Shown: positions 1 through 64,000, counted from the stretch's first letter. The stretch: 64,000 nt of DNA from Bryobacteraceae bacterium (GCA_965246775.1 CBDFFL010000005.1:30947-94946), one strand, 5' to 3'. The notes: generated by a model from the sequence alone, not told the origin. Numbers and translations are program-made.

Positions 1-355
1 CGATTTCGGGCTGCAGGCGGCGGTTCATCAGGGCCATTTGCAATTCGTATTCGTAGTCGGAGACGGCGCGGATGCCTCGTAACAGTACGGTGGCGCGTTG
101 GGCGGTCGCGTACTCTACCAGCAGGCCGTCGAAGGAGTCTACGGAGACGTTGGTGAGTCCCGTGACTGCTTCGCGCAACATCTCGGTGCGTTCTTCGGCG
201 GAGAATAGCGGCTGTTTGGCTTCGTTTCGCAGCACGGCTACGATGAGGCGGTCGAAGAGGCGCGCGCCACGGCGGATCAGGTCGAGATGACCGTTCGTGA
301 TGGGGTCGAAAGAGCCGGGGTAGATGGCAACGATGCGGCGGGGTGGGAAATCCAT
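1..355 (-). CDS. coaD: phosphopantetheine adenylyltransferase (start in window; 3' end runs off the left edge)
   Basis: Reverse translation from ATG (complement of 353-355) gives MDFPPRRIVAIYPGSFDPITNGHLDLIRRGARLFDRLIVAVLRNEAKQPLFSAEERTEML... The GSFDPxTxGH nucleotidyltransferase motif and overall CoaD-like sequence support the call. It is absent from the ORF track because the window edge truncates it. Confidence 0.85.
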   Translation of the reverse strand, partial: MDFPPRRIVAIYPGSFDPITNGHLDLIRRGARLFDRLIVAVLRNEAKQPLFSAEERTEMLREAVTGLTNVSVDSFDGLLVEYATAQRATVLLRGIRAVSDYEYELQMALMNRRLQPEI

Positions 356-511
356 TCGCTCGCCCGCAATTCTATCAAGCGGATTTGCGGGTGGGCTTAA
401 GGAGCTGGAATTTGCATGCATTTTTTGAACATCCGTCCAGCGGGGCGGGCATCAGTAAAGCGGGGGAGGCACAAGGCGAAAAGGCTTGTGCCACAATCAA
501 AGTATCCTGAA

Positions 512-1198
512 ATGAGTACTATCGCTGTCGGCCACCCGGCGCGCCGCGCCTTCCGGTTCTACGAATCCACTGTATTTAAGAAGGCTGTTATGGCTGTTAC
601 CGGGCTGATTCTTTTCGGCTTCGTGATTGGCCATTTAATTGGGAATTTGCAGGTGTTCGAAGGCAGGGAAAAGCTGGACGCCTACGGTCACTTTCTGCAT
701 AGTATTCCGGCGGCGCTTTGGACCGCGCGGATTGTACTGCTGGTCTCAGTGGGGTTGCATATTTCGATGACCGTGCAGTTGGTGCAGCTGAAAAATGCGG
801 CGCGGCCCATTGGGTATGTGAAGAAAGATAATTCGCATTCCTCGTATGCGTCGCGGACCATGTATTGGAGCGGGCCTATCATTCTGGCATTTGTGATTTA
901 TCACATTCTGCATCTGACGCTGGGGGTGGCGCGGCCGGATGGGTTTGTGGAAGGCAACGTTTACGAAAACGTGGTGGCGGGTTTCCAGAATTGGTTCGTT
1001 TCCGGCTTCTATATTTTCGCGATGGCGCTGCTGTGCATGCATCTGTATCACGGGGTGTTCAGCATGTTTCAATCGCTGGGCGCGCACCATCCGAACTACA
1101 CGCCGATACTGAAAAAGTTCGCGGCGATTATGGCGTTCGCGATTGCGCTTGGGAACATTTCCATTCCGGTGGCGGTGCTGGCGGGGTGGGTGAAGTGA
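512..1198 (+). CDS. sdhC: succinate dehydrogenase cytochrome b subunit (b558-type, multi-TM)
   Basis: ORF 416..1198. The internal ATG at 512 ([14 protein letters not shown]...) removes a basic non-membrane leader. The protein is hydrophobic with several His and lies directly upstream of sdhA/sdhB. Confidence 0.8.
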
Positions 1199-3108
1199 TT
1201 TTAAATTCGAAGATTCCGGCGGTTCCGGTGGAGCAGGCTTGGGACGACGCGCGCTTCAACATGAAGCTGGTGAACCCGGCGAACAAGCGGAAATATTCGG
1301 TGCTGGTTGTGGGGTCGGGCCTGGCGGGAGCGTCGGCCGCGGCTTCCATGGGCGAACTGGGGTACCAGGTGAAGTGCTTCTGCTTCCAGGGCAGCCCGCG
1401 GCGCGCGCATAGTATTGCCGCGCAGGGTGGCATCAATGCGGCCAAGAATTATCAGAACGATGGCGACAGCATCTATCGCCTGTTTTACGACACCGTGAAG
1501 GGCGGCGATTTTCGCGCGCGCGAAGCGAATGTTTACAGGCTGGCGCAGAACAGCGTCAGCATCATCGATCAGTGCGTGGCGCAGGGTGTGCCATTTGCGC
1601 GTGAATATGGTGGCACGCTTTCGAACCGGTCGTTCGGTGGCGCGCAGGTTTCGCGTACGTTTTATGCACGCGGCCAGACGGGGCAGCAGCTCTTGCTGGG
1701 CGCCTATCAAGCGCTGGAGCGGCAGGTTCATGCGGGCGCGGTGGACATGATTCCGTACAGCGAAATGCTGGACCTGGTTGTGGTGGACGGACGCGCGCGC
1801 GGCATTGTGACGCGGGATTTGCTGACGGGCAAGATTGAATCGCATGCGGCAGATGTGGTGGTGCTGGCGACCGGCGGCTACGGCAATGTGTACTATCTTT
1901 CGACGAACGCAAAGGGGTCGAATGCGACGGCGATCTGGCGGGCGCACAAACGCGGCGCGCTGTTTGCGAACCCCTGCTTTACGCAGATTCATCCGACGTG
2001 CATTCCGGTTTCGAGCGAGTATCAATCGAAGCTGACGCTGATGAGCGAATCCCTGCGCAACGATGGGCGGATTTGGGTGCCGAAGAATAAGGGCGAGAAG
2101 CGGTCGCCCGATCAGATTCCGGAAGCTGAGCGCGATTATTATCTGGAACGCCGCTACCCGAGTTTCGGCAACCTGGTGCCGCGCGATGTTGCCAGCCGCA
2201 ACGCGAAGACGGTGTGCGATGAAGGGCGCGGGGTGGGTCCGGGCGGCTTGGGCGTGTATCTGGATTTTTCAGAATCCATCAACCGGCTGGGGCGGCACAC
2301 CATTGAAGAGCGCTATGGAAATTTGTTCGATATGTATGAGCGCATCACGGGTGAAGATCCGTATCGCGTGCCGATGCGTATCTATCCGGCGATTCACTAC
2401 ACCATGGGCGGCTTGTGGGTGGATTACGAGTTGATGACCACGATTCCGGGGCTGTTTGCGCTCGGTGAGGCGAATTTTTCAGACCATGGCGCGAACCGTT
2501 TGGGAGCCAGTGCGTTGATGCAGGGTTTGAGCGATGGCTACTTCATTGCGCCTTATACGATTGGCAATTATCTGGCGAGTAACAAGCTGGAGAAGGTGAC
2601 GGCGGAGCATCCGGAATTTGTGAAGGTGCGCGCGGAAGTGGCGGGTACGGTCGAGAAGATGCTCGCGATTAACGGCAACCGGACTACGGCTTCCTTTCAC
2701 AAAGAGCTGGGCAAAATTGTTTGGGATGAGTGCGGCATGTCGCGCAGCGCGGCGGGTTTGCGGAGTGCGATTGAGCGGATTCGCGCGCTTCGGGAGGAGT
2801 TCTGGCGCAGCGTGAAAGTGGCGGGCGAGGCGGACGATTTAAATCCGTCGATTGAGGCCGCGGGCCGGGTGGCGGATTATTTTGAACTGGCGGAGCTGAT
2901 GTGCATCGATGCGCTGGCGCGCAATGAGAGTTGCGGTGGGCATTTTCGCGAGGAGTATCAAACGCCGGAGAATGAGGCGCTGCGTAATGACGAAGATTAC
3001 TCGTATGTGGCGGCTTGGGGCTATGGCGGCGCGGGCGGAGAGCCGGAATTGGTGAAAGAGCCGCTGACCTTTGAACGCGTGCATCCTTCGCAACGGAGCT
3101 ATAAGTAA
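1195..3108 (+). CDS. sdhA: succinate dehydrogenase / fumarate reductase flavoprotein subunit
   Basis: ORF 865..3108. The conserved part starts near GTG 1195, overlapping the sdhC stop. It has the FAD-binding motif [14 protein letters not shown], plus [12 protein letters not shown] and HYTMGG motifs. The 865-1194 extension overlaps sdhC in another frame and is not coding. Confidence 0.9.
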
Positions 3109-3909
3109 ATGAACCTGACTCTGCATGTATGGCGGCAGCGCCGCTCGACGGAGAAGGGGAAGATGGTCCGTTATGAGGCGAAGGATCTGAGCCCGGACAT
3201 GTCTTTCCTGGAAATGTTGGACGTGGTGAACGAAGGGCTGATCCTGAAAGGGGAAGAGCCGATTTCGTTCGAGCACGATTGCCGCGAGGGCATTTGCGGG
3301 TCTTGCGGTTTCATGATCAATGGCGTGGCGCATGGGCCGGTGCAGGGGACGGCGGTTTGCCAGTTGCACATGCGGCATTACAAAGATGGCGATGTGCTGT
3401 ATCTGGAGCCGTTTCGCGCGCGCGCGTTTCCGGTGCTGAAAGATTTAGCGGTAGACCGGCGGTCGTTCGACAGGATTATTGCGGCGGGCGGATATATTTC
3501 GGTGCCCACGGGTAGCGCGCCGGATGGCAATGCGATTCCGGTGCCGAAGGATCGGTCGGACCGTTCGATGGATGCGGCGGCGTGCATTGGGTGTGGAGCT
3601 TGTGTGGCGGCGTGTCCGAACGCTTCGGCGGCGCTGTTCACGGGCGCCAAGATCACTCATCTGGGGCTGCTGCCGCAGGGACAAGCCGAGCGGCAGCATC
3701 GCGCGATGAAGATGGTGGAGCAGGGCAATCAGGAATTGTTCGGAAGCTGTACCAACATCGGCGAGTGCGAGGCGGTGTGTCCGAAAGAGATTCGGATTGA
3801 AGTGATAGCGGTGATGAATCGCGATTACTTGTTGGGTGCCTGGAAGAGCCGGGAAAGCTATCGGGACGATGTTCCGGCTGAGCTGCCGAGGGCCGGGGGA
3901 AAGACGTAG
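3109..3909 (+). CDS. sdhB: succinate dehydrogenase iron-sulfur subunit
   Basis: The ATG immediately follows the sdhA stop. Cys clusters [22 protein letters not shown] and [12 protein letters not shown] are typical of the 2Fe-2S / 4Fe-4S / 3Fe-4S subunit. Confidence 0.9.
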
Positions 3910-3919
3910 CCCAAGTTGC

Positions 3920-3949
3920 AGACTTACATTACCGTGGTAATGTAAGTCT
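3920..3949. promoter_or_regulatory. perfect 14-bp inverted repeat (AGACTTACATTACC-gt-GGTAATGTAAGTCT) abutting the vapB start codon
   Basis: Read directly from the sequence. The arms are 3920-3933 and 3936-3949, and the vapB ATG is at 3950. It is a candidate antitoxin operator and/or a hairpin closing the sdh transcript. No T-tract follows. Confidence 0.5.
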
Positions 3950-4213
3950 ATGGGTGCAGCGAAATCGAAGGTTACGGCACAGGGGCAGATTTCAGTTCCA
4001 GTGGCGGTGCGTAAAAAACTTGGTATCGGGCCCGGTTCCGTTCTGCAATGGTATGAAGACGATGGCCGAATGGTGGTACGGCGGGCTGGCAAATATACCT
4101 TTCAGGACATTCACAAGATATTGTTCCCGGCTGGGCCGCCGGCATATCGAACAGACGCGGATTTGAAAGAGGGCATCGCTCAACATATGCGCGAAAAGTA
4201 TGCCCGCCGTTGA
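3950..4213 (+). CDS. vapB: AbrB/MazE/SpoVT-family antitoxin (VapB-like)
   Basis: 87 aa with SKVTAQGQISVPVAVRKKLGIGPGSVLQW, a SpoVT-AbrB looped-hinge-helix signature. It overlaps the downstream PIN gene by 14 nt. Confidence 0.8.
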   Translation: MGAAKSKVTAQGQISVPVAVRKKLGIGPGSVLQWYEDDGRMVVRRAGKYTFQDIHKILFPAGPPAYRTDADLKEGIAQHMREKYARR

Positions 4214-4580
4214 TACGAATGTTCTAATTCGGCTGATGGTGCGCGACGATCCTGAGCAGACTGAGGCCGCAGAGGCACTGATTTCGAAAGGTGCCTGGGC
4301 CTCGGTCTTAGCGGTCGCTGAAACTATTTGGGTTCTTCGATCTGTATACGGACATAGCTGGTCGCAACTTGCCATAGCTGTGGAGATGCTGCTGCAAATT
4401 GAAACTTTGTCCATCCAGGACGCAGATGTTGTCGAGGCTGCATTGGAACTCTTTCGCATGCGCCCCGCGCTTGGCTTTTCCGATTGCCTGATGCTGCAAA
4501 TGGCCAAGAGTTGCGGCAACCTTCCTCTTTTTACGTTTGACCGAAGCTTAGCCAAATGCAAAGGAGCTCAAGCTTTATAA
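4200..4580 (+). CDS. vapC: PIN-domain ribonuclease toxin (VapC-like)
   Basis: 126 aa. The N-terminal VDTNVLIRL carries the first PIN acidic residue, and downstream acidic residues and the C-terminal FSDCLML..TFD are PIN-like. It is paired with the AbrB-type antitoxin. Confidence 0.8.
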   Translation: MPAVDTNVLIRLMVRDDPEQTEAAEALISKGAWASVLAVAETIWVLRSVYGHSWSQLAIAVEMLLQIETLSIQDADVVEAALELFRMRPALGFSDCLMLQMAKSCGNLPLFTFDRSLAKCKGAQAL

Positions 4581-4859
4581 GTGTTTCACGAACGCACTAC
4601 GGAAGCGGTCCCGCTGCTCCGGCGACATTCGGTGTCTGCCACCCATCCGATGCGGGACCAAGCCTCGCAAGCCTCCGAACAATAGCCAGCTGAGCGCCAT
4701 TAACCCAACTGCCTGCCAGAAGGTAATGGGCCGCAGGCCGAAGATTTGCGGCACCAACCAATTCCATAGCTGTAGAACCGCTTGGCCGAAGCCGGCGATC
4801 CAGATTGTCAACAGCAATGCGATTCCGAAGATTTTTTTAACCCAATGTCCACGTCTCAT
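4575..4859 (-). CDS. small two-TM membrane protein co-transcribed with the ECF sigma factor (possible non-canonical anti-sigma/partner)
   Basis: 94 aa with two hydrophobic helices (IFGIALLLTIWIAGF, FWQAVGLMALSWLLFGGL) and a basic tail (HRMSPEQRDRFRSAF). Its start overlaps the sigma-factor stop (ATGA). Confidence 0.55.
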   Translation of the reverse strand: MRRGHWVKKIFGIALLLTIWIAGFGQAVLQLWNWLVPQIFGLRPITFWQAVGLMALSWLLFGGLRGLVPHRMGGRHRMSPEQRDRFRSAFVKHL

Positions 4860-5401
4860 GATTTTCTCCTGTAATGGTCTTGCAATTTGCTGCGAAGGTG
4901 GAGCACTGCATAGCGCTTGCGCGCCAACAGTGTGTTGATACCGATGCCGGTCTCCGCGGACAACTCTTTGAAGCTGCGGCCTTCCACTTCGTGAGCCAGG
5001 AAGACTTCGCGCTGCTCATCGGGAAGCTCATCGAGAGCGTTCTCAATGTCCTCGCGCAGCATTTCCTGCCGGTACAAAGCGTCCGGCCCTTCATCGGGGC
5101 TGGGCATCTCATCGAAGAACGATGGCTCATGCTGCCCCGCTTGGGCACCCTTCTTGCGAAAAGCATCGGTGATGCGATTCCTGACCACTCGAAACAGCCA
5201 GGCCCCGGCGTTCTCAATCGGCTTCATCAAGCGATAGGCAATCACCAGTTCGTAGAAGGCGTCCTGCAAAATGTCTTCTACATCGTTCCTATCGGCGACG
5301 TGTTTTTGAATGAAGCCCTTCAGCCGGTCGCGCTGCTCAGCGATTGCTTGCGTGGCGTGTTCGTCCTGGCCGCCGGATACCGGATTGAGCACTTGTTCCA
5401 A
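4856..5401 (-). CDS. RNA polymerase ECF-type sigma-70 factor
   Basis: 181 aa. Region 2 (DILQDAFYELVIAYRL..., AWLFRVVRNRITDAFRKK) and the region 4 HTH (LPDEQREVFLAHEVEGRSFKELSAETGIGINTLLARKRYAV) are recognisable. TTG start at 5401. Confidence 0.85.
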   Translation of the reverse strand: MEQVLNPVSGGQDEHATQAIAEQRDRLKGFIQKHVADRNDVEDILQDAFYELVIAYRLMKPIENAGAWLFRVVRNRITDAFRKKGAQAGQHEPSFFDEMPSPDEGPDALYRQEMLREDIENALDELPDEQREVFLAHEVEGRSFKELSAETGIGINTLLARKRYAVLHLRSKLQDHYRRKS

Positions 5402-5420
5402 CCTTCACCTCTGTAAACGA

Positions 5421-6638
5421 ATGAGAGAGGGATTTATTGTAAGCAAGTTTTGCGAATCGTCTACACTGGCCAAAGTGTCGCGTATTTTTCTCAGTTCCCT
5501 TCTAACCGTTCTTCTCCTGTTGAGTAGCCCCGGCTTTGCAAAATCGAAGCCGAAAAAGCGAGTCGCTAAGCCTGCTCCCGCACCGTTTCATAATCCGGTG
5601 GGTACGGAACCGCTGGCCGGGATGCCGGTGCTGCTCGATCCGAACGATTTGTATGCGGCGGACCGTCCGAACGCGCTCAGCCCCGTGGTTCAGAACTTTC
5701 CTTCTCGCGTGTATGTGCCGAACAGCGGCAGCAATAGCGTCGACGTGATCGATCCGAAGACGTACAAGGTGATCGATCATTTCGATGTGGGCAGGCAGCC
5801 TCAGCATGTGGTGCCCTCGTGGGATTTGAAGACGCTTTGGGTGCTGAACGATTTGGGCAACAGCTTGACGAAGATCGATCCCCTGACGGGCAAGAAGGGC
5901 GAGACGGTGCCTGTTGAAGATCCGTACAACATGTATTACACGCCCGATGGCAAGTACGCCATGGTGGTGGCCGAAGCCAAGGCGCGGCTCGATTTTCGCG
6001 ATCCCACGACGATGAAGCTGATCGCGTCGATACCGGTGCCCTGCAAGGGCGTGGACCATGTAGACTTTTCGCCGCGCGGCCGCTACCTGCTGGCGAGCTG
6101 CGAATTTTCAGGCAAGATTGTGAAGATAGATATCAAGGAGAAGAAAGTTGCTGGGCTGCTGCCGCTCGGGATGCGCAGGGCCATGCCGCAGGACGTGAAG
6201 CTTTCGCCGGACGGCAAGACCTGGTACGTAGCGGACATGATGAGCGATGGCGTGTTTCTCATCGACGGCGACAACTTGAAGGTGCTGAGTTTCATGCGCA
6301 CGGGCAAGGGCGCGCATGGGCTGTATGTGAGCCGCGATTCGAAATCGCTGTACGTTTCGAACCGCAGCGAGGGCAGCGTTTCCGTGATCGATTTCGCAAC
6401 GCGCAAGATTGTGCATACGTGGCGGATACCCGGCGGCGGCAGTCCCGATATGGGCGGCGTCTCGGCGGATGGCAAGGTGCTGTGGCTGGCGGGCCGCTGG
6501 CATTCTGAGGTGTATGCCATCAGCACGGAAGATGGAAAGCTGCTGGCGAAGGTACCGGTGGGGAAGGGTCCGCATGGGCTTTGCGTGTACCCGCAGCCGG
6601 GGCGTTATTCACTGGGCCACACAGGCATTTTCCGCTAG
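5421..6638 (+). CDS. secreted YVTN-family beta-propeller repeat protein
   Basis: ORF 5310..6638. The ATG at 5421 (or GTG 5475) precedes the signal-like LSSLLTVLLLLSSPGFA. Repeated ~40-aa units (YVPNSGSNSVDVIDP..., LWVLNDLGNSLTKIDP..., LYVSNRSEGSVSVIDF...) match the YVTN/YncE propeller pattern. Confidence 0.75.
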   Translation: MREGFIVSKFCESSTLAKVSRIFLSSLLTVLLLLSSPGFAKSKPKKRVAKPAPAPFHNPVGTEPLAGMPVLLDPNDLYAADRPNALSPVVQNFPSRVYVPNSGSNSVDVIDPKTYKVIDHFDVGRQPQHVVPSWDLKTLWVLNDLGNSLTKIDPLTGKKGETVPVEDPYNMYYTPDGKYAMVVAEAKARLDFRDPTTMKLIASIPVPCKGVDHVDFSPRGRYLLASCEFSGKIVKIDIKEKKVAGLLPLGMRRAMPQDVKLSPDGKTWYVADMMSDGVFLIDGDNLKVLSFMRTGKGAHGLYVSRDSKSLYVSNRSEGSVSVIDFATRKIVHTWRIPGGGSPDMGGVSADGKVLWLAGRWHSEVYAISTEDGKLLAKVPVGKGPHGLCVYPQPGRYSLGHTGIFR

Positions 6639-6664
6639 GTGTATCCTAAGTTTGAGCATCCGTT

Positions 6665-7873
6665 ATGACACACAAGATTCGAAATTTGGCTCTGTCAGCC
6701 GCCGCCGTTTTACTCTGTGCGGTTTCCGCCTCCGCACAGGTTTCCGCCCTGGAAGGCATCGTCAAAGGCGATGACGGCCAGCCCATCAAAGGCGCCATGG
6801 TGCACATCGAGCGCAAAGATATCAAGGGCAAGTATGACGTAAAGACCGATAAGAAAGGTCACTTCGGCCACTATGGTTTGCCGCTTGGGACCTACAAGGT
6901 CAGCGTGGAAGTGGATGGGCAGGTGAAAGACAGCGTCGATAACGTGAAGACCAAGCTGGGCGATCCGACGCCGCTGAATTTCGATCTGAAAGACCAGAAG
7001 AAGGAGCAGGCTGATCTGGCGAAGGCCGTGGAGACTGGAACGCTGAGTAAAGAGCAATCTCAAAAGATGACGGCCGAACAGAAGGCCGCGTTTGAGAAAG
7101 CGAACAAGGCCCGCGAAGCGGATATCGCGAAGAATAAGGCTCTGAACGATGCTTACAACGCCGGCAAGGATGCGCTGGCGGCTAAGCAGTACGACGTGGC
7201 CGTTGAGAATTTCAACAAGGCCAATGAAATGGATCCGAAGCAGAACGTGATCTGGGCGCAGTTGGCGGAAGCCTATATGGGTCAGGCCGCTTCGAAGACC
7301 GGTGCGGAAGCGGATGCTCCCCGGCAGAAAGGGCTGGAAGCTTATGCGAAAGCGATCGAGTTAAAGCCCGACGATCCGGCTCTGTTTAACAACTACGCGC
7401 TGGCGCTGGTGAAAGCCAAGAAGGTGAACGAAGCGCAGGACGCGCTGAACAAGGCTGCACAGTTAGACCCCCCGGGCGCGGTTCGGTACTACTACAATTT
7501 AGGCGCGGTGATGGTGAATGCGAATCAGAATGACGCTGCCGCAGAAGCGTTTAAGAAGGCCATTTCCTCATACGATCAGGCCAAGGCATCGGGTACGCCG
7601 CCGCCGGCCGACATCACCAAGAACTATGCGGAAGCCAGCTATCAGCTTGGCATCACCATGCTTTCGAAAGCCGCGACCGATCCGAAAACGGGCAAAGTGA
7701 CGCCGCTTCCGGGTACGGAGGAGACGTTCAACCGCTATCTGGAATTGCAGCCCACCGGCCAGTTCGCCGATGCCGCCAAAGGCATGTTGCAGATGATTGG
7801 CGGCACCATCGCCACCAATTATAAAAACCCGAACGCTCCTGAACCCGCAACGAAGAAGAAGGGCAAGAAGTAA
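6665..7873 (+). CDS. secreted protein with an N-terminal carboxypeptidase-regulatory-like domain and TPR repeats
   Basis: Signal peptide (ALSAAAVLLCAVSASAQ). A CarboxypepD_reg-like beta-sandwich segment (LEGIVKGDDGQPIKGAMVHIE...KGHFGHYGLPLGTYKV) is followed by TPR-like helices (AYAKAIELKPDDPALFNNYALALVK...). Confidence 0.7.
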   Translation: MTHKIRNLALSAAAVLLCAVSASAQVSALEGIVKGDDGQPIKGAMVHIERKDIKGKYDVKTDKKGHFGHYGLPLGTYKVSVEVDGQVKDSVDNVKTKLGDPTPLNFDLKDQKKEQADLAKAVETGTLSKEQSQKMTAEQKAAFEKANKAREADIAKNKALNDAYNAGKDALAAKQYDVAVENFNKANEMDPKQNVIWAQLAEAYMGQAASKTGAEADAPRQKGLEAYAKAIELKPDDPALFNNYALALVKAKKVNEAQDALNKAAQLDPPGAVRYYYNLGAVMVNANQNDAAAEAFKKAISSYDQAKASGTPPPADITKNYAEASYQLGITMLSKAATDPKTGKVTPLPGTEETFNRYLELQPTGQFADAAKGMLQMIGGTIATNYKNPNAPEPATKKKGKK

Positions 7874-7907
7874 TCGCGGTGATTTGGGAGCTGGGAGCTC
7901 CCCTGCC

Positions 7908-8216
7908 ATGCTTCGCTTCATAGTTCAGTTCTTCGCGTTACTGATTTTCTTTGCGGTGGCGCGTTCGGTGCTCACGTGGCTGGCGCGCATGGCGACCGGT
8001 TTCTTCCAGGCCGATGCCCAGCCGGAACAAGCTTCGGAACCTAACGCTTCGCGGCGGGATGAGTTACTGGCTTCGGCGGGAGAACTGCACAAAGATCCGG
8101 TGTGCGGCACCTTCGTTCCTGGCTCTTCCACGTGGACACGCAGCGTGGATGGACAGACCGTCTACTTCTGCTCCGCCGATTGCCGGGACCGTTTTCTGGT
8201 CTCCGCGCGACAGTAG
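7908..8216 (+). CDS. membrane-anchored YHS/TRASH-domain protein
   Basis: ORF 7797..8216 with a likely ATG at 7908. There is an N-terminal TM (FFALLIFFAVARSVL), and the C-terminal DPVCGTFV...YFCSADCRDRF is a YHS/TRASH metal-binding motif. Confidence 0.7.
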   Translation: MLRFIVQFFALLIFFAVARSVLTWLARMATGFFQADAQPEQASEPNASRRDELLASAGELHKDPVCGTFVPGSSTWTRSVDGQTVYFCSADCRDRFLVSARQ

Positions 8217-8228
8217 TTCCTCAACGCC

Positions 8229-8699
8229 ATGGGGCAGCTTTACAGCAGAGAAGATTTGGTTGCCGCGCGCGCCGTGTGGCGTTCGCAAGGCCGTACGGTT
8301 GTGTTCACGAATGGCTGTTACGACCTGTTGCATCCCGGCCATATACGTCTGCTGGAACGCGCGCGCGCCCTTGGCGATGTGCTGATTCTTGCGCTCAATA
8401 CCGATTCAAGCGTTCAGCGATTGAAGGGCCCCACGCGGCCACTGCTCTGCGAAAAGGAGCGCGCGGAAATTGCGTGTTCGCTAGCGGCAGTGGACGCGGT
8501 CACGCTCTTCGATGAAGACACGCCGCGTGAGCTGATAGCGGCGGCGCTGCCGGATATCTTGATCAAGGGCGCGGATTGGGCTCACTTCATCGCCGGTCGC
8601 GAAGAAGTGGAAGCGGCGGGAGGGCGCGTGATGGCGCTTTCGCTGGAGCCGGGCTATTCCACAACCGGTATTGTGGAGACAGTGCTCTCGCGAGCTTAG
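8229..8699 (+). CDS. rfaE2: D-glycero-beta-D-manno-heptose-1-phosphate adenylyltransferase (stand-alone RfaE domain II)
   Basis: 156 aa. TNGCYDLLHPGHIRLLERA carries the HxGH cytidylyltransferase motif, followed by LNTDSSVQRLKGPTRPL, as in the HldE C-terminal domain. Confidence 0.85.
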   Translation: MGQLYSREDLVAARAVWRSQGRTVVFTNGCYDLLHPGHIRLLERARALGDVLILALNTDSSVQRLKGPTRPLLCEKERAEIACSLAAVDAVTLFDEDTPRELIAAALPDILIKGADWAHFIAGREEVEAAGGRVMALSLEPGYSTTGIVETVLSRA

Positions 8700-8705
8700 C
8701 AAGCG

Positions 8706-11700
8706 TTGGTTCATCCTTCCATTCGCGAACTGTTCGCCCGCCTGGGGCGCGATCCGGCCTTTCAGGATGCGCTGCGGGCGCTGCCTTCCGGCATCAGGCT
8801 CTCGGGCCTTACGCCCACCGCGCGCGCCATGTACTGCGCGCTGCTCTGGCAAGCTACCGAGCGTCCGTTGCTGGTGGTGACGGACGGCAACAAGCAGGCC
8901 GAAACGCTCTTCGACACCATTCAGAGCTTCTTCCCTTTGCTGGTGACGGCTGGCGAAAAGGCACGCCCGCAGCTTCTGCCGGCCATCGATGTAGTGCCGG
9001 GCCAGCCCATCTCGCCGCATGCCGAAATTCTGGAGAGCCGCGCGGTGGCGCTTTGCCGGCTTGCTTCGGAACGCGTGCCGATTACGGTGACGCCGATCGC
9101 TTCGGCGCTGCTGCGCATTGAGAATCCGGAATTTTACCGGCAGCTTTACACCAGGCTGAAGACGGGCGATGAGATTCCGTTGGACGATCTGGTGCAGCAC
9201 CTCGAAAGCGTCGGGTACCAGCGTCGCGACCCCGTGGAGATGGTGGGCGAATATTCCGTGCGGGGCGGCATTCTGGATGTGTTCCCGCCAGAGGCCGATC
9301 AGCCGCTCAGGATTGAGTTGTTCGGCGATGAGATTGAATCCATACGCCGGTTCGAGGTGGAATCGCAGCGATCGGTTCTGAAGCTGAACGAGTGCGCGCT
9401 GCCGCCGCTGACTGAGTTTCAGAAGAGCCGCCCGCTGCTTGCTAAGCTGGCCGATAAGCTTCGTGACGTGGGCATGCCATCGCGCGATTTGCCGCTGGAT
9501 GGGCAGCCGTTTCCCGGTTGGGAAATGCTTTCGCCGCTGGTTCGCCAGAAGCCTTCCACGCTGTTTGCGCTTTGCTTGCCCAAGCCGCTGATTGTTTGGG
9601 ACGAGCCCGATCTGACGCGAGGCGCGGCGGAGAGGCTCTGGAAGCGCTTGCGAGCCGAAGATCGCGCGCATTACTGCCCCCCGGAGCAGGTATTTTTAGA
9701 ATGGGATGAACTTCGTGAGCGCACGCAGCGCGGAGCTGCAGATTGAGATGCGCGAATTGGACCTGGGCACCACCGTCGCGGGCTCAGGCGCCATGTGCAT
9801 CTGCCCACGCGGCCCGCTCCTTCGTTCCACGGCAATATGCCGGCGGCGATTGCGGAAGCCCGAACGCTTGGTGGAGTCCGGCTATCAGGTGGCGTTCTTC
9901 TGCGCCACCATGGGCGAACTGGAACGGGTTGCCGATATCTTTCACGAGTACGCGGTGCCGTACCAACTCGGGCTCGATCAAAATGAGGCGACGCCGGAAT
10001 ATCTGGCGAAGCGGCCGTATCTTGCAGGCACCACCGCGAACATCTACCTGATTCGCGGCAACGTTTTGCGCGGCACCACCTTCACTGAGCGAAAGCTGGT
10101 GATTCTTCGGTTCGGAAGATTTGTTCGATGCCACCGATATGGTGGCGCGGCCCGCTACTGGTAAGGCTCATCTCAGCACCTTCTCCGCCGACCAGTTCGA
10201 TCTGAAGCCCGGCGATTACGTGGTGCATGCCGAGCATGGCGTCGCCAAGTTTATCGGCCTGCGAGAGATTCAGCAGGGTGAAGCCAAGGGCGATTACATG
10301 GTGCTGGAATATTCGGGCGAATCGAAGCTCTATGTGCCGCTCACGCGCATGGATCTGGTGCAGCGCTTTCGCGGCCCGGGTGAAGGCGCTCCGGCGCTGG
10401 ACCGCATGGGCGGAGCGACATGGACGCGCACGAAATCGAAAGTCAAAGCCCGCATGCGCGATATGGCCGAGGAGCTGGTGAAGCTGTACGCTTCGCGGCG
10501 CATGGCGGAAGGCTTTGCTTTTTCGCCGGACAGCAATTGGCAGCGCGAGTTCGAAGACGCGTTCGAGTTCACGGAGACGCGCGATCAGAAATCCGCCATC
10601 AACGATATCCGGCGCGATATGGAAAGCCCGCAGCCCATGGACCGGCTGTTGTGCGGAGATGTGGGTTTCGGCAAGACCGAAGTGGTGATGCGCGCGGCGT
10701 TCAAAGCGTTAGGAGATGGCAAGCAGGTGGCGGTGCTGGCGCCAACCACCGTGCTGGCGTTCCAGCATTTTGAGACCTTCAAGAAGCGCTTTCAATCGTT
10801 CCCAGTTCGCATCGATATGCTTTCGCGATTCCGGAACGCGAAGGAAATTAAGACATCGTTGTCCGATATTGCGGAAGGCAAAGTGGATATCGCCATCGGC
10901 ACGCACCGCATCCTGTCGAAGGACGTGCAGTTCAAAGATCTGGGCCTGATGATCATCGATGAAGAGCAGCGCTTCGGTGTGAAACACAAAGAGCGGCTGA
11001 AGGAAATCAAGACCAGCGTGGACGTGCTGACCATGAGCGCAACGCCCATTCCGCGAACGCTGCACATGTCGCTGTTGGGGCTGCGCGACATGTCGGTGAT
11101 CGAGACTCCGCCGAAAGACCGGCTGGCAATTCAGACGGTGGTGGCGCCGTTTCAGCAGGACTTGATCAAGTCAGCCGTGGAGCTGGAAATACAGCGTGGC
11201 GGGCAAGTGTATTTCGTGCATAACCGCATCGATTCCATCTGGGAGCGGGCCGCGCTGATTCAGCAGCTGTCGCCTGGCGTGCGTGTGGGCGTGGGGCATG
11301 GGCAGATGGGCGAGGCGGCTCTGGAGAAGGTGATGTTCCAGTTCATGCATCACGAGTTCGATGTGTTTGTCTGCACCACTATCGTGGAAAACGGCCTGGA
11401 TATTCCGCTGGCCAACACAATGATTATCGAGAACGCGGAAAAGTATGGGCTCAGTGAGCTGTATCAATTGCGCGGGCGTGTGGGGCGTTCGAACCGGCGC
11501 GCTTATGCGTATCTGTTGGTGCCGCCCGATACGGAGTTAACTGAAATTGCGCGCAAGCGTCTGGCGGCGTTGAAAGAATTCAGCGACTTGGGCGCGGGCT
11601 TCAAGATCGCTGCGCTCGATTTGGAATTGCGCGGCGCCGGTAACTTGTTGGGAGGTGAACAGCACGGGCACATCAACAGCGTGGGCTTCGACATGTACGT

Positions 11701-12196
11701 GCGCATGCTGGACGATGCAGTGCGTGAGATGCGCGGCGAAGAGGTGGCGCCGGAGATCCATTCGTCCCTGAATTTGGGCTTAGATATACGTATTCCGAAC
11801 ACGTATATCAGTGACGATAACCAGCGCTTGCGCGCGTACAAACAGATTGCGGGCGCGGCGAAGCCGGAGGATCGTGAACGGATCGAAAAGGAACTGGCGG
11901 ATCGCTATGGGCCGGTGCCGCACGAGGTTTGCAATCTGCTGGATTATTCGCTGCTGAAGACTTCGGCGGAGAAGCTGGGCATTGAAAATATCGACCGGCG
12001 CCACAATGCGCTGAACATCAAGTTCCACCAGGAAACCAAAGTGGACGCCGCACGCCTGATGCAACTTGTCAGCAGCATGCAAGGCGCTCAGTTCACGCCC
12101 GCGGGTGTGCTGCGGGTGCCCATGGAAGGGTTGCTGGACGCACCCGGTGTGTTGAGCTTTGTGCGTGAACAGTTGCTGGGGCCACTGGAGGGCTAA
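8706..12196 (+). pseudogene. mfd: transcription-repair coupling factor Mfd, reading frame interrupted four times between ~9725 and ~10112
   Basis: The N-terminal UvrB-like module lies in ORF 8706..9746. The conserved sequence then continues in frame +1 (AELQIEMRELDLGTTVAGSGA), back in frame 0 (HVHLPTRPAPSFHGNMPAAIAEARTL) and again in frame +1 (VESGYQVAFFCATMGELERVADIF...KLVIL). It finishes in frame +2 (GSEDLFDATDMVARP...), which is the intact 691-aa ORF 10121..12196. That ORF carries the RNAP-interaction domain and helicase motifs (GDVGFGKTEV, DEEQRFG, QLRGRVGRS). Confidence 0.75.
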
Positions 12197-12208
12197 CGAC
12201 GCAAAGCG

Positions 12209-12720
12209 CTACCGGCAGCCTCCAAGCAGGGGATGCCCAAGATGATTTCGCCGCGCGAGAACGAGTGTATTCTCTTCTGAAAATCGGCGAGTTGTGAGAG
12301 GGGGCAATGAGTTGGCCACAACCGGATTCTTTATGTCACTCAGATCAGGCATTCCTTGCCGCTGGCTCGCTGGTATGGATGGCGTGGCGCTTTTCACGCG
12401 TAAGGTGGGACAAGTCACCCTCCCTGGGGCCGGAAACCGTCAAAGGGATGCTCAATTTATCGTTGACAGGCAATGGGTAGCGCTGCCTATTATTCGACAG
12501 CAATCGACCGACGAACCTCTTGCGGTGTTTAGCCGCCGAAACGTTTTCTTCCAGAACTCGAAGTTCCTTGAACCCCTTCTGAAGCTCAAACGCAACCCCA
12601 TACCGATACGTTGTAGTCTCCAGCTCGACTTCGATCTCGAATCTCATGGGCACATCGGAACGTCCACGGGACAGATCCTTGGGCCGCACAAGCGCGTCCA
12701 CCCGATCCATTTTTTCCAAC
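12209..12720 (-). pseudogene. collapsed remnant of an AAA_21/AAA_15-type ATPase gene
   Basis: Part of minus ORF 12345..12992 reads MRFEIEVELETTTYRYGVAFELQKGFKELRVLEE, a pattern I recognise from the segment just after the Walker A region of AAA_21-type ATPases. No Walker A or B motif is present, the length is about 0.5 kb versus the ~1.2 kb expected, and the tail continues in another frame (ORF 12209..12418). Confidence 0.3.
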
Positions 12721-12837
12721 CAAAAGCACGGAAGGCAGACCGGAAATCGGCAGCTTGAAATTTTCGCCTTGCGCGGCTGCCACCATGCGAAGGCCGATGT
12801 TGGTTGCCGCGGGGCAAAGTCAGAGATAATAGCAGGT

Positions 12838-14040
12838 ATGCTTTCGAAGTATTGGCTAGGCAGCGCCACGTTTGCCCTCACCTCACTAATGTCGTTCGCG
12901 GCCGAAGCACCCAAGATCCGCGTCATTGAAGAGATTGTCGCCAAGGTCAACAATGACATCATCACGCGCGGCGAACTGGAGCGCACTCGCACGCAGCTGG
13001 AAGCGGAGCTGAAACAACAAAAGAACCTTGGCGGTGAACCCCTGGCCGTGCAGTTGAAGAAGCATGAAGCGGATGCCCTGCGCGATCAGATAGATCAGCT
13101 ACTGCTGGTGCAGCGCGCCAAAGATTTGAGCATCAATGTGGACCCCGATGTGACGCGCCGCATCGCTGAAATTCAAGTGGAGAGTAAGATTTCAGATCCC
13201 GATAAGTTTCACGAATGGGTCAGGCAGCAATCCGGTGGACAGAGTTTTGAAGATGTAAAGCAGCAGATGAAAAACCAGATCTCCACGCAGCGTGTGATCG
13301 GTCAGGAAGTGGGCTCAAAAATTTCGGTGCCGCAAGCCGAGATACAGAAATACTATGACGAACACAAGTCTGAGTTTGTCCGCGAAGAGATGGTGTTTCT
13401 ACGTGAGATTCTGATCGCGCCCACGGATAAGACGCCAGTGGGATGGGCCGCGGCTGAAAAGAAGGCCAAAGACATTCAAGCCCGCGCGCGAAAGGGTGAA
13501 AAATTTTCGCAGCTCGCGCGCGATTACTCCGCTGCCGAAAGCGCCAAGAGCGAAGGCGAATTGGGTTCGTTTAAGAAGGGCCAGCTGCGGAAAGAGATTG
13601 AAGATGTGGTCTTCAAACAAAACAAGGGCTACGTAACGGATCTGGTGAAGACCGATAATGGCTTCGTTTTTCTGAAAGTGGAAGAGCGTTACGCGCCCGG
13701 CCAGGCCGCCTTGGAAGACGTGAAGAACGAAGTAATGGAGCGCCTCTACACGCCTCGCATGCAGCCGGCGTTGCGCGCTTACTTGACCAAGCTGCGCGAA
13801 GATGCCTTTCTGGAAATTCGCGGCGGCTATGTCGATTCGGGCGCTGCCCCCGGAAAGGATACTTCCTGGAAAGATCCGGCCACGCTGAAGCCTGAGACCA
13901 CCACCAAAGAAGAAGTTGCTTCACGCAAACGTAAACGGCTTCTGGGCATTGTGCCGCGCGGTTCCAGCAAGATCAATAACAAGCTCCCGCCGCCCACTCC
14001 TACAGTTACTCCCGTGCCTCCCGCGCCGCAGCCGCAATGA
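12838..14040 (+). CDS. SurA-like periplasmic peptidyl-prolyl isomerase/chaperone
   Basis: ORF 12646..14040. The ATG at 12838 gives the signal-like MLSKYWLGSATFALTSLMSFAAEA. A SurA_N-like segment (IVAKVNNDIITRGELER) is followed by a parvulin/PpiC domain (FSQLARDYSAAESAKSEGELGSFKKGQL...GFVFLKVEER). Confidence 0.8.
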   Translation: MLSKYWLGSATFALTSLMSFAAEAPKIRVIEEIVAKVNNDIITRGELERTRTQLEAELKQQKNLGGEPLAVQLKKHEADALRDQIDQLLLVQRAKDLSINVDPDVTRRIAEIQVESKISDPDKFHEWVRQQSGGQSFEDVKQQMKNQISTQRVIGQEVGSKISVPQAEIQKYYDEHKSEFVREEMVFLREILIAPTDKTPVGWAAAEKKAKDIQARARKGEKFSQLARDYSAAESAKSEGELGSFKKGQLRKEIEDVVFKQNKGYVTDLVKTDNGFVFLKVEERYAPGQAALEDVKNEVMERLYTPRMQPALRAYLTKLREDAFLEIRGGYVDSGAAPGKDTSWKDPATLKPETTTKEEVASRKRKRLLGIVPRGSSKINNKLPPPTPTVTPVPPAPQPQ

Positions 14041-15140
14041 AGTCGCCCTTCGTCAATGAGCTTGCTCTCAATCAGCCCGTTACGGCCTGTTTCTTAGTTC
14101 ATTCGAAAGAGATCAGGGAAAAGAAAACCGGCGAGCCATACCTTTCGCTGATGCTGGGCGATAAGACCGGCAAGATCGATGCAAAGATGTGGGACAACGT
14201 CGCCGAAGTGCTGGAAGCCTTCGAACGCGACAGCTTCATCAAGGTGAAAGGTTCCGTGCAGTTGCACATGAACCGCCCGCAGCTTACCATCCACAAGCTG
14301 CGGCTGATGCCCGATCATGAGGTGGATTTTGCAGACTACTTCCCGGCCACTCTACGCAACGTGGAGGAGATGTGGACGGAACTGCGCGGCATTGTGTCGC
14401 GCGTGAAGAACACCGGCATCAAGGCTCTGCTGGACGCGCTTTTAGATGACCCGGAAATCGCGCGGCGCTACCGGCAGGCGCCCGCCGCCAAGACCATCCA
14501 TCACGCCTTCCTGGGCGGCTTGCTGGAGCACGTGCTCTCGCTGGCGAACCTGTGCCTTGTCACCGCGCGGCATTACCCCTTCATCGATCCGGACCTGATG
14601 GTTGCGGGCGCCGTGCTTCATGACATCGGGAAGATTCACGAACTCAGTTACGATCGCGGCTTCTCTTACACAACGCAGGGCCAGCTCCTGGGACACATGA
14701 TGATCGCTCTTCGCATGATAGGAGATAAGATCGCCGGGCTGCCCAATTTTCCGGAACCGCTGCGCACGCTGCTGGAACACATGGTCATCAGCCATCACGG
14801 CCATCTGGAATTCGGTTCCCCCAAGCTGCCGCAATTTCCGGAAGCGCTGCTGCTGCATCACCTGGACGATATGGATTCCAAGATGGAGTGCATGCGGCAG
14901 TTGATTGACGGGGACCGCCAGGTGGATGGCTGCTTCACCGGTTATAACTCTACTCTGGAACGCGTGGTACTGAAGAAGGCGCGCTATCTGGAGCCGGAGG
15001 CTAAACCGTCAGAGCCAGAGCCACAGCACGTGCCGCCCATTCCAGCGCCCGCTCACCAACAGACACTCCCGCTTGCCGCGTCACCCTTCGCCGCGGCACT
15101 TCAAACGGCCCTTTCGGGCGCGGTAGCCAGACCCGATTGA
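14037..15140 (+). CDS. OB-fold + HD-domain protein (YhaM-like 3'-5' exoribonuclease family)
   Basis: N-terminal OB-fold (FLVHSKEIREKKTGEPYLSLMLGDKTGKIDAKMWDN) and HD domain (HHAFLGGLLEHVLSL...VLHDIGK). The start overlaps the surA-like stop (ATGA). Confidence 0.75.
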   Translation: MKSPFVNELALNQPVTACFLVHSKEIREKKTGEPYLSLMLGDKTGKIDAKMWDNVAEVLEAFERDSFIKVKGSVQLHMNRPQLTIHKLRLMPDHEVDFADYFPATLRNVEEMWTELRGIVSRVKNTGIKALLDALLDDPEIARRYRQAPAAKTIHHAFLGGLLEHVLSLANLCLVTARHYPFIDPDLMVAGAVLHDIGKIHELSYDRGFSYTTQGQLLGHMMIALRMIGDKIAGLPNFPEPLRTLLEHMVISHHGHLEFGSPKLPQFPEALLLHHLDDMDSKMECMRQLIDGDRQVDGCFTGYNSTLERVVLKKARYLEPEAKPSEPEPQHVPPIPAPAHQQTLPLAASPFAAALQTALSGAVARPD

Positions 15141-16162
15141 CTCGCATCCTGATCCGCGCCACAAATTGGATTGGCGATGCGGTGATGTCGCTGCCGGCCA
15201 TCCGCGCTTTGCACCGGCAACACCCGGAAGCGGAGCTCACTGTGCTGGCGCGCCCTTGGGTGGCAGGTTTGTATGCGCGCGAAACTTCCATCGCCCGCCT
15301 GATCCCTTACACGCCACGTGCGGGACGGCGTGACCTGGGCGCCAAGTGGCGCGCCGCACAGGCCCTTCGACGCGAGCGTTTCGATTGCGCCATCCTGCTG
15401 CAAAACGCGTTCGAAGCGGCTGCCGTCACGCGGCTCGCCGGTATTCCGCGCATTGTCGGTTACAACCGCGATGGCCGTGGATGGCTATTGACCCATGCCG
15501 TGGCCGTTCCCAAGCCCGGCGAGTTGCCGCGTCATGAACGCTTCTATTACCTGGAACTCCTGCGACGCGCGGGGATGATCGATCGGCTGCCTGAAGATGC
15601 GCCCATCAGGCTGCAGGGTATGGCTGCCGCGGCGCAAAGCGGGCGCGCGCATTTGGCCGCGCTGGGCATTGCCTTGCCTGTCATCGGCGTAAGCCCCGGC
15701 GCTGCTTACGGCAATGCGAAACGTTGGCTCCCGGAGCGCTTTGCTGAATCCGCGCGCGCCATTGCCGGGCCCCTGGAAGCTTCTGTTCTGGTGTTCGGAT
15801 CGGAAGCGGAGCGGCCCCTGTGCGAAGCCGTCGCCGCGCAGGTGGGCGGCCACAATCTCGCGGGCAAAACGTCGCTGCCCGAGTTCATCGATATGACCGC
15901 GGCCTGTGCCCTCTTCCTGACCAACGATTCCGGCGCCATGCATATCGCCTCCGCCGCGGGCATCCCAACGGTCACCGTCTTCGGGTCGACGGATGACACC
16001 ACTACCGGCCCCACGGGGGACCGCGCCCGCATTGTCCGCCACCACGTGGAGTGCAGCCCCTGCCTGTTGCGCGAATGCCCCATCGATCATCGCTGCATGA
16101 CCGGAGTCGGCACGGATCGCGTGGTGGGCGAAGCGTTATCTTTACTGGCCGGTGTTCACTAA
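15137..16162 (+). CDS. waaF: ADP-heptose:LPS heptosyltransferase II (GT9)
   Basis: ILIRATNWIGDAVMSLPAIRAL, GVSPGAAYGNAKRWLPERF and NDSGAMHIASAAGIPTVTVFGSTD are classic GT9 / WaaF-like motifs. The TTG start overlaps the upstream stop. Confidence 0.85.
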   Translation: MTRILIRATNWIGDAVMSLPAIRALHRQHPEAELTVLARPWVAGLYARETSIARLIPYTPRAGRRDLGAKWRAAQALRRERFDCAILLQNAFEAAAVTRLAGIPRIVGYNRDGRGWLLTHAVAVPKPGELPRHERFYYLELLRRAGMIDRLPEDAPIRLQGMAAAAQSGRAHLAALGIALPVIGVSPGAAYGNAKRWLPERFAESARAIAGPLEASVLVFGSEAERPLCEAVAAQVGGHNLAGKTSLPEFIDMTAACALFLTNDSGAMHIASAAGIPTVTVFGSTDDTTTGPTGDRARIVRHHVECSPCLLRECPIDHRCMTGVGTDRVVGEALSLLAGVH

Positions 16163-16163
16163 A

Positions 16164-16532
16164 ATGGACACTCGCGCGAAAATTGTCAGCCTGGGAGAAG
16201 CCGCCAGGCGCGCCTCCGGCACCGGCGCCACCGTTCTCTATTCCCACTTCGATGTACTCACCGCCGAACGCGTTCGCCTGGTAAGAGCGCTCGCTCAGGA
16301 GGCGGGCATGCTGATCGCGGTGACATCGGAAGTGCCCGGCTCATTGCTTCCCGTGCAGGCGAGAGCGGAACTGGCAGCCGCGCTGGCGATGGTGGATTTC
16401 GTCGTCATCGCTGAAGCGCCTGTTACCTGCTTTCCGGGTGCCCGATTCGTGGACGATCGCGAAACGGACGCCGCCCGCACCGCGAGCCTGATAGCTCACA
16501 TTCAGCAGAGGAATCAGGGGTCCGGTGAGTAA
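16164..16532 (+). CDS. cytidylyltransferase-like protein lacking the HxGH motif (degenerate RfaE-domain-II paralogue)
   Basis: 122 aa. It aligns by eye with the rfaE2 product at 8229..8699: KIVSL..A.....G.TV., then SHFDVLTAERVRLV in place of GCYDLLHPGHIRLL, LIAV.. in place of LILALNTD, and ARAELAAALAMVDFVVI in place of ERAEIACSLAAVDAVTL. Confidence 0.55.
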   Translation: MDTRAKIVSLGEAARRASGTGATVLYSHFDVLTAERVRLVRALAQEAGMLIAVTSEVPGSLLPVQARAELAAALAMVDFVVIAEAPVTCFPGARFVDDRETDAARTASLIAHIQQRNQGSGE

Positions 16533-17532
16533 GCCGCCGGTGAAGCAGGTGGAAAATATTCTGGTGGTGCGCTTGGGCGCAATGGGTGACGTGCTGCACG
16601 CCCTGCCCGCCGCAGCTTCGCTGAAACATAACTTTCCCGCCTGCTGCCTTACCTGGATTGTGGACGCGCCATGGGCACCGCTGCTGGCGGATAACCCGTT
16701 TGTCGATCGGGTGATCTGTGTCGATCGCAAACATCCGCGAACCTGGTGGCATACGCGCCGCGCGCTGCACCAACACCGCTATTCCCTGGCGGTAGATTTT
16801 CAGGGGCTGTTCAAATCGGCCATGGTGGCCACGCTTGCCAGGCCGGAACGAATTATCGGTTTCAGCCGCTCTGAAGTGCGTGAACGCGTTGCCGCTTTCT
16901 TCTATTCGCAAGCCGTGCAAGCGGGCTTGGCGCATGCGGTGGACCGCAATCTGGCATTGGCGCAAGCGGCGGGCGCGGTAAGCCTGCTTAGGCAATTTCC
17001 GCTTCCCGCGGGCGCTCCGGAAGGAGATCTACCGCGCGATGGCTTCATTCTGGCCAGCCCATTTGCCGGCTGGGTGAGCAAGCAATGGCCGCTGGAACAT
17101 TACGCTGCGTTGGCCGCAATGGTGCGCCGCGAACTCGGCCTGCCTCTGGTGGTGAATGGCCCTCCTTCCTCGTTCGCCATTCTGCAATCCATCCCCGGCG
17201 CCATCGTTCATGTGAGCGGAATGGATGGCCTCATCGATGCCACGCGCCGCGCGACCGCGATCATCGGTGTCGATTCCGGCCCCATGCATCTGGCCGCCGC
17301 TCTGAACAAACCAGGCATCGCCATCTTTGGCCCCACCGACCCCGTCCGCAACGGTCCTTATGGCGGCAGTCTGCAGGTGTTAACGCATCCAATCGCTGTC
17401 CCCAAAATGCGGCGTGCCGGTAGCCGCAGCGGCGCCTATGTTCGTGGAGCGGAGATTGACCCGGCGATGTGGGCCATTACTCCTGAAGCCGCCCTAGCCA
17501 CTTTGAAACCGCAAGTTGCATGCCTGGCGTGA
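16525..17532 (+). CDS. waaC: glycosyltransferase family 9 (heptosyltransferase I-like)
   Basis: ILVVRLGAMGDVLHALPAAASLK, SPFAGWVSKQWPLEHY and GVDSGPMHLAAALNKPGIAIFGPTDP are GT9 motifs. The GTG start overlaps the upstream gene by 8 nt. Confidence 0.8.
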   Translation: MSKPPVKQVENILVVRLGAMGDVLHALPAAASLKHNFPACCLTWIVDAPWAPLLADNPFVDRVICVDRKHPRTWWHTRRALHQHRYSLAVDFQGLFKSAMVATLARPERIIGFSRSEVRERVAAFFYSQAVQAGLAHAVDRNLALAQAAGAVSLLRQFPLPAGAPEGDLPRDGFILASPFAGWVSKQWPLEHYAALAAMVRRELGLPLVVNGPPSSFAILQSIPGAIVHVSGMDGLIDATRRATAIIGVDSGPMHLAAALNKPGIAIFGPTDPVRNGPYGGSLQVLTHPIAVPKMRRAGSRSGAYVRGAEIDPAMWAITPEAALATLKPQVACLA

Positions 17533-18074
17533 CGTTTCCGAAAGCATACGCCGACCGGGCAGCCAAGGTGCGAGTCTCCGCCGGATTCGTGATGGTGGCC
17601 GCGTTTGCGTGGTTTTCGCAGCCGGCATGGCGGTCACTCGCGATAGGGCTGCCGGTCGCGTTTTTCGGCTTGGCCCTGCGCGCGTGGGCTGCGGGAAATC
17701 TGGCGAAAGATCGCACGCTGGCCTCGGAAGGCCCGTATTCGCTGGTGCGCAATCCACTCTATGTGGGAACGCTGATCTCCGCCGCCGGGTTCGCCATCGC
17801 ATCCGCCAGTTGGGCGCTGGCGGGCGTGTTCGGCGTCGTGTTTCTTTTGATCTATCTACCGGTCATCACGCTGGAGGAGCAACACCTTCGCGACATTTTC
17901 CCCCAGTTTCCGGCGTATGCGGCGCGCGTGCCAAAGCTTGTACCGCGCTTCGTGTTTACGCCGTCCACGCGGCGCTTTCATTTCGCGCTTTATAAGAAGA
18001 ATCGGGAGTACGAAGCGGGCTTGGGATTTCTTGCGGGGGCGGCGTTGTTGCTGTTCAAAAGCCTCTCGGCTTAA
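17520..18074 (+). CDS. ICMT/PEMT-like membrane methyltransferase family protein
   Basis: 184 aa and multi-TM. GPYSLVRNPLYVGTLI and EEQHLRDIFPQFPAYAARVP match isoprenylcysteine carboxyl / phospholipid methyltransferase-like proteins. Confidence 0.7.
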   Translation: MPGVTFPKAYADRAAKVRVSAGFVMVAAFAWFSQPAWRSLAIGLPVAFFGLALRAWAAGNLAKDRTLASEGPYSLVRNPLYVGTLISAAGFAIASASWALAGVFGVVFLLIYLPVITLEEQHLRDIFPQFPAYAARVPKLVPRFVFTPSTRRFHFALYKKNREYEAGLGFLAGAALLLFKSLSA

Positions 18075-18496
18075 GCGCGCGTATCGAAGTGATCGAGCGC
18101 TTTAGGGGGCGGACCCTGCAATACTTCCTGCACCAGGTCCAGCAGCCCTTCAATCACAAACGGCTTCTTCATAAGCTGCCACCCCTTGTTGAGAAACAGC
18201 AGGGGACCATCGGCATAGCCGGACATGAAGGTAACTCGAATTCCCGGCCGCACCTCGGTAAGTTTCGCGGCCAGCTCTATACCAGTCATGCCCGGCATGG
18301 TGACATCGGAAAGTAATAGATCGATATCGCCATCGTGATTCGATTCCAACCGAAGAGCTTCCAGCGGCCCTTCCGCCCTTAACACCGCGTAGCCTTGGTT
18401 CTCCAGAACCGACGCCACCAGTTTCAACACCATGGCGTCGTCATCCACCACCAGGATGGTTTTCCGCATCGCGCAATTGGCCGCCGCTGGCGTCAT
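18071..18496 (-). CDS. single-domain response regulator (CheY-like receiver)
   Basis: ILVVDDDAMV..., phospho-acceptor context LLLSDVTMPGMTG, FMSGY and KKPF: the full receiver signature. Confidence 0.85.
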   Translation of the reverse strand: MTPAAANCAMRKTILVVDDDAMVLKLVASVLENQGYAVLRAEGPLEALRLESNHDGDIDLLLSDVTMPGMTGIELAAKLTEVRPGIRVTFMSGYADGPLLFLNKGWQLMKKPFVIEGLLDLVQEVLQGPPPKALDHFDTRA

Positions 18497-18502
18497 GGAT
18501 TT

Positions 18503-18940
18503 TTACTGGAACAAACCTAATAAGCAGGGCTTCGAAAGAAATTGGTAAGTGCCTTGATCGCGCCGGGGAGTGTGAAGAACGTCATTCACTCTCTCCACCA
18601 GAACGGCGGCAATCTTTTCCTTCACGATGAAATACCACCCATAATTTAACAACAGAAGCGCCCCATCGGGAAACCCCGAAATCAGCATCACATGAATCTC
18701 TGGACGCATCGTATGAAAGGCGGCGCCTAAATCCGGACCCGTCGTGCCGGGAAGCCGTATATCCACTAATAGCAGATCGATAGGGCCATCCCGCTTCTTT
18801 TCTATTTGCAGAGCTTCGGGGGCGGTACAAGCCACCAGAACCTCAAACCCGGCTTTCATGAGTACGTCCTGAACCACGGACCGCACCGCGGGGTCATGCT
18901 CCACTAACAAAATTGTTTCCAATTGAAAAGCTGAACTCAC
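18503..18940 (-). CDS. single-domain receiver protein with an atypical acidic pocket
   Basis: Paralogue of the adjacent receiver. LLVEHDP replaces VVDDD, the acceptor context LLLVDIRLPGTTG is retained, and VKEKI replaces KKPF. Confidence 0.75.
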   Translation of the reverse strand: MSSAFQLETILLVEHDPAVRSVVQDVLMKAGFEVLVACTAPEALQIEKKRDGPIDLLLVDIRLPGTTGPDLGAAFHTMRPEIHVMLISGFPDGALLLLNYGWYFIVKEKIAAVLVERVNDVLHTPRRDQGTYQFLSKPCLLGLFQ

Positions 18941-19087
18941 TAATCACCCTTAGCGCTTTCCCGTATTTTCTCTAAAGCGAAATACAGTATTAAATCTGCC
19001 ACGATACTATCACGTATTTAAAAGTAACAGTAGAACTTACAGTGGCATTTAAATGAATGCTGGTGGAATTATTAGGCTTAACAAAAC

Positions 19088-19180
<93 letters not shown>

Positions 19181-19230
19181 ATTCTTGAGTAGCGTGGTGC
19201 GATACTATTGAGAGGTTAGCACAACGCCGC

Positions 19231-19307
19231 GCGCCCGTAGCTCAGCTGGATAGAGCGTTTGCCTCCGAAGCAAAAGGTCACAAGTTCGAATCTTGTCGGG
19301 CGCACCA
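19231..19307 (+). tRNA. tRNA-Arg (anticodon CCG), CCA encoded
   Basis: GCGCCCGTAGCTCAGCTGGATAGAGCGTTTGCCTCCGAAGCAAAAGGTCACAAGTTCGAATCTTGTCGGGCGCACCA. It folds as a cloverleaf with anticodon loop CTCCGAA. Confidence 0.9.
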
Positions 19308-19318
19308 CCTGAGTAGGA

Positions 19319-19651
19319 TTAGGGCCGCAACAGCGTTTTCAGTTCCGCCAGACGTTCGGTTGTAAACCCGCCATGCGTTCGCCATTCCACCTCGCCTTTC
19401 TGGTTCACCAGAAGCAGGTACACGGTGTCCGGATCGCTAAATCTAGGCGCGCCCGGCCAAAACAGGAATCTGGTAGCAAGTCAGATCGTGGTTCTCAATC
19501 ATTAGTTCAGGCCGAATTTTCCGGTTCCAACCATAGGAACTCTCGCCGCTGCGCTTTAACTGAATCCCAGAATCAGGATGGAATGCGGCGTCCGTAGATC
19601 GCGGGGAAGCGTGACTTCTTCGCCAGACAGTGCGGTGCCGGGGTCTCTCAT
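19319..19651 (-). pseudogene. relic of a small thioredoxin-fold-like gene carrying four in-frame stop codons
   Basis: A single minus-strand reading frame gives MRDPGTALSGEEVTLPRDLRTPHSILILGFS*SAAARVPMVGTGKFGLN**LRTTI*LATRFLFWPGAPRFSDPDTVYLLLVNQKGEVEWRTHGGFTTERLAELKTLLRP*. The sequence is protein-like but nonsense-interrupted, with no frameshift. The family assignment is tentative. Confidence 0.4.
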
Positions 19652-19836
19652 CCTACCCAGGCTCCACGCGAACGGTTCCCGCCTGCGCAAATAGTCGAAT
19701 GCAGACCGGCGCCAGCACAACGATCCTGACCATCGAAAGTCCCTCAGCTCTTGTTTTCACGCTAGACCATGGCTCCGTTGTCCGGTTTCCATGCATTGGC
19801 TTGGAGACCTTCGCACTTTGTGAGATGATCGCTCCC

Positions 19837-20238
19837 ATGCGGAAACTTGTCCTCTCAGCAGCCACCCTGCTCATCGCCTCCACCAGCTTCGCTCAGGACG
19901 AAGCCGATTTCAGCAAATGGATGAAGTCCATTGCGGGCACCATGGGTAGCATGCGCAAGCACTTTGAAGCCAAAGAAGCCGAAGACGCAGCCAAAGACGC
20001 GGAGAAGGTGTCCAGCCTGTTCAAGGATGTCGAAGGCTTCTATGCAAAATCCAGCACGGAAGATGCGGTGAAGTGGGCCCACAACGCGCAACTCGCCGCG
20101 AATGAAGTTGCTGAAGCCGCCAAATCGAACGATTTGGAAAAGGCCGGCGCCAGCGCAAAAAAGATCGGCGCCACCTGCATGCCTTGCCACACCGCTCACC
20201 GTGAAAAATTGGAGAGCGGGGGCTATAAGATGAAATAG
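19837..20238 (+). CDS. class II cytochrome c (cytochrome c'-like), secreted
   Basis: The ATG at 19837 gives the signal peptide MRKLVLSAATLLIASTSFA. The protein has a four-helix-bundle-like composition and a single C-terminal heme motif CMPCH. Confidence 0.7.
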   Translation: MRKLVLSAATLLIASTSFAQDEADFSKWMKSIAGTMGSMRKHFEAKEAEDAAKDAEKVSSLFKDVEGFYAKSSTEDAVKWAHNAQLAANEVAEAAKSNDLEKAGASAKKIGATCMPCHTAHREKLESGGYKMK

Positions 20239-20517
20239 TTGCGCTTCCAAACTCTGCTCTGCCTGGCGCTTTTAAGCGCCGCTTGTAAGTCCGCGCCACA
20301 GGTGCGCCGGTACACCCTGCATGGCAAGGTGCAGTCCGTGGATATCCAGAATAAGACGGCGAATATCTATAACGAGAAAATCGAAGGCTGGATGGATGCC
20401 ATGACTATGGAGTATCCGGTTTCCGATCCCACTAAGCTTCACGCAGGCGATCCGATCACCGCGACCGTTGTTGTGACCGATTCGACATACGCTCTTGAAA
20501 ACATCAAATCGCCGTAG
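20239..20517 (+). CDS. CusF-like periplasmic metal-binding lipoprotein
   Basis: The TTG start directly follows the upstream stop. It has a lipobox-like LLSAAC and HGKVQSVDIQNKTANIYNEKIEGWMDAMTMEYPV, which resembles the CusF Cu(I)/Ag(I) Met/Trp site. Confidence 0.55.
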   Translation: MRFQTLLCLALLSAACKSAPQVRRYTLHGKVQSVDIQNKTANIYNEKIEGWMDAMTMEYPVSDPTKLHAGDPITATVVVTDSTYALENIKSP

Positions 20518-20580
20518 TTTTCACTAGTACGTCATCAAATTTGCGACTCTGGCCGGGGCAGGCTCATCAGTAGTGCTCAG

Positions 20581-21870
20581 ATGGTGAAAACAGCAAAGAA
20601 CTGCGCTTTTGTATCTTTGGCATGTTCGCTGGCATTACTTAGTTTCGGTTGTTCGTCAAAGGCCAGCGACGCGAAAGGTCCCCCGCAATTTCCACCCGCT
20701 CCCGTCAGTGTCATCGAGGCTAAGGTCGAAAACGTTCCGATTTATAGCGAATATTCCGCTCAGACCTTCTCGCGCGATATGGTCGACATCCGGGGCCGCG
20801 TGGATGGATACATTGACCGCCGGCTGTTTCAGGTAGGCGCCGACGTGCGTGCCGGGCAGCCTTTGTATACCCTCGATCGCCGTCCTTATGAGGCCGAAGT
20901 GCAAAAGGCGAAGGGCGATCTTCAGAAGGCCCTGGCCGATTTGGAATTCGCGAAGAAGCAAGTCTCCGTGATTCAGTCGGAAGCCGATCTGGCGCAGGCC
21001 GAAGCCAATTCGCTCAAGGCACAGAATGACGTGAATCGCCTGCAGCCCCTGGTGAAGCAGGAAGCCGCGCCCACGCAGGATCTGGACAACGCCATAGCCG
21101 CTTTAAAAGCCAATCAGGCCGCCTCGAACGCCAAGCGCGCCAGCCTCGATCAGACCCGTCTGCAGGCCAGGACGCAGATCGATAGCGTGAGCGCGCAAGT
21201 GGAAGCGCAGCGCGCGCTGGTGCGAACGGCTGAACTAAATCTTGAGTACGCCACCATCCGTTCGCCCATCGCCGGACGCATCGGCGATACGCTGGTGCCC
21301 GTTGGCGGGTTAGTTTCCAAATCTGCTTCGCAGCCACTTACAACGGTCGTTCCGCTCGACCCCATTTGGGTTCGTTTCAAAGTAAGTGAGAGCGAATACC
21401 TGTCCACCATGAAACGGGTCAACACAGAAGTAAGCCGCTTGCCGCTGGAGTTGCTTCTGGCGGATGGCACCACTTTTCCTTCCCCGGGACATATTCAAAA
21501 CACAGTCAATCAGGTAGATCCGAAAACCGGCACGCTGGAACTGCAAGCCACGTTCCCGAACCCGCGCCATACGTTACTTCCCGGCCAGTTCGGCCGCGTC
21601 CGTCTGCGCGTGAATGAACGCGAGGGCGTTATCGTAATTCCGCAGCGTGCGCTGGTGGAGTTGCAAGGGCTGCAGTCCGTCTTCACCGTTGTGGACGGTA
21701 AGGCCGCGGTGCGCGCCGTCGTAATGGGCGACCGCATTGGCCAGAATCAAATCGTAGAGCAAGGTTTGAAAGTAGGCGATCGCGTTGTTGTCGAAGGCAC
21801 CATGAAACTGGGTCCCGGAGCACCGGTTGCGCCTCAACCCTACCGGGCGCCCCCGCCCCCGAAAGCTTAG
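20581..21870 (+). CDS. efflux RND transporter periplasmic adaptor (membrane fusion protein) lipoprotein
   Basis: Lipobox LLSFGC, a coiled-coil hairpin region, and conserved RSPIAGRIGD and VIPQRALVELQG motifs of HlyD/AcrA-family adaptors. Confidence 0.85.
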   Translation: MVKTAKNCAFVSLACSLALLSFGCSSKASDAKGPPQFPPAPVSVIEAKVENVPIYSEYSAQTFSRDMVDIRGRVDGYIDRRLFQVGADVRAGQPLYTLDRRPYEAEVQKAKGDLQKALADLEFAKKQVSVIQSEADLAQAEANSLKAQNDVNRLQPLVKQEAAPTQDLDNAIAALKANQAASNAKRASLDQTRLQARTQIDSVSAQVEAQRALVRTAELNLEYATIRSPIAGRIGDTLVPVGGLVSKSASQPLTTVVPLDPIWVRFKVSESEYLSTMKRVNTEVSRLPLELLLADGTTFPSPGHIQNTVNQVDPKTGTLELQATFPNPRHTLLPGQFGRVRLRVNEREGVIVIPQRALVELQGLQSVFTVVDGKAAVRAVVMGDRIGQNQIVEQGLKVGDRVVVEGTMKLGPGAPVAPQPYRAPPPPKA

Positions 21871-21888
21871 CTAAGAGGGCTAAACATC

Positions 21889-24800
21889 ATGGCTAAATTT
21901 TTTATCGATCGCCCGATCTTCGCGATAGTCGTTGCCATCGTAATCACCATCATTGGCGCTGTCGCCATTCCTTCGCTCCCTGTCGCCACTTATCCGGAAG
22001 TGGTTCCGCCGGTTGTTCAAATCACCGCTGTCTATCGCGGTGGCAACTCTCAGGATCTCGAAAAGACCGTGGCGCAACCCATCGAACAGCAACTTACCGG
22101 CCTCGATGGCATGCTCTACTTTTTCTCCCGCTCCTCAAACGACGGCGTTCTCACGATCGATGTCACCTATGAACTCGGGACGGATGTAGATATCGCCACC
22201 GTGAAAACTCAAAACAAAGTGAATGTCGCGCTCCCCATCCTGCCCCCCGAAGTGCAGCGCCAGGGTGTCACGGTGAAGAAGGTGTCCTCTTCTTTCCTCA
22301 TGGTGATCGGCGTCATTTCAACCGACAAGCGCTATGACGATCTTTTCTTAAATAACTACGCAACCATTAACATGGTCGACAAGATCGGGTCACTGCCTGG
22401 CGTGGGCGATTCCCGCCTTGCCGCGAGCCAGAACTATGGCATGCGCGTATGGGTGAACCCCGACAAGATGGCCAAGCTGGGCCTGACTTCGACAGACGTT
22501 CAGAATGCCATTACGGCGCAGAACCGTCAGAATCCCGCGGGTTCGGTGGGACAGTCGCCGGTTCCGCGCGGAACGGAGTTTCAATATCCCGTCAATGCCG
22601 CGGGCCGCTTAATCGATCCGCAGCAGTTCAACGACATCGTTATCCGCGCGCAGCCAGACAGTTCCCTGCTTCGCCTGCGCGATATCGGCCACGCTGAATT
22701 GGGTGCGCAGGATTATAAGACTTATAGCCGCGTCACGGGCCGTCCAGGCGCATTGATCATCGTCTTTCTCACACCGGGTTCCAACGCGGTGAAAACCGCC
22801 GACAGCGTGCATGCTTACCTGAAGGAGGCGAAAAAAGCACTTCCCGCCGGCATGGATATCGAGGTTCCATACGACGCCACGAAGTTCGTTCGCGCCGCCG
22901 TCTCAGATGTGATCCTCACGCTCTTCATTGCCATTGGGCTGGTCATCTTCGTCGTTTTCGTCTTCCTTCAAAACTGGCGCGCGACGCTCATTCCGCTTCT
23001 CACCATCCCCGTGGCCATCGTGGGAACTTTCGCGCTCTTTCCTCTCTTGGGCTTTTCCATCAACATGACCAGCATGTTCGGCCTGGTCCTTGCCATCGGC
23101 ATTGTGGTGGATGACGCCATCGTAGTCGTGGAAGCGGTTCAGCTCAATCTCGACAATGGCATGTCTCCTCGCGACGCGGTTATCAAAGCCATGGAAGAGG
23201 TCTCGTCGCCGATTGTCGCCATCGCGCTCATCCTTGCCGCCGTGTTCATCCCCGTGGCCTTCCTGGGCGGCATCAGCGGCCAGATCTTCCGGCAATTCGC
23301 TCTCACCATCGCGGTCTCGGTTCTGTTGTCCGCGTTCAACGCTCTCTCGCTCAGCCCTGCGTTGAGCGTTCTGCTCCTTCGCCCGCGCAAGGAATCGAAA
23401 AACTTCCTGGCCCGCGCGTTCGGCGCTTTCAATCGCGCGTTCGATTGGACCCGCTCCAAGTATCTCGGCGGCGTCGGATTTCTGCTGCGCCGCACCTTCG
23501 TCGCACTTGCCGGCTTGCTGGTGTTCATCGTTCTTGCCGGCGTTCTGTTCAAGGTTCTCCCCGCCGGATTCCTTCCTGACGAAGATCAAGGCTGGTTCTT
23601 CTCTGCTGTCCGTCTGCCCGATGGCGCCTCCCTGGAGCGCACCCGTCAGGTCACCGCTAAGGTCGAAAAGATTGTCAGGGATCAACCCGGCGTAGAAGAC
23701 GTATTTGTCTTCGGCGGCTTAGACCTTCTCACATCCACCAACAATTCGAATGTCGCCACCGTGATTGCTGTCCTGAAGCCATGGGACGCACGCACAAAGA
23801 AGGATGTGAACTTTGCGTCCATTCTTGGCGGCGTGACGCAAAAGTTCCAGGGCATTTCGGAAGGCGTGGTGGTTGCCTTCGGTCCGCCCCCCATCCTGGG
23901 TCTTGGTACCGCCGGCGGCTTTGAATTCATGCTCGAAGACAAGGTGGGCACAAGCACGCAGCAACTCGCCAATGTCATCGATCAAACCGTGGGAGCCACC
24001 CGCACGCGCAAGGAATTCCTCTTCGTTCAAAGTATCTTCCGTAACACCGTGCCACAGTATCAAGTGAAGCTGGATACCGACAAGGCGCAGACCCTGGGCA
24101 TTCCAGTTACCGACGTCTACAATTCGCTCCAGACCTTTCTGGGCGGCCTTTACGTCAATGACTTCAACCGCTTTGGCCGCACCTGGCAAGTGCTGCTGCA
24201 GGCCGAACCCGAATTCCGTGACCGCCCAAGCGACATTAGCCGTTTTTATGTCCGCACCGGCGCTAACGACATGGTGCCGCTCAGCACGCTGGTCAAGATT
24301 GAGCCCGTTACCGGCCCCGAAGTGATCTATCGTTACAACCGCAATCGAGCCACCAAGCTCATCGGCGTTGGCGCTCCCGGTGTCAGCTCCGGGCAGGCCG
24401 CCGCTGCCATGGAAGACGTTGCCAAGAAGGTTCTCCCGAACGGCTATGGCTACGAATGGACCGGCACCGTCTTTCAGGAGAAGCTCACGCAAGGCAAGGA
24501 AGGCTTTATCTTCGGGTTTGCGGCGGTGCTGGTCTTCCTCTTCCTGGCCGCTCTCTATGAGAGCTGGTCTATCCCTTTCGCGGTGATCCTGGCGGTCCCG
24601 CTCGGCATCTTTGGGGCTCTTGCCGCGAATTGGATCCGCTCCTATTCCTATGACATCTACGCCCAGATCGGTATCGTCACTCTGATTGGACTCGCGGCGA
24701 AAAACGCCATCCTTATCGTCGAATTCGCGGTTTTACGCCGTCAGGAGGGCATGTCGATCAAGGACGCCGCAATGGAAGCCGCCAACCTTCGTTTAAGGCC

Positions 24801-25041
24801 CATTCTAATGACCTCGTTCGCGTTCCTTCTGGGTGTATCTCCGCTCCTGTTCGCCACCGGCGCAGGCGCATCGTCACGCCGCGCCCTGGGCACCACTGTT
24901 TTCGGGGGCATGTTCTGCGCCACCATCTTCGCCGTCTTCCTGGTGCCGGTGCTGTACTACTCCATTGACAAGTTAGCTGAACGCGGCAAGAAAGAACCGG
25001 TCCCTGTGAACGCGACGCCGTCCCCGGTAGGTGCCGATTAA
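21889..25041 (+). CDS. RND efflux permease, HAE1 (AcrB-like) family
   Basis: 1050 aa. The N-terminus MAKFFIDRPIFAIVVAIVITIIGAVAIPSLPVATYPEV closely parallels AcrB, and the protein has 12-TM architecture. Confidence 0.9.
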   Translation: MAKFFIDRPIFAIVVAIVITIIGAVAIPSLPVATYPEVVPPVVQITAVYRGGNSQDLEKTVAQPIEQQLTGLDGMLYFFSRSSNDGVLTIDVTYELGTDVDIATVKTQNKVNVALPILPPEVQRQGVTVKKVSSSFLMVIGVISTDKRYDDLFLNNYATINMVDKIGSLPGVGDSRLAASQNYGMRVWVNPDKMAKLGLTSTDVQNAITAQNRQNPAGSVGQSPVPRGTEFQYPVNAAGRLIDPQQFNDIVIRAQPDSSLLRLRDIGHAELGAQDYKTYSRVTGRPGALIIVFLTPGSNAVKTADSVHAYLKEAKKALPAGMDIEVPYDATKFVRAAVSDVILTLFIAIGLVIFVVFVFLQNWRATLIPLLTIPVAIVGTFALFPLLGFSINMTSMFGLVLAIGIVVDDAIVVVEAVQLNLDNGMSPRDAVIKAMEEVSSPIVAIALILAAVFIPVAFLGGISGQIFRQFALTIAVSVLLSAFNALSLSPALSVLLLRPRKESKNFLARAFGAFNRAFDWTRSKYLGGVGFLLRRTFVALAGLLVFIVLAGVLFKVLPAGFLPDEDQGWFFSAVRLPDGASLERTRQVTAKVEKIVRDQPGVEDVFVFGGLDLLTSTNNSNVATVIAVLKPWDARTKKDVNFASILGGVTQKFQGISEGVVVAFGPPPILGLGTAGGFEFMLEDKVGTSTQQLANVIDQTVGATRTRKEFLFVQSIFRNTVPQYQVKLDTDKAQTLGIPVTDVYNSLQTFLGGLYVNDFNRFGRTWQVLLQAEPEFRDRPSDISRFYVRTGANDMVPLSTLVKIEPVTGPEVIYRYNRNRATKLIGVGAPGVSSGQAAAAMEDVAKKVLPNGYGYEWTGTVFQEKLTQGKEGFIFGFAAVLVFLFLAALYESWSIPFAVILAVPLGIFGALAANWIRSYSYDIYAQIGIVTLIGLAAKNAILIVEFAVLRRQEGMSIKDAAMEAANLRLRPILMTSFAFLLGVSPLLFATGAGASSRRALGTTVFGGMFCATIFAVFLVPVLYYSIDKLAERGKKEPVPVNATPSPVGAD

Positions 25042-26468
25042 TGCGGCCATCTGTTTCCATTACCGCGTTAGCCTGCGCCGGAATGCTCTTCACCACCGGT
25101 TGCGCGGTCGGCCCCAATTATCACCGCCCGGCTGTCCAGACTCCCCCCGCCTTTCGCGGAGTCGCTCCCACGGCCGCGCCCGACTCTCAGCCTGCCACCG
25201 ATTCCATTGCCGATGTAAAGTGGCCATCGGTCTTCAATGACCCGCAGCTCACCGCGCTCATCAGCACCGCGCTCACCGATAATTACGATTTGCGCATTGC
25301 CGCCGCGCGCGTCCTGCAGGCTCGCGCCCAGTTCGCCATCGCGCGCTCCAATATTTTCCCCACGGTCTCCGGGTCCGCCTCGAACACCGCCCAACGGGGC
25401 TCTTCCGTCGGGTCGATCATCTTTCTGCCACGCGGTACCAGCCTGGACGTAGATTACAATTCCACCGGCTTCAACCTCTCCTGGGAGCTGGATGTCTGGG
25501 GTCGTCTGCGCCGTCTCACCGAATCCGCTCGCGCGCAATACCTGGCTACCGAAGAAGGCCGCCACGCCGTCGTCACCACGCTCATCGGCGACATTACCAA
25601 TAACTATCTTTATCTCCGGGAAGCCGATTCCGAACTCGCCATCGACCGCCGTACCGTCGCCATCGCGGAGCGCAGCCTGGAACTCACCAATATACGCCGT
25701 CAGGGCGGAGTGGCCACCTCGCTTGACGTTCGCCAGGCCGAACAATTCCTCTACACTGCAACGGCTCAAATTGCCGCCGCGCGGCGTCAGATCGAACAGT
25801 TTGAAAATCTGCTCAGCCTATTGGCCGCTAAGCAGCCCGGCCCCATTGAACGCGGGAAAGAGATCACAGATTTCTTCACACCGCCCACCATCCCCGCCGG
25901 CCTGCCGTCCTCCCTGCTCGAACGCCGGCCCGATATTCGCCAGGCCGAACAGCAGCTCATTGCCGCCAACGCGAATATCGGCGCCGCCAAAGCGCAATAT
26001 TTCCCGCAGATCACCCTGACCGGTCTCTTGGGCGTCCAATCCCGCGCGTTGACCAGCCTGTTCACGCGTCCGGCGGAAAATTTCAGCATTACCCCCGGCG
26101 CCACCATTCCCATCTTCAACGCCGGCCGCATCCGCAATCAGGTTCGCTTCAGTGAAGCGCAACAGCAGGAGGCGCTCGCCACCTATCAGAAATCCATCAA
26201 CACCGCTCTCCGCGAAGTTTCCGATTCGCTGGTCGCCTATCGCCGCCTCACCGAACAGCGCGCCCAGCAGGAACTGCTGGTCAAAGCTCTGGAAGATTCC
26301 GAACGCCTCTCCACCCTGCGTTACCGGGGTGGCCTGGATAGTTACCTTCAGGTTCTGGACGCCGAACGCAACCTGTTCAACGGTCAGCTGGATTTGGCTC
26401 GCCTGCGCCGCGATGAGCTCAGCGCCGTTGTGAATCTGTACCGCGCCCTCGGCGGCGGCTGGCAATAG
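25041..26468 (+). CDS. RND efflux outer-membrane factor lipoprotein (NodT family)
   Basis: Lipobox FTTGC. GPNYHRP, ERRPDIRQAEQQLIAANANIGAAKA and LYRALGGGW are characteristic NodT/OprM motifs. The start overlaps the permease stop by 1 nt. Confidence 0.9.
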   Translation: MRPSVSITALACAGMLFTTGCAVGPNYHRPAVQTPPAFRGVAPTAAPDSQPATDSIADVKWPSVFNDPQLTALISTALTDNYDLRIAAARVLQARAQFAIARSNIFPTVSGSASNTAQRGSSVGSIIFLPRGTSLDVDYNSTGFNLSWELDVWGRLRRLTESARAQYLATEEGRHAVVTTLIGDITNNYLYLREADSELAIDRRTVAIAERSLELTNIRRQGGVATSLDVRQAEQFLYTATAQIAAARRQIEQFENLLSLLAAKQPGPIERGKEITDFFTPPTIPAGLPSSLLERRPDIRQAEQQLIAANANIGAAKAQYFPQITLTGLLGVQSRALTSLFTRPAENFSITPGATIPIFNAGRIRNQVRFSEAQQQEALATYQKSINTALREVSDSLVAYRRLTEQRAQQELLVKALEDSERLSTLRYRGGLDSYLQVLDAERNLFNGQLDLARLRRDELSAVVNLYRALGGGWQ

Positions 26469-26489
26469 CCGGTCGCCCCCACACGTAAA

Positions 26490-26539
26490 CAGTACGTAAG
26501 TTAACGGCCAAACCTCCCCTTCCGTAAGCTTACGTACTG
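26490..26539. repeat. 11-bp inverted repeat CAGTACGTAAG...CTTACGTACTG with an embedded 12-bp palindrome CGTAAGCTTACG
   Basis: Read directly from the sequence. The arms are 26490-26500 and 26529-26539, and the inner palindrome is 26523-26534. It sits between the RND operon stop (26468) and the PEP-CTERM gene (26653), in an AT-rich spacer. Confidence 0.5.
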
Positions 26540-26652
26540 AAAATGTTATCTAAAGTAAATAATCACACATCTAGTACCTCCTTAGAGCCTTTACCCCAGG
26601 TTCGGGGCTCTCAACCCCGTGTACTTTTATGTTGGAGGTAGTAGTTCCAAAA

Positions 26653-27393
26653 ATGAAATCCCTAAAAGTTCTTACGTTCGGGCTGTTAATAGCCGCAACG
26701 TCCGCAGCCTCAACCATCCAGATTGTTCCCGCTGTTACCGTGGTTGTGGGTTCTGTCAACGCAACACCATTGCTCGGCATCCCCGCCATCCACAAGGGCC
26801 TCAATGCGTTCAGTTTGTCGACCCCTGTGAGCGTCGCCGGCCTGGCCACAATCAATTCGCTCACCTTTTCCTCGTTTGACGACCCGTACATCAACTTCGG
26901 CGGCGCCGTTGCCAACATCAGCAACTCGGTACAAACGTTTACTTTCAGCTTTATTAACCCCTACGTCGGTGGACCGTACACCATCCTGCGCGATAGCTAC
27001 TCCGATTCGTTTACGGACGGAAATGGCAATGGTACGGTTTCCATCGGCTTGGCCGCTGGCGCTTCGTCCATTTCGCAGCCGCAGGTGGATGGCGTGAATC
27101 AGGACGGTCAAGGCGTCCCTTGCACTGTGACCGGCGGCTCCGGCTTCTCCGGCACTTGCAATACCGGTGGCAGTCCCGTTGATTTCATCATTCCCGGCAC
27201 CGGGACAACCGGCACGTTCGGTAGCGTGGTCAGTTTCACGCTCTCGCCGGGCGACATTTATACGTTCAACGGCCGCGTGGAACTGCTGGCAAACGGCAAC
27301 AGTGTAGTTCCCGAACCGGGCACCTGGATGATGATGTTCCTGGGCCTGGGCGCTGTGGTTTTTGTGAGCGTTCGTAAAAAGCGAACGGCTTAG
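26653..27393 (+). CDS. PEP-CTERM sorting-domain secreted protein
   Basis: GGAGG lies 13 nt upstream of ATG 26653. Signal peptide MKSLKVLTFGLLIAATSAAS. The C-terminus VPEPGTWMMMFLGLGAVVFVSVRKKRTA shows the PEP motif, a TM helix and a basic tail. Confidence 0.85.
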   Translation: MKSLKVLTFGLLIAATSAASTIQIVPAVTVVVGSVNATPLLGIPAIHKGLNAFSLSTPVSVAGLATINSLTFSSFDDPYINFGGAVANISNSVQTFTFSFINPYVGGPYTILRDSYSDSFTDGNGNGTVSIGLAAGASSISQPQVDGVNQDGQGVPCTVTGGSGFSGTCNTGGSPVDFIIPGTGTTGTFGSVVSFTLSPGDIYTFNGRVELLANGNSVVPEPGTWMMMFLGLGAVVFVSVRKKRTA

Positions 27394-27407
27394 TTCTTTC
27401 CCGTAAC

Positions 27408-27457
27408 CCGCGCGGGAAGCCTGCCTGTTTGCACGCCAGGGCAGGCTTTCCGCGCGG
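27408..27457. terminator. 18-bp-stem hairpin between convergent genes (no T-tract)
   Basis: CCGCGCGGGAAGCCTGCC (27408-27425) pairs with GGCAGGCTTTCCGCGCGG (27440-27457) with one G:U position. It ends 1 nt before the stop of the minus-strand gene. Confidence 0.45.
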
Positions 27458-28987
27458 TCAGTTCCGCTTTCTCCCCAGCTCGTAAATCCTCACGAAACTT
27501 CCGCTCTCATAAGTCCCCTTCAGCGTTCCGTGTTTTTCCAATTCGTCCGGCAAGTCTTCGCCGAATAGCACTGCATAGTCTATCGATACCGGAAGATCGC
27601 CCCGCACCCATTCCAGCCCCGCCCACGACCCCGCTTCAGGCGATTCCAGCCCCCACAGCGTGCCGCGTTGCCCCTCGTCCATCACCGCACGCTTGAAAGC
27701 AATGCTGAATGTCCCCGTCGCCGATTGGTAATCCGAAAGGTCCACCGCGTGCTGGCGCACCGCACCCAGCGCCGCCAAATGCAACAGCGGATCGAACGCC
27801 ATGCCTTCCAGGGTGAATTCGCGCGCGGCATTCGGGGCAGGGTAGCGCACCCGCACGAACCGTGCGCCCTCGGGCAGCCGGTCCATTGCGTCCAGATAGG
27901 CTCCCGCCGCCGCGCTATTCGCCTTTGCCTGCCGCGTCATCACCGTGAGTTGCCCCACCAACAGCACCGCCACGAATACACAGATCCACGGCTGAATCCG
28001 CCGCAGACGCTCCGCTGAATAGAGCGCCAGCGCACCGAACAGAAACACCGCCCACGCAAACCGCATCTTCACCACCGATCCGCCGAAGCCTAGATCCGGA
28101 ACAACCAGATACAGCAGAAACGAAGCAGCCGTCAGCACAGCCAACGCCCCACGCGGGCTTTTCCATTCAGCGCGCCGAAGCAATAGAATTGCGCCCACAA
28201 TCAGGCATAGCATCACGGGCCAAAGGTAGCGTTGTTCCCCCAGCCAACCGCCGCGAAAGAAGAACAGCTTCTCCGGAAAATGCGCCAGCGCCGCCCCCAC
28301 CTCACTCCTCCCGAACGCCGCCCCCCGGAACCGCGACGCATACAAAAGCACCAGCGTCACCGTAGGCGCAATCGCCACAGCCAGCCGCCCCCACTTGGTG
28401 CGGGCGCTCCCCGGCCACAGGCCCATCACGCCCAGCGCCACCCCTCCCAGCACAGCCGGTATCAGGTGAGTAAAAAACAGCAGCGCCAGGCCGCCACACA
28501 GCACGGCCGTTCTTCGCCAGCTCAAATCCGCGCGGTGCCGGGCATAGTACCCCACCAGCAGCATCAAGAGCGCAATGCCCAGACAGAAGTTATAAAATCC
28601 GGCCCACAGAAACCACTGCTCCACCAGCCAGTTCCCCAAAAGAAAGGGTTTCACTTCGGTCCCGGCAAAAGCCGCCGCGCCATAGGCGAGCGCTGAGTAA
28701 CCGCCCAACAGGCAAATGGAGGTTACAAATGCCTCGGCGTAATCCGGCCCGAATAGCCCTAGAAATCCCGCCAGCAGCAAGGTTCCCGTCCAGTTCGGAA
28801 GCGCGAACTTTTGTACGAAATAAAGCGCATGATAAGGCGAAGTATGCCGGTGAAACACCAGGTCTTTCGTGACAAACGCCGTGTAAACATGAGAGGGTCC
28901 ATCCTGCGTCACAAAATGGGGAACGCTCCACGGAATATAAATTTGAAAGGCCAGAATCGCCAAGGAAAGGATTCGCAGAAACTTCAT
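27458..28987 (-). CDS. polytopic membrane protein with a C-terminal soluble domain (possible GT-C-like / polymerase-like; function unassigned)
   Basis: ORF 27458..29056 with a likely start MKFLRILSLAILAFQ at 28987. There are more than 10 hydrophobic segments and a ~140-aa hydrophilic C-terminus. It lies within a polysaccharide-type locus. Confidence 0.5.
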   Translation of the reverse strand: MKFLRILSLAILAFQIYIPWSVPHFVTQDGPSHVYTAFVTKDLVFHRHTSPYHALYFVQKFALPNWTGTLLLAGFLGLFGPDYAEAFVTSICLLGGYSALAYGAAAFAGTEVKPFLLGNWLVEQWFLWAGFYNFCLGIALLMLLVGYYARHRADLSWRRTAVLCGGLALLFFTHLIPAVLGGVALGVMGLWPGSARTKWGRLAVAIAPTVTLVLLYASRFRGAAFGRSEVGAALAHFPEKLFFFRGGWLGEQRYLWPVMLCLIVGAILLLRRAEWKSPRGALAVLTAASFLLYLVVPDLGFGGSVVKMRFAWAVFLFGALALYSAERLRRIQPWICVFVAVLLVGQLTVMTRQAKANSAAAGAYLDAMDRLPEGARFVRVRYPAPNAAREFTLEGMAFDPLLHLAALGAVRQHAVDLSDYQSATGTFSIAFKRAVMDEGQRGTLWGLESPEAGSWAGLEWVRGDLPVSIDYAVLFGEDLPDELEKHGTLKGTYESGSFVRIYELGRKRN

Positions 28988-29060
28988 TGAGGCATCGAGT
29001 ATATGCCATCGCCCTTCATTCCCATGCTTAAATAGGCAATCGGGCGAACAACTCATAAAG

Positions 29061-32000
29061 ATGGATGAACGTACACCCGGCCGCGACCCCGCCGCGAAAC
29101 GATTGCGCGATGTCGAGAACGATCTAAAGTCTCTTCGCGCCCTGGTTGACCGGCTTGCTGAAGAACAGAACCAGAGCCTGTCCCGCGTACATTCTGCGTT
29201 GGCGGCGCTCGAATCCGCCGTTCAGCATCAAGCCGCCAAGCCGCGCAAGGCAACCCTCAACCAGAAGCTTCAGGGGACCCTTTCGGGCTGGTATGTCGCC
29301 GCCGCGCGCACCATCCTGCGCACCGATATTGAACAGCTTTTCGATAAGGAATATTACGTTTCCCGCGTGCCCGGCCTTGCCGAATCCGGGCTCCATCCCG
29401 CCTTCCATTACCTCCGTTCGAAAGCCACAATTTCGCCACATTGGCTTTTCGATAGCGCATATTATCTGCGCACATATCCCGATGTAGCTGCCGCGAATAT
29501 CGATCCGTTAGTGCATTTCCTGCGCGCGGGCTGGCGGGAAAGCCGCAATCCGCACCCGCTATTCAATACCGGTTTTTACCTGGCCCAGGCGCCTGAAGTG
29601 AAGGCTGGCCAACATAATCCGGTCATCCATTACCTGCAGGTTGGCTGGCAAAAAAAGCTCTGGCCCCATCCGCTTTTCGATGGGGATTTTTACCTCGCCG
29701 TCCATCCCGATGTCGCTAGCGCCGGCATGGACCCTCTCACCCACTACATCCTCTTCGGCGCTCACGAAGGCCGCCGGCCGCACGCCTGGTTCGACCCGGC
29801 TTATTATCGTGCGCGCAATCCAGATGTGGCCCAGGCCCGCGTCGAAACTGTACAGCACTATCTGGAACACGGCGCCGCCGAAGGCCGCGACCCGCACCCA
29901 CTCTTCGACACGCTGTTCTATCGCGAAGAATACGCCGCTACTTTGGGCGGCCTCACACCGCTCGAACACTTCGCACGCCATGGCCGCGAACTCGGCCACC
30001 GCACCAACGCGATGGAGTGCATCGAACGCTTCCTCCCCGCCACTCTTGCACCGCCTCCGCCACCTCGCGGCCGCACCGTCGATGTCGTCATCCCTGTTTA
30101 CAAGGGCGTTGAAGAGACTCGGGCCTGTCTTGAAAGTTTGCTTGGCGCGGCCAACCGCGAGCCCTTCGAACTCATCGTCATTAATGACCGCAGCCCAGAG
30201 CCGGCGCTGACCGAATGGTTGCGTGAAGCCTCCGCTACAGCCGCGTTTACCCTGCTTGAGAACGAAACCAATCTGGGCTTCGTCGCCACCGTGAACCGCG
30301 GCATGGCGCTCCATCCGGATCGCGACGTCATTCTCCTGAACAGCGATACCGCCGTCGCCGAAGGCTGGCTCGATCGGCTGGTCCGCGCCGCCTACAGCCA
30401 CCCGCGCATCGGCACCGTCACCCCGCTTTCGAACAACGCCACCATCTGCTCTTACCCGCGCTTCTGCGAAGAGAATCCGCTCCCGCCCAACACCGGCTTT
30501 CAGGAGTTGGATCGTCTCGCCGCCGAAGTCAACAGCGGCCGAGTCATCGATATCCCGACAGCCGTGGGCTTCTGCATGTACATCCGGCGCGAGTGTCTCC
30601 ACGCGGCCGGTCTCTTCGATGTAGAAACCTTCGGCAAAGGCTATGGGGAAGAGAACGATTTCTCCCTGCGTGCCGCCGCAAACGGCTGGCGCAACATACT
30701 CGCCACCGATATTTTCGTCTATCATTTGGGCAGCGTCAGCTTCGCGCAGAGCGCCGTGCAGGCGCGCGAACAAGGCGTGCGCGCCATCGGCAATCGCTAC
30801 CCGGGGTACTTGGCGCAAGTCGCGCGCCATGTGTCGCGTGACCCCGCCCTTCCCTATCGCTTCGCCCTCACCGCCGCGCGCTTCCGCAACTCTTCGCTGC
30901 CCGCCATCCTGCTGGTCACTCATGACTTGGGCGGCGGCATCCGCCAGCACATTGAAGAGTTGGTCCAGTCGCTGCGCGGTAAGGCGAACTTTCTCGAACT
31001 CCGCCCCACCGAAGGCGATCTCGTTCTGCTAACCTCGCCCAGCCCCGCTGAAGGGATCTCTTTCTCTCTCGATCTCAAGCGCCAATACGAATCGCTCCTC
31101 AGCCTGCTGCGTTCCGCTGGCATCTCACGCATGCACGTTCACCACGTGCTGCGCCACTCCGTCTCGCTCGAGAAACTCCGGCACGATCTCGACATCCCCC
31201 TCGATTTCACCGTTCACGATTACCTCGCCATCTGCCCCCGCTTCGTCCTCGCCAAGCCCGATGGCAAGTATTGCGGCGAACCCGATGAATCCGGCTGCAA
31301 CGAATGCATCCGCACCTCCCTGCCCCACCTGAATTTGGATATCGGTTCCTGGCGCGCGAAATATTCCTGGCTCCTGCATTCAGCCGAACGCGTCATCACC
31401 CCCTCCGCCGATACCGCCGCACGCATCAGCCGCCACTATCCGGCGGCGCACATCCAGGCCGCCGTTCACCCCGATCAACTGCCTCCCCAACCTGTGCAAG
31501 CCCCGCGCCTTGAACCCGATGGCATGTTGCGCATTGCAGCCCTCGGCGTCATGTCTTGGCATAAAGGTCTGCAGAACCTGGAACGCTGCGCCCAGATCGC
31601 CGCGGAACGGGCGCTCCCCCTGGAGTTCACGCTGGTGGGCTATTGCGAACCGCAAGTCCGCTTACACGGGCCGTTCACTTTCACGGAAACGGGCGAGTAC
31701 ACACGCCCGGAATTGCCCGGCGTTCTCGCGGCCGCAAAGCCGGGCCTCATCTGGTTCCCGCAGCGCTGGCCTGAAACGTTCAGCTATACGCTCAGCGTCT
31801 GCCTGGAACTTGGGCTTCCCGTCGCTGCTCCCCGCTTAGGCGCGCTACCCGAACGCGTGGCCGGCCGCTCCTGGACGTGGGTTTACGATTGGTCCCTTGA
31901 GCCTGAGGCTCTCATCCAGATCTTCCTGCGCGCCCGCGATTCCATGATCGCCGGCGTCTCGCCCAACGCCCCGCCGAATCGCCCCACCGCAGATCCGTTC

Positions 32001-33242
32001 TTCTATCCCAACACGTATCTCGAACATCGCCCGCGCGGCGGCGCCGCCGTCGACCTTCGTGAAGCCGGCCGCCTTTCCGTCATCGCTCTGCTCTCCTCGT
32101 ATGAATCGGGCCAGATGCAGAGTTGCGGCTACATCCGCGCCTATCTGCCCCTCATGCATGACCGGATGGAGAGCTTCATTCGCCTTGCCGTCACCACGCC
32201 CGAAAGCGCTCTCACTATGGCCGCCGACGTTCTGCTGGTGCAGCGCACCACCATCCCCACTCTGGCGCTGGCCGAAGAACTGGTGCGCCATTGCCGCCGG
32301 CAAGGCATCCGGATCGTTTATGAAACCGACGACGATCTTTTCAACATTCACGCCGGCCATGCGGATAGCAGCTTCTACATGCCGCTCATCGCTCCGGCCG
32401 AACTCATCGCGCGCCACGCGGCCATGGTGCTTGTCTCCAGTCCCGTGCTCAAACAGCGCCTCGCGCATCTGAACCCCGATATCCGCGTCATCCCCAATGC
32501 GCTCGATGAAACGCTCTGGTTCCATGCCCGCGATGCCGCGGGCAATGCCATAGCCAAAGCTCCCTCGCGGGCCGCCACGCAACCCGCCAGGCAACCCGTG
32601 CGCATTCTCTACATGGGCACCATGACGCATGGCCGCGACCTGGAAATTCTGGAGTCCCCCATGCGCCGCCTGAAAGCCGAATTCGGCGCCGCCGTCGAGC
32701 TCGATCTCATCGGCATCATGCCCGGCGACCGCGAACGCGATTGGTTCAACGTCATCCCTGTCCCCGCCATTTACGGGCACTCCTATCCGCTCTTCATCGA
32801 ATGGATACGCAAAGAAAACAAGTGGGATTTCGCCGTCGCCCCGCTGGTGGATGACGAATTCAACCGCTGCAAAAGTTACATAAAATATATGGATTACGCC
32901 GCTCTGCGCCTGCCCGCCATCTTCTCAGGCATCGGCGTCTTCGAAGGCGTGGTCAGTGAGCGTGAAACCGGCATCTGCCTGCCCGCGCTCGCACCCAACT
33001 CCCCTCAGGAAGCCGAAGCCTGGTATATGGCCATGCGCCTTTTGATCACGGATTCCGCGCTGCGCCAACAAATGGGCGAAGCCGCATATCGCGATGTGGA
33101 ACTGAATCACACGCTGGCCGCGCAACACACGCTCCGGCGCAATCTATGGAATCAAATTGGCAGTCTGCCGGCCGTTCGCTCCAGCAGCACTATCGTCTCG
33201 TTCTCGGAAGAAACCACCGCCACCAGTTCGAAGGGAATCTGA
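29061..33242 (+). CDS. 1393-aa multi-domain glycosyltransferase (coiled-coil, six ~38-aa repeats, GT2 domain, additional GT-B-like regions)
   Basis: The GT2 core reads VDVVIPVYKGVEETRACLESLL...VINDRSPEP...NLGFVATVNRGM...ILLNSDT...TVTPLSNNATICSYP. The N-terminal repeats have the form FDxxYYLxxxPDVAxAxxDPLxHYLxxGxxEGRxPHPL. C-terminal segments resemble GT1/GT4 folds (ILLVTHDLGGG..., RILYMGTMTHGRD...). Confidence 0.8.
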   Translation: MDERTPGRDPAAKRLRDVENDLKSLRALVDRLAEEQNQSLSRVHSALAALESAVQHQAAKPRKATLNQKLQGTLSGWYVAAARTILRTDIEQLFDKEYYVSRVPGLAESGLHPAFHYLRSKATISPHWLFDSAYYLRTYPDVAAANIDPLVHFLRAGWRESRNPHPLFNTGFYLAQAPEVKAGQHNPVIHYLQVGWQKKLWPHPLFDGDFYLAVHPDVASAGMDPLTHYILFGAHEGRRPHAWFDPAYYRARNPDVAQARVETVQHYLEHGAAEGRDPHPLFDTLFYREEYAATLGGLTPLEHFARHGRELGHRTNAMECIERFLPATLAPPPPPRGRTVDVVIPVYKGVEETRACLESLLGAANREPFELIVINDRSPEPALTEWLREASATAAFTLLENETNLGFVATVNRGMALHPDRDVILLNSDTAVAEGWLDRLVRAAYSHPRIGTVTPLSNNATICSYPRFCEENPLPPNTGFQELDRLAAEVNSGRVIDIPTAVGFCMYIRRECLHAAGLFDVETFGKGYGEENDFSLRAAANGWRNILATDIFVYHLGSVSFAQSAVQAREQGVRAIGNRYPGYLAQVARHVSRDPALPYRFALTAARFRNSSLPAILLVTHDLGGGIRQHIEELVQSLRGKANFLELRPTEGDLVLLTSPSPAEGISFSLDLKRQYESLLSLLRSAGISRMHVHHVLRHSVSLEKLRHDLDIPLDFTVHDYLAICPRFVLAKPDGKYCGEPDESGCNECIRTSLPHLNLDIGSWRAKYSWLLHSAERVITPSADTAARISRHYPAAHIQAAVHPDQLPPQPVQAPRLEPDGMLRIAALGVMSWHKGLQNLERCAQIAAERALPLEFTLVGYCEPQVRLHGPFTFTETGEYTRPELPGVLAAAKPGLIWFPQRWPETFSYTLSVCLELGLPVAAPRLGALPERVAGRSWTWVYDWSLEPEALIQIFLRARDSMIAGVSPNAPPNRPTADPFFYPNTYLEHRPRGGAAVDLREAGRLSVIALLSSYESGQMQSCGYIRAYLPLMHDRMESFIRLAVTTPESALTMAADVLLVQRTTIPTLALAEELVRHCRRQGIRIVYETDDDLFNIHAGHADSSFYMPLIAPAELIARHAAMVLVSSPVLKQRLAHLNPDIRVIPNALDETLWFHARDAAGNAIAKAPSRAATQPARQPVRILYMGTMTHGRDLEILESPMRRLKAEFGAAVELDLIGIMPGDRERDWFNVIPVPAIYGHSYPLFIEWIRKENKWDFAVAPLVDDEFNRCKSYIKYMDYAALRLPAIFSGIGVFEGVVSERETGICLPALAPNSPQEAEAWYMAMRLLITDSALRQQMGEAAYRDVELNHTLAAQHTLRRNLWNQIGSLPAVRSSSTIVSFSEETTATSSKGI

Positions 33243-34834
33243 AAATCCTGCCGCGCCGCCAGCAGAAAGCTCAATAGATCGCCCGTAGACCACACGTTGT
33301 AGTGGATGCTGTAATCTTCCTCCATCAACTCGTCCGCGCGCGCCCTGGCTCGATCGGGCGGCAGTCGATACACCAGCAGCGACCATTCGTAAAAAAGGTC
33401 CGCGCAACCGGCCCGCTGCCCGCTCACATAAGCACGCTTCAGAGCCGCATAGGGAGTTACCGGCCTGCGCAGATCGAACGTATGCCGCTTGTCCGGCACC
33501 GCCAAATATAAAATCCCACCCTGCCGCACCACGCGCAGCATGTTGTGTATGCTCCGAATCGGGTCCGGGCAATGCTCCAGAAAGTGGTTCGCAATCGCGA
33601 AATCCTGCGAGCCTTCCGCCACGTGTTGCAGTAACTGCCCATCGTCCACAATGTCCGGAGCCTGCACCGGAATTTGCGCCATCTCCGGATAATGCTCCAG
33701 CAGCTTCTCCAGAGTCATGCGATCGATATAGCGAACCTGGCACGCCTCGTTCAGGCGTGTCGGCTTTTGCAGCGCGCCAATCTCAATGCCGCTCCCGCGA
33801 ATGTAGCGGTTCGCCAGGCCCACGCGCGCCGTGCGCTCATATTCCTGCAGTTGAATCGCGAACTGAAACAGCGGCCCGCTTTCATACAGCGACGCGCCAT
33901 CGGATTGAACCACCGACACCGTATGCGTCCCAATCCGCCGGCACAGCGGCGAAAGGTCGGCGCGGAAGCCGGTCATCATCAGCTTCTCCGTTTGAAAATG
34001 CTCCATCACATCGGTCCGTGCCTCGCGCGGAAGCGCCAGGTATTCGTCCACGGACGTCTCGTTATGCCGCACCCGCGCGAAAAGATGTTCCGCCGGAGCT
34101 TGGTCCGCCGCAATCATCGCCCACCCGGAGATTCCAAATTCGGCCCGCGCCGCAATCGGCAGGACCTTGCCGGGCTCCGCCATCACGCGGTCCAACTGCA
34201 CCACACCAGCACCTGCCACCGGCAGCGCACGGATGCTCTCCGGCAGGTCGGTCAACACCGGGCAAACGTTTTCCAGCGCCTGTTTTGCCGCCGTCCACAA
34301 CGAATGTTCACCGGAAAGCCCTGCAAAAAAATACCGGCTTTCAATCAGCCGCGCATACTTTTCGCGCCGCGCATTCGCGTCTTCGCCGCCATCCCGCGAA
34401 ACAATCACCGCCGGACGCGTACCGCCGGAAAGAGCGTCCCGAAGCAGCTCACGCTGCCGGCCATGCTCATCGATCCAAAGCAGCTCCGCGCCGCCCGCTA
34501 CCTCGGCCACCCGCATAGCCGGAACATCCACAGCCAGCTTCCGCGCCTGCTCCACAGATCCGTTGCGGCATAGCACCGTAACCGGTGTCCCTTCCCGCGC
34601 CAGATTCACCACGCCATCCCAACTAGGCCGATCCTCACTCCACGCATAAACCGCGGAAAAAGCCTTCCCCGCCGGAAGCAGCCTTCGTATCGATTCCACC
34701 TGGATTTTCCCGCCCGGGACCATAACCCTCAGTATGGCAACGTTCCCGCCAGAGCCCGGTGACAAAAATGTCAAATCTATATTTCCACTGCTATCAGCCA
34801 CATACGCGGTACCATCGCCGGGAACCGTCCCCAC
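33152..34834 (-). CDS. fusion protein: unknown N-terminal domain + class I SAM-dependent methyltransferase domain
   Basis: 560 aa. The C-terminal half contains GSGIEIGALQKP...VRYIDR... and DFAIANHFLEHCPDPIRSIHNMLRVVRQGGILYLAVPD, which are methyltransferase motifs I and post-II/III. Its 3' end overlaps the convergent glycosyltransferase gene by 91 nt. Confidence 0.7.
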   Translation of the reverse strand: MGTVPGDGTAYVADSSGNIDLTFLSPGSGGNVAILRVMVPGGKIQVESIRRLLPAGKAFSAVYAWSEDRPSWDGVVNLAREGTPVTVLCRNGSVEQARKLAVDVPAMRVAEVAGGAELLWIDEHGRQRELLRDALSGGTRPAVIVSRDGGEDANARREKYARLIESRYFFAGLSGEHSLWTAAKQALENVCPVLTDLPESIRALPVAGAGVVQLDRVMAEPGKVLPIAARAEFGISGWAMIAADQAPAEHLFARVRHNETSVDEYLALPREARTDVMEHFQTEKLMMTGFRADLSPLCRRIGTHTVSVVQSDGASLYESGPLFQFAIQLQEYERTARVGLANRYIRGSGIEIGALQKPTRLNEACQVRYIDRMTLEKLLEHYPEMAQIPVQAPDIVDDGQLLQHVAEGSQDFAIANHFLEHCPDPIRSIHNMLRVVRQGGILYLAVPDKRHTFDLRRPVTPYAALKRAYVSGQRAGCADLFYEWSLLVYRLPPDRARARADELMEEDYSIHYNVWSTGDLLSFLLAARQDFQIPFELVAVVSSENETIVLLERTAGRLPI

Positions 34835-34965
34835 TCGAGCTAGTCTGAACTCGCCGGGACAAGGATCCCGCGGTTTTGACGCTTCCGGGCTTGGGCACCT
34901 GAAAGCTCCCGCGACCGCTCCCCCCGGGATTCAGCTTCTCCGTCAGACATGCGGAGTTGCGGTGA

Positions 34966-35010
34966 GCCGGTGGAAGGAGGGAGAGTGCTCCTCCACCGGC
35001 ATTTTTGTTT
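34966..35010 (+). terminator. strong intrinsic-terminator-like hairpin + T-tract with no upstream plus-strand gene
   Basis: GCCGGTGGAAGGAG-ggagagtg-CTCCTCCACCGGC (34966-35000) is followed by ATTTTTGTTT. Upstream on this strand there is only the divergent promoter region of the minus gene ending at 34834. Confidence 0.55.
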
Positions 35011-35400
35011 CGCCCGCACTCATCGGCAGCTAAAATAGCGGTGGCAGCACCGTAGCAATGGCCACCCGAACGCGACGCAAAACTGGTTCGAACGATGCGG
35101 ATCGAACATTCATCGCCACCAACCTACCCGCAACGCAGCCGGGGATGCCGTCTGAGACCAAACGCCTGAAGCACTACGGCCACTTGCTGGTCACCCGATT
35201 CGGATCCCATCCAGCGTTCCGCCTGATGTTTGAAGCGAACATCGCCCAAAGAAAATACCGGCGATCGCTGTCGGTCCCCGTTCCACCGTTTACAAAAGCC
35301 TAAAGGTTCCCCATCCGCCACGCCCTGACTCTCGATAAGGCGCATTCGATAGCCTCAGCCTCCCCCGATTCCCATTCCCCCGCCACTGCGGATAAAGTGT

Positions 35401-36453
35401 ATGGCTAGGTATCCACGCATGAAACATACAGCAGCCCTCCTCACCCTGGCCTTCTCCGTCGCGGCCTTCGCCCAACTGCCGCCCAACGCGCCCCCAGCCG
35501 CTCCCGCCGGACGTGGCACGCCACCCCCCATGCCCCCCGGCCCCAGCCCCAATTCGCAATACCGGCTCGGCCCCGATTCGCTCGCCCAGGAAGGCGTCCC
35601 CAAAGGTGAAATCCGCGGCCCCTTCACCCTCCCCAGCCAGGTCTACCCCGGCACCCAGCACACCTATTGGGTCTACGTTCCCGCCCAGTACGACGCCGCC
35701 ATTCCCGCCGCGCTCATGATCTTTCAGGATGGCCAGGCCTTCAAAGACGAAAGCGGCGATATTCGCGCCCAGAACGTAATGGACAATCTCATTTACCGCC
35801 GCGAAATCCCCGTCATGCTCGGCGTCTTCATCAACCCCGGCCGCACCCCCGAACAGCCCGAGCCCACTCTCTCCGAATGGGGCGACCGCACCACCAACCG
35901 ACCCACCGAATACAACACGCCCGACGACAAATACGCCCGCATCGTTACCGAAGAGCTGATGCCCGCCCTGAACAAGGATTACAACATCTCAAAGGACCCC
36001 GAAATGCACGGCATCGGCGGTTCCAGCTCCGGCGCCATCGCGGCATTTTCCGTCGCCTGGGAGCGCCCTAACCAGTTCCGCAAAGTGCTCAGCAACGTGG
36101 GCAGCTTTGTCGATCTCCGCGGCGGTCACGTCTATCCCGAACGCGTGCTCGCCACCGAAAAGAAGCCCATCCGCATCTTCCTCTGCGACGGACGCAACGA
36201 CAATCGCGGCATTCGCAACGGCGTCTACGATCAGAAGCGCGATTGGTTCTACCAAAACGTGCGCCTCATGAAGGCCCTTACTCAAAAGGGTTACGACGTG
36301 AACTACTCATGGGGCGTCAACCTGCATGGCCAGAAATTCGGCGGCGCCATCATGCCCGAAATGATGCGTTGGCTCTGGCGCGATTCCCCCGCCTCCACCG
36401 ACCCGAACGACATGGTAGAACGCGGCTTCCGCCAACCGGCTAAGAAGACCTAG
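35401..36453 (+). CDS. secreted esterase (PF00756-like 'putative esterase' / enterochelin-esterase-like alpha/beta hydrolase)
   Basis: Signal peptide, Pro-rich linker, [10 protein letters not shown]...[11 protein letters not shown], and nucleophile elbow [13 protein letters not shown]. Confidence 0.75.
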
Positions 36454-36830
36454 CCTCTCCCCCGAAACCGGTCGATCTCACGCCGGTCGCGCTTCGAAGG
36501 CCGCCCCTCCGGCACCGGGTCGAACAGTTTCATCGCCTTCTTCTGGGCCATCGCCTGCGCCCGCGCCTCTTGGCTGCCTTCGGTCTCCGTATACAGCGTC
36601 TGCGCCACCGCCGCAGGCCCCCGCTTGTCGCTCACCAGCAGCACCTCTACCTCAAACTCCCCCGCGTCGCTCTTCACGCGCAGCAAGCTCCCCTCCCTTA
36701 CCTCGCGCGACGCCTTCACCGCCTGATCGCCTTCCACAATCCGCCCCAGGTCGCACGCCTTCGCGGCCAGGGAGCGCGTCTTGAAAAAACGCGCCGCCCA
36801 TAGCCACTTGTCCATCCTTACGCGTTCCAC
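36450..36830 (-). CDS. hslR: S4-domain RNA-binding protein (Hsp15/HslR-like)
   Basis: [39 protein letters not shown] is an S4-domain signature. The start is either GTG 36830 or ATG 36815. Confidence 0.75.
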
Positions 36831-36866
36831 CCAGCCATTCTCGTATGCCGGGCCCTTCCAGTTGTC

Positions 36867-37499
36867 CTACGGCTTGCAGGTCACCGTGTTGCCCGTGGTC
36901 TGCGGATTCAGGCACAGCGGACCCAGCTTGCTCGCCGTCGGCACGCTCATCATCGCCATCGGACCCGCCTTGTGCTGCCCGTTGAAAGGCGTCGGCTTCG
37001 TCACGTCGAAACCGCAAGCGGCGGCGTCCTGCGGATCGTCGAACCACAGGCCCACATGAAACGTGTTCGTCGGCGGCAGCAGATGCGTCGGATCGAAGCC
37101 GAAAATCTGATCCAGAAGAATGGTCTGAATCGTCGCTGAAGACTTGCCCTGCGCGGAAACCTGCACGTCGGATTGATACCAGGCCAGCCCGAAGAAGCCC
37201 AAAAAGTTCGGATCCTTCGTACCATCCTGCTGGAAGAAGCTGTTCTGCACCGTGAACAGATCCAGGCCGATACTTGGCTTCAAATTTTCCGTCGACACAA
37301 TCAGCGTATCGTTCAGCTTGCCGCGCACAACGGTAACATGGGCGCTCGGCGCGCTCAATGAGCCGGGGTTAGACAAGCAAGCCTTAAACGCCGGGTTCGG
37401 CACTAATGTGAATGTAACTCTGTCGCCTTCCGCCGCTGCCATCCTGCCAACGGTGAATGCAAATAATGCAAGCGTACTAACTCCAGTTAACCGGTTCAT
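36867..37499 (-). CDS. secreted hypothetical protein
   Basis: AAGGAG lies 6 nt upstream of the ATG at 37499. Signal peptide MNRLTGVSTLALFAFTVGRMAAA. No family recognised. Confidence 0.6.
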   Translation of the reverse strand: MNRLTGVSTLALFAFTVGRMAAAEGDRVTFTLVPNPAFKACLSNPGSLSAPSAHVTVVRGKLNDTLIVSTENLKPSIGLDLFTVQNSFFQQDGTKDPNFLGFFGLAWYQSDVQVSAQGKSSATIQTILLDQIFGFDPTHLLPPTNTFHVGLWFDDPQDAAACGFDVTKPTPFNGQHKAGPMAMMSVPTASKLGPLCLNPQTTGNTVTCKP

Positions 37500-37629
37500 A
37501 ACTTCTCCTTTGTGGATGAAGGCTTCATGCCTTCCATCAGGTTCAAGCTTAGGTTTCAATCACTCGGGAGTCGTTACCGGCACGTAAGACAAATGTAAAA
37601 GAGTTGTCCCTCGCGTACAATCACCGGAT

Positions 37630-39117
37630 ATGCCCACGCGCCGCGCCTTCCTTCTCTCCTCTGCCGCAGCCGCCCTTGCCCACGCCCAAGCTCCATCCGA
37701 AGAGCTCGCCGCCCTCACCCTCGCCGAAGCGTCACGGCGCATTCATAACCATTCCGTCACCTCCGTCGCCCTCACCGAAGCTTGCCTCGCCCGCATCGGA
37801 ACGTACAATCCGCTCGTCAACGCCTTCATCACCGTGCTCCGCGAACAAGCGCTCGCGCAGGCCCGCCTGCTTGACGCCGAAGCCAAGGCAGGCAAGTTCC
37901 GCAGCCCTCTCCACGGCATTCCCCTTGCCCTCAAAGACAATATCGATACCGCCGGCATCCGCACCACCGCGGCCAGCGCCGTCTTCGACGATCGCGTTCC
38001 CACCGAAGATGCCGAAGTCACCCGCCGCCTCAAGAATGCCGGCGCCGTATTCGTCGGCAAAGCCAACCTGCATGAGTTCGCCATGGGCGGCACCAGCGCC
38101 ACCAGTTACTATGGTCCCGTCCGCAATCCCTGGGCGCTGGCACGTAACCCAGGTGGCTCGTCCGGTGGTTCCGCCGCCGCCGTTGCAACCGATTGCTGCT
38201 TCGGTGCGCTCGGTACCGATACCGGCGGCTCCATCCGCACACCCGCGTCTTTCTGTTCGGTGGTTGGCCTCAAGCCCACTTACGGTCTGGTATCTATTCG
38301 CGGTATCATTCCCCTCACTTACTCGCTCGATCATTGCGGCCCACTTACTCGTACCGTGGAAGATGCCGCCATGTTACTCAATCAACTAACCGGTTACGAC
38401 CGGCTCGATATTGCCAGCGTCGAACACAACCGCGAAGATTACGTGGCGCTCTCCAAGCAGCCGGTCAAAAACTTCCGCATCGGCGTCCTGCGCGCGCCCT
38501 TCTTCGATTTGCTCGATCCCGACGTGGCCTCCACCATCGAAACCGCCATCGCGCACGTGGCCACCCTCTCTAAATCCGTCCACGATGCCACGCTGCCTTC
38601 CACGCGCGGCATTACGCTCCAAGGCGAATCTTACGCCTACCATGAGGACTACATCACAAGCAGCCCCACCCGCTACATGCTTCCCACGCGCCACGCCCTC
38701 CAAACCGGCGCGAACGCCAAAGCCTCCGATTATGTCCGCGCCCGCTGGAAGCTCGATCTCCTCCGCCGCACCATTGACGACGCCTTCACCGATTTCGACC
38801 TCGTCATACTCCCCACCCGCCGCCACACGCCCCGCACCGTCAACGCCAGCATCAAGCGCGAAGAGACCGATAAGCCGCGTAACCCCGAACTCGAAAACAC
38901 CGGCCAGTTCAACGTGTATGGCATTCCCGCCATCAGCATCCCCTGCGGCTTCAATCATGAAGGTCTCCCCATCGGCCTCATGATCGCCGGCCCGCGCTTC
39001 AGCGAAGGCAAAATCCTCGCGCTCGCCCGGGCTTATGAACAATCCACGTCGTGGCATACCAAAGCGCCGCCCATCACTCCCCAATCGCCCGTTCCCGCTC
39101 TCGAAACGGAAGCATAG
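37630..39117 (+). CDS. amidase-signature family amidase with a Tat-like signal
   Basis: MPTRRAFLLSSAAAALAHA. The amidase signature is present (GGSSGGSAAAVA..., GTDTGGSIRTPASFC) along with a GatA-like fold. Confidence 0.85.
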   Translation: MPTRRAFLLSSAAAALAHAQAPSEELAALTLAEASRRIHNHSVTSVALTEACLARIGTYNPLVNAFITVLREQALAQARLLDAEAKAGKFRSPLHGIPLALKDNIDTAGIRTTAASAVFDDRVPTEDAEVTRRLKNAGAVFVGKANLHEFAMGGTSATSYYGPVRNPWALARNPGGSSGGSAAAVATDCCFGALGTDTGGSIRTPASFCSVVGLKPTYGLVSIRGIIPLTYSLDHCGPLTRTVEDAAMLLNQLTGYDRLDIASVEHNREDYVALSKQPVKNFRIGVLRAPFFDLLDPDVASTIETAIAHVATLSKSVHDATLPSTRGITLQGESYAYHEDYITSSPTRYMLPTRHALQTGANAKASDYVRARWKLDLLRRTIDDAFTDFDLVILPTRRHTPRTVNASIKREETDKPRNPELENTGQFNVYGIPAISIPCGFNHEGLPIGLMIAGPRFSEGKILALARAYEQSTSWHTKAPPITPQSPVPALETEA

Positions 39118-39135
39118 AATGGTCCAGGTAAACTC

Positions 39136-40848
39136 ATGAGAATCGCCTCGCTGCTCCTGCTTGCCGCCCCCCTGCTGGCCCAACAGACTTACACACTCGG
39201 CCCGGATTCCCAACCCAAAGACGTGCCCCACGGCAAGACCACCAAGTACACCTTCACGCAATCCAAAATCTTCCCCGGCACCACGCGCGATTACTGGGTC
39301 TACATCCCCGCCCAATACAACCCTGCCACCCACGCGCCCCTCATGGTCTTCTTCGATGGCGGCGGCTTTGCCAATGAAACCGGCGGCTATCGCGTCCCCG
39401 TAGTCTTCGATAACCTCATCGCCGCCAAAGACATGCCGCCCACCGTCGCCGTCATGGTCAACCCCGGCGTGCTGCCCGCGCTCAACCCCACACAGCAGAA
39501 CCGTTACAACCGCGCTTACGAATACGATGCCCTCGGCGATCGCAATGCCCGCTTCCTTATCGATGAGCTATTGCCCGAAGTGCAAAAACTGGTCAACCTC
39601 AGCGCCGACCCCAATGACCGCGCCATCGGCGGCTCCAGTTCCGGAGGCATCGCCGCCTTCACCGCCGCCTGGAATCGCCCCGATTCTTTCCACCGCGTCC
39701 TCAGCTTCGTCGGCAGCTACACTGACCTTAAAGGCGGCGAAATCTACGACAGCCTCATCCGCAAAATGGAGCCCCTGCCCCTCCGCATCTTTCTCCAGGA
39801 CGGCGAGCGCGATCAAAGCATTTATTCCGGCAACTGGTATCTGGCGAACCAGTCTCTTTACTCCGCGCTCCAGTTCGCCGGCTATGAAGCGAACTTCGTC
39901 GTAGGCACAGAAGGCCACAATGGCAAGCACGGTGGAGCCATCCTGCCCGACGCGCTCCGCTGGCTCTGGAAAGGCTTTCCCGCGCCCATCGCGAAGTCTT
40001 ATTCAACAGCCGGCAACCGCCACTACATCAGTGAAATTCTCGATCCCGCCAGCGAGTGGAAAGAGGTCAGCCACGGCCATCAATTCACCGAAGGCCCCGC
40101 CACGGATAAAAATGGCGACCTCTATTTCGCCGATACGCGCGCCGGCATCTATCGCATTGGAGAAACCTTCCTCGCGCAAGCCCACCACACCAGCGGCCTC
40201 ATGTTCGGCCCCGATGGCAAGCTCTATGCCGCCGAGCAGGATGGCAAGCGCATTGTCGCCTACGACCCCCAAAACAGCGCCTCCGAAACCGTCATCACCG
40301 AAGGCATCGTCCCCAACGACCTCTGCGTCTCAAGCAAGGGCGATATCTATTTCACAGAGCCTTCCACCCACCGCGTCTATCACGTCCGCAACGGCAAGCG
40401 GACCATGGTCTACGAAGGCATCACCTTCCCGAACGGCGTTCGCCTGTCCCCCGATGAATCGCTGCTCGTCGTGGCCGATAGCCAAACCAGAACCGTCTGG
40501 TCGTTCCAGGTGCAGCCCGATGGCACGCTCGCGAACGGCCAGCCCTTCTACCGCCTCAACCTGCCCGATGAAGGCGCCATGCGAGCCAACGCCGACGGCA
40601 TGACCTTCGACGATCAAGGCTTCCTCTATGTGGCCACCAACACCGGCATCCAAATCTGCGACCAGCCCGGGCGTGTAGTCGCCATCATCGCGAAACCCAG
40701 CACCGCCACGCCCTCGAACGTCGCCATCGGAGGCCCCGGCATGCAAACCCTCTACGTCACTGCCGGCGACAAAGTCTTCGCCCGCCACCTGCGTAGAAAA
40801 GGTTTCCACCCCTGGCAGCCCGTCAAGCCGCCGATGCCGCAGTTATAA
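39136..40848 (+). CDS. fusion of a putative-esterase domain (paralogue of 35401..36453) with an SMP-30/gluconolactonase/LRE-like beta-propeller
   Basis: The N-terminal half has DYWVYIPAQYN...LMVFFDGGGF and IGGSSSGGIAAF. The C-terminal half has FTEGPATDKNGDLYFAD, PNDLCVSSKGDIYFTE, FPNGVRLSPDE and ADGMTFDDQGFLYVA, which are SMP-30-like repeats. Confidence 0.75.
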   Translation: MRIASLLLLAAPLLAQQTYTLGPDSQPKDVPHGKTTKYTFTQSKIFPGTTRDYWVYIPAQYNPATHAPLMVFFDGGGFANETGGYRVPVVFDNLIAAKDMPPTVAVMVNPGVLPALNPTQQNRYNRAYEYDALGDRNARFLIDELLPEVQKLVNLSADPNDRAIGGSSSGGIAAFTAAWNRPDSFHRVLSFVGSYTDLKGGEIYDSLIRKMEPLPLRIFLQDGERDQSIYSGNWYLANQSLYSALQFAGYEANFVVGTEGHNGKHGGAILPDALRWLWKGFPAPIAKSYSTAGNRHYISEILDPASEWKEVSHGHQFTEGPATDKNGDLYFADTRAGIYRIGETFLAQAHHTSGLMFGPDGKLYAAEQDGKRIVAYDPQNSASETVITEGIVPNDLCVSSKGDIYFTEPSTHRVYHVRNGKRTMVYEGITFPNGVRLSPDESLLVVADSQTRTVWSFQVQPDGTLANGQPFYRLNLPDEGAMRANADGMTFDDQGFLYVATNTGIQICDQPGRVVAIIAKPSTATPSNVAIGGPGMQTLYVTAGDKVFARHLRRKGFHPWQPVKPPMPQL

Positions 40849-41039
40849 GATGGGCAGCTTTCACACGTCACCCCCCGGGCCTCTATCGCCTAGGCTGTTA
40901 CCTCTGCCAACGAATGTTCGTCGTCCGCTGTCAACATAATAGGGAAATTTCAATCATGATAAAGGGACGTGATTCCCTTTCAAGTTTCGTCGCGTGCATC
41001 CTCTTCGCGTCGTGTGCATGTCACGCTTCCCGCTCATGA

Positions 41040-41440
41040 TCGTGGTAGATCAAACTGCGAGAGAAGGTTTCGCCGGCAGGGCCCCAATCTGGTCCGAAAA
41101 CTCGGCGGGCGAACTGAGCCAGACCCGAATCTGTAGGAAGGTGCGTCGGGTCGGCACAGGTGTCGTCACCAGGGGCCGTGCCACAGCATCTTCAAGCAAG
41201 CGGGCCGCGAGCGCCTCAACGGCGACGCCGCGCGCTTTCGGTTTGACGGGGCTAGTTCGTGCTGGACTTCCGGCAAAGTTGCCGCCCCGAAGGCGATGGC
41301 TTAGCCCTTAGGAGGGCCAACACTGCTCGCTTGTGCTCAAGCTAATCCCTAAAAACAAAGCCGGTGAGACGTAAAATTTAGCCGCCAACTTCTTGATGTG
41401 CAACAGTCTCCCTTTCCTCATAAGATAAGGCAAAATTAGC
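41040..41440 (-). pseudogene. possible heavily degraded LysR-type regulator relic divergent from the cupin gene
   Basis: Minus-strand fragments in different frames resemble parts of a LysR regulator. LAAKFYVSPALF.. resembles the HTH 'VSQPALS'. AIAFGAATLPEVQHELA and PLVTTPVPTRRTFLQIRVWLSSPAEFSDQI resemble the C-terminal substrate-binding domain. The total length is far too short and the frames are broken. Confidence 0.25.
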
Positions 41441-41513
41441 GTTTTGCGAAGTCTTTCGATGGGGAATCTGCATCGTTGCCTGGCAAACGAATCAAGGACA
41501 CAATAGAAAGAAA

Positions 41514-41918
41514 GTGGAAATCAAAAAAGCAGGCACCCAACCCTCATCAAACGGCCCCTCCGATTGGTTCACCGGCGCGGTCCGCATCGATCCCCTCTTC
41601 CAAGCCCCAGACCCCGCCTTCGTCCAAGCCGCCAGCGTCACCTTTGAGCCTGGCGCCCGCACCGCATGGCACACCCATCCCCTTGGCCAAACCCTCATCG
41701 TCACCGCCGGCCTCGGCTGGGCACAGCACGAAGGCGGGCCCATCGAAGAAATTCGCCCCGGCGACGTCGTCTGGTTCCCACCGGGCGAAAAGCACTGGCA
41801 CGGCGCCACGCCCAGCACTGCCCTCACGCACATTGCCATCCAGGAAAGACTTAATGGCAAAGTTGTCGATTGGCTGGAACACGTGACGGAAGACCACTAC
41901 CAACGCCCCAAGCCGTGA
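41514..41918 (+). CDS. cupin-domain protein
   Basis: 134 aa with a GTG start. [25 protein letters not shown]...[16 protein letters not shown] matches the two cupin motifs G(x)5HxH...G and G(x)5PxG...H. Confidence 0.8.
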
Positions 41919-41958
41919 TAGCTTGAAAGCCTGATCGCTCGAAAACTTAAGGACCTAC

Positions 41959-42489
41959 ATGCGAAACACTTCGTGCCTGCTTCTGCTGTTCACCGTTGCG
42001 CTCTCCGCGCAAACTCCGCCCTCTCCCTCCACCACGCTCAAGGTTGGCGATATGGCGCCAGATTTCATCCTTCCCGCCACCGACGGCAAAAAGGTCACCC
42101 TCTCTGAATTTCGCGGTAAGAAGAATGTTGTACTGGCATTCTTCCCCGCCGCTTTCACCGGTGGTTGAACTAAGGAAATGACGGCGTACCAGGCTGGTCA
42201 CGCTAAATTCGATGAAAGCGACACCGCTATGTTCGGTGTTAGTACAGATAACTCCCCGTCCCAGAAAGTTTTTGCCGAACAACTCAAGCTTACCTTCCCC
42301 CTCCTCAGCGATTTTGCCGATCGCAAAGTAGTCACCGATTACGGTATCCTCATCCCCAACCGCGGAATGGCCTACCGGGTGACTTTCGTCATCGATAAAG
42401 ACGGAAAAATCGACTACATGGAGAAGGATAAGTTGGATCCCGAAGGCTCCGGCGCCGCGTGCAGCCGCTTGGCGCACAAAAAGCAGTAA
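41959..42489 (+). CDS. secreted peroxiredoxin (AhpC/TSA-Bcp-like) with in-frame TGA at the peroxidatic-Cys position: candidate selenoprotein (alternatively a nonsense pseudogene)
   Basis: ORFs 41959..42168 and 42178..42489 are in the same frame, separated only by TGA 42166-42168. The joined product reads ...[17 protein letters not shown][TGA]TKEMTAYQ...[28 protein letters not shown]...[11 protein letters not shown]. The TGA falls where the Prx motif FxPxxFTxxCxxE has its catalytic Cys. Signal peptide at the N-terminus. Confidence 0.6.
42183..42204 (+). promoter_or_regulatory. candidate bacterial SECIS hairpin downstream of the in-frame UGA
   Basis: GGCGUACC-AGGCU-GGU(C)ACGCU forms 8 bp with one bulge and a 5-nt apical loop with G at its second position. 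The loop begins 22 nt after the UGA, within the commonly described spacing for bacterial SECIS elements. Confidence 0.4.
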
Positions 42490-42516
42490 GTCGCCCGTTC
42501 TCCACCGGCGGGCTAC

Positions 42517-43812
42517 TTACTTACCCACGTAAGTAACCCGCCAGATCGATTTAGACCCGTCATCTGTCACCATCAGCGATCCGTCCGCCGCCGTCGCCAC
42601 ACCCACCGGACGCCCCCACACATCGCCGCTCTCAGTCACGAAGCCGGTCAAAAAATCCTCATACTCCCCAGTCGCATGACCCTTCACCAGCGGCACCCGC
42701 ACCACTTCATACCCGGCCCGCACCGCCTTATTCCAGGAACCGTGCTCCGCCGCGAAAATATCCCCCGCATACTCCGCCGGAAATTGCTTCCCGTCATAAA
42801 AGGTCATCTGTAGCGAGGCATTGTGCGGCTGCAGCAAAACATCCGGCACAATCACATGTCCTTTCAACTCCGGCCGCGTGCCTTCCAGCCTCGGGTCCTG
42901 GTTGCTCCCCATGTAATACCACGGCCATCCATACACGCCGCCTTCCTGCACATGAGTAATATAATCGGGCACAAGATTGTCACCCAACATATCCCGCTCA
43001 TTCACCGAACACCATAACTCATTAGTAAGTGAGTTGATCGCAATCCCCACAGGATTCCGAATCCCCGAAGCATATACCTTTACGAACTTACCCTCTGGTG
43101 TATACTCCAGTATGTTCGCCCGCAACTTTTCCGTCGAATGCGTATCCGGGTCATCCACATTGGATCGCGAACCAACCGCCACAAAAAGACGCTTCCCATC
43201 TTGCGAAAAAACCACATCGCGAGTCGAATGTCCGCCTGTCGGAATATCTGGAACCACCACCTGCGGGCTGCCCGTTGCCTTCAAATCGCCATTTTTATAA
43301 GTCACCCGCACGACAGCGTTTGTGTTCCCGATGTAAATCCACTTCGGCTCCGGCCCCGGCGGATAAAACGCCATCCCGAACGGCCCCCGCAGCCCGCCGA
43401 TAAAAGTGGATGTCTGCTCCGGCTTGCCATCTTTTGTAATGCCCCGGAAAATCTTCAGTTCCCCGGAGTGTGTCTCCGCCACGAACAGATCCCCGTTCGG
43501 AGCCCGCTGAATTGCGCGCGGATAATTCAGCTTCTCCGCATAGCGCTCCACCTTGAACCCCGGCGGAGCCTTCGGCCACGCCTCAGCCGGTTTCGCCACC
43601 ACGGAAGGCCCGTTCGAAACGCCCTTCGTGGCAAATGGCTTTGGCAGCGCGTCGGCCGTAATCTTCCGGAACACCCCCGGCTGCACGCTGTGATAATCGG
43701 CAAACGCGCTCTCACCTGTCAGCACCTTGGCGTCGGTTTTCCCCGCCCCGGGGCTCAAGCCCGCCATCGAAATCGTAAGCCATACAAGCCGCATTCGCAT
43801 ATCGCTGTTCAC
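42517..43812 (-). CDS. PQQ-dependent sugar dehydrogenase (soluble glucose/sorbosone dehydrogenase family)
   Basis: 431 aa with a signal peptide. APNGDLFVAETHSGELKIF, GGHSTRDVVFSQDGKRLFV and GVYGWPWYY match the six-bladed sGDH-like propeller. Confidence 0.8.
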   Translation of the reverse strand: MNSDMRMRLVWLTISMAGLSPGAGKTDAKVLTGESAFADYHSVQPGVFRKITADALPKPFATKGVSNGPSVVAKPAEAWPKAPPGFKVERYAEKLNYPRAIQRAPNGDLFVAETHSGELKIFRGITKDGKPEQTSTFIGGLRGPFGMAFYPPGPEPKWIYIGNTNAVVRVTYKNGDLKATGSPQVVVPDIPTGGHSTRDVVFSQDGKRLFVAVGSRSNVDDPDTHSTEKLRANILEYTPEGKFVKVYASGIRNPVGIAINSLTNELWCSVNERDMLGDNLVPDYITHVQEGGVYGWPWYYMGSNQDPRLEGTRPELKGHVIVPDVLLQPHNASLQMTFYDGKQFPAEYAGDIFAAEHGSWNKAVRAGYEVVRVPLVKGHATGEYEDFLTGFVTESGDVWGRPVGVATAADGSLMVTDDGSKSIWRVTYVGK

Positions 43813-43904
43813 TTTCTTGAGTGTAGGCCAGCCCCCCCAAACTTTTTAGAGAGTATTTTTTCCCCCTCCCACTCCAAATCCAGGACGCCCGCAAAAATCC
43901 CCTG

Positions 43905-46658
43905 ATGATTGGAATCGCTAAAACTCTGAAGCTCAGCTTTGCCGTTGGGGCTCTCCTGCTCTTTTGTTCCTCGCTGCTCACCATCTATAACGCCAATCGC
44001 TGGTCGTCCGAAGGCCTTGCCGTAGCCCAGGCCCGCGCCGCTCTCTCGCAACTGCAAGAGCTCCAGGCCGGCCTCATCGACGCCGAATCCAGTCAGCGCG
44101 CTTACCTGCTCACGCATAGCCCCGCCTACCTCTCCCAATACGAAGCCACCCTTTCCCAATCGCGCGCTAGTCTCGCCAACCTGCCTGCCCACCTGCTCTC
44201 CAGCTCGCCCGGCCTCAAGCTTCACACTGCTGAAAAGATGGCGGAACTCTCCGAAATCGTGGCTTTGGCCCGCGCCAATCGCTTCGCCGCCGCGCTCGCC
44301 ATTGTCGAAACCGGCAGAGGCCAGGCTCTCACCGGCCGGTTTCGTCAGGCCGTCGCCGCGGCTAAAGCCGTCGAATCGCGCGAACTCGCCAAAAGCCAGC
44401 AACAGCTCCGCGCCACCCGCTCAGCCGCCTCCTTCGCCGCCATCTCCGGTTCCATCCTCGCCTTCGTCGCGCTCGTCTTCGCCGGTTGGCGCAGTCATTA
44501 CGATCTGGTCCGTCGCCAGGGCGCCGAACGCTCGCTCGGCCTGCTCGAACGCCGCTTCGATGCCTTCATGCACTTCAACCCCTGCCTGGCCTTTATCAAG
44601 GATTCGCAAGGCCGCATGATCTTCGTCAACGCCGCCGTCGAAAAAGCCTTCGACATCCGCTTCGCCGATTGGCAGGGCCGCGACGATTTTAGTATCTGGC
44701 CGCGCCACGTCGCCGAAGCCCTCCGCGCCACTGACCTCAAAGTCCTCGCCGGCAATTCCACTCTCGAAGTCATCGAAACCGTCCCCCGTCCGGATGGCAC
44801 CGCCCGCGAATTCTTAAGCGTCAAATTTCCTTTCTCTGTCCCCGGCTCAGAGCGCTTCCTCGGCGGCATCGCCTTCGACATTACAGATCGCCGTGCGGCC
44901 GAAGTGGCTCTCCAGCAAAGCGAAACTTTCAATCGCGGCATCCTCGAAAGCAGCCAGGATTGCATCAAGATCCTATCCCTCCAGGGCGAGCTGCTCTTCA
45001 TGAACACGGGCGGCCAAAAGCAACTCGGCATCTGCAATTTCGATCCCCTCCTCAATGCCTGTTGGCTCGATTTCTGGAAAGGAGAACATCGGGCCGAGGC
45101 CACGAAGGCAATGGCCGCTGCCGCAAGCGGTCAGATCGGCCGTTTTGAAGGCTTCTGCCCCACCTTCACCGGTCAGTCCAGGTGGTGGCACGTCGTTATC
45201 TCACCTATCCTCGATAGTGCCGGTAACCCCGAACGCCTGCTCTGCATTTCTCGCGATATCACCGAACTTAAACTCGCCGAAAAAAAGGTTGCCGAATCCG
45301 AAGCCCGTTACCGCGAACTCTTCGATCGCAACCCGCTCCCCGCCTGGATTTATTCCACCGACACCTTTCGCTTTCTGGACGTCAACCAGACCGCCGCCGA
45401 CCATTACGGCTATTCGCACGCCGAACTGCTCAGCCTCGGCATTAACGACATCCGCGTTCCCGATCAGATGCAAAGCATTGAAGACGATCTGGTCGACGCC
45501 ATTGCCACTAATCGCCGCTCCGGTCCCTGGCTTCATCGCCGGAAAGATGGCTCCCTCGTCACCGTCGAAATTACGTGCCACCCAGTCGATTGGCTTGACC
45601 GTCCCGCACGCCTGATAATGGTGCACGACGTCTCCGAACGAGTCGCGTCCGAAACCAGATTCCGCCTGCTCTTCGAAGAATCCACGGACGCGCGCTTCCT
45701 CCTGGACGAACGCGGCATCTTCGATTGCAACCATGCCGCCGTCCGCATACTCGGCGTCCCGGATAAGGACAGCCTCTTCGGCCTTCACCCCGGCTTCGAT
45801 TTCTCCCCCGCCTTCCAACCTTGCGGACGCTCTTCGGCTGACCTCGTCGCCGAATACAACGCCCGTCTCGATTGCGAAGCGTGCGTCCGTTTCGATTGGC
45901 TTATCCATCGCGCCGATGGCTCTCCGCTCCCCGTCGAAGTCGCGCTCTCCCGCGTCCAGGTCAACGGACACACCTTCCGTATCTCCACCTGGAATGACCT
46001 CACCGAACGAAGCCGCGCCGCCGATCACGTCCGCGCCTCGCTCGTCGAAAAAGAAGTTCTCCTGCGCGAAATCCATCACCGCGTCAAAAACAATCTCCAG
46101 GTCATCTGCAGCCTGCTCTCCATGCAGTCCCAAACCATCTCGCATCCCGGCACCCTGGAAGTCCTGCGCGAAAGTCAGGACCGGGTCCAGTCCATGGCCA
46201 TGATCCACGAACTGCTCTACAGTTCCGCCTCCCTGAGCGATATCGATTTTGCCGATTACGCCGGTCTCCTCGCCGCCGAACTCAGCAGTTCCCTCGGCCT
46301 GAATCGCGCTCGCGTACATCTCGTCCTGCAAGTTCAACCCATTCGCTTTTCTCTCGATCAAGCCGTTCCCTGCGGACTCATTCTCAATGAGCTCGTCTCC
46401 AACGCCTTCAAGTATGCTTATCCGAGTCCCGCCCAGGGAGAGATTCGCATCGGCCTTCATCAGGACGAAGCCCTGAACATCCACCTCTCCGTCACCGATG
46501 ACGGCGCCGGTCTCCCCGCCGGCTTCAATTTGGCGGAGTCCCGTTCCCTCGGCCTCCGAATCGTCAACATCCTTGCCCGCCAGCTTGGCGGCTCCATGAA
46601 CGTGTTCTCGGAACGCGGCTCCGCGTTCGAAGTAGTCTTCCCGGCACTAATCTCTTAA
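43905..46658 (+). CDS. sensor histidine kinase: CHASE3 + TM + multiple PAS + HisKA_2/HATPase
   Basis: The N-terminal CHASE3-like region reads ...AQARAALSQLQELQAGLIDAESSQRAYLLT. Several PAS modules follow, then the HisKA_2 H-box EIHHRVKNNLQVICSLLSMQ, then the ATPase (NELVSNAFKYA...VTDDGAGLP). Confidence 0.85.
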   Translation: MIGIAKTLKLSFAVGALLLFCSSLLTIYNANRWSSEGLAVAQARAALSQLQELQAGLIDAESSQRAYLLTHSPAYLSQYEATLSQSRASLANLPAHLLSSSPGLKLHTAEKMAELSEIVALARANRFAAALAIVETGRGQALTGRFRQAVAAAKAVESRELAKSQQQLRATRSAASFAAISGSILAFVALVFAGWRSHYDLVRRQGAERSLGLLERRFDAFMHFNPCLAFIKDSQGRMIFVNAAVEKAFDIRFADWQGRDDFSIWPRHVAEALRATDLKVLAGNSTLEVIETVPRPDGTAREFLSVKFPFSVPGSERFLGGIAFDITDRRAAEVALQQSETFNRGILESSQDCIKILSLQGELLFMNTGGQKQLGICNFDPLLNACWLDFWKGEHRAEATKAMAAAASGQIGRFEGFCPTFTGQSRWWHVVISPILDSAGNPERLLCISRDITELKLAEKKVAESEARYRELFDRNPLPAWIYSTDTFRFLDVNQTAADHYGYSHAELLSLGINDIRVPDQMQSIEDDLVDAIATNRRSGPWLHRRKDGSLVTVEITCHPVDWLDRPARLIMVHDVSERVASETRFRLLFEESTDARFLLDERGIFDCNHAAVRILGVPDKDSLFGLHPGFDFSPAFQPCGRSSADLVAEYNARLDCEACVRFDWLIHRADGSPLPVEVALSRVQVNGHTFRISTWNDLTERSRAADHVRASLVEKEVLLREIHHRVKNNLQVICSLLSMQSQTISHPGTLEVLRESQDRVQSMAMIHELLYSSASLSDIDFADYAGLLAAELSSSLGLNRARVHLVLQVQPIRFSLDQAVPCGLILNELVSNAFKYAYPSPAQGEIRIGLHQDEALNIHLSVTDDGAGLPAGFNLAESRSLGLRIVNILARQLGGSMNVFSERGSAFEVVFPALIS

Positions 46659-46671
46659 GGTCTCAATCGAA

Positions 46672-48531
46672 ATGCTCACCACAAAAATTCTTGTAGTTGA
46701 AGACGAAGGCCTCATCGCTAACGATATTGCGGACCGCTTGCGCAAAGATGGCTACCAGGTCACCGGTATCGCCGCCTCCGCCGAAGAGGCCCTCAGCTCT
46801 CTCTCTAAATCCGCGCCTGACCTGGTCCTGATGGATATCCGCATTAAGGGCGATCTGGATGGAATCCAGACTGCCGAACGTGTCCGCGCCGGCTTCGATA
46901 TCCCCGTCATCTTCTTAACCGCGCACGCCGATAGCGGCACGCTCGAACGCGCCAAAGTCACCGAGCCTTACGGCTATTTGGTCAAACCCTTTCGCCAGGT
47001 CAATCTCGCCAGCTCCATTGAAATGGCCCTCTTCAAGCACCGGTCGGAACAGCAGCTTCGCCAGCGTGAAGTCTGGCTTTCCACCGTGCTCCTGTCCTCC
47101 CCCGCGCCCACCATCGTTACAGACCGGCGCGGCGTCGTGCGCTTCGTGAACCCACTCGCCGAAGAGCTCACCGTCACCTCGCTCATGGAACTCATCGGCA
47201 AGCCGTTCGCCGAAGCCTTCCCCCTTTTCGATCTAAGCACTGGCGAACCCGTTGGCGACCTCGTCGCCGCCGCCCTTCGTAAAGACTGCACCTTTTCGTT
47301 CCCCCCCGGCCTCGCCCTCCGCCGCCCCGGCCTCTCCGATATCGAAATCGAAGGCGAAATCTCCCCCGGCCCCAATGAGCAATCGAACCCCGGCGCCGTC
47401 ATCACCCTCCGCGATTGTTCTGAGCGCGCCCGCCAGGAGCGCGAAGTGCGCAATGAGCAGAAAATGCTGGCGGTCGGCCGCATGGCTGGCGGCATCGCCC
47501 ACGATGTCAACAGCCTGGTAGCCTCGTTAATCGGCGAGAGCGAAAAACTGCTCGCCGGGCCTCTCCCGCAAGAACAGCGCGCTGCCCTCGAAGCCATCTC
47601 CACGGCCGGCCATGGCGCCGCCGAAATCACCGGCCAGCTCCTCGCCCTTAGCTCCAAACCCGCCGCCCCTCGTCAGGTTGTCGCCGTAAATGAGGTGGTC
47701 GCCAGGGCCGTCCAGCTTCTCTCACCCGGCTTCGGCTCCCACATCACAGTGTCCTCCCACCTCAACCCCGCGGCCGGCCATATCAACATCGTTCCCAGCC
47801 AGCTCCATCGGGTGCTCGCGAAATTGCTATTGCACGCCGCTCATGCCATGCCCGCCGGCGGAAAGATCGTGCTCGCCACCTCCGCCATGGAGCGCGAAAC
47901 AGAAACGCTTCTTGGCCCCCACACGGTAGAAAATTTCGTCCGCATCGCCATTTCCGATAGCGGCCCCGGCATCGAACCCGCCGATATGAACCACGTCTTC
48001 GAGCCGTTTTTCAATACCGAAACCGAAGACGGTACCGGCCTCGATCTCGCTGTCGTCTACAGCATCGTCAAGGAAGCCGAAGGCGAACTCAACGTCTTCA
48101 GCGCGCCCGGTCAAGGTTCTACGTTTGAAATCCTATTTCCCAGCGCCCCGGGCCCAAATAGCAACCCTGTCCCTGCCTCGCTCCCCGAACGCGCCACCAT
48201 CCTGCTTGTAGAAGCGGAAGCCGTGCTCCGCACGATGACCCACAACCATTTCGAGCGTGAAGGCTACAATCTCCTCGAAGCCGCCAACGCCGGCGATGCC
48301 CTGCAGATCGCCGAATCTTATGAGGGCCCCATCCACCTCCTCGTCACCGACCTAGAACTGCCCGAAATGGACGGAGCCCTCCTTGCCGCCGCCTTTGCCG
48401 CCAAGCGCCCCGAAGCGAAAGTCATCATGGTGTCCGCCCACCCCTCCAGCGCTCCCCAGCCGTTTCTCCAAAAACCCTTCTCCCTCTCCGCCCTCCAGCA
48501 AAAGATTGAGCAGGTGCTCTCCGCGGCCTAA
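46672..48531 (+). CDS. hybrid sensor kinase: receiver + PAS-like + HisKA/HATPase + C-terminal receiver
   Basis: N-terminal receiver (ILVVEDEGLIANDI...LVLMDIRIKGDLDG...KPF). H-box-like AGGIAHDVNSL and ATPase (SDSGPGIEP...GTGLDLAVVY). C-terminal receiver (ILLVEAEAVLR...LLVTDLELPEMDG...KPF). Confidence 0.8.
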   Translation: MLTTKILVVEDEGLIANDIADRLRKDGYQVTGIAASAEEALSSLSKSAPDLVLMDIRIKGDLDGIQTAERVRAGFDIPVIFLTAHADSGTLERAKVTEPYGYLVKPFRQVNLASSIEMALFKHRSEQQLRQREVWLSTVLLSSPAPTIVTDRRGVVRFVNPLAEELTVTSLMELIGKPFAEAFPLFDLSTGEPVGDLVAAALRKDCTFSFPPGLALRRPGLSDIEIEGEISPGPNEQSNPGAVITLRDCSERARQEREVRNEQKMLAVGRMAGGIAHDVNSLVASLIGESEKLLAGPLPQEQRAALEAISTAGHGAAEITGQLLALSSKPAAPRQVVAVNEVVARAVQLLSPGFGSHITVSSHLNPAAGHINIVPSQLHRVLAKLLLHAAHAMPAGGKIVLATSAMERETETLLGPHTVENFVRIAISDSGPGIEPADMNHVFEPFFNTETEDGTGLDLAVVYSIVKEAEGELNVFSAPGQGSTFEILFPSAPGPNSNPVPASLPERATILLVEAEAVLRTMTHNHFEREGYNLLEAANAGDALQIAESYEGPIHLLVTDLELPEMDGALLAAAFAAKRPEAKVIMVSAHPSSAPQPFLQKPFSLSALQQKIEQVLSAA

Positions 48532-49574
48532 TGGTCCAGCCCGAACCGGCCGATATGCATACCATGAACAGCGGTTCCCAATACCGGCTCCTTACCCGGA
48601 GCGATTTCGACGGGCTCGTTTGCGCCATTCTTCTCAAAAACCTCGGCCTTCTCGATTCCATCGCCTTCGTCCATCCCAAAGATGTTCAGGATGGCAAAGT
48701 AGAAGTCACCTCGCGCGATATTCTCACCAACCTGCCCTATGCCCCCGGCTGCGCGCTCTGTTTCGATCATCACGATAGCGAAGCCGTGCGCGCCGAAGAC
48801 CAGCCGCGCCCCAACCACATTCTCCAGCCCCATGCCGATTCCGCCGCCCGCGTGCTCTACGAATGGTACGGAGGCGCCGCCGCCTTTCCCGGCATCGCAG
48901 AAAGCATCCTGCAAGACATGATGACCGCGGTCGATAAGGCCGATTCCGCCCGCTTCACCAGCCAGGACATTCTCGATCCCCAAGGCTGGGAACTGCTCTC
49001 ATTCCTCATGGACCCCCGCACCGGCCTTGGCCGCTTCCGCGAGTTCCGCATCTCGAATTACGACCTGATGATGGCGCTGATAGATTACTGCGTCGAACAT
49101 TCCATTGAGGAAACGCTCCTCCTTCCCGACGTGCGCGAGCGAGTCGACCTCTACCGCCGGCACAAAGACCTCTTCGCCGCCCAACTCCAACGCTGCACAA
49201 CAGTCCACGGAAAATTGGCGGTGCTCGATTTACGCCGCGAAGAAGTCATCTACGTTGGCAACCGTTTCGTCATCTACGCGCTCTTCCCCCAGTGCAACAT
49301 CTCGATGCACGTCCTCTGGGGCCTGAAACAGCAAAATACGGTTCTGGCGATTGGCAAATCCATCCTGGACCGCGGCAGCAAAATCAACGTAGGAGAACTG
49401 GCGCTAGCCTACGGCGGAGGCGGCCACGAAGCAGCGGGCACCTGCCAGGTAGACAACGCCTCAGCCGCAACCGCCATTGAAGCCATAGCCCAGGCCATCA
49501 ACGCCGAAAGCCACACCAAGTGGCACCCGGTCTTAAGCTACCCAGGCACCCCAGCAGACCTCGCGCCCCGCTAG
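48531..49574 (+). CDS. DHH-family phosphoesterase-like protein ('exopolyphosphatase-like')
   Basis: RLLTRSDFDGLVCAILLKNLGLLDSIAFVHPKDVQDGKVEV...CFDHHDSE shows the DHH motif, and GGGHEAAG near the C-terminus is DHHA-like. The ATG shares 1 nt with the upstream stop. Confidence 0.65.
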   Translation: MVQPEPADMHTMNSGSQYRLLTRSDFDGLVCAILLKNLGLLDSIAFVHPKDVQDGKVEVTSRDILTNLPYAPGCALCFDHHDSEAVRAEDQPRPNHILQPHADSAARVLYEWYGGAAAFPGIAESILQDMMTAVDKADSARFTSQDILDPQGWELLSFLMDPRTGLGRFREFRISNYDLMMALIDYCVEHSIEETLLLPDVRERVDLYRRHKDLFAAQLQRCTTVHGKLAVLDLRREEVIYVGNRFVIYALFPQCNISMHVLWGLKQQNTVLAIGKSILDRGSKINVGELALAYGGGGHEAAGTCQVDNASAATAIEAIAQAINAESHTKWHPVLSYPGTPADLAPR

Positions 49575-49639
49575 TCGGATGCCCGATCTTTGACGTCCCG
49601 CTGTAAAAGCCGTTCCGCCAGCGTCAGATTGCTCCATCT

Positions 49640-50246
49640 TCGAATTTATCGAAAGCTGCCAGACTATCCCATCGGAAACGCATTCCGGCAACGATTTATT
49701 CACACCTTCACGGCCTCACCAGCCAGCTCGTCGTCCTTCCCAACGAAGATCACTCCCACTACATCCGCTTCAGCACCGCCTCAAGGCCGACCTCAAGCCC
49801 GAAGGCACCGTCGAAAAAAATGCTCGCCCAAAACATCTGCGACACCCAGTGGCGCCTCGAACGCGGCCGCGCCATGGAATCCACCATCCTCGCTATGGGC
49901 CACCTCGAAGCCCACCACGCACATCGCCGAACTCGAAATCCGCGACGTGCAAACCGCCATGGTGGAAGCCAACACCTGGGCGCGCCACGAATCTGTCCTA
50001 CGCAACATCCACATCCAGGAAACGCGCCTGAACCGCACCCTGTTCAAGGCCATGGCCGAACTCCGCGAGCAGCAAGCCCGCCGAAAAAAGGAAGCTCAGG
50101 ACGCCCTCGAAGACGCCGTTTCCGCCTACACGTATCACAAACAAAACCAGTTAACGTTCATCCCCTCCGAATTTGGCTTTGTTTTTACAACCAGCGAACT
50201 ACGCCAGGCCGCCCTCCGCCGCGAATGGCGCCACCGCATCCAATGA
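49640..50246 (+). pseudogene. frameshifted relic of a small conserved hypothetical gene
   Basis: Protein-like sequence hops between frames. HGLTSQLVVLPNEDHSHY is in frame 2. LQHRLKADLKPEGTVEK is in frame 1, with the shift at the A7 run 49814-49820. MLAQNICDTQWRLERGRAMESTILAMGHLEA is in frame 2. HIAELEIRDVQTAMVEANTWARHESVLRNIHIQETRLNRTLFKAMAELREQQARRKKE... is in frame 0. Confidence 0.55.
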
Positions 50247-50268
50247 CCGCCGGTTTCCAACCCTGAAT

Positions 50269-50297
50269 TTGACATTTCCATGACCGAAAGTTACCCT
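50269..50297 (+). promoter_or_regulatory. candidate sigma-70 promoter for rplM-rpsI
   Basis: TTGACA (50269-50274), a 17-nt spacer, then TACCCT (50292-50297), about 40 nt upstream of the rplM ATG. Confidence 0.4.
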
Positions 50298-50338
50298 TGT
50301 CAGGTACGTCTATAAGTTTCCGGAGAAGTGTGTCCCAA

Positions 50339-50800
50339 ATGAGCACCACGCAGTTTCCCACAAAAAACGCCGTAGCCCGCCAATGGCACGTCATCGATTG
50401 CGATGGCAAAGTGCTCGGCAAGGTGGCCAGTCTGTCCGCCAGCATCCTTATGGGCAAAACTAAGCCCAATTACACCCCGTTTATCGACGCGGGCGACCAT
50501 GTCATCCTCATCAACGCCGCCAAAATCGTTCTGACCGGTAAGAAAGAAGGTCAGAAGGTATACCGCCATTTCACCGGTTTCCCCGGTGGTCTGGTCGAGC
50601 GCACCTTGCAGCGCGTCCGTTCCACCCGTCCTCAGCGCATGCTCGAAGACGCCATTTTCGGCATGCTCCCCAAATCCAAAATGGGCAAGCAGATGTATCG
50701 CAAACTGAACGTTTATGCGGGCGATAAGCACCCGCACATCGCCCAGAAGCCCGTCGCCAAAGAAGTCCGAGTCAAATCCGTTACCGCACAAGCTTCCTAA
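50339..50800 (+). CDS. rplM: 50S ribosomal protein L13
   Basis: From ATG 50339 the product reads MSTTQFPTKNAVARQWHVIDCDGKVLGKVASLSASILMGKTKPNYTPFIDAGDHVILINA..., a canonical L13. Confidence 0.92.
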   Translation: MSTTQFPTKNAVARQWHVIDCDGKVLGKVASLSASILMGKTKPNYTPFIDAGDHVILINAAKIVLTGKKEGQKVYRHFTGFPGGLVERTLQRVRSTRPQRMLEDAIFGMLPKSKMGKQMYRKLNVYAGDKHPHIAQKPVAKEVRVKSVTAQAS

Positions 50801-50803
50801 ATC

Positions 50804-51205
50804 ATGGCAATTAAACAGATCACACAGTATTTGGGCACCGGCCGCCGCAAGCGCGCCATTGCCCGCGTCTTCCTCCGGCCCGGCAGCGGCGCCATCAAGA
50901 TCAACGGCCGTACGCTCGAGCATTATTTCCCCACCGAAGCTTCGCGCTTCCCGGTCCGCCAGGCACTCATGGCCACGGAAACCGCCGAAAAGTTCGACAT
51001 TCTCATTCTCGCGAATGGCGGCGGCTTCATCGGTCAGGCCGGCGCCATTCGTCTCGGAATTTCCCGCGCCCTGGTCGCCTTCAACGCTGAGCTTCGCCCC
51101 GCACTCAAAACCGCCGGCTTCCTCACGCGCGATCCGCGTAAGCACGAACGCAAAAAGTACGGCCAAAAGGGCGCGCGCAAGCGGTTCCAGTTCTCCAAGC
51201 GCTAG
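50804..51205 (+). CDS. rpsI: 30S ribosomal protein S9
   Basis: [26 protein letters not shown]...C-terminal [18 protein letters not shown] is a canonical S9. Confidence 0.92.
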
Positions 51206-51223
51206 TTCTCTGCTGTTCATTCT

Positions 51224-51254
51224 GGGACGCCGCCCTGCGGTGTCCCTTGTTTCC
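51224..51254 (+). terminator. intrinsic terminator after rpsI
   Basis: GGGACGCCGC-cct-GCGGTGTCCC (10-bp stem including one G:U) is followed by TTGTTTCC. Confidence 0.55.
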
Positions 51255-51333
51255 TGGCGTTCTGCCGGCCCCGCGCCGGTTCTAAGATCGCCACCACCCT
51301 CCACCAACTAACCTCACAGGAGCACCACAAAAC

Positions 51334-52173
51334 TTGCCAGCTATCTCCATGAAAGAACTGCTCGAAGCAGGCGTACACTTCGGGCACCAGACCAAGCGTT
51401 GGAATCCCAAGATGAAGGAATACATCTTCGGCGAACGCAACGGCATTTACATCATCGACCTTCAGAAGACCCTCAAGCTCTTCAAAGACGCCGCCCGTTT
51501 CGTCGGCGAAATGTCCGCCCAGGGCAAGAACATTCTCTTTGTCGGCACCAAGCGCCAGGCCCAGGAAGCCATTGCCGAAGAAGCCACCCGCTGCAACATG
51601 TATTACATCAATCAGCGCTGGCTCGGCGGCCTCCTCACCAACATGGCCACCGTCCAAAAGTCCATTAAGCGCCTCAAAGAGCTGGACCAGATGTCTACTG
51701 ACGGCGGCTACGAATCGCGTCCCAAGAAGGAGGTCATCCGCCTCGAACGCGAACGCAAGCAGCTCGAACTCAACCTCGCCGGCATCAAAGATATGCCCGG
51801 CCTCCCCGACATCCTCTTCGTCATCGATTCGAACAAGGAAGCCATCGCCGTCAAGGAGGCCCGCCGCCTCGGCATCCCCGTCGTCGCCATCGTCGACACC
51901 AATTGCGATCCCGAAGAAGTCGATTGGGTCATCCCCGGCAATGACGACGCCCTGCGCGCCATCCGCCTCTTCACCACCAAAATTTCCGATTCCGTCATCG
52001 AAGGCCGCGCCCTCGCCACCGAGCAGGATTTCACCGAGAAGCTCATTACCGATGAAACTCCCGCCGATGAAGCCATGCCCGAATACACCGAATACGTCGA
52101 CCCCAAATTTAACGAGCAGATCATGGCCGAAAGCCTGATGGGCGAAGAGCCCACCATTCGCCCCGAAGACTAA
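51334..52173 (+). CDS. rpsB: 30S ribosomal protein S2
   Basis: [42 protein letters not shown] is a canonical S2. The TTG at 51334 lies 11 nt after AGGAG; an alternative ATG is at 51349. Confidence 0.92.
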
Positions 52174-52191
52174 TCTCCAAACACGAATCCA

Positions 52192-52821
52192 ATGCCTGAA
52201 ATCACCGCACAACAAGTCAAAGAACTCCGCGAACGTTCCGGCGCGGGCATGATGGAATGCAAGAGCGCCCTCAAAGAAGCCAACGGCGTCATGGCCGAAG
52301 CTGAAGTCGTGCTCCGCAAGCGCGGCATCACCAATGCCGGCAAGAAGTCCAGCCGCGCCACCCGCCAAGGCCTCATCTCTCATTACATCCATCCCGGCGG
52401 CCAGCTCGGCGTCCTCATCGAAGTAAACTGCGAGTCCGATTTCGTCGCCCGCACAGACGATTTTCAAGACCTTGCGCGCGACCTCGCCATGCACATCGCC
52501 GCTGCCGACCCCCTCTTCCTCCGCAAGGAAGATGTCTCCCCGGAGGCTCTCGCCAAAGAGAAAGACATCCAAAAGGCGCGCGCCATCAACGAAGGCAAGC
52601 CTGAAAAGGTCGCCGAGAAAATCGTCGAAGGCCGCATGGCAAAATTCTATGAAGAGGTCTGCCTCTATGAGCAGCCTTACGTCAAGGAATCCACCATGAC
52701 CGTCGACCAGATCATCAAGAGCAAAATCGCCAAGCTCGGCGAAAATATCTCCGTCGCCCGCTTCGCCCGCTTCAAGGTCGGCGAAACCGCGGCGGCCTCC
52801 GAACCCGAAGCTGCGGAGTAA
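52192..52821 (+). CDS. tsf: translation elongation factor Ts
   Basis: MPEITAQQVKELRERSGAGMMECKSALKEANG... is the UBA-like N-terminus, and LIEVNCESDFVART is also conserved. This is the short (209 aa) form. Confidence 0.9.
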   Translation: MPEITAQQVKELRERSGAGMMECKSALKEANGVMAEAEVVLRKRGITNAGKKSSRATRQGLISHYIHPGGQLGVLIEVNCESDFVARTDDFQDLARDLAMHIAAADPLFLRKEDVSPEALAKEKDIQKARAINEGKPEKVAEKIVEGRMAKFYEEVCLYEQPYVKESTMTVDQIIKSKIAKLGENISVARFARFKVGETAAASEPEAAE

Positions 52822-52824
52822 CGG

Positions 52825-53535
52825 ATGGCCCAGTACGGACGCATCCTCCTCAAGCTCAGCGGTGAAGCCATGGCTGGCGCTAATGGCTCCTTCGGTATCG
52901 ATGCGGAACGCGTCAAAAGTCTGGCCGCGGAAGTTGCCGCCATTGCCGCCAAAGGCCTCCAGGTGGGCCTCGTGGTCGGTGGTGGCAACATCTTCCGCGG
53001 CATCGCCCTCGCCGCCAAGAATATGGACCGCGTCACGGGCGATCATATGGGTATGCTCGCGACCGTCATCAACTCGCTCGCCATGCAGGACGCGCTCGAA
53101 CACCAGGGCTGCCATACTCGCGTCATGAGCGCCATCGAAATGCACCAGGTCTGCGAGCCCTATATCCGCCGCCGCGCCATCCGCCATCTCGAAAAGAACC
53201 GCGTGGTCATCTTCGCCGCCGGCACCTCCAACCCCTACTTCTCCACCGACACCGCCGCCACGCTCCGCGCCCTAGAAATTCACGCCGAAATCATCGCCAA
53301 AGCCACCAAGGTCGATGGCGTCTATGACAAAGACCCCATGAAGCATCCTGAGGCTGTCATGTACAAGGAAATCTCCTACACCGAAGTGCTCTCGAAATCT
53401 CTCGGCGTCATGGATTCCACCTCCATCGCCATGTGCCGCGATAACAAGCTCCCCATCCTCGTTTTCAACTTGAACACCGCTGGAAATATAATGCGTATGT
53501 CGATGGGCGAACCCATCGGCACCTTCATCCGCTAA
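52825..53535 (+). CDS. pyrH: UMP kinase
   Basis: [13 protein letters not shown]...[12 protein letters not shown]...[16 protein letters not shown]...[19 protein letters not shown] are canonical PyrH motifs. Confidence 0.92.
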
Positions 53536-53537
53536 TC

Positions 53538-54101
53538 ATGCCAACCGTCAAAGAGATCGAAACGCACGCACGCACGAAGATGGAGCAGGCTGTCACAGCC
53601 CTCGCCCATGACATGTCGGCCATCCGCACCGGCCGCGCCACCATCAGCATCCTCGATCACATCCGCGTCGATTATTACGGCACCTCAACGCCCCTCAACC
53701 AGGTCGCGAACCTCCACGTTCCAGAGCCGGCGCTCATCACCGTCCAGCCCTACGACATGTCGATCCTGAGCGCCATCGAAAAGTCGATCCGCAATTCCGA
53801 CATCGGCCTCAACCCCGCGAACGACGGCAAGGTGATCCGCCTCCCCATCCCGCCCCTCACCGAAGAGCGCCGTAAAGAGTTGGTCAAGCGTCTCCACGGC
53901 ATCGCCGAAGATCACCGCGTCAGCATCCGCAACGTCCGCCGCGACGCCAACGAGCAGCTCAAGAAGCTCGCCAAAGATAAGACCATCGCCGAAGACGAAG
54001 AGCGCGCCGGCACAGCCGAAGTACAGAAGCTGACCGACGCCCACATCCAAAAACTCGACGCCGCAGCCAAACAGAAAGAGAAGGAAATCCTGGCGGTCTG
54101 A
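53538..54101 (+). CDS. frr: ribosome recycling factor
   Basis: LAHDMSAIRTGRATISILDHIRVDYYG...IRLPIPPLTEERRKELVK...IRNVRRDAN is a canonical RRF. Confidence 0.92.
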   Translation: MPTVKEIETHARTKMEQAVTALAHDMSAIRTGRATISILDHIRVDYYGTSTPLNQVANLHVPEPALITVQPYDMSILSAIEKSIRNSDIGLNPANDGKVIRLPIPPLTEERRKELVKRLHGIAEDHRVSIRNVRRDANEQLKKLAKDKTIAEDEERAGTAEVQKLTDAHIQKLDAAAKQKEKEILAV

Positions 54102-54102
54102 A

Positions 54103-54573
54103 ATGGCGGCGACCACTCATCTCCTCACAGTGCGCGAGACACCGAAGTGGGATCACCTCCTCATTCAACGCAATCTGCGGCGAACCCTCCAAGCCGTTGC
54201 CGAGCCGGGCAGTATGGTCGCCACCGAGCTGGCCTTCCAGCCAGTTGCCGATGGCGAACTGCGCGTCGCCGACGTGGCCTGGATCTCCGCCCAACGCCTC
54301 CACGACGTCGATCCCGAAGGCTATTTTCAAGGCATACCGGAACTGGTAATTGAAGTCCTGTCCCCCTCCAACACAGCCAGCGACCTCTACGATCGCGAAA
54401 GTCTCTGCCTCTCAAACGGCGGCCTCGAATTCTGGGTCGTCGACCCCGCTCGCCGCCAAATCAAAGTCTCCACCCCAGACCGCCGCACCGTCACCTACAC
54501 CTCTGGCGAACAAGTACCCCTCCCCCTCTTTGGCGGCAGCTCGTTGCCCGTAGACCAAATCCTGGCAGTGTAA
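54103..54573 (+). CDS. Uma2-family (DUF820) restriction-endonuclease-like protein
   Basis: RVADVAWISAQRL...GIPELVIEVLSPSNTASDLYDRESLCLSNGGLEFWVVDP carries the PD-(D/E)xK-like Uma2 core (D...E-V-L-S). The ATG is 1 nt after the frr stop. The N-terminus looks short for the family. Confidence 0.7.
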   Translation: MAATTHLLTVRETPKWDHLLIQRNLRRTLQAVAEPGSMVATELAFQPVADGELRVADVAWISAQRLHDVDPEGYFQGIPELVIEVLSPSNTASDLYDRESLCLSNGGLEFWVVDPARRQIKVSTPDRRTVTYTSGEQVPLPLFGGSSLPVDQILAV

Positions 54574-54579
54574 ACTGTG

Positions 54580-55080
54580 CTAACCCAACTCACTCAGCCG
54601 CACGCAAATGCGAGGGGATTCCGTACAGAGCACCCCATCTCCGGCATGGCTGGCTCCACTGCTTGTATGCACCCAACCCTGCTTCGTTCGAGGGTCAATC
54701 AGCCAGACGTACTGAACACCAAATTCAAGATAATCATTCACCCGGACTTGCATTTCCTCCACCCGGTCACGGCGCGAGAGAATTTCAATACACAAAAAAG
54801 GTGGCTCCTGAACCACCGGCCCTCTCGGTGCCGCAGTCAGCACCGCAATATCCGGAATGCGAAAGCGGTTCGGCCTTACTTGGACCCGCTGTTCCGGCAC
54901 AACCAGAATGCCCAATTCCCCTTCCAGGGCAAACAAAAACTGGCTCAACAGCATCTGCAGACGGCTGTGCTCCCATTCCCCCACGTTTCTCTCCAGCAAC
55001 TTCCCGTCAACGTAGTCGCAATCGGGACGGTAGCTCGTCGCCAGATATTCTTCGCGCGGAACCCGAACGCTTGTCAGCAC
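54580..55080 (-). CDS. Uma2-family (DUF820) restriction-endonuclease-like protein
   Basis: EEYLATSYRPDCDYVDGKLLERNVGEWEHSRLQ...RIPDIAVL...PPFLCIEILSRRDRVEEMQVRVNDYLEFGVQYVWLIDP is a full-length Uma2 pattern. Confidence 0.75.
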   Translation of the reverse strand: MLTSVRVPREEYLATSYRPDCDYVDGKLLERNVGEWEHSRLQMLLSQFLFALEGELGILVVPEQRVQVRPNRFRIPDIAVLTAAPRGPVVQEPPFLCIEILSRRDRVEEMQVRVNDYLEFGVQYVWLIDPRTKQGWVHTSSGASHAGDGVLCTESPRICVRLSELG

Positions 55081-55112
55081 AGACTTGCTCCCGGGTCCAT
55101 TATCCTCTAACT

Positions 55113-56117
55113 ATGCAACGCCGCACCTTCCTCCAGGCAAGTGCGGCAATGGCCGCGATCTCGCTCCCCAAACCCCTCCTCCCCCGCGTCCTGAAGCCCG
55201 GCGACACGGTCGGCCTCATCACCCCCTCCAGCTACGTCAGCGATCCCGATGAGCTCGATTTCGCCAAACGCTTCTGCAGTTTCTTCCATCTCAAACTCAA
55301 ACTGGCCGCCCACGTCACCGCCCGCTACGGCTACCTCGCCGGCACCGCCCGCGAACGTTTGAGCGACCTTCACGCCATGTTTGCCGACCCCGAAATCCAC
55401 GCCATCTTCTGCATCCGTGGCGGCTACGGCAGCGCCCAAATGCTCCCGCTCATCGATTTCGACCTCATCCGCCGCAACCCCAAAGTGTTCCTGGGCTACA
55501 GCGACATCACCGCCCTCCACACCGCCATCTCCCAGCGCACCGGCCTCGTCACCTTCCACGGCCCCGTGCCCCTGAGCCACCTCTCCACATGGTCCCAACA
55601 GCACCTCACGCGCGCGCTTTTCGAACCCGCGCCACTAGGCCTCCAGACCAATCCGCCCGACCCCAACCCGCTCCAGCCCTCCCACACGCTCCGCACCATT
55701 CGTCCCGGCAAAGCTACCGGCCCTCTCGCCGGCGGCAACCTCACGCTCCTCACCACCACCCTCGGCACCCCCTGGGAAATCGAAACCCAGGGCCGCGTCC
55801 TGCTCCTCGAAGACATCGGCGAAGACATCTACCGTATCGACCGCATGCTCACCCAGCTCCGTCTCGCCGGCAAACTCCAGAAGGCCGCCGCCATCGTAGT
55901 CGGCGAATGCAAAGACTGCCCGCCCCCCAATCACGCAAGCGCGTATTCGCTTGGCGAAGTCCTCGATTACCTGCTCAGCGACCTCAACATCCCCGTCTAC
56001 TACGGCCTTAGCTTCGGCCACACCACTGACCAGGTCACGCTCCCCATCGGGATCCAAGCCACCGTGGACGCCGCCGCCCAAACCCTGACGGTCGATGCTC
56101 CGGCGGTACACGCATGA
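55113..56117 (+). CDS. LD-carboxypeptidase (peptidase S66, LdcA/MccF-like) with a Tat-like signal
   Basis: ORF 54663..56117 with ATG 55113 giving MQRRTFLQASAAMAAISLP. GDTVGLITPSS..., IHAIFCIRGGYGSAQ, GYSDITALH and the C-terminal FGHT are S66 motifs. The upstream extension overlaps the Uma2 gene on the opposite strand. Confidence 0.8.
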   Translation: MQRRTFLQASAAMAAISLPKPLLPRVLKPGDTVGLITPSSYVSDPDELDFAKRFCSFFHLKLKLAAHVTARYGYLAGTARERLSDLHAMFADPEIHAIFCIRGGYGSAQMLPLIDFDLIRRNPKVFLGYSDITALHTAISQRTGLVTFHGPVPLSHLSTWSQQHLTRALFEPAPLGLQTNPPDPNPLQPSHTLRTIRPGKATGPLAGGNLTLLTTTLGTPWEIETQGRVLLLEDIGEDIYRIDRMLTQLRLAGKLQKAAAIVVGECKDCPPPNHASAYSLGEVLDYLLSDLNIPVYYGLSFGHTTDQVTLPIGIQATVDAAAQTLTVDAPAVHA

Positions 56118-56947
56118 TCAAGCTCCGCGTCCCCGCCTCTAGCGCCAACCTCGGCCCCGGCTTCGACACCCTCGCCCTCGCGCTCGATCTTCACCTCGAA
56201 TGCCAGGCTGAACCCGCGAGCGAATGGCTCATCACCGTCAAAGGCCGCGATTCCGAAAGCATCCCCACCGATGAGACCAATCTCATCCGCCAGACCATCG
56301 CCCGCTACACCCCGCAAGCCTTCCACCTGCAAATCACTAACGGCATCCCCGTCGGCAAGGGCCTCGGTTCCAGCGCCGCCGCCCTCACCGCTGCCCTGCG
56401 CATCGCCGTCCCCGAATTGACCGACCGCGAACTCCTCAACGAGTGCGCCAAAATCGAAGGCCATCCCGATAACGCAGCCGCCGCCGTAATGGGCGGATTA
56501 GTCGCCGCCATGATGGACGAGAGCGGAGTCACAACCGCTGTCAATATTCCCATTCCCCCGCAACTCGCTCTCTCCCTAGTAGTTCCCAATTACCCCCTTT
56601 CCACCGCCGAAGCCCGTGCCGCCCTTCCCGCCTGCTACACTCGGGCCGACGTGGTTTTCAACTTGCAGCGCACCGCCGTGCTCGTCGCCGCGCTCGCCGC
56701 CGGCAACCTCGAAGCCATCGGCCGCGCTCTTGACGACCGCCTGCACCAGCCCTATCGAGCCGCGCTCATCCCCGGTCTCGCCGAATCGCTCGCCCAAAAA
56801 TCCCCCGGCATGCTCGGCTGCGTCCTCAGCGGCGCCGGCCCCTCGGTCCTCATCTTCCACACCCGCGGCCAGGCCCAATGCTGCGAACAAATCGCGAACC
56901 TCTTCCCGCAATCCGAAATCATCCCCGCATGCGCGCCCAACAACTAA
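56114..56947 (+). CDS. thrB: homoserine kinase
   Basis: VPASSANLGPGFDTLALAL and the GHMP-kinase motif GIPVGKGLGSSAAALTA, plus EGHPDNAAAAVMGG. The start overlaps the upstream stop (ATGA). Confidence 0.85.
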   Translation: MIKLRVPASSANLGPGFDTLALALDLHLECQAEPASEWLITVKGRDSESIPTDETNLIRQTIARYTPQAFHLQITNGIPVGKGLGSSAAALTAALRIAVPELTDRELLNECAKIEGHPDNAAAAVMGGLVAAMMDESGVTTAVNIPIPPQLALSLVVPNYPLSTAEARAALPACYTRADVVFNLQRTAVLVAALAAGNLEAIGRALDDRLHQPYRAALIPGLAESLAQKSPGMLGCVLSGAGPSVLIFHTRGQAQCCEQIANLFPQSEIIPACAPNN

Positions 56948-57822
56948 TCCAAAAGCTCGGCCTCCCCGCCACCGACGAAGCCATCACCAGCACTCAGCGC
57001 TTCCCCGATGGCGGCCAGTACCGCATCGAAATCCCCTCCACCGAAGGGCCCAAAGTCCTCCGTGCCGTGCTCGATGAAGCCCAAGCCCGCCAAGTTCCCG
57101 TCCACCGCGTCAGCCAGGGCTCCGGCATCATGCTCATGGCCAACTCGGAAATCTTCGAAATGCTCGAAATGGGCCGCGAAGCCAAAGTCGAAGTCAACCT
57201 CTTCATCGGCCCCCGCGCCACTTTCGATACCGGCGCGCAAGTCTTCTCCCCTGCCGGCAAAGCGCTCGGCCTCGCCGCCCGTGGTGCCACCCAACTCGCC
57301 TTCGCCCTCGAAGACCTGCTCCATGCAATCGACCTCGGTCTTCGCAGCGTCCTCGTCAGCGATCTCGGCGTTCTTCAAATCATCGGCCAACTCAAAAAGT
57401 CCGGAGACCTTCCCGCCGACCTCATTGTCAAGACCTCCGTCATGATGGCCCCCTGCAACCCCGCCAGCGCGCGCCTCATGGAAGATTTGGGCGCCACCAC
57501 CCTCAACATCCCCAGCGACCTTTCCATCCCTCAAATCGCCGCCATCCGCCAGGCCGTCCACATGCCGATCGATTTCTACGTCGAAGCGCCTGACAACATC
57601 GGCGGCTTCCTCCGCTACTACGAAATCCCCGAGCTCATCCGCGTCGCAGCGCCCCTCTACCTCAAGTACGGCCTCCGCAACAGCCCCGACGTTTACCCCA
57701 GCGGCACGCATCTAGAAAACACAGTCATCGCCCTTTCCCGTGAGCGCGTCCGCCGCGCCCAGCTTGGCCAGGAATTCATAGAGCGATATTGTCCCGATGC
57801 CGTCATGTCTCCCCGCGTTTGA
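56929..57822 (+). CDS. conserved hypothetical protein (family not recognised by eye)
   Basis: 298 aa from ATG 56929. It has protein-like composition and alternating helix/strand character, with no motif I can name. It overlaps thrB by 19 nt and the next gene by 26 nt. Confidence 0.55.
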   Translation: MRAQQLIQKLGLPATDEAITSTQRFPDGGQYRIEIPSTEGPKVLRAVLDEAQARQVPVHRVSQGSGIMLMANSEIFEMLEMGREAKVEVNLFIGPRATFDTGAQVFSPAGKALGLAARGATQLAFALEDLLHAIDLGLRSVLVSDLGVLQIIGQLKKSGDLPADLIVKTSVMMAPCNPASARLMEDLGATTLNIPSDLSIPQIAAIRQAVHMPIDFYVEAPDNIGGFLRYYEIPELIRVAAPLYLKYGLRNSPDVYPSGTHLENTVIALSRERVRRAQLGQEFIERYCPDAVMSPRV

Positions 57823-58546
57823 TCACGTCATCGTCGTAGATTGGAGCGCCAACTCCACACCCAAAACAGGTCCCGACAGCATCTGGTACTGTCACGACGG
57901 CCAAACTCATAACCCACCCACGCGCCACCAGGCCATGCGCGAAATCACCGCCCTGGCGCAGTCTCTTTCGGGCCGGGTCTTGCTCGGCTTCGATTTTCCC
58001 CTCGGCTTCGCCCATTACCGTATCCCGTGGCCTCTGCTCACGGAACTCATCGAAGACGCCGAAGACAACGCGAACAACCGCTTCGCAGTAGCCGCCGAAC
58101 TCAACCGCAGCCTCACCAACGGCCCGGCGCCCTTCTGGGGCTGCCCTCCAAAGCACGCAGGCCCGTACCTCACCGCCACCAAGCCGGCCCAAGCACTCCC
58201 CCAACGCCTCACCGAACAGCGCGGAGCCAAGCCACCCTGGAAGCTCGCCTACCCCGGCACCTGCGGCAGCCAATCCCTCACCGGCATCCCGCACCTGCAA
58301 CGCCTGCGCAGCGCGCTCGATGACTGCTCCGTATGGCCCTTCGAACCGCTCACAACGCGCTACGTCATAGCTGAAATCTACCCCTCGCTATGCGGCGCGC
58401 CCCCGCCCACCGGAATCAAAGACGAGTGGCAAGTCCGAACCTTGCAAGCGCAACTCAGCCGTCCCGCCACGCTCCACCGCTACCTCTCCGTCGCGCTCCC
58501 GCCTAGCGCTCACGCTGAAGGCTGGATCTTAGGAATCGAACCCTAA
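57797..58546 (+). CDS. hypothetical protein (N-terminal VVDWSA...GPDSIW motif; family uncertain)
   Basis: 249 aa with coding-like composition, co-directional with and overlapping the upstream gene. Confidence 0.5.
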   Translation: MPSCLPAFDHVIVVDWSANSTPKTGPDSIWYCHDGQTHNPPTRHQAMREITALAQSLSGRVLLGFDFPLGFAHYRIPWPLLTELIEDAEDNANNRFAVAAELNRSLTNGPAPFWGCPPKHAGPYLTATKPAQALPQRLTEQRGAKPPWKLAYPGTCGSQSLTGIPHLQRLRSALDDCSVWPFEPLTTRYVIAEIYPSLCGAPPPTGIKDEWQVRTLQAQLSRPATLHRYLSVALPPSAHAEGWILGIEP

Positions 58547-60117
58547 TGCTTCCACTCGCTCACCAGCCCCTGCGCCGCAAGCTTGCGCTGCAGCTCCGCC
58601 ACGTTCACATCCTGCACACCCATGTCTCCCCGAGAAGCCATCGCAGCCGCCACACCAGCGGCATGCCCCAAAATCATGTACTGCGGCTCCATCCGCAAAC
58701 TCGAGTAAGCGACGTGGCTCGCGGAGAAGCACACCGGCACCAACAGGTTCGTCGCATCTTCGCGCTTCGGCAGCATCACACGAAACGGAATCTGGTAAGG
58801 CGTCACCGCCACCTGCATATCGCCCTCGTTCTCCACCGCGCCATCCGCCGTCGCCAGGCGCTGTATATTGTGCGAGTCGCTGTTGTAACTCCCCATGCCA
58901 ATCGCGTCGGGCTTGCTCAACTCCGTCTGCAGATCCTTCTGCACCATCACATACTCGCCCACCATGCGCCTCGCCTCGCGCACATACAGCTGGTTCGGCC
59001 AGTGGTCCGTATCCTGAAACTCGTCCTTCGCCAGACCCCAGCCATTCACCTCGTTCCGCAACTCCTCCGGCACGCGCGCATCGTGCGCCAGAAACCAGAA
59101 GAAGCCTTTCGTGTAGTCTTCATGCTCCTTCCAAATGCGGGCGCGCGTGGCATAGCTGCCTTCCGGATACTCCCAATCCTTCCCGATGTAATCGGTCGAA
59201 AACGCGCCATTGTTGTTCGTGTCCGTCTTATGATTCGGAATCGCAAGCGGATTGCACAGATCCCCGAACCGCGGCCACTTGCCGGTCTTCTCTTTCGTCG
59301 CCTGAATCAATCGCGCCACCAACTCATAACGCTTGGCGTCATATCCCGCGGGCTTCGGAAACGCCACTTGATTCGCCGGGTCGTCCGTCAGAATCAGCCG
59401 AAAGTTGTAAGCCTGCACCTTCCGGTCCGCCGCTCCCACTTCGCCTTTCGTCGACGCCGCCGAAACCTCCGGCAACAGCTTGCCGTCACCGTCGAAAGGC
59501 GAAACACGAACCAGAAACTGATGCTTGGGAGTCCGATCCCTCACCCCCGCCAGCGATTCTCCATACTCCGCAATCCCTTCGCGACCCCACGTGTACCGCA
59601 CCTTCGCCTGCGCCATCAGGTCGCCCTCATAAGAGCAGTCCGCAAACACGCGGCCCTCATAAACCGACCCATCCTCCATCGTCACCGCCGCAACCCGCGC
59701 CCCGCTCTTCCGCACGCCGCCGCGCTCCGCCAAACGTTGCCGCTTCACCACTGTCACCTTCGCCTCCCGCAGCATTTCCTCCAGCACCTGCTCCCCCACA
59801 TGCGGCTCGAAATACCAGGCCACCTCCTGCCCATAGCGCCCCACATCGTAACGCTTCCCCAAGCGCCGGTAAAACTCCAGCGCCATCCCGCCAATCACTT
59901 CCCGCTTCCCCACATCGGTGCGCGAAAGCCCACCGGTAGTCATGCCGCCCAAGTGCGTGCCGGGTTCGAGCAGCACCACCCGCAACCCCTCCCGCGCGCC
60001 ACTCACCGCGGTCACCACACCCCCGGCCGTTCCGCCATACACCACCAGATCGAACCGCTGTGTAGCAGCGTGCAAGCCACCGGTCACAAGCATGAATACT
60101 AGAGCGAAGAAGCGCAT
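58543..60117 (-). CDS. secreted FAD-dependent oxidoreductase (FAD_oxidored / 'xanthan lyase-like' family)
   Basis: Signal peptide, then FDLVVYGGTAGGVVTAVSGAREGLRVVLLEPGTHLGGMTTGGL, a dinucleotide-binding GxGxxG-type motif. Confidence 0.75.
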   Translation of the reverse strand: MRFFALVFMLVTGGLHAATQRFDLVVYGGTAGGVVTAVSGAREGLRVVLLEPGTHLGGMTTGGLSRTDVGKREVIGGMALEFYRRLGKRYDVGRYGQEVAWYFEPHVGEQVLEEMLREAKVTVVKRQRLAERGGVRKSGARVAAVTMEDGSVYEGRVFADCSYEGDLMAQAKVRYTWGREGIAEYGESLAGVRDRTPKHQFLVRVSPFDGDGKLLPEVSAASTKGEVGAADRKVQAYNFRLILTDDPANQVAFPKPAGYDAKRYELVARLIQATKEKTGKWPRFGDLCNPLAIPNHKTDTNNNGAFSTDYIGKDWEYPEGSYATRARIWKEHEDYTKGFFWFLAHDARVPEELRNEVNGWGLAKDEFQDTDHWPNQLYVREARRMVGEYVMVQKDLQTELSKPDAIGMGSYNSDSHNIQRLATADGAVENEGDMQVAVTPYQIPFRVMLPKREDATNLLVPVCFSASHVAYSSLRMEPQYMILGHAAGVAAAMASRGDMGVQDVNVAELQRKLAAQGLVSEWKH

Positions 60118-60157
60118 TCACACAGTGTCTAACGAAGCGGTGCAGTACAGTAAAATC

Positions 60158-61927
60158 GTGAAGCTCACGCTTACCTTACTGCTCTGCGTTTCCGCTTATC
60201 CAGCCACCATCGAACAAGCCAAAAAGTTTGTCGAAGATACCGAACGCCAAGACCTCGTCCTTTCCACCGAGGCCCAGCGCGCCGATTGGGTGAAGAGCAA
60301 CTTCATCACCGACGATACCGAAGCCCTCGCCGCCAAAGCCGATGAGCGCGTCATCAACGCCGGTGTCGCCTGGGCCAAGGAAGCCGCGAAGTACAAAGGC
60401 ACTCCGCTCCCCGAAGATATCGAGCGCAAGATGCTGCTGCTCCGTAACGGCCTCACCATCGCCACGCCCGCCAATCCCAAAGAAAGCGAAGAGCTCACCC
60501 GCATCGTCGCGTCCATGGAAGGCACTTACGGCAAAGGCAAGTATTGCCCTCAACCCGATAAATGCCTCGATCTGGGCGACCTCGAAAAGATCCTCGCCGA
60601 GAGCCGCGATCCCAAGCAACTGCTCGACGCCTGGACCGGCTGGCACGCCATCGCAAAGCCCATTCGCGCTCCCTTCACGCAATATGTCTCGCTCGCCAAC
60701 AAAGGCGCGCGCGAGCTTGGCTTCAAAGACACGGGTGCCATGTGGCGGGAAAAATATGACATGACGCCCGATCAGTTCGCCTCTGAACTGGACCGGCTCT
60801 GGCTTCAAGTGAAGCCGCTATACTTATCGCTCCACACCTACACCCGCAAGAAGCTGCGTGAAAAATACGGCGCCGCTGTCGTACCTGCCGATGGTCCCAT
60901 CCCCGCGCATTTGCTCGGCAACATGTGGGCGCAAACCTGGGACAACATCTACCCATTGCTTGAACCGAAAGACGCCTCGCCCGGCTATGACCTGAGCGAA
61001 ATTCTAAAGAAGCGCAACACCGATGCCAAGCAGATGGCGCGCTATGGCGAAAGCTTCTTCACCTCGCTCGGCTTCGCACCGCTGCCGCCAACCTTTTGGG
61101 AGCGTTCTCTCTTCACCAAGCCGCGCGATCGCGATGTGGTCTGCCACGCCAGCGCCTGGGACATCGATTTCGAAAACGACTTGCGCATCAAAATGTGCAT
61201 CGAACCCACCGCCGAAGATTTCCTCACCGTCCATCACGAACTCGGTCACAACTTCTATCAGCGCGCCTACAACACGCAGCCATTCCTCTTCCGCGATAGC
61301 GCCAATGACGGCTTCCACGAAGCCATCGGCGATACCATCGCTCTCTCCGTCACACCCGAATATCTGGTGAAGATTGGCCTGCTCGATAAGGCTCCCGACG
61401 CCTCGCGCGACATCGGCCTGCTGCTTCGGAAGGCGCTCGAAAAAGTCGCGTTCCTACCCTTCGGCTTGATGATCGATAAGTATCGCTGGCAAGTCTTCAG
61501 CGGACAGATCCAACCCGAACATTACAACGAAGCCTGGTGGAAGCTGCGCCGCGAGTATCAAGGCATAGCGCCGCCCACCGCCCGCACGGAAGCCGATTTC
61601 GACGCCGCCGCCAAATATCACGTAGCCGCCAACGTGCCCTACGCGCGCTACTTCTTAGCCGACATCCTCCAGTTCCAATTCCACCGCTCGCTCTCCGAAG
61701 TAGCGGGCTGCAAAGAGCCGCTCAACCGCTGCTCCATCTATGGCAACGCCGAAGCCGGCAAGCGCCTGAACACCATGTTGGCGATGGGCGCCAGCCGTCC
61801 GTGGCAAGTCGCGCTACAGTCCCTCACCGGCACTAAGCAGATGGACGCCACCGCGATAGTCGATTACTTCGCCCCACTACAAAAGTGGCTCGACGAACAG
61901 AACAAAGGAGAGAAGGTGGGGTGGTAA
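60158..61927 (+). CDS. peptidase family M2 (angiotensin-converting-enzyme-like peptidyl-dipeptidase), secreted
   Basis: GTG 60158 gives the signal KLTLTLLLCVSAYPA. The zinc motif is HHELGHNFY followed by EAIGDTIALS (HExxH...E), and the length and other blocks are ACE-like. Confidence 0.8.
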   Translation: MKLTLTLLLCVSAYPATIEQAKKFVEDTERQDLVLSTEAQRADWVKSNFITDDTEALAAKADERVINAGVAWAKEAAKYKGTPLPEDIERKMLLLRNGLTIATPANPKESEELTRIVASMEGTYGKGKYCPQPDKCLDLGDLEKILAESRDPKQLLDAWTGWHAIAKPIRAPFTQYVSLANKGARELGFKDTGAMWREKYDMTPDQFASELDRLWLQVKPLYLSLHTYTRKKLREKYGAAVVPADGPIPAHLLGNMWAQTWDNIYPLLEPKDASPGYDLSEILKKRNTDAKQMARYGESFFTSLGFAPLPPTFWERSLFTKPRDRDVVCHASAWDIDFENDLRIKMCIEPTAEDFLTVHHELGHNFYQRAYNTQPFLFRDSANDGFHEAIGDTIALSVTPEYLVKIGLLDKAPDASRDIGLLLRKALEKVAFLPFGLMIDKYRWQVFSGQIQPEHYNEAWWKLRREYQGIAPPTARTEADFDAAAKYHVAANVPYARYFLADILQFQFHRSLSEVAGCKEPLNRCSIYGNAEAGKRLNTMLAMGASRPWQVALQSLTGTKQMDATAIVDYFAPLQKWLDEQNKGEKVGW

Positions 61928-62587
61928 TCAGACCCCGCGTTTGTCGCCCCAAAGGTCAACATGCAACCTCGGGCTATACCGGTATCCTTCGCGCTTGCAA
62001 ATCTCCGCAAGCCAAAGGGAGCGCTCCCGCAACACTTCGGGGCGCGTGCCTTCGGGCATCAGAATCACTGCGCTTTTATCCGCGGCATAGGTCTTGATCT
62101 CTTCCAGATCCTCCGGCGCCGCGACCACGAATTTTAGCTGATGCGGATACTGGCGCATCAGGCGGCCAAGCACCTCCGGCTGAACGCGAAGCCGTTCATG
62201 CTGGTTCCGGAAAGGTCCTTCCGGCGTTGAGTTCGCTAGCTTCGGGCTGATGCTCATCAGGTCGCAAGCCACATCGGCGTAGACCGTACCGGCTGTTTCC
62301 ACTGTGATGTGGAACCCGGCCTCGCGCAGCTTGCGCGTGAGCTCCGCAATACCCGGCGCGATCATCGGTTCGCCGCCGGTCACAACAGCGTGTGAGGCTT
62401 GGTAGCCGCGCGCTTGATCGACAATCGAGTCGATCGTCATCTCCTCGCCCTCCGGGTGCCAGGACGTATACGGCGTATCGCACCAGCGGCAACGCAGGTT
62501 GCAACCGCTGGTGCGGATAAATACGGAAGGAACGCCCAGCAGCGAACCTTCACCCTGCAGCGAATAGAAGATCTCGGCGATCTTCAC
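61928..62587 (-). CDS. queE: 7-carboxy-7-deazaguanine synthase (radical SAM)
   Basis: [43 protein letters not shown] carries the CxxxCxxC-type QueE cluster. GTG 62587 overlaps the queC stop (GTGA). The longer ORF to 62656 would overlap queC by 73 nt. Confidence 0.85.
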
Positions 62588-63267
62588 AACGGCCGCGCCG
62601 GATCGGGCATGCCCGCTTCCGCAAAGCCCTTCGCGCGCAGCAGGCAGGAATCGCATTGGCCGCAGGGCCCGCCGGAAGCATCCGGGTCATAGCAACTATG
62701 GGTCAAGCCGAAGTCAAGCCCCAGTTCGCTGCCCAACTTCACGATGCCGGCCTTGGTCAGCCGCATGAGCGGTGCGTGGATAGTAAGCCGCGCATCGCCT
62801 TCCACTCCCGCGCGCGTGGCCAGATTCGCCATGCGTTCGAAGGCCTCGATAAACTCCGGCCGGCAGTCCGGATAGCCGGAGTAATCGAGCGCATTCACGC
62901 CGATGAAAATGTCGGTCGAACCAAGCACCTCCGCCCACGCCAGTGCGAGCGAAAGGAACACCGTGTTGCGCGCCGGCACATAGGTAACCGGAATGGAGCC
63001 GGTCATCTCCGCTTCAGTCCGGTCCTTGGGAACGGCGATATCGTCTGTCAGTGCAGAGTGGCCGAAGGTGCGCAGATCGATCGCAACAGTCTTGTGCGCC
63101 GCTGCGCCGAGTGCCTGGGCTACACGCGCCGCAGCGACAAGCTCCACGCGATGCCGCTGGCCATAATCGAAAGAGAGCGCATAGGTCTCGAAGCCTTCGC
63201 GCAGAGCCACTGCCAGACAAGTCGCGGAGTCGAGCCCGCCGCTCAACAGACAAACGGCGCGCTTCAT
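62584..63267 (-). CDS. queC: 7-cyano-7-deazaguanine synthase
   Basis: [21 protein letters not shown] is the PP-loop SGGxDS motif, and the C-terminal Zn cluster reads CYDPD...CGQCDSC. ATG at 63267. Confidence 0.9.
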
Positions 63268-64000
63268 GCGCGCTTCGGAAGCATGGCCGCCAGCGCGATC
63301 CCCATCACCGGGAATGCCAGCAGAAACGTGAAGGCGGTCTGCATGGAATAGTGGTCCGAAACCCACCCTGTCAGTGGGATGAAGATCATACCGGCCATGC
63401 CCCAGCCGAAGCCCATCATCAGGGCGGAGACGGTGCCCATCTGGGTGGGCGCCAAATTTTGCGCCATCACCACGTTTACCGGAATGGTGAACAGCAGCAT
63501 CAGGCCGCCCAGGAACAGGCCGATGGCGGACGTGAGGCCAGTCGTAAACAGGAACAGCGCCAGCAGCGGCGCGGACCCGATCATGGACGCCATGATCACG
63601 CGTTTGCCGCCGAACCGGTCAGCCAGGTTGCCGCCCGCGACGCCGCCGAACGCGCCGCCGACCAGGTAGAGCGAAAGGGTCCAACTAGCCGCCCGCAGCG
63701 AATAACCGCGCTGCGTTTGTAGATACAAGGGGAGGAATTGAGTGAACGTAATTTGGACGACGGAACGAAGGAACACCAGCATGTACAACAGCAGCATGGG
63801 CCTCCATACGGCACGTAGTGGAGCCCAATCGAAGCCGGGCCGAACACCGTCTGCTTCCAGCTTGCGCTCCGGCTTTAAGAGCGGGAGCAGCAGCAGCGTG
63901 ACCGCGACACCAGGTACGGCCACCGCAGCCGCGCCATGCAAGCCATACCGGCCGGTGAAGAATGAAAACACGGTAGGCCCCATCGCCAGGCCGAGCGTGC
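63264..64000 (-). CDS. MFS transporter (C-terminal half; 5' end beyond the right window edge)
   Basis: There are multiple TM helices, and [10 protein letters not shown] is the MFS loop 8-9 signature. The stop overlaps the queC start (ATGA). Confidence 0.75.

Follow-up and report, generated by a model that had tools for sequence, protein, structure and literature searches.

Selenocysteine in a probably exported peroxiredoxin? The UGA at the peroxidatic position of a Bryobacteraceae gene recorded as two fragments

Described selenocysteine peroxiredoxins and their relatives

Among the experimentally verified prokaryotic selenoproteins are peroxiredoxins (Prx; PF00578, motifs TxxU and PxxxTxxU; PMC13188914, a 2026 review), and by 2006 they were already one of the commonest bacterial selenoprotein families, with 12 members (PMC1794560), while the survey of Peng et al. 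2016 has 91 of them in 78 organisms (PMC5029168). Those catalogued in 2006 are of Prx1 type, with FTFVU, or of BCP type, with TPGU or TSGU (PMC1794560). One that has been verified experimentally, PrxU of Eubacterium acidaminophilum, has selenocysteine (Sec) at the peroxidatic position and, to go by a title cited in PMC13188914, resides in the cytoplasm of a strict anaerobe. Export of a peroxiredoxin is also on record: PprX of Caulobacter crescentus is a BCP/PrxQ-like Prx of the cell envelope, with an N-terminal signal sequence of ~20 residues and a PxxxTxxC site, and its reducing power comes from ScsB/DsbD by way of a TlpA-type thioredoxin (Cho et al. 2012, PMC3322552).

How does the gene dealt with here compare? 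It lies in a 64-kb stretch of DNA from a Bryobacteraceae bacterium, called the window below, and we consider it very probable that it is a genuine selenoprotein gene, with the UGA at its codon 70 being decoded as Sec within a single 176-residue peroxiredoxin (Table 1). Like the catalogued Sec-Prx it has the PF00578 domain and PxxxTxxU, with Sec in the place of the peroxidatic Cys; Cys and Sec homologues exist as pairs, and the putative SECIS element is in the coding sequence just past the UGA. It differs from them in reading FTGGU, and the subfamily to which it belongs, found mainly in soil Acidobacteriota, has in addition a predicted N-terminal export signal and an invariant Cys near the C-terminus. 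With PprX, likened here by description, it has in common a Prx site and, by prediction, an N-terminal signal, though PprX uses Cys.

PrxU was invoked in the original prediction as a precedent, and for the chemistry, i.e., Sec at the peroxidatic position and presumably recycling of thioredoxin type, the precedent stands. Orthology does not: the NCBIfam model for PrxU (NF040737) gives 67.4 bits where its cut-off is 270, and the model has a length of 233, compared with the 176 residues of the window protein. The best NCBIfam model is that for BCP / thioredoxin-dependent thiol peroxidase (NF006960), at 81.7 bits and again below its cut-off, 140, so that the protein appears to be a relative of that family and not an equivalog. 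The closest solved structures are the archaeal BCP-like 2ywn (E=1.4e-28) and Mycobacterium tuberculosis AhpE (E=7e-26); taken with their companion entries (Rv2238c as 1xvw, 1xxu and 4x0x; archaeal 4g2e) the matches run from E=1e-25 to 1e-28. They are of similar size and have a similar active-site loop, ...AFTG-x-C in AhpE and ...AFTQVCTKEM in 2ywn, but they use Cys and are not exported, whereas the window protein would have Sec and has a predicted export signal. AhpE is moreover a 1-Cys enzyme, and the window subfamily has the invariant extra Cys168 near its C-terminus. By these comparisons the protein is tentatively placed in an AhpE/BCP-like subfamily characterized by the predicted export signal and by Cys168.

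No description of an exported Sec-Prx in Acidobacteriota was found in the literature searched. It had been anticipated that a version with a signal peptide in this lineage would be notable, and this holds in part: the gene is mis-annotated, and neither the string FTGGU nor the FTGGU-TKEM subtype is present in the 2006 sequence file (PMC1794560). However, Sec-Prx, acidobacterial use of Sec and, in PprX, an exported peroxiredoxin were all known already. The principles of Sec decoding and of peroxiredoxin chemistry are left unchanged, and a selenoprotein specialist will not be surprised. What is gained is the correction of a systematic mis-annotation, in which a peroxiredoxin gene is stored as two adjacent fragments, and the addition to the bacterial selenoproteome of a well-supported subfamily that is abundant in soil metagenomes.

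One frame, one domain and a recurrent UGA

Table 1. Features of the peroxiredoxin gene and their positions in the window
Feature	Position	Strand	Basis or remark
Shine-Dalgarno-like AAGGA (putative)	41949..41953	+	5 nt 5' of the ATG; predicted from sequence
Probable Sec-peroxiredoxin coding sequence	41959..42489	+	176 codons; UGA, probably Sec, is codon 70
Predicted N-terminal export signal, residues 1-18	41959..42012	+	Hydropathy; cleavage site approximate
Catalytic Thr67 codon, PxxxTxxU motif	42157..42159	+	T67 in >=97% of 197 sequences
UGA codon 70, very probably read as selenocysteine; peroxidatic residue	42166..42168	+	Orthologue and structure alignment
bSECIS-type hairpin in coding sequence (candidate)	42183..42204	+	Fold, covariation, Sec-only occurrence
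Conserved catalytic Arg140 codon	42376..42378	+	R in 196/197 sequences
C-terminal Cys168 codon (ACSRLAH), candidate resolving cysteine	42460..42462	+	C in 195/197 sequences
Stop codon TAA	42487-42489	+	End of the read-through peroxiredoxin frame

The starting observation was of two ORFs, 41959..42168 (69 aa) and 42178..42489 (103 aa), the second beginning at the Met of TKEM, which were said to be in one frame with a single TGA as their sole interruption and to yield, on read-through, a complete AhpC/TSA-type peroxiredoxin. Both statements are confirmed. The frame is continuous apart from the TGA, and the 176-residue product, with Cys entered at the TGA, matches Pfam AhpC-TSA (PF00578) with E=1.9e-38 and 131.6 bits (cut-off 26), its residues 29-153 corresponding to profile positions 1-123 of 124. 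As the profile is covered nearly end to end, the domain spans the TGA. Elsewhere in the 64-kb window the other same-frame ORF pairs split by TGA are only off-frame shadows of real genes.

In public records the exact N- and C-terminal fragments of three close orthologues (loci L001-L003, see below) are entered as two proteins, one of 69 aa and one of 103/104 aa, e.g., HCC55854.1 (69 aa) and HCC55853.1 (104 aa) from a Solibacterales MAG, and they are labelled either 'hypothetical protein' or 'peroxiredoxin'; the split arises because gene callers take the TGA as a stop. Could the fragments nonetheless be what the cell makes, a 69-residue exported peptide and a 103-residue protein started at the ATG at 42178, each functional in its own right? 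The ATG is there and both pieces have been called as genes in public data, but the Pfam domain joins them as one fold, the C-terminal piece would be devoid of both active site and export signal, and the ATG encodes the conserved Met of TKEM that is also found in the Cys forms. Two functional polypeptides are, in our judgement, scarcely credible, and a single read-through peroxiredoxin is the reading followed below.

The local sequence, FFPAAFTGG-[TGA]-TKEM, is that of a PxxxTxxC/U active site (motif as defined in PMC13188914), laid out as P63-AAF-T67-GG-U70. When aligned with solved peroxiredoxins, which read AFYPAAFTQVCTKEM in 2ywn (containing ...AFTQVCTKEM) and FFPLAFTGICQGE in M. tuberculosis AhpE (containing ...AFTGICQGE), the TGA falls in the column of their peroxidatic Cys, and alignment to Cys homologues agrees, just as had been proposed. 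T67, U/C70 and R140 each recur in no fewer than 97% of 197 sequences, Sec and Cys forms together.

Is the TGA a peculiarity of one genome? A scan of species-representative genomes gave 48 related loci, the closest of them in Bryobacterales, Bryobacteraceae and Terriglobia MAGs. Of 26 orthologues from acidobacterial genomes, 6, at 52-95% identity, share the active-site TGA and have no other break in the frame (L001 95%, L002 86%, L003 91%, L011 62%, L016 55%, L022 52%), and around 20 other acidobacterial orthologues have TGC or TGT at the codon. L001 and L003 have downstream genes in common with the window and so are true orthologous loci. A pattern scan of metagenomes for FT-x-G-TGA-TKEM found at least 120 contigs, nearly all with 103-116 open codons beyond the TGA. 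Synonymous changes after the TGA greatly exceed nonsynonymous ones, the ratios being 21:3 in comparison of the window with L001, 42:7 with L002 and 37:6 with L003, as expected if the part beyond the TGA is translated and under selection, and not if it is a defunct 3' relic. In these same comparisons purifying selection is evident on both sides of the TGA, and the nonsynonymous changes cluster in the region of the N-terminal signal.

These results bear on whether the gene is simply decaying, a chance nonsense mutation having struck the catalytic Cys codon. Only one base separates TGC from TGA, gene callers and public records alike give two fragments, and the machinery for Sec was not found in the 64-kb window. 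Against this, the same TGA is in orthologues as distant as 52% identity and in the at least 120 contigs with no second lesion, selection beyond it is strongly purifying, and a conserved and covarying structured element, described in the next section, is found only in genes that bear it. A pseudogene is accordingly very improbable. The original prediction had considered a random nonsense mutation at exactly this codon unlikely, and had named additional disabling mutations in close relatives as a sign that would speak for a pseudogene; the recurrence supports the former, and the close relatives carry no such mutations. An error of sequencing or assembly, with TGC or TGT as the true codon, would likewise need only a single-base difference, but the same TGA has been assembled independently in many projects, and the synonymous codons that form the hairpin go with TGA and not with TGC or TGT; we give such an error next to no credence.

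With selenocysteine remaining the preferred meaning of the codon, a rough neighbour-joining tree was made from 97 Sec-type and 134 Cys-type sequences. Sec and Cys forms are intermingled on it, parsimony requiring at least 13 switches, and the window clade has Cys forms of ~74% identity as its nearest relatives. For the Prx selenoprotein family 5 Cys-to-Sec conversion events were inferred by Zhang et al. 2006 (Table 1 there; PMC1794560), and the interleaving seen here matches those conversions.

In three loci (L016, L022 and L094) a Sec-type gene stands in tandem with a Cys-type paralogue of the same peroxiredoxin. In L022 (2902-4079) the two are 30 nt apart, and in L016 the Cys-type site is at ~2650 and the Sec-type at 3184. 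Such tandems could be pairs in which a selenium-dependent primary enzyme has a backup. Within the window there is no Cys paralogue of the peroxiredoxin.

The hairpin 3' of the UGA

A hairpin at 42183-42204, of 8 bp with one bulge and with the loop AGGCU starting 22 nt after the UGA, had been pointed out as having the general geometry of bacterial SECIS (bSECIS) elements. Folding bears it out. In the fuller description 42183-42191 pairs with 42195-42204 to form 9 bp with C42199 bulged and an apical loop of GGC (42192-42194); the outer pairs are G42183-U42204, G42184-C42203, C42185-G42202, G42186-C42201 and U42187-A42200, and the inner ones A42188-U42198, C42189-G42197, C42190-G42196 and the closing A42191-U42195, which when left open gives the 8 bp and AGGCU of the alternative description. 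The published criteria for bSECIS elements (PMC13188914) (Fig. 2 there) are a loop of 3-9 nt on an upper stem of 4-16 bp, a loop that has a G in its first two positions (typically N1-G-[G|U]-N-N2), a spacing of 16-37 nt between UGA and loop, and an MFE <= -7.5 kcal/mol. The window hairpin agrees with all four, its loop being 3 or 5 nt (GGC or A-GGC-U) with G first, its stem 9 bp with the one bulge, its spacing 22-23 nt and its MFE -9.6 kcal/mol over a 42-nt segment. The proposed geometry is thus upheld by these criteria, as it is by the covariation described below.

Taken alone, the 71-nt segment 42160-42230 folds no more stably than its shuffles (z = -0.54), and so the significance of the hairpin rests on comparative data. 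A hairpin is present in every TGA-bearing orthologue, with its 5' arm beginning ~18 nt past the UGA, while the stem varies by lineage: GCGUACC/GGUAUCGC, GCGUAUC/GAUAUCGC, GGAUACC/GGUAUCC and GCCUACC/GGUAUGGC. Covariation was assessed in 30 distinct short-hairpin sequences picked by their apical motif and related by descent. In these, 84.4% of the cells are paired, a share that falls to 23-53% on shifting the 3' partner by 1-3 columns, in a count where sequences without the bulge score as lower-stem mismatches. Five of the 9 pairs vary on both sides, and the covariation score is 0.194 compared with 0.074 for shuffles, with none of 500 shuffles reaching 0.194, though because of the selection by apical motif and of phylogenetic kinship these statistics are not true probabilities.

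The Cys forms offer a further comparison. Folded locally, 115 Sec sequences have a median MFE of -11.2 kcal/mol, as compared with -7.9 for 22 Cys sequences (p=1.7e-10), and Cys-type orthologues are without the hairpin even where the encoded peptide is identical; in the Cys-type L010, for instance, AYQAGI is encoded with GCC GGC and not with GCU GGU. Third codon positions tell a similar tale. Between the window and L001, L002 and L003, respectively, 0, 1 and 0 of the 8 such sites inside the hairpin have changed, in contrast to 21-44% of those elsewhere after the TGA, and the sole change within the hairpin converts a closing G·U pair to G-C. Natural Sec/Cys pairs with a hairpin confined to the TGA-bearing members provide clean data on how a SECIS element originates within coding sequence.

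The hairpin core has no meaningful recurrence elsewhere in the window. Rfam gave no match to SECIS or another relevant family, either for the whole window at the gathering threshold or for 42100-42300 at E<=10, a blank to be expected since bacterial SECIS elements are diverse (PMC13188914).

Some TGA orthologues have longer stems, CUUCCAG...CUGGAAG (the metagenome loci L097, L108 and L112 are examples) or CCGGGAC...GUCCCGG (L098 and L163, likewise from metagenomes). These long forms have either a loop of 13-15 nt, which is more than the 3-9 nt that the standard bSECIS model allows, or a nested mini-stem, with energies of -15 to -27 kcal/mol, and appear to be alternative SECIS architectures inside one protein family.

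Decoding, export and the wider setting

What of the components that would have to act on such an element? No tRNA-Sec is found in the 64-kb window, where the only tRNAs are tRNA-Ser and tRNA-Arg, and no SelA, SelB or SelD domain among 30 of its ORFs scanned with Pfam. Nor was tRNA-Sec found in 60 related loci, stretches too short to be informative on the point. The lineage, however, is a different matter. Acidobacteria are known users of Sec, with 3 selenoprotein families and 4 selenoproteins (PMC1794560), and for Solibacter usitatus SelA, SelB and two Sec-containing FdhA are listed (Zhang et al. 2006, PMC1794560). Ca. Solibacter usitatus is in the order Bryobacterales, as is the window's organism. 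With the core of its SelB as probe, thousands of homologues are retrieved; the best 120 are 67-90% identical, and several of these, from Ca. Solibacter and from Bryobacteraceae MAGs, bear the name selenocysteine-specific elongation factor. There is thus good evidence, at the level of the lineage, for the Sec trait in Bryobacterales.

SelB gene calls in Solibacter and Bryobacteraceae are often short, at 354-521 aa, even on megabase contigs. Canonical SelB has roughly 614-630 aa. Some of the short calls (e.g., L169:10001-11566) have no Pfam match for the C-terminal winged-helix domains that bind SECIS. Domain IV may be divergent or shortened in them, or the genes may have been split in calling.

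Might the UGA then stand for one of the standard amino acids, Trp or Cys, through a near-cognate or suppressor tRNA or a reassigned code, or else be read as Sec or Cys facultatively according to selenium supply? The evidence for Sec machinery is that of the lineage, which leaves some room for this, and 5 of 120 'Cys-form' database proteins (P0001-P0120) are given with Trp at position 70, presumably through translation with another code; most likely these entries are TGA genes translated with a TGA=Trp code and so are hidden selenoprotein genes. But TGA terminates 7 of the 25 confident genes in the window, from which the code is the standard one, and position 70 is redox-active, where only Cys or Sec works. 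Simple read-through, besides, needs no conserved SelB-type hairpin at canonical spacing, and SelB is common in Bryobacterales. Reading as a standard amino acid, or facultatively, is thus very improbable, and decoding as Sec is the reading on which what follows is built.

As to export, the original prediction called the protein secreted, with a signal peptide. A hydrophobic signal-like segment is indeed present, with a maximum 10-residue Kyte-Doolittle hydropathy of 2.96, and it is followed by a linker rich in Pro, Ser and Thr; 'secreted', however, is better replaced by exported to the cell envelope or periplasm, which is the likely destination. An N-terminal extension of at least 15 residues is found in 167 of 197 homologues, with a mean maximum hydropathy of 2.5, and across them its hydrophobic character is conserved though its sequence is not. 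The window protein's signal, with a single Arg, resembles one for the Sec pathway. The signals of the two L022 paralogues (2902-3168 and 3525-4079) have the twin-arginine-like E-RR-SFFL and N-RR-TVWQ, and an RR-type motif is found in 9 of the 167 extended homologues, and hence the subfamily may use both export routes. A lipoprotein was also considered and rejected, Cys6 not being conserved and being placed before the hydrophobic core.

The sequence of events that we envisage draws on the established bacterial mechanism. During translation the hairpin in the mRNA would act as a bacterial SECIS element, recruiting SelB·GTP·Sec-tRNA(Sec) with the UGA in the A site, and Sec70 would be inserted in place of termination. 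The N-terminal signal would then send the protein to the cell envelope or periplasm, where Sec70, activated by Thr67 and Arg140, would reduce H2O2 or organic hydroperoxides and itself become a selenenic acid. Cys168 is probably the resolving residue, forming a selenenylsulfide with Sec70, and a thioredoxin-fold reductase of the envelope, possibly in a TlpA/DsbD-type pathway, may reduce this in turn. Genes for ScsB, DsbD or TlpA are not among the scanned neighbours of the peroxiredoxin gene.

How general might this be? The findings suggest use of selenium for peroxide defence outside the cytoplasm in Acidobacteriota, a very abundant soil phylum. A bolder proposal, which we advance tentatively and hold to be somewhat doubtful as a whole, is that a Sec-peroxiredoxin exported to the envelope, of a distinct AhpE/BCP-like subfamily with a Sec70-Cys168 redox pair, many Sec/Cys switches and some Sec/Cys tandems, is in wide use among the dominant soil Acidobacteriota (Bryobacterales, Solibacteraceae and relatives). 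Were it so, peroxide defence outside the cytoplasm would, in a major soil phylum, be adjusted directly by selenium supply, and enzymes of this kind would be missed systematically in present annotations.

The neighbours of the peroxiredoxin gene encode a cupin, a PQQ-type glucose/sorbosone dehydrogenase-like protein, an esterase-gluconolactonase fusion, an amidase and histidine kinases. Directly 3' of its stop codon is an inverted repeat, GCCCG...CGGGC (42493-42513), which sits between it and the convergent gene for the glucose/sorbosone dehydrogenase (GSDH)-like protein (42517-43812, minus strand) and which, since it is without a T-run, was not flagged by a terminator scan. The fusion (39136-40848, plus strand) bears a signal peptide and joins a putative esterase to an SMP-30/gluconolactonase (SGL) beta-propeller; near it, at 35401-36453 on the same strand, is a second, stand-alone esterase. 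The two tRNA genes of the window, tRNA-Ser(GCU) on the minus strand and tRNA-Arg(CCG) on the plus strand, are divergent and 50 nt apart (19088-19307). Towards the other end of the window a 669-aa ORF (59918-61927, plus strand) matches the full profile of Peptidase_M2, the angiotensin-converting enzyme (ACE) family, with E=7e-229, and on this match it is classed as a bacterial ACE-like metallopeptidase.
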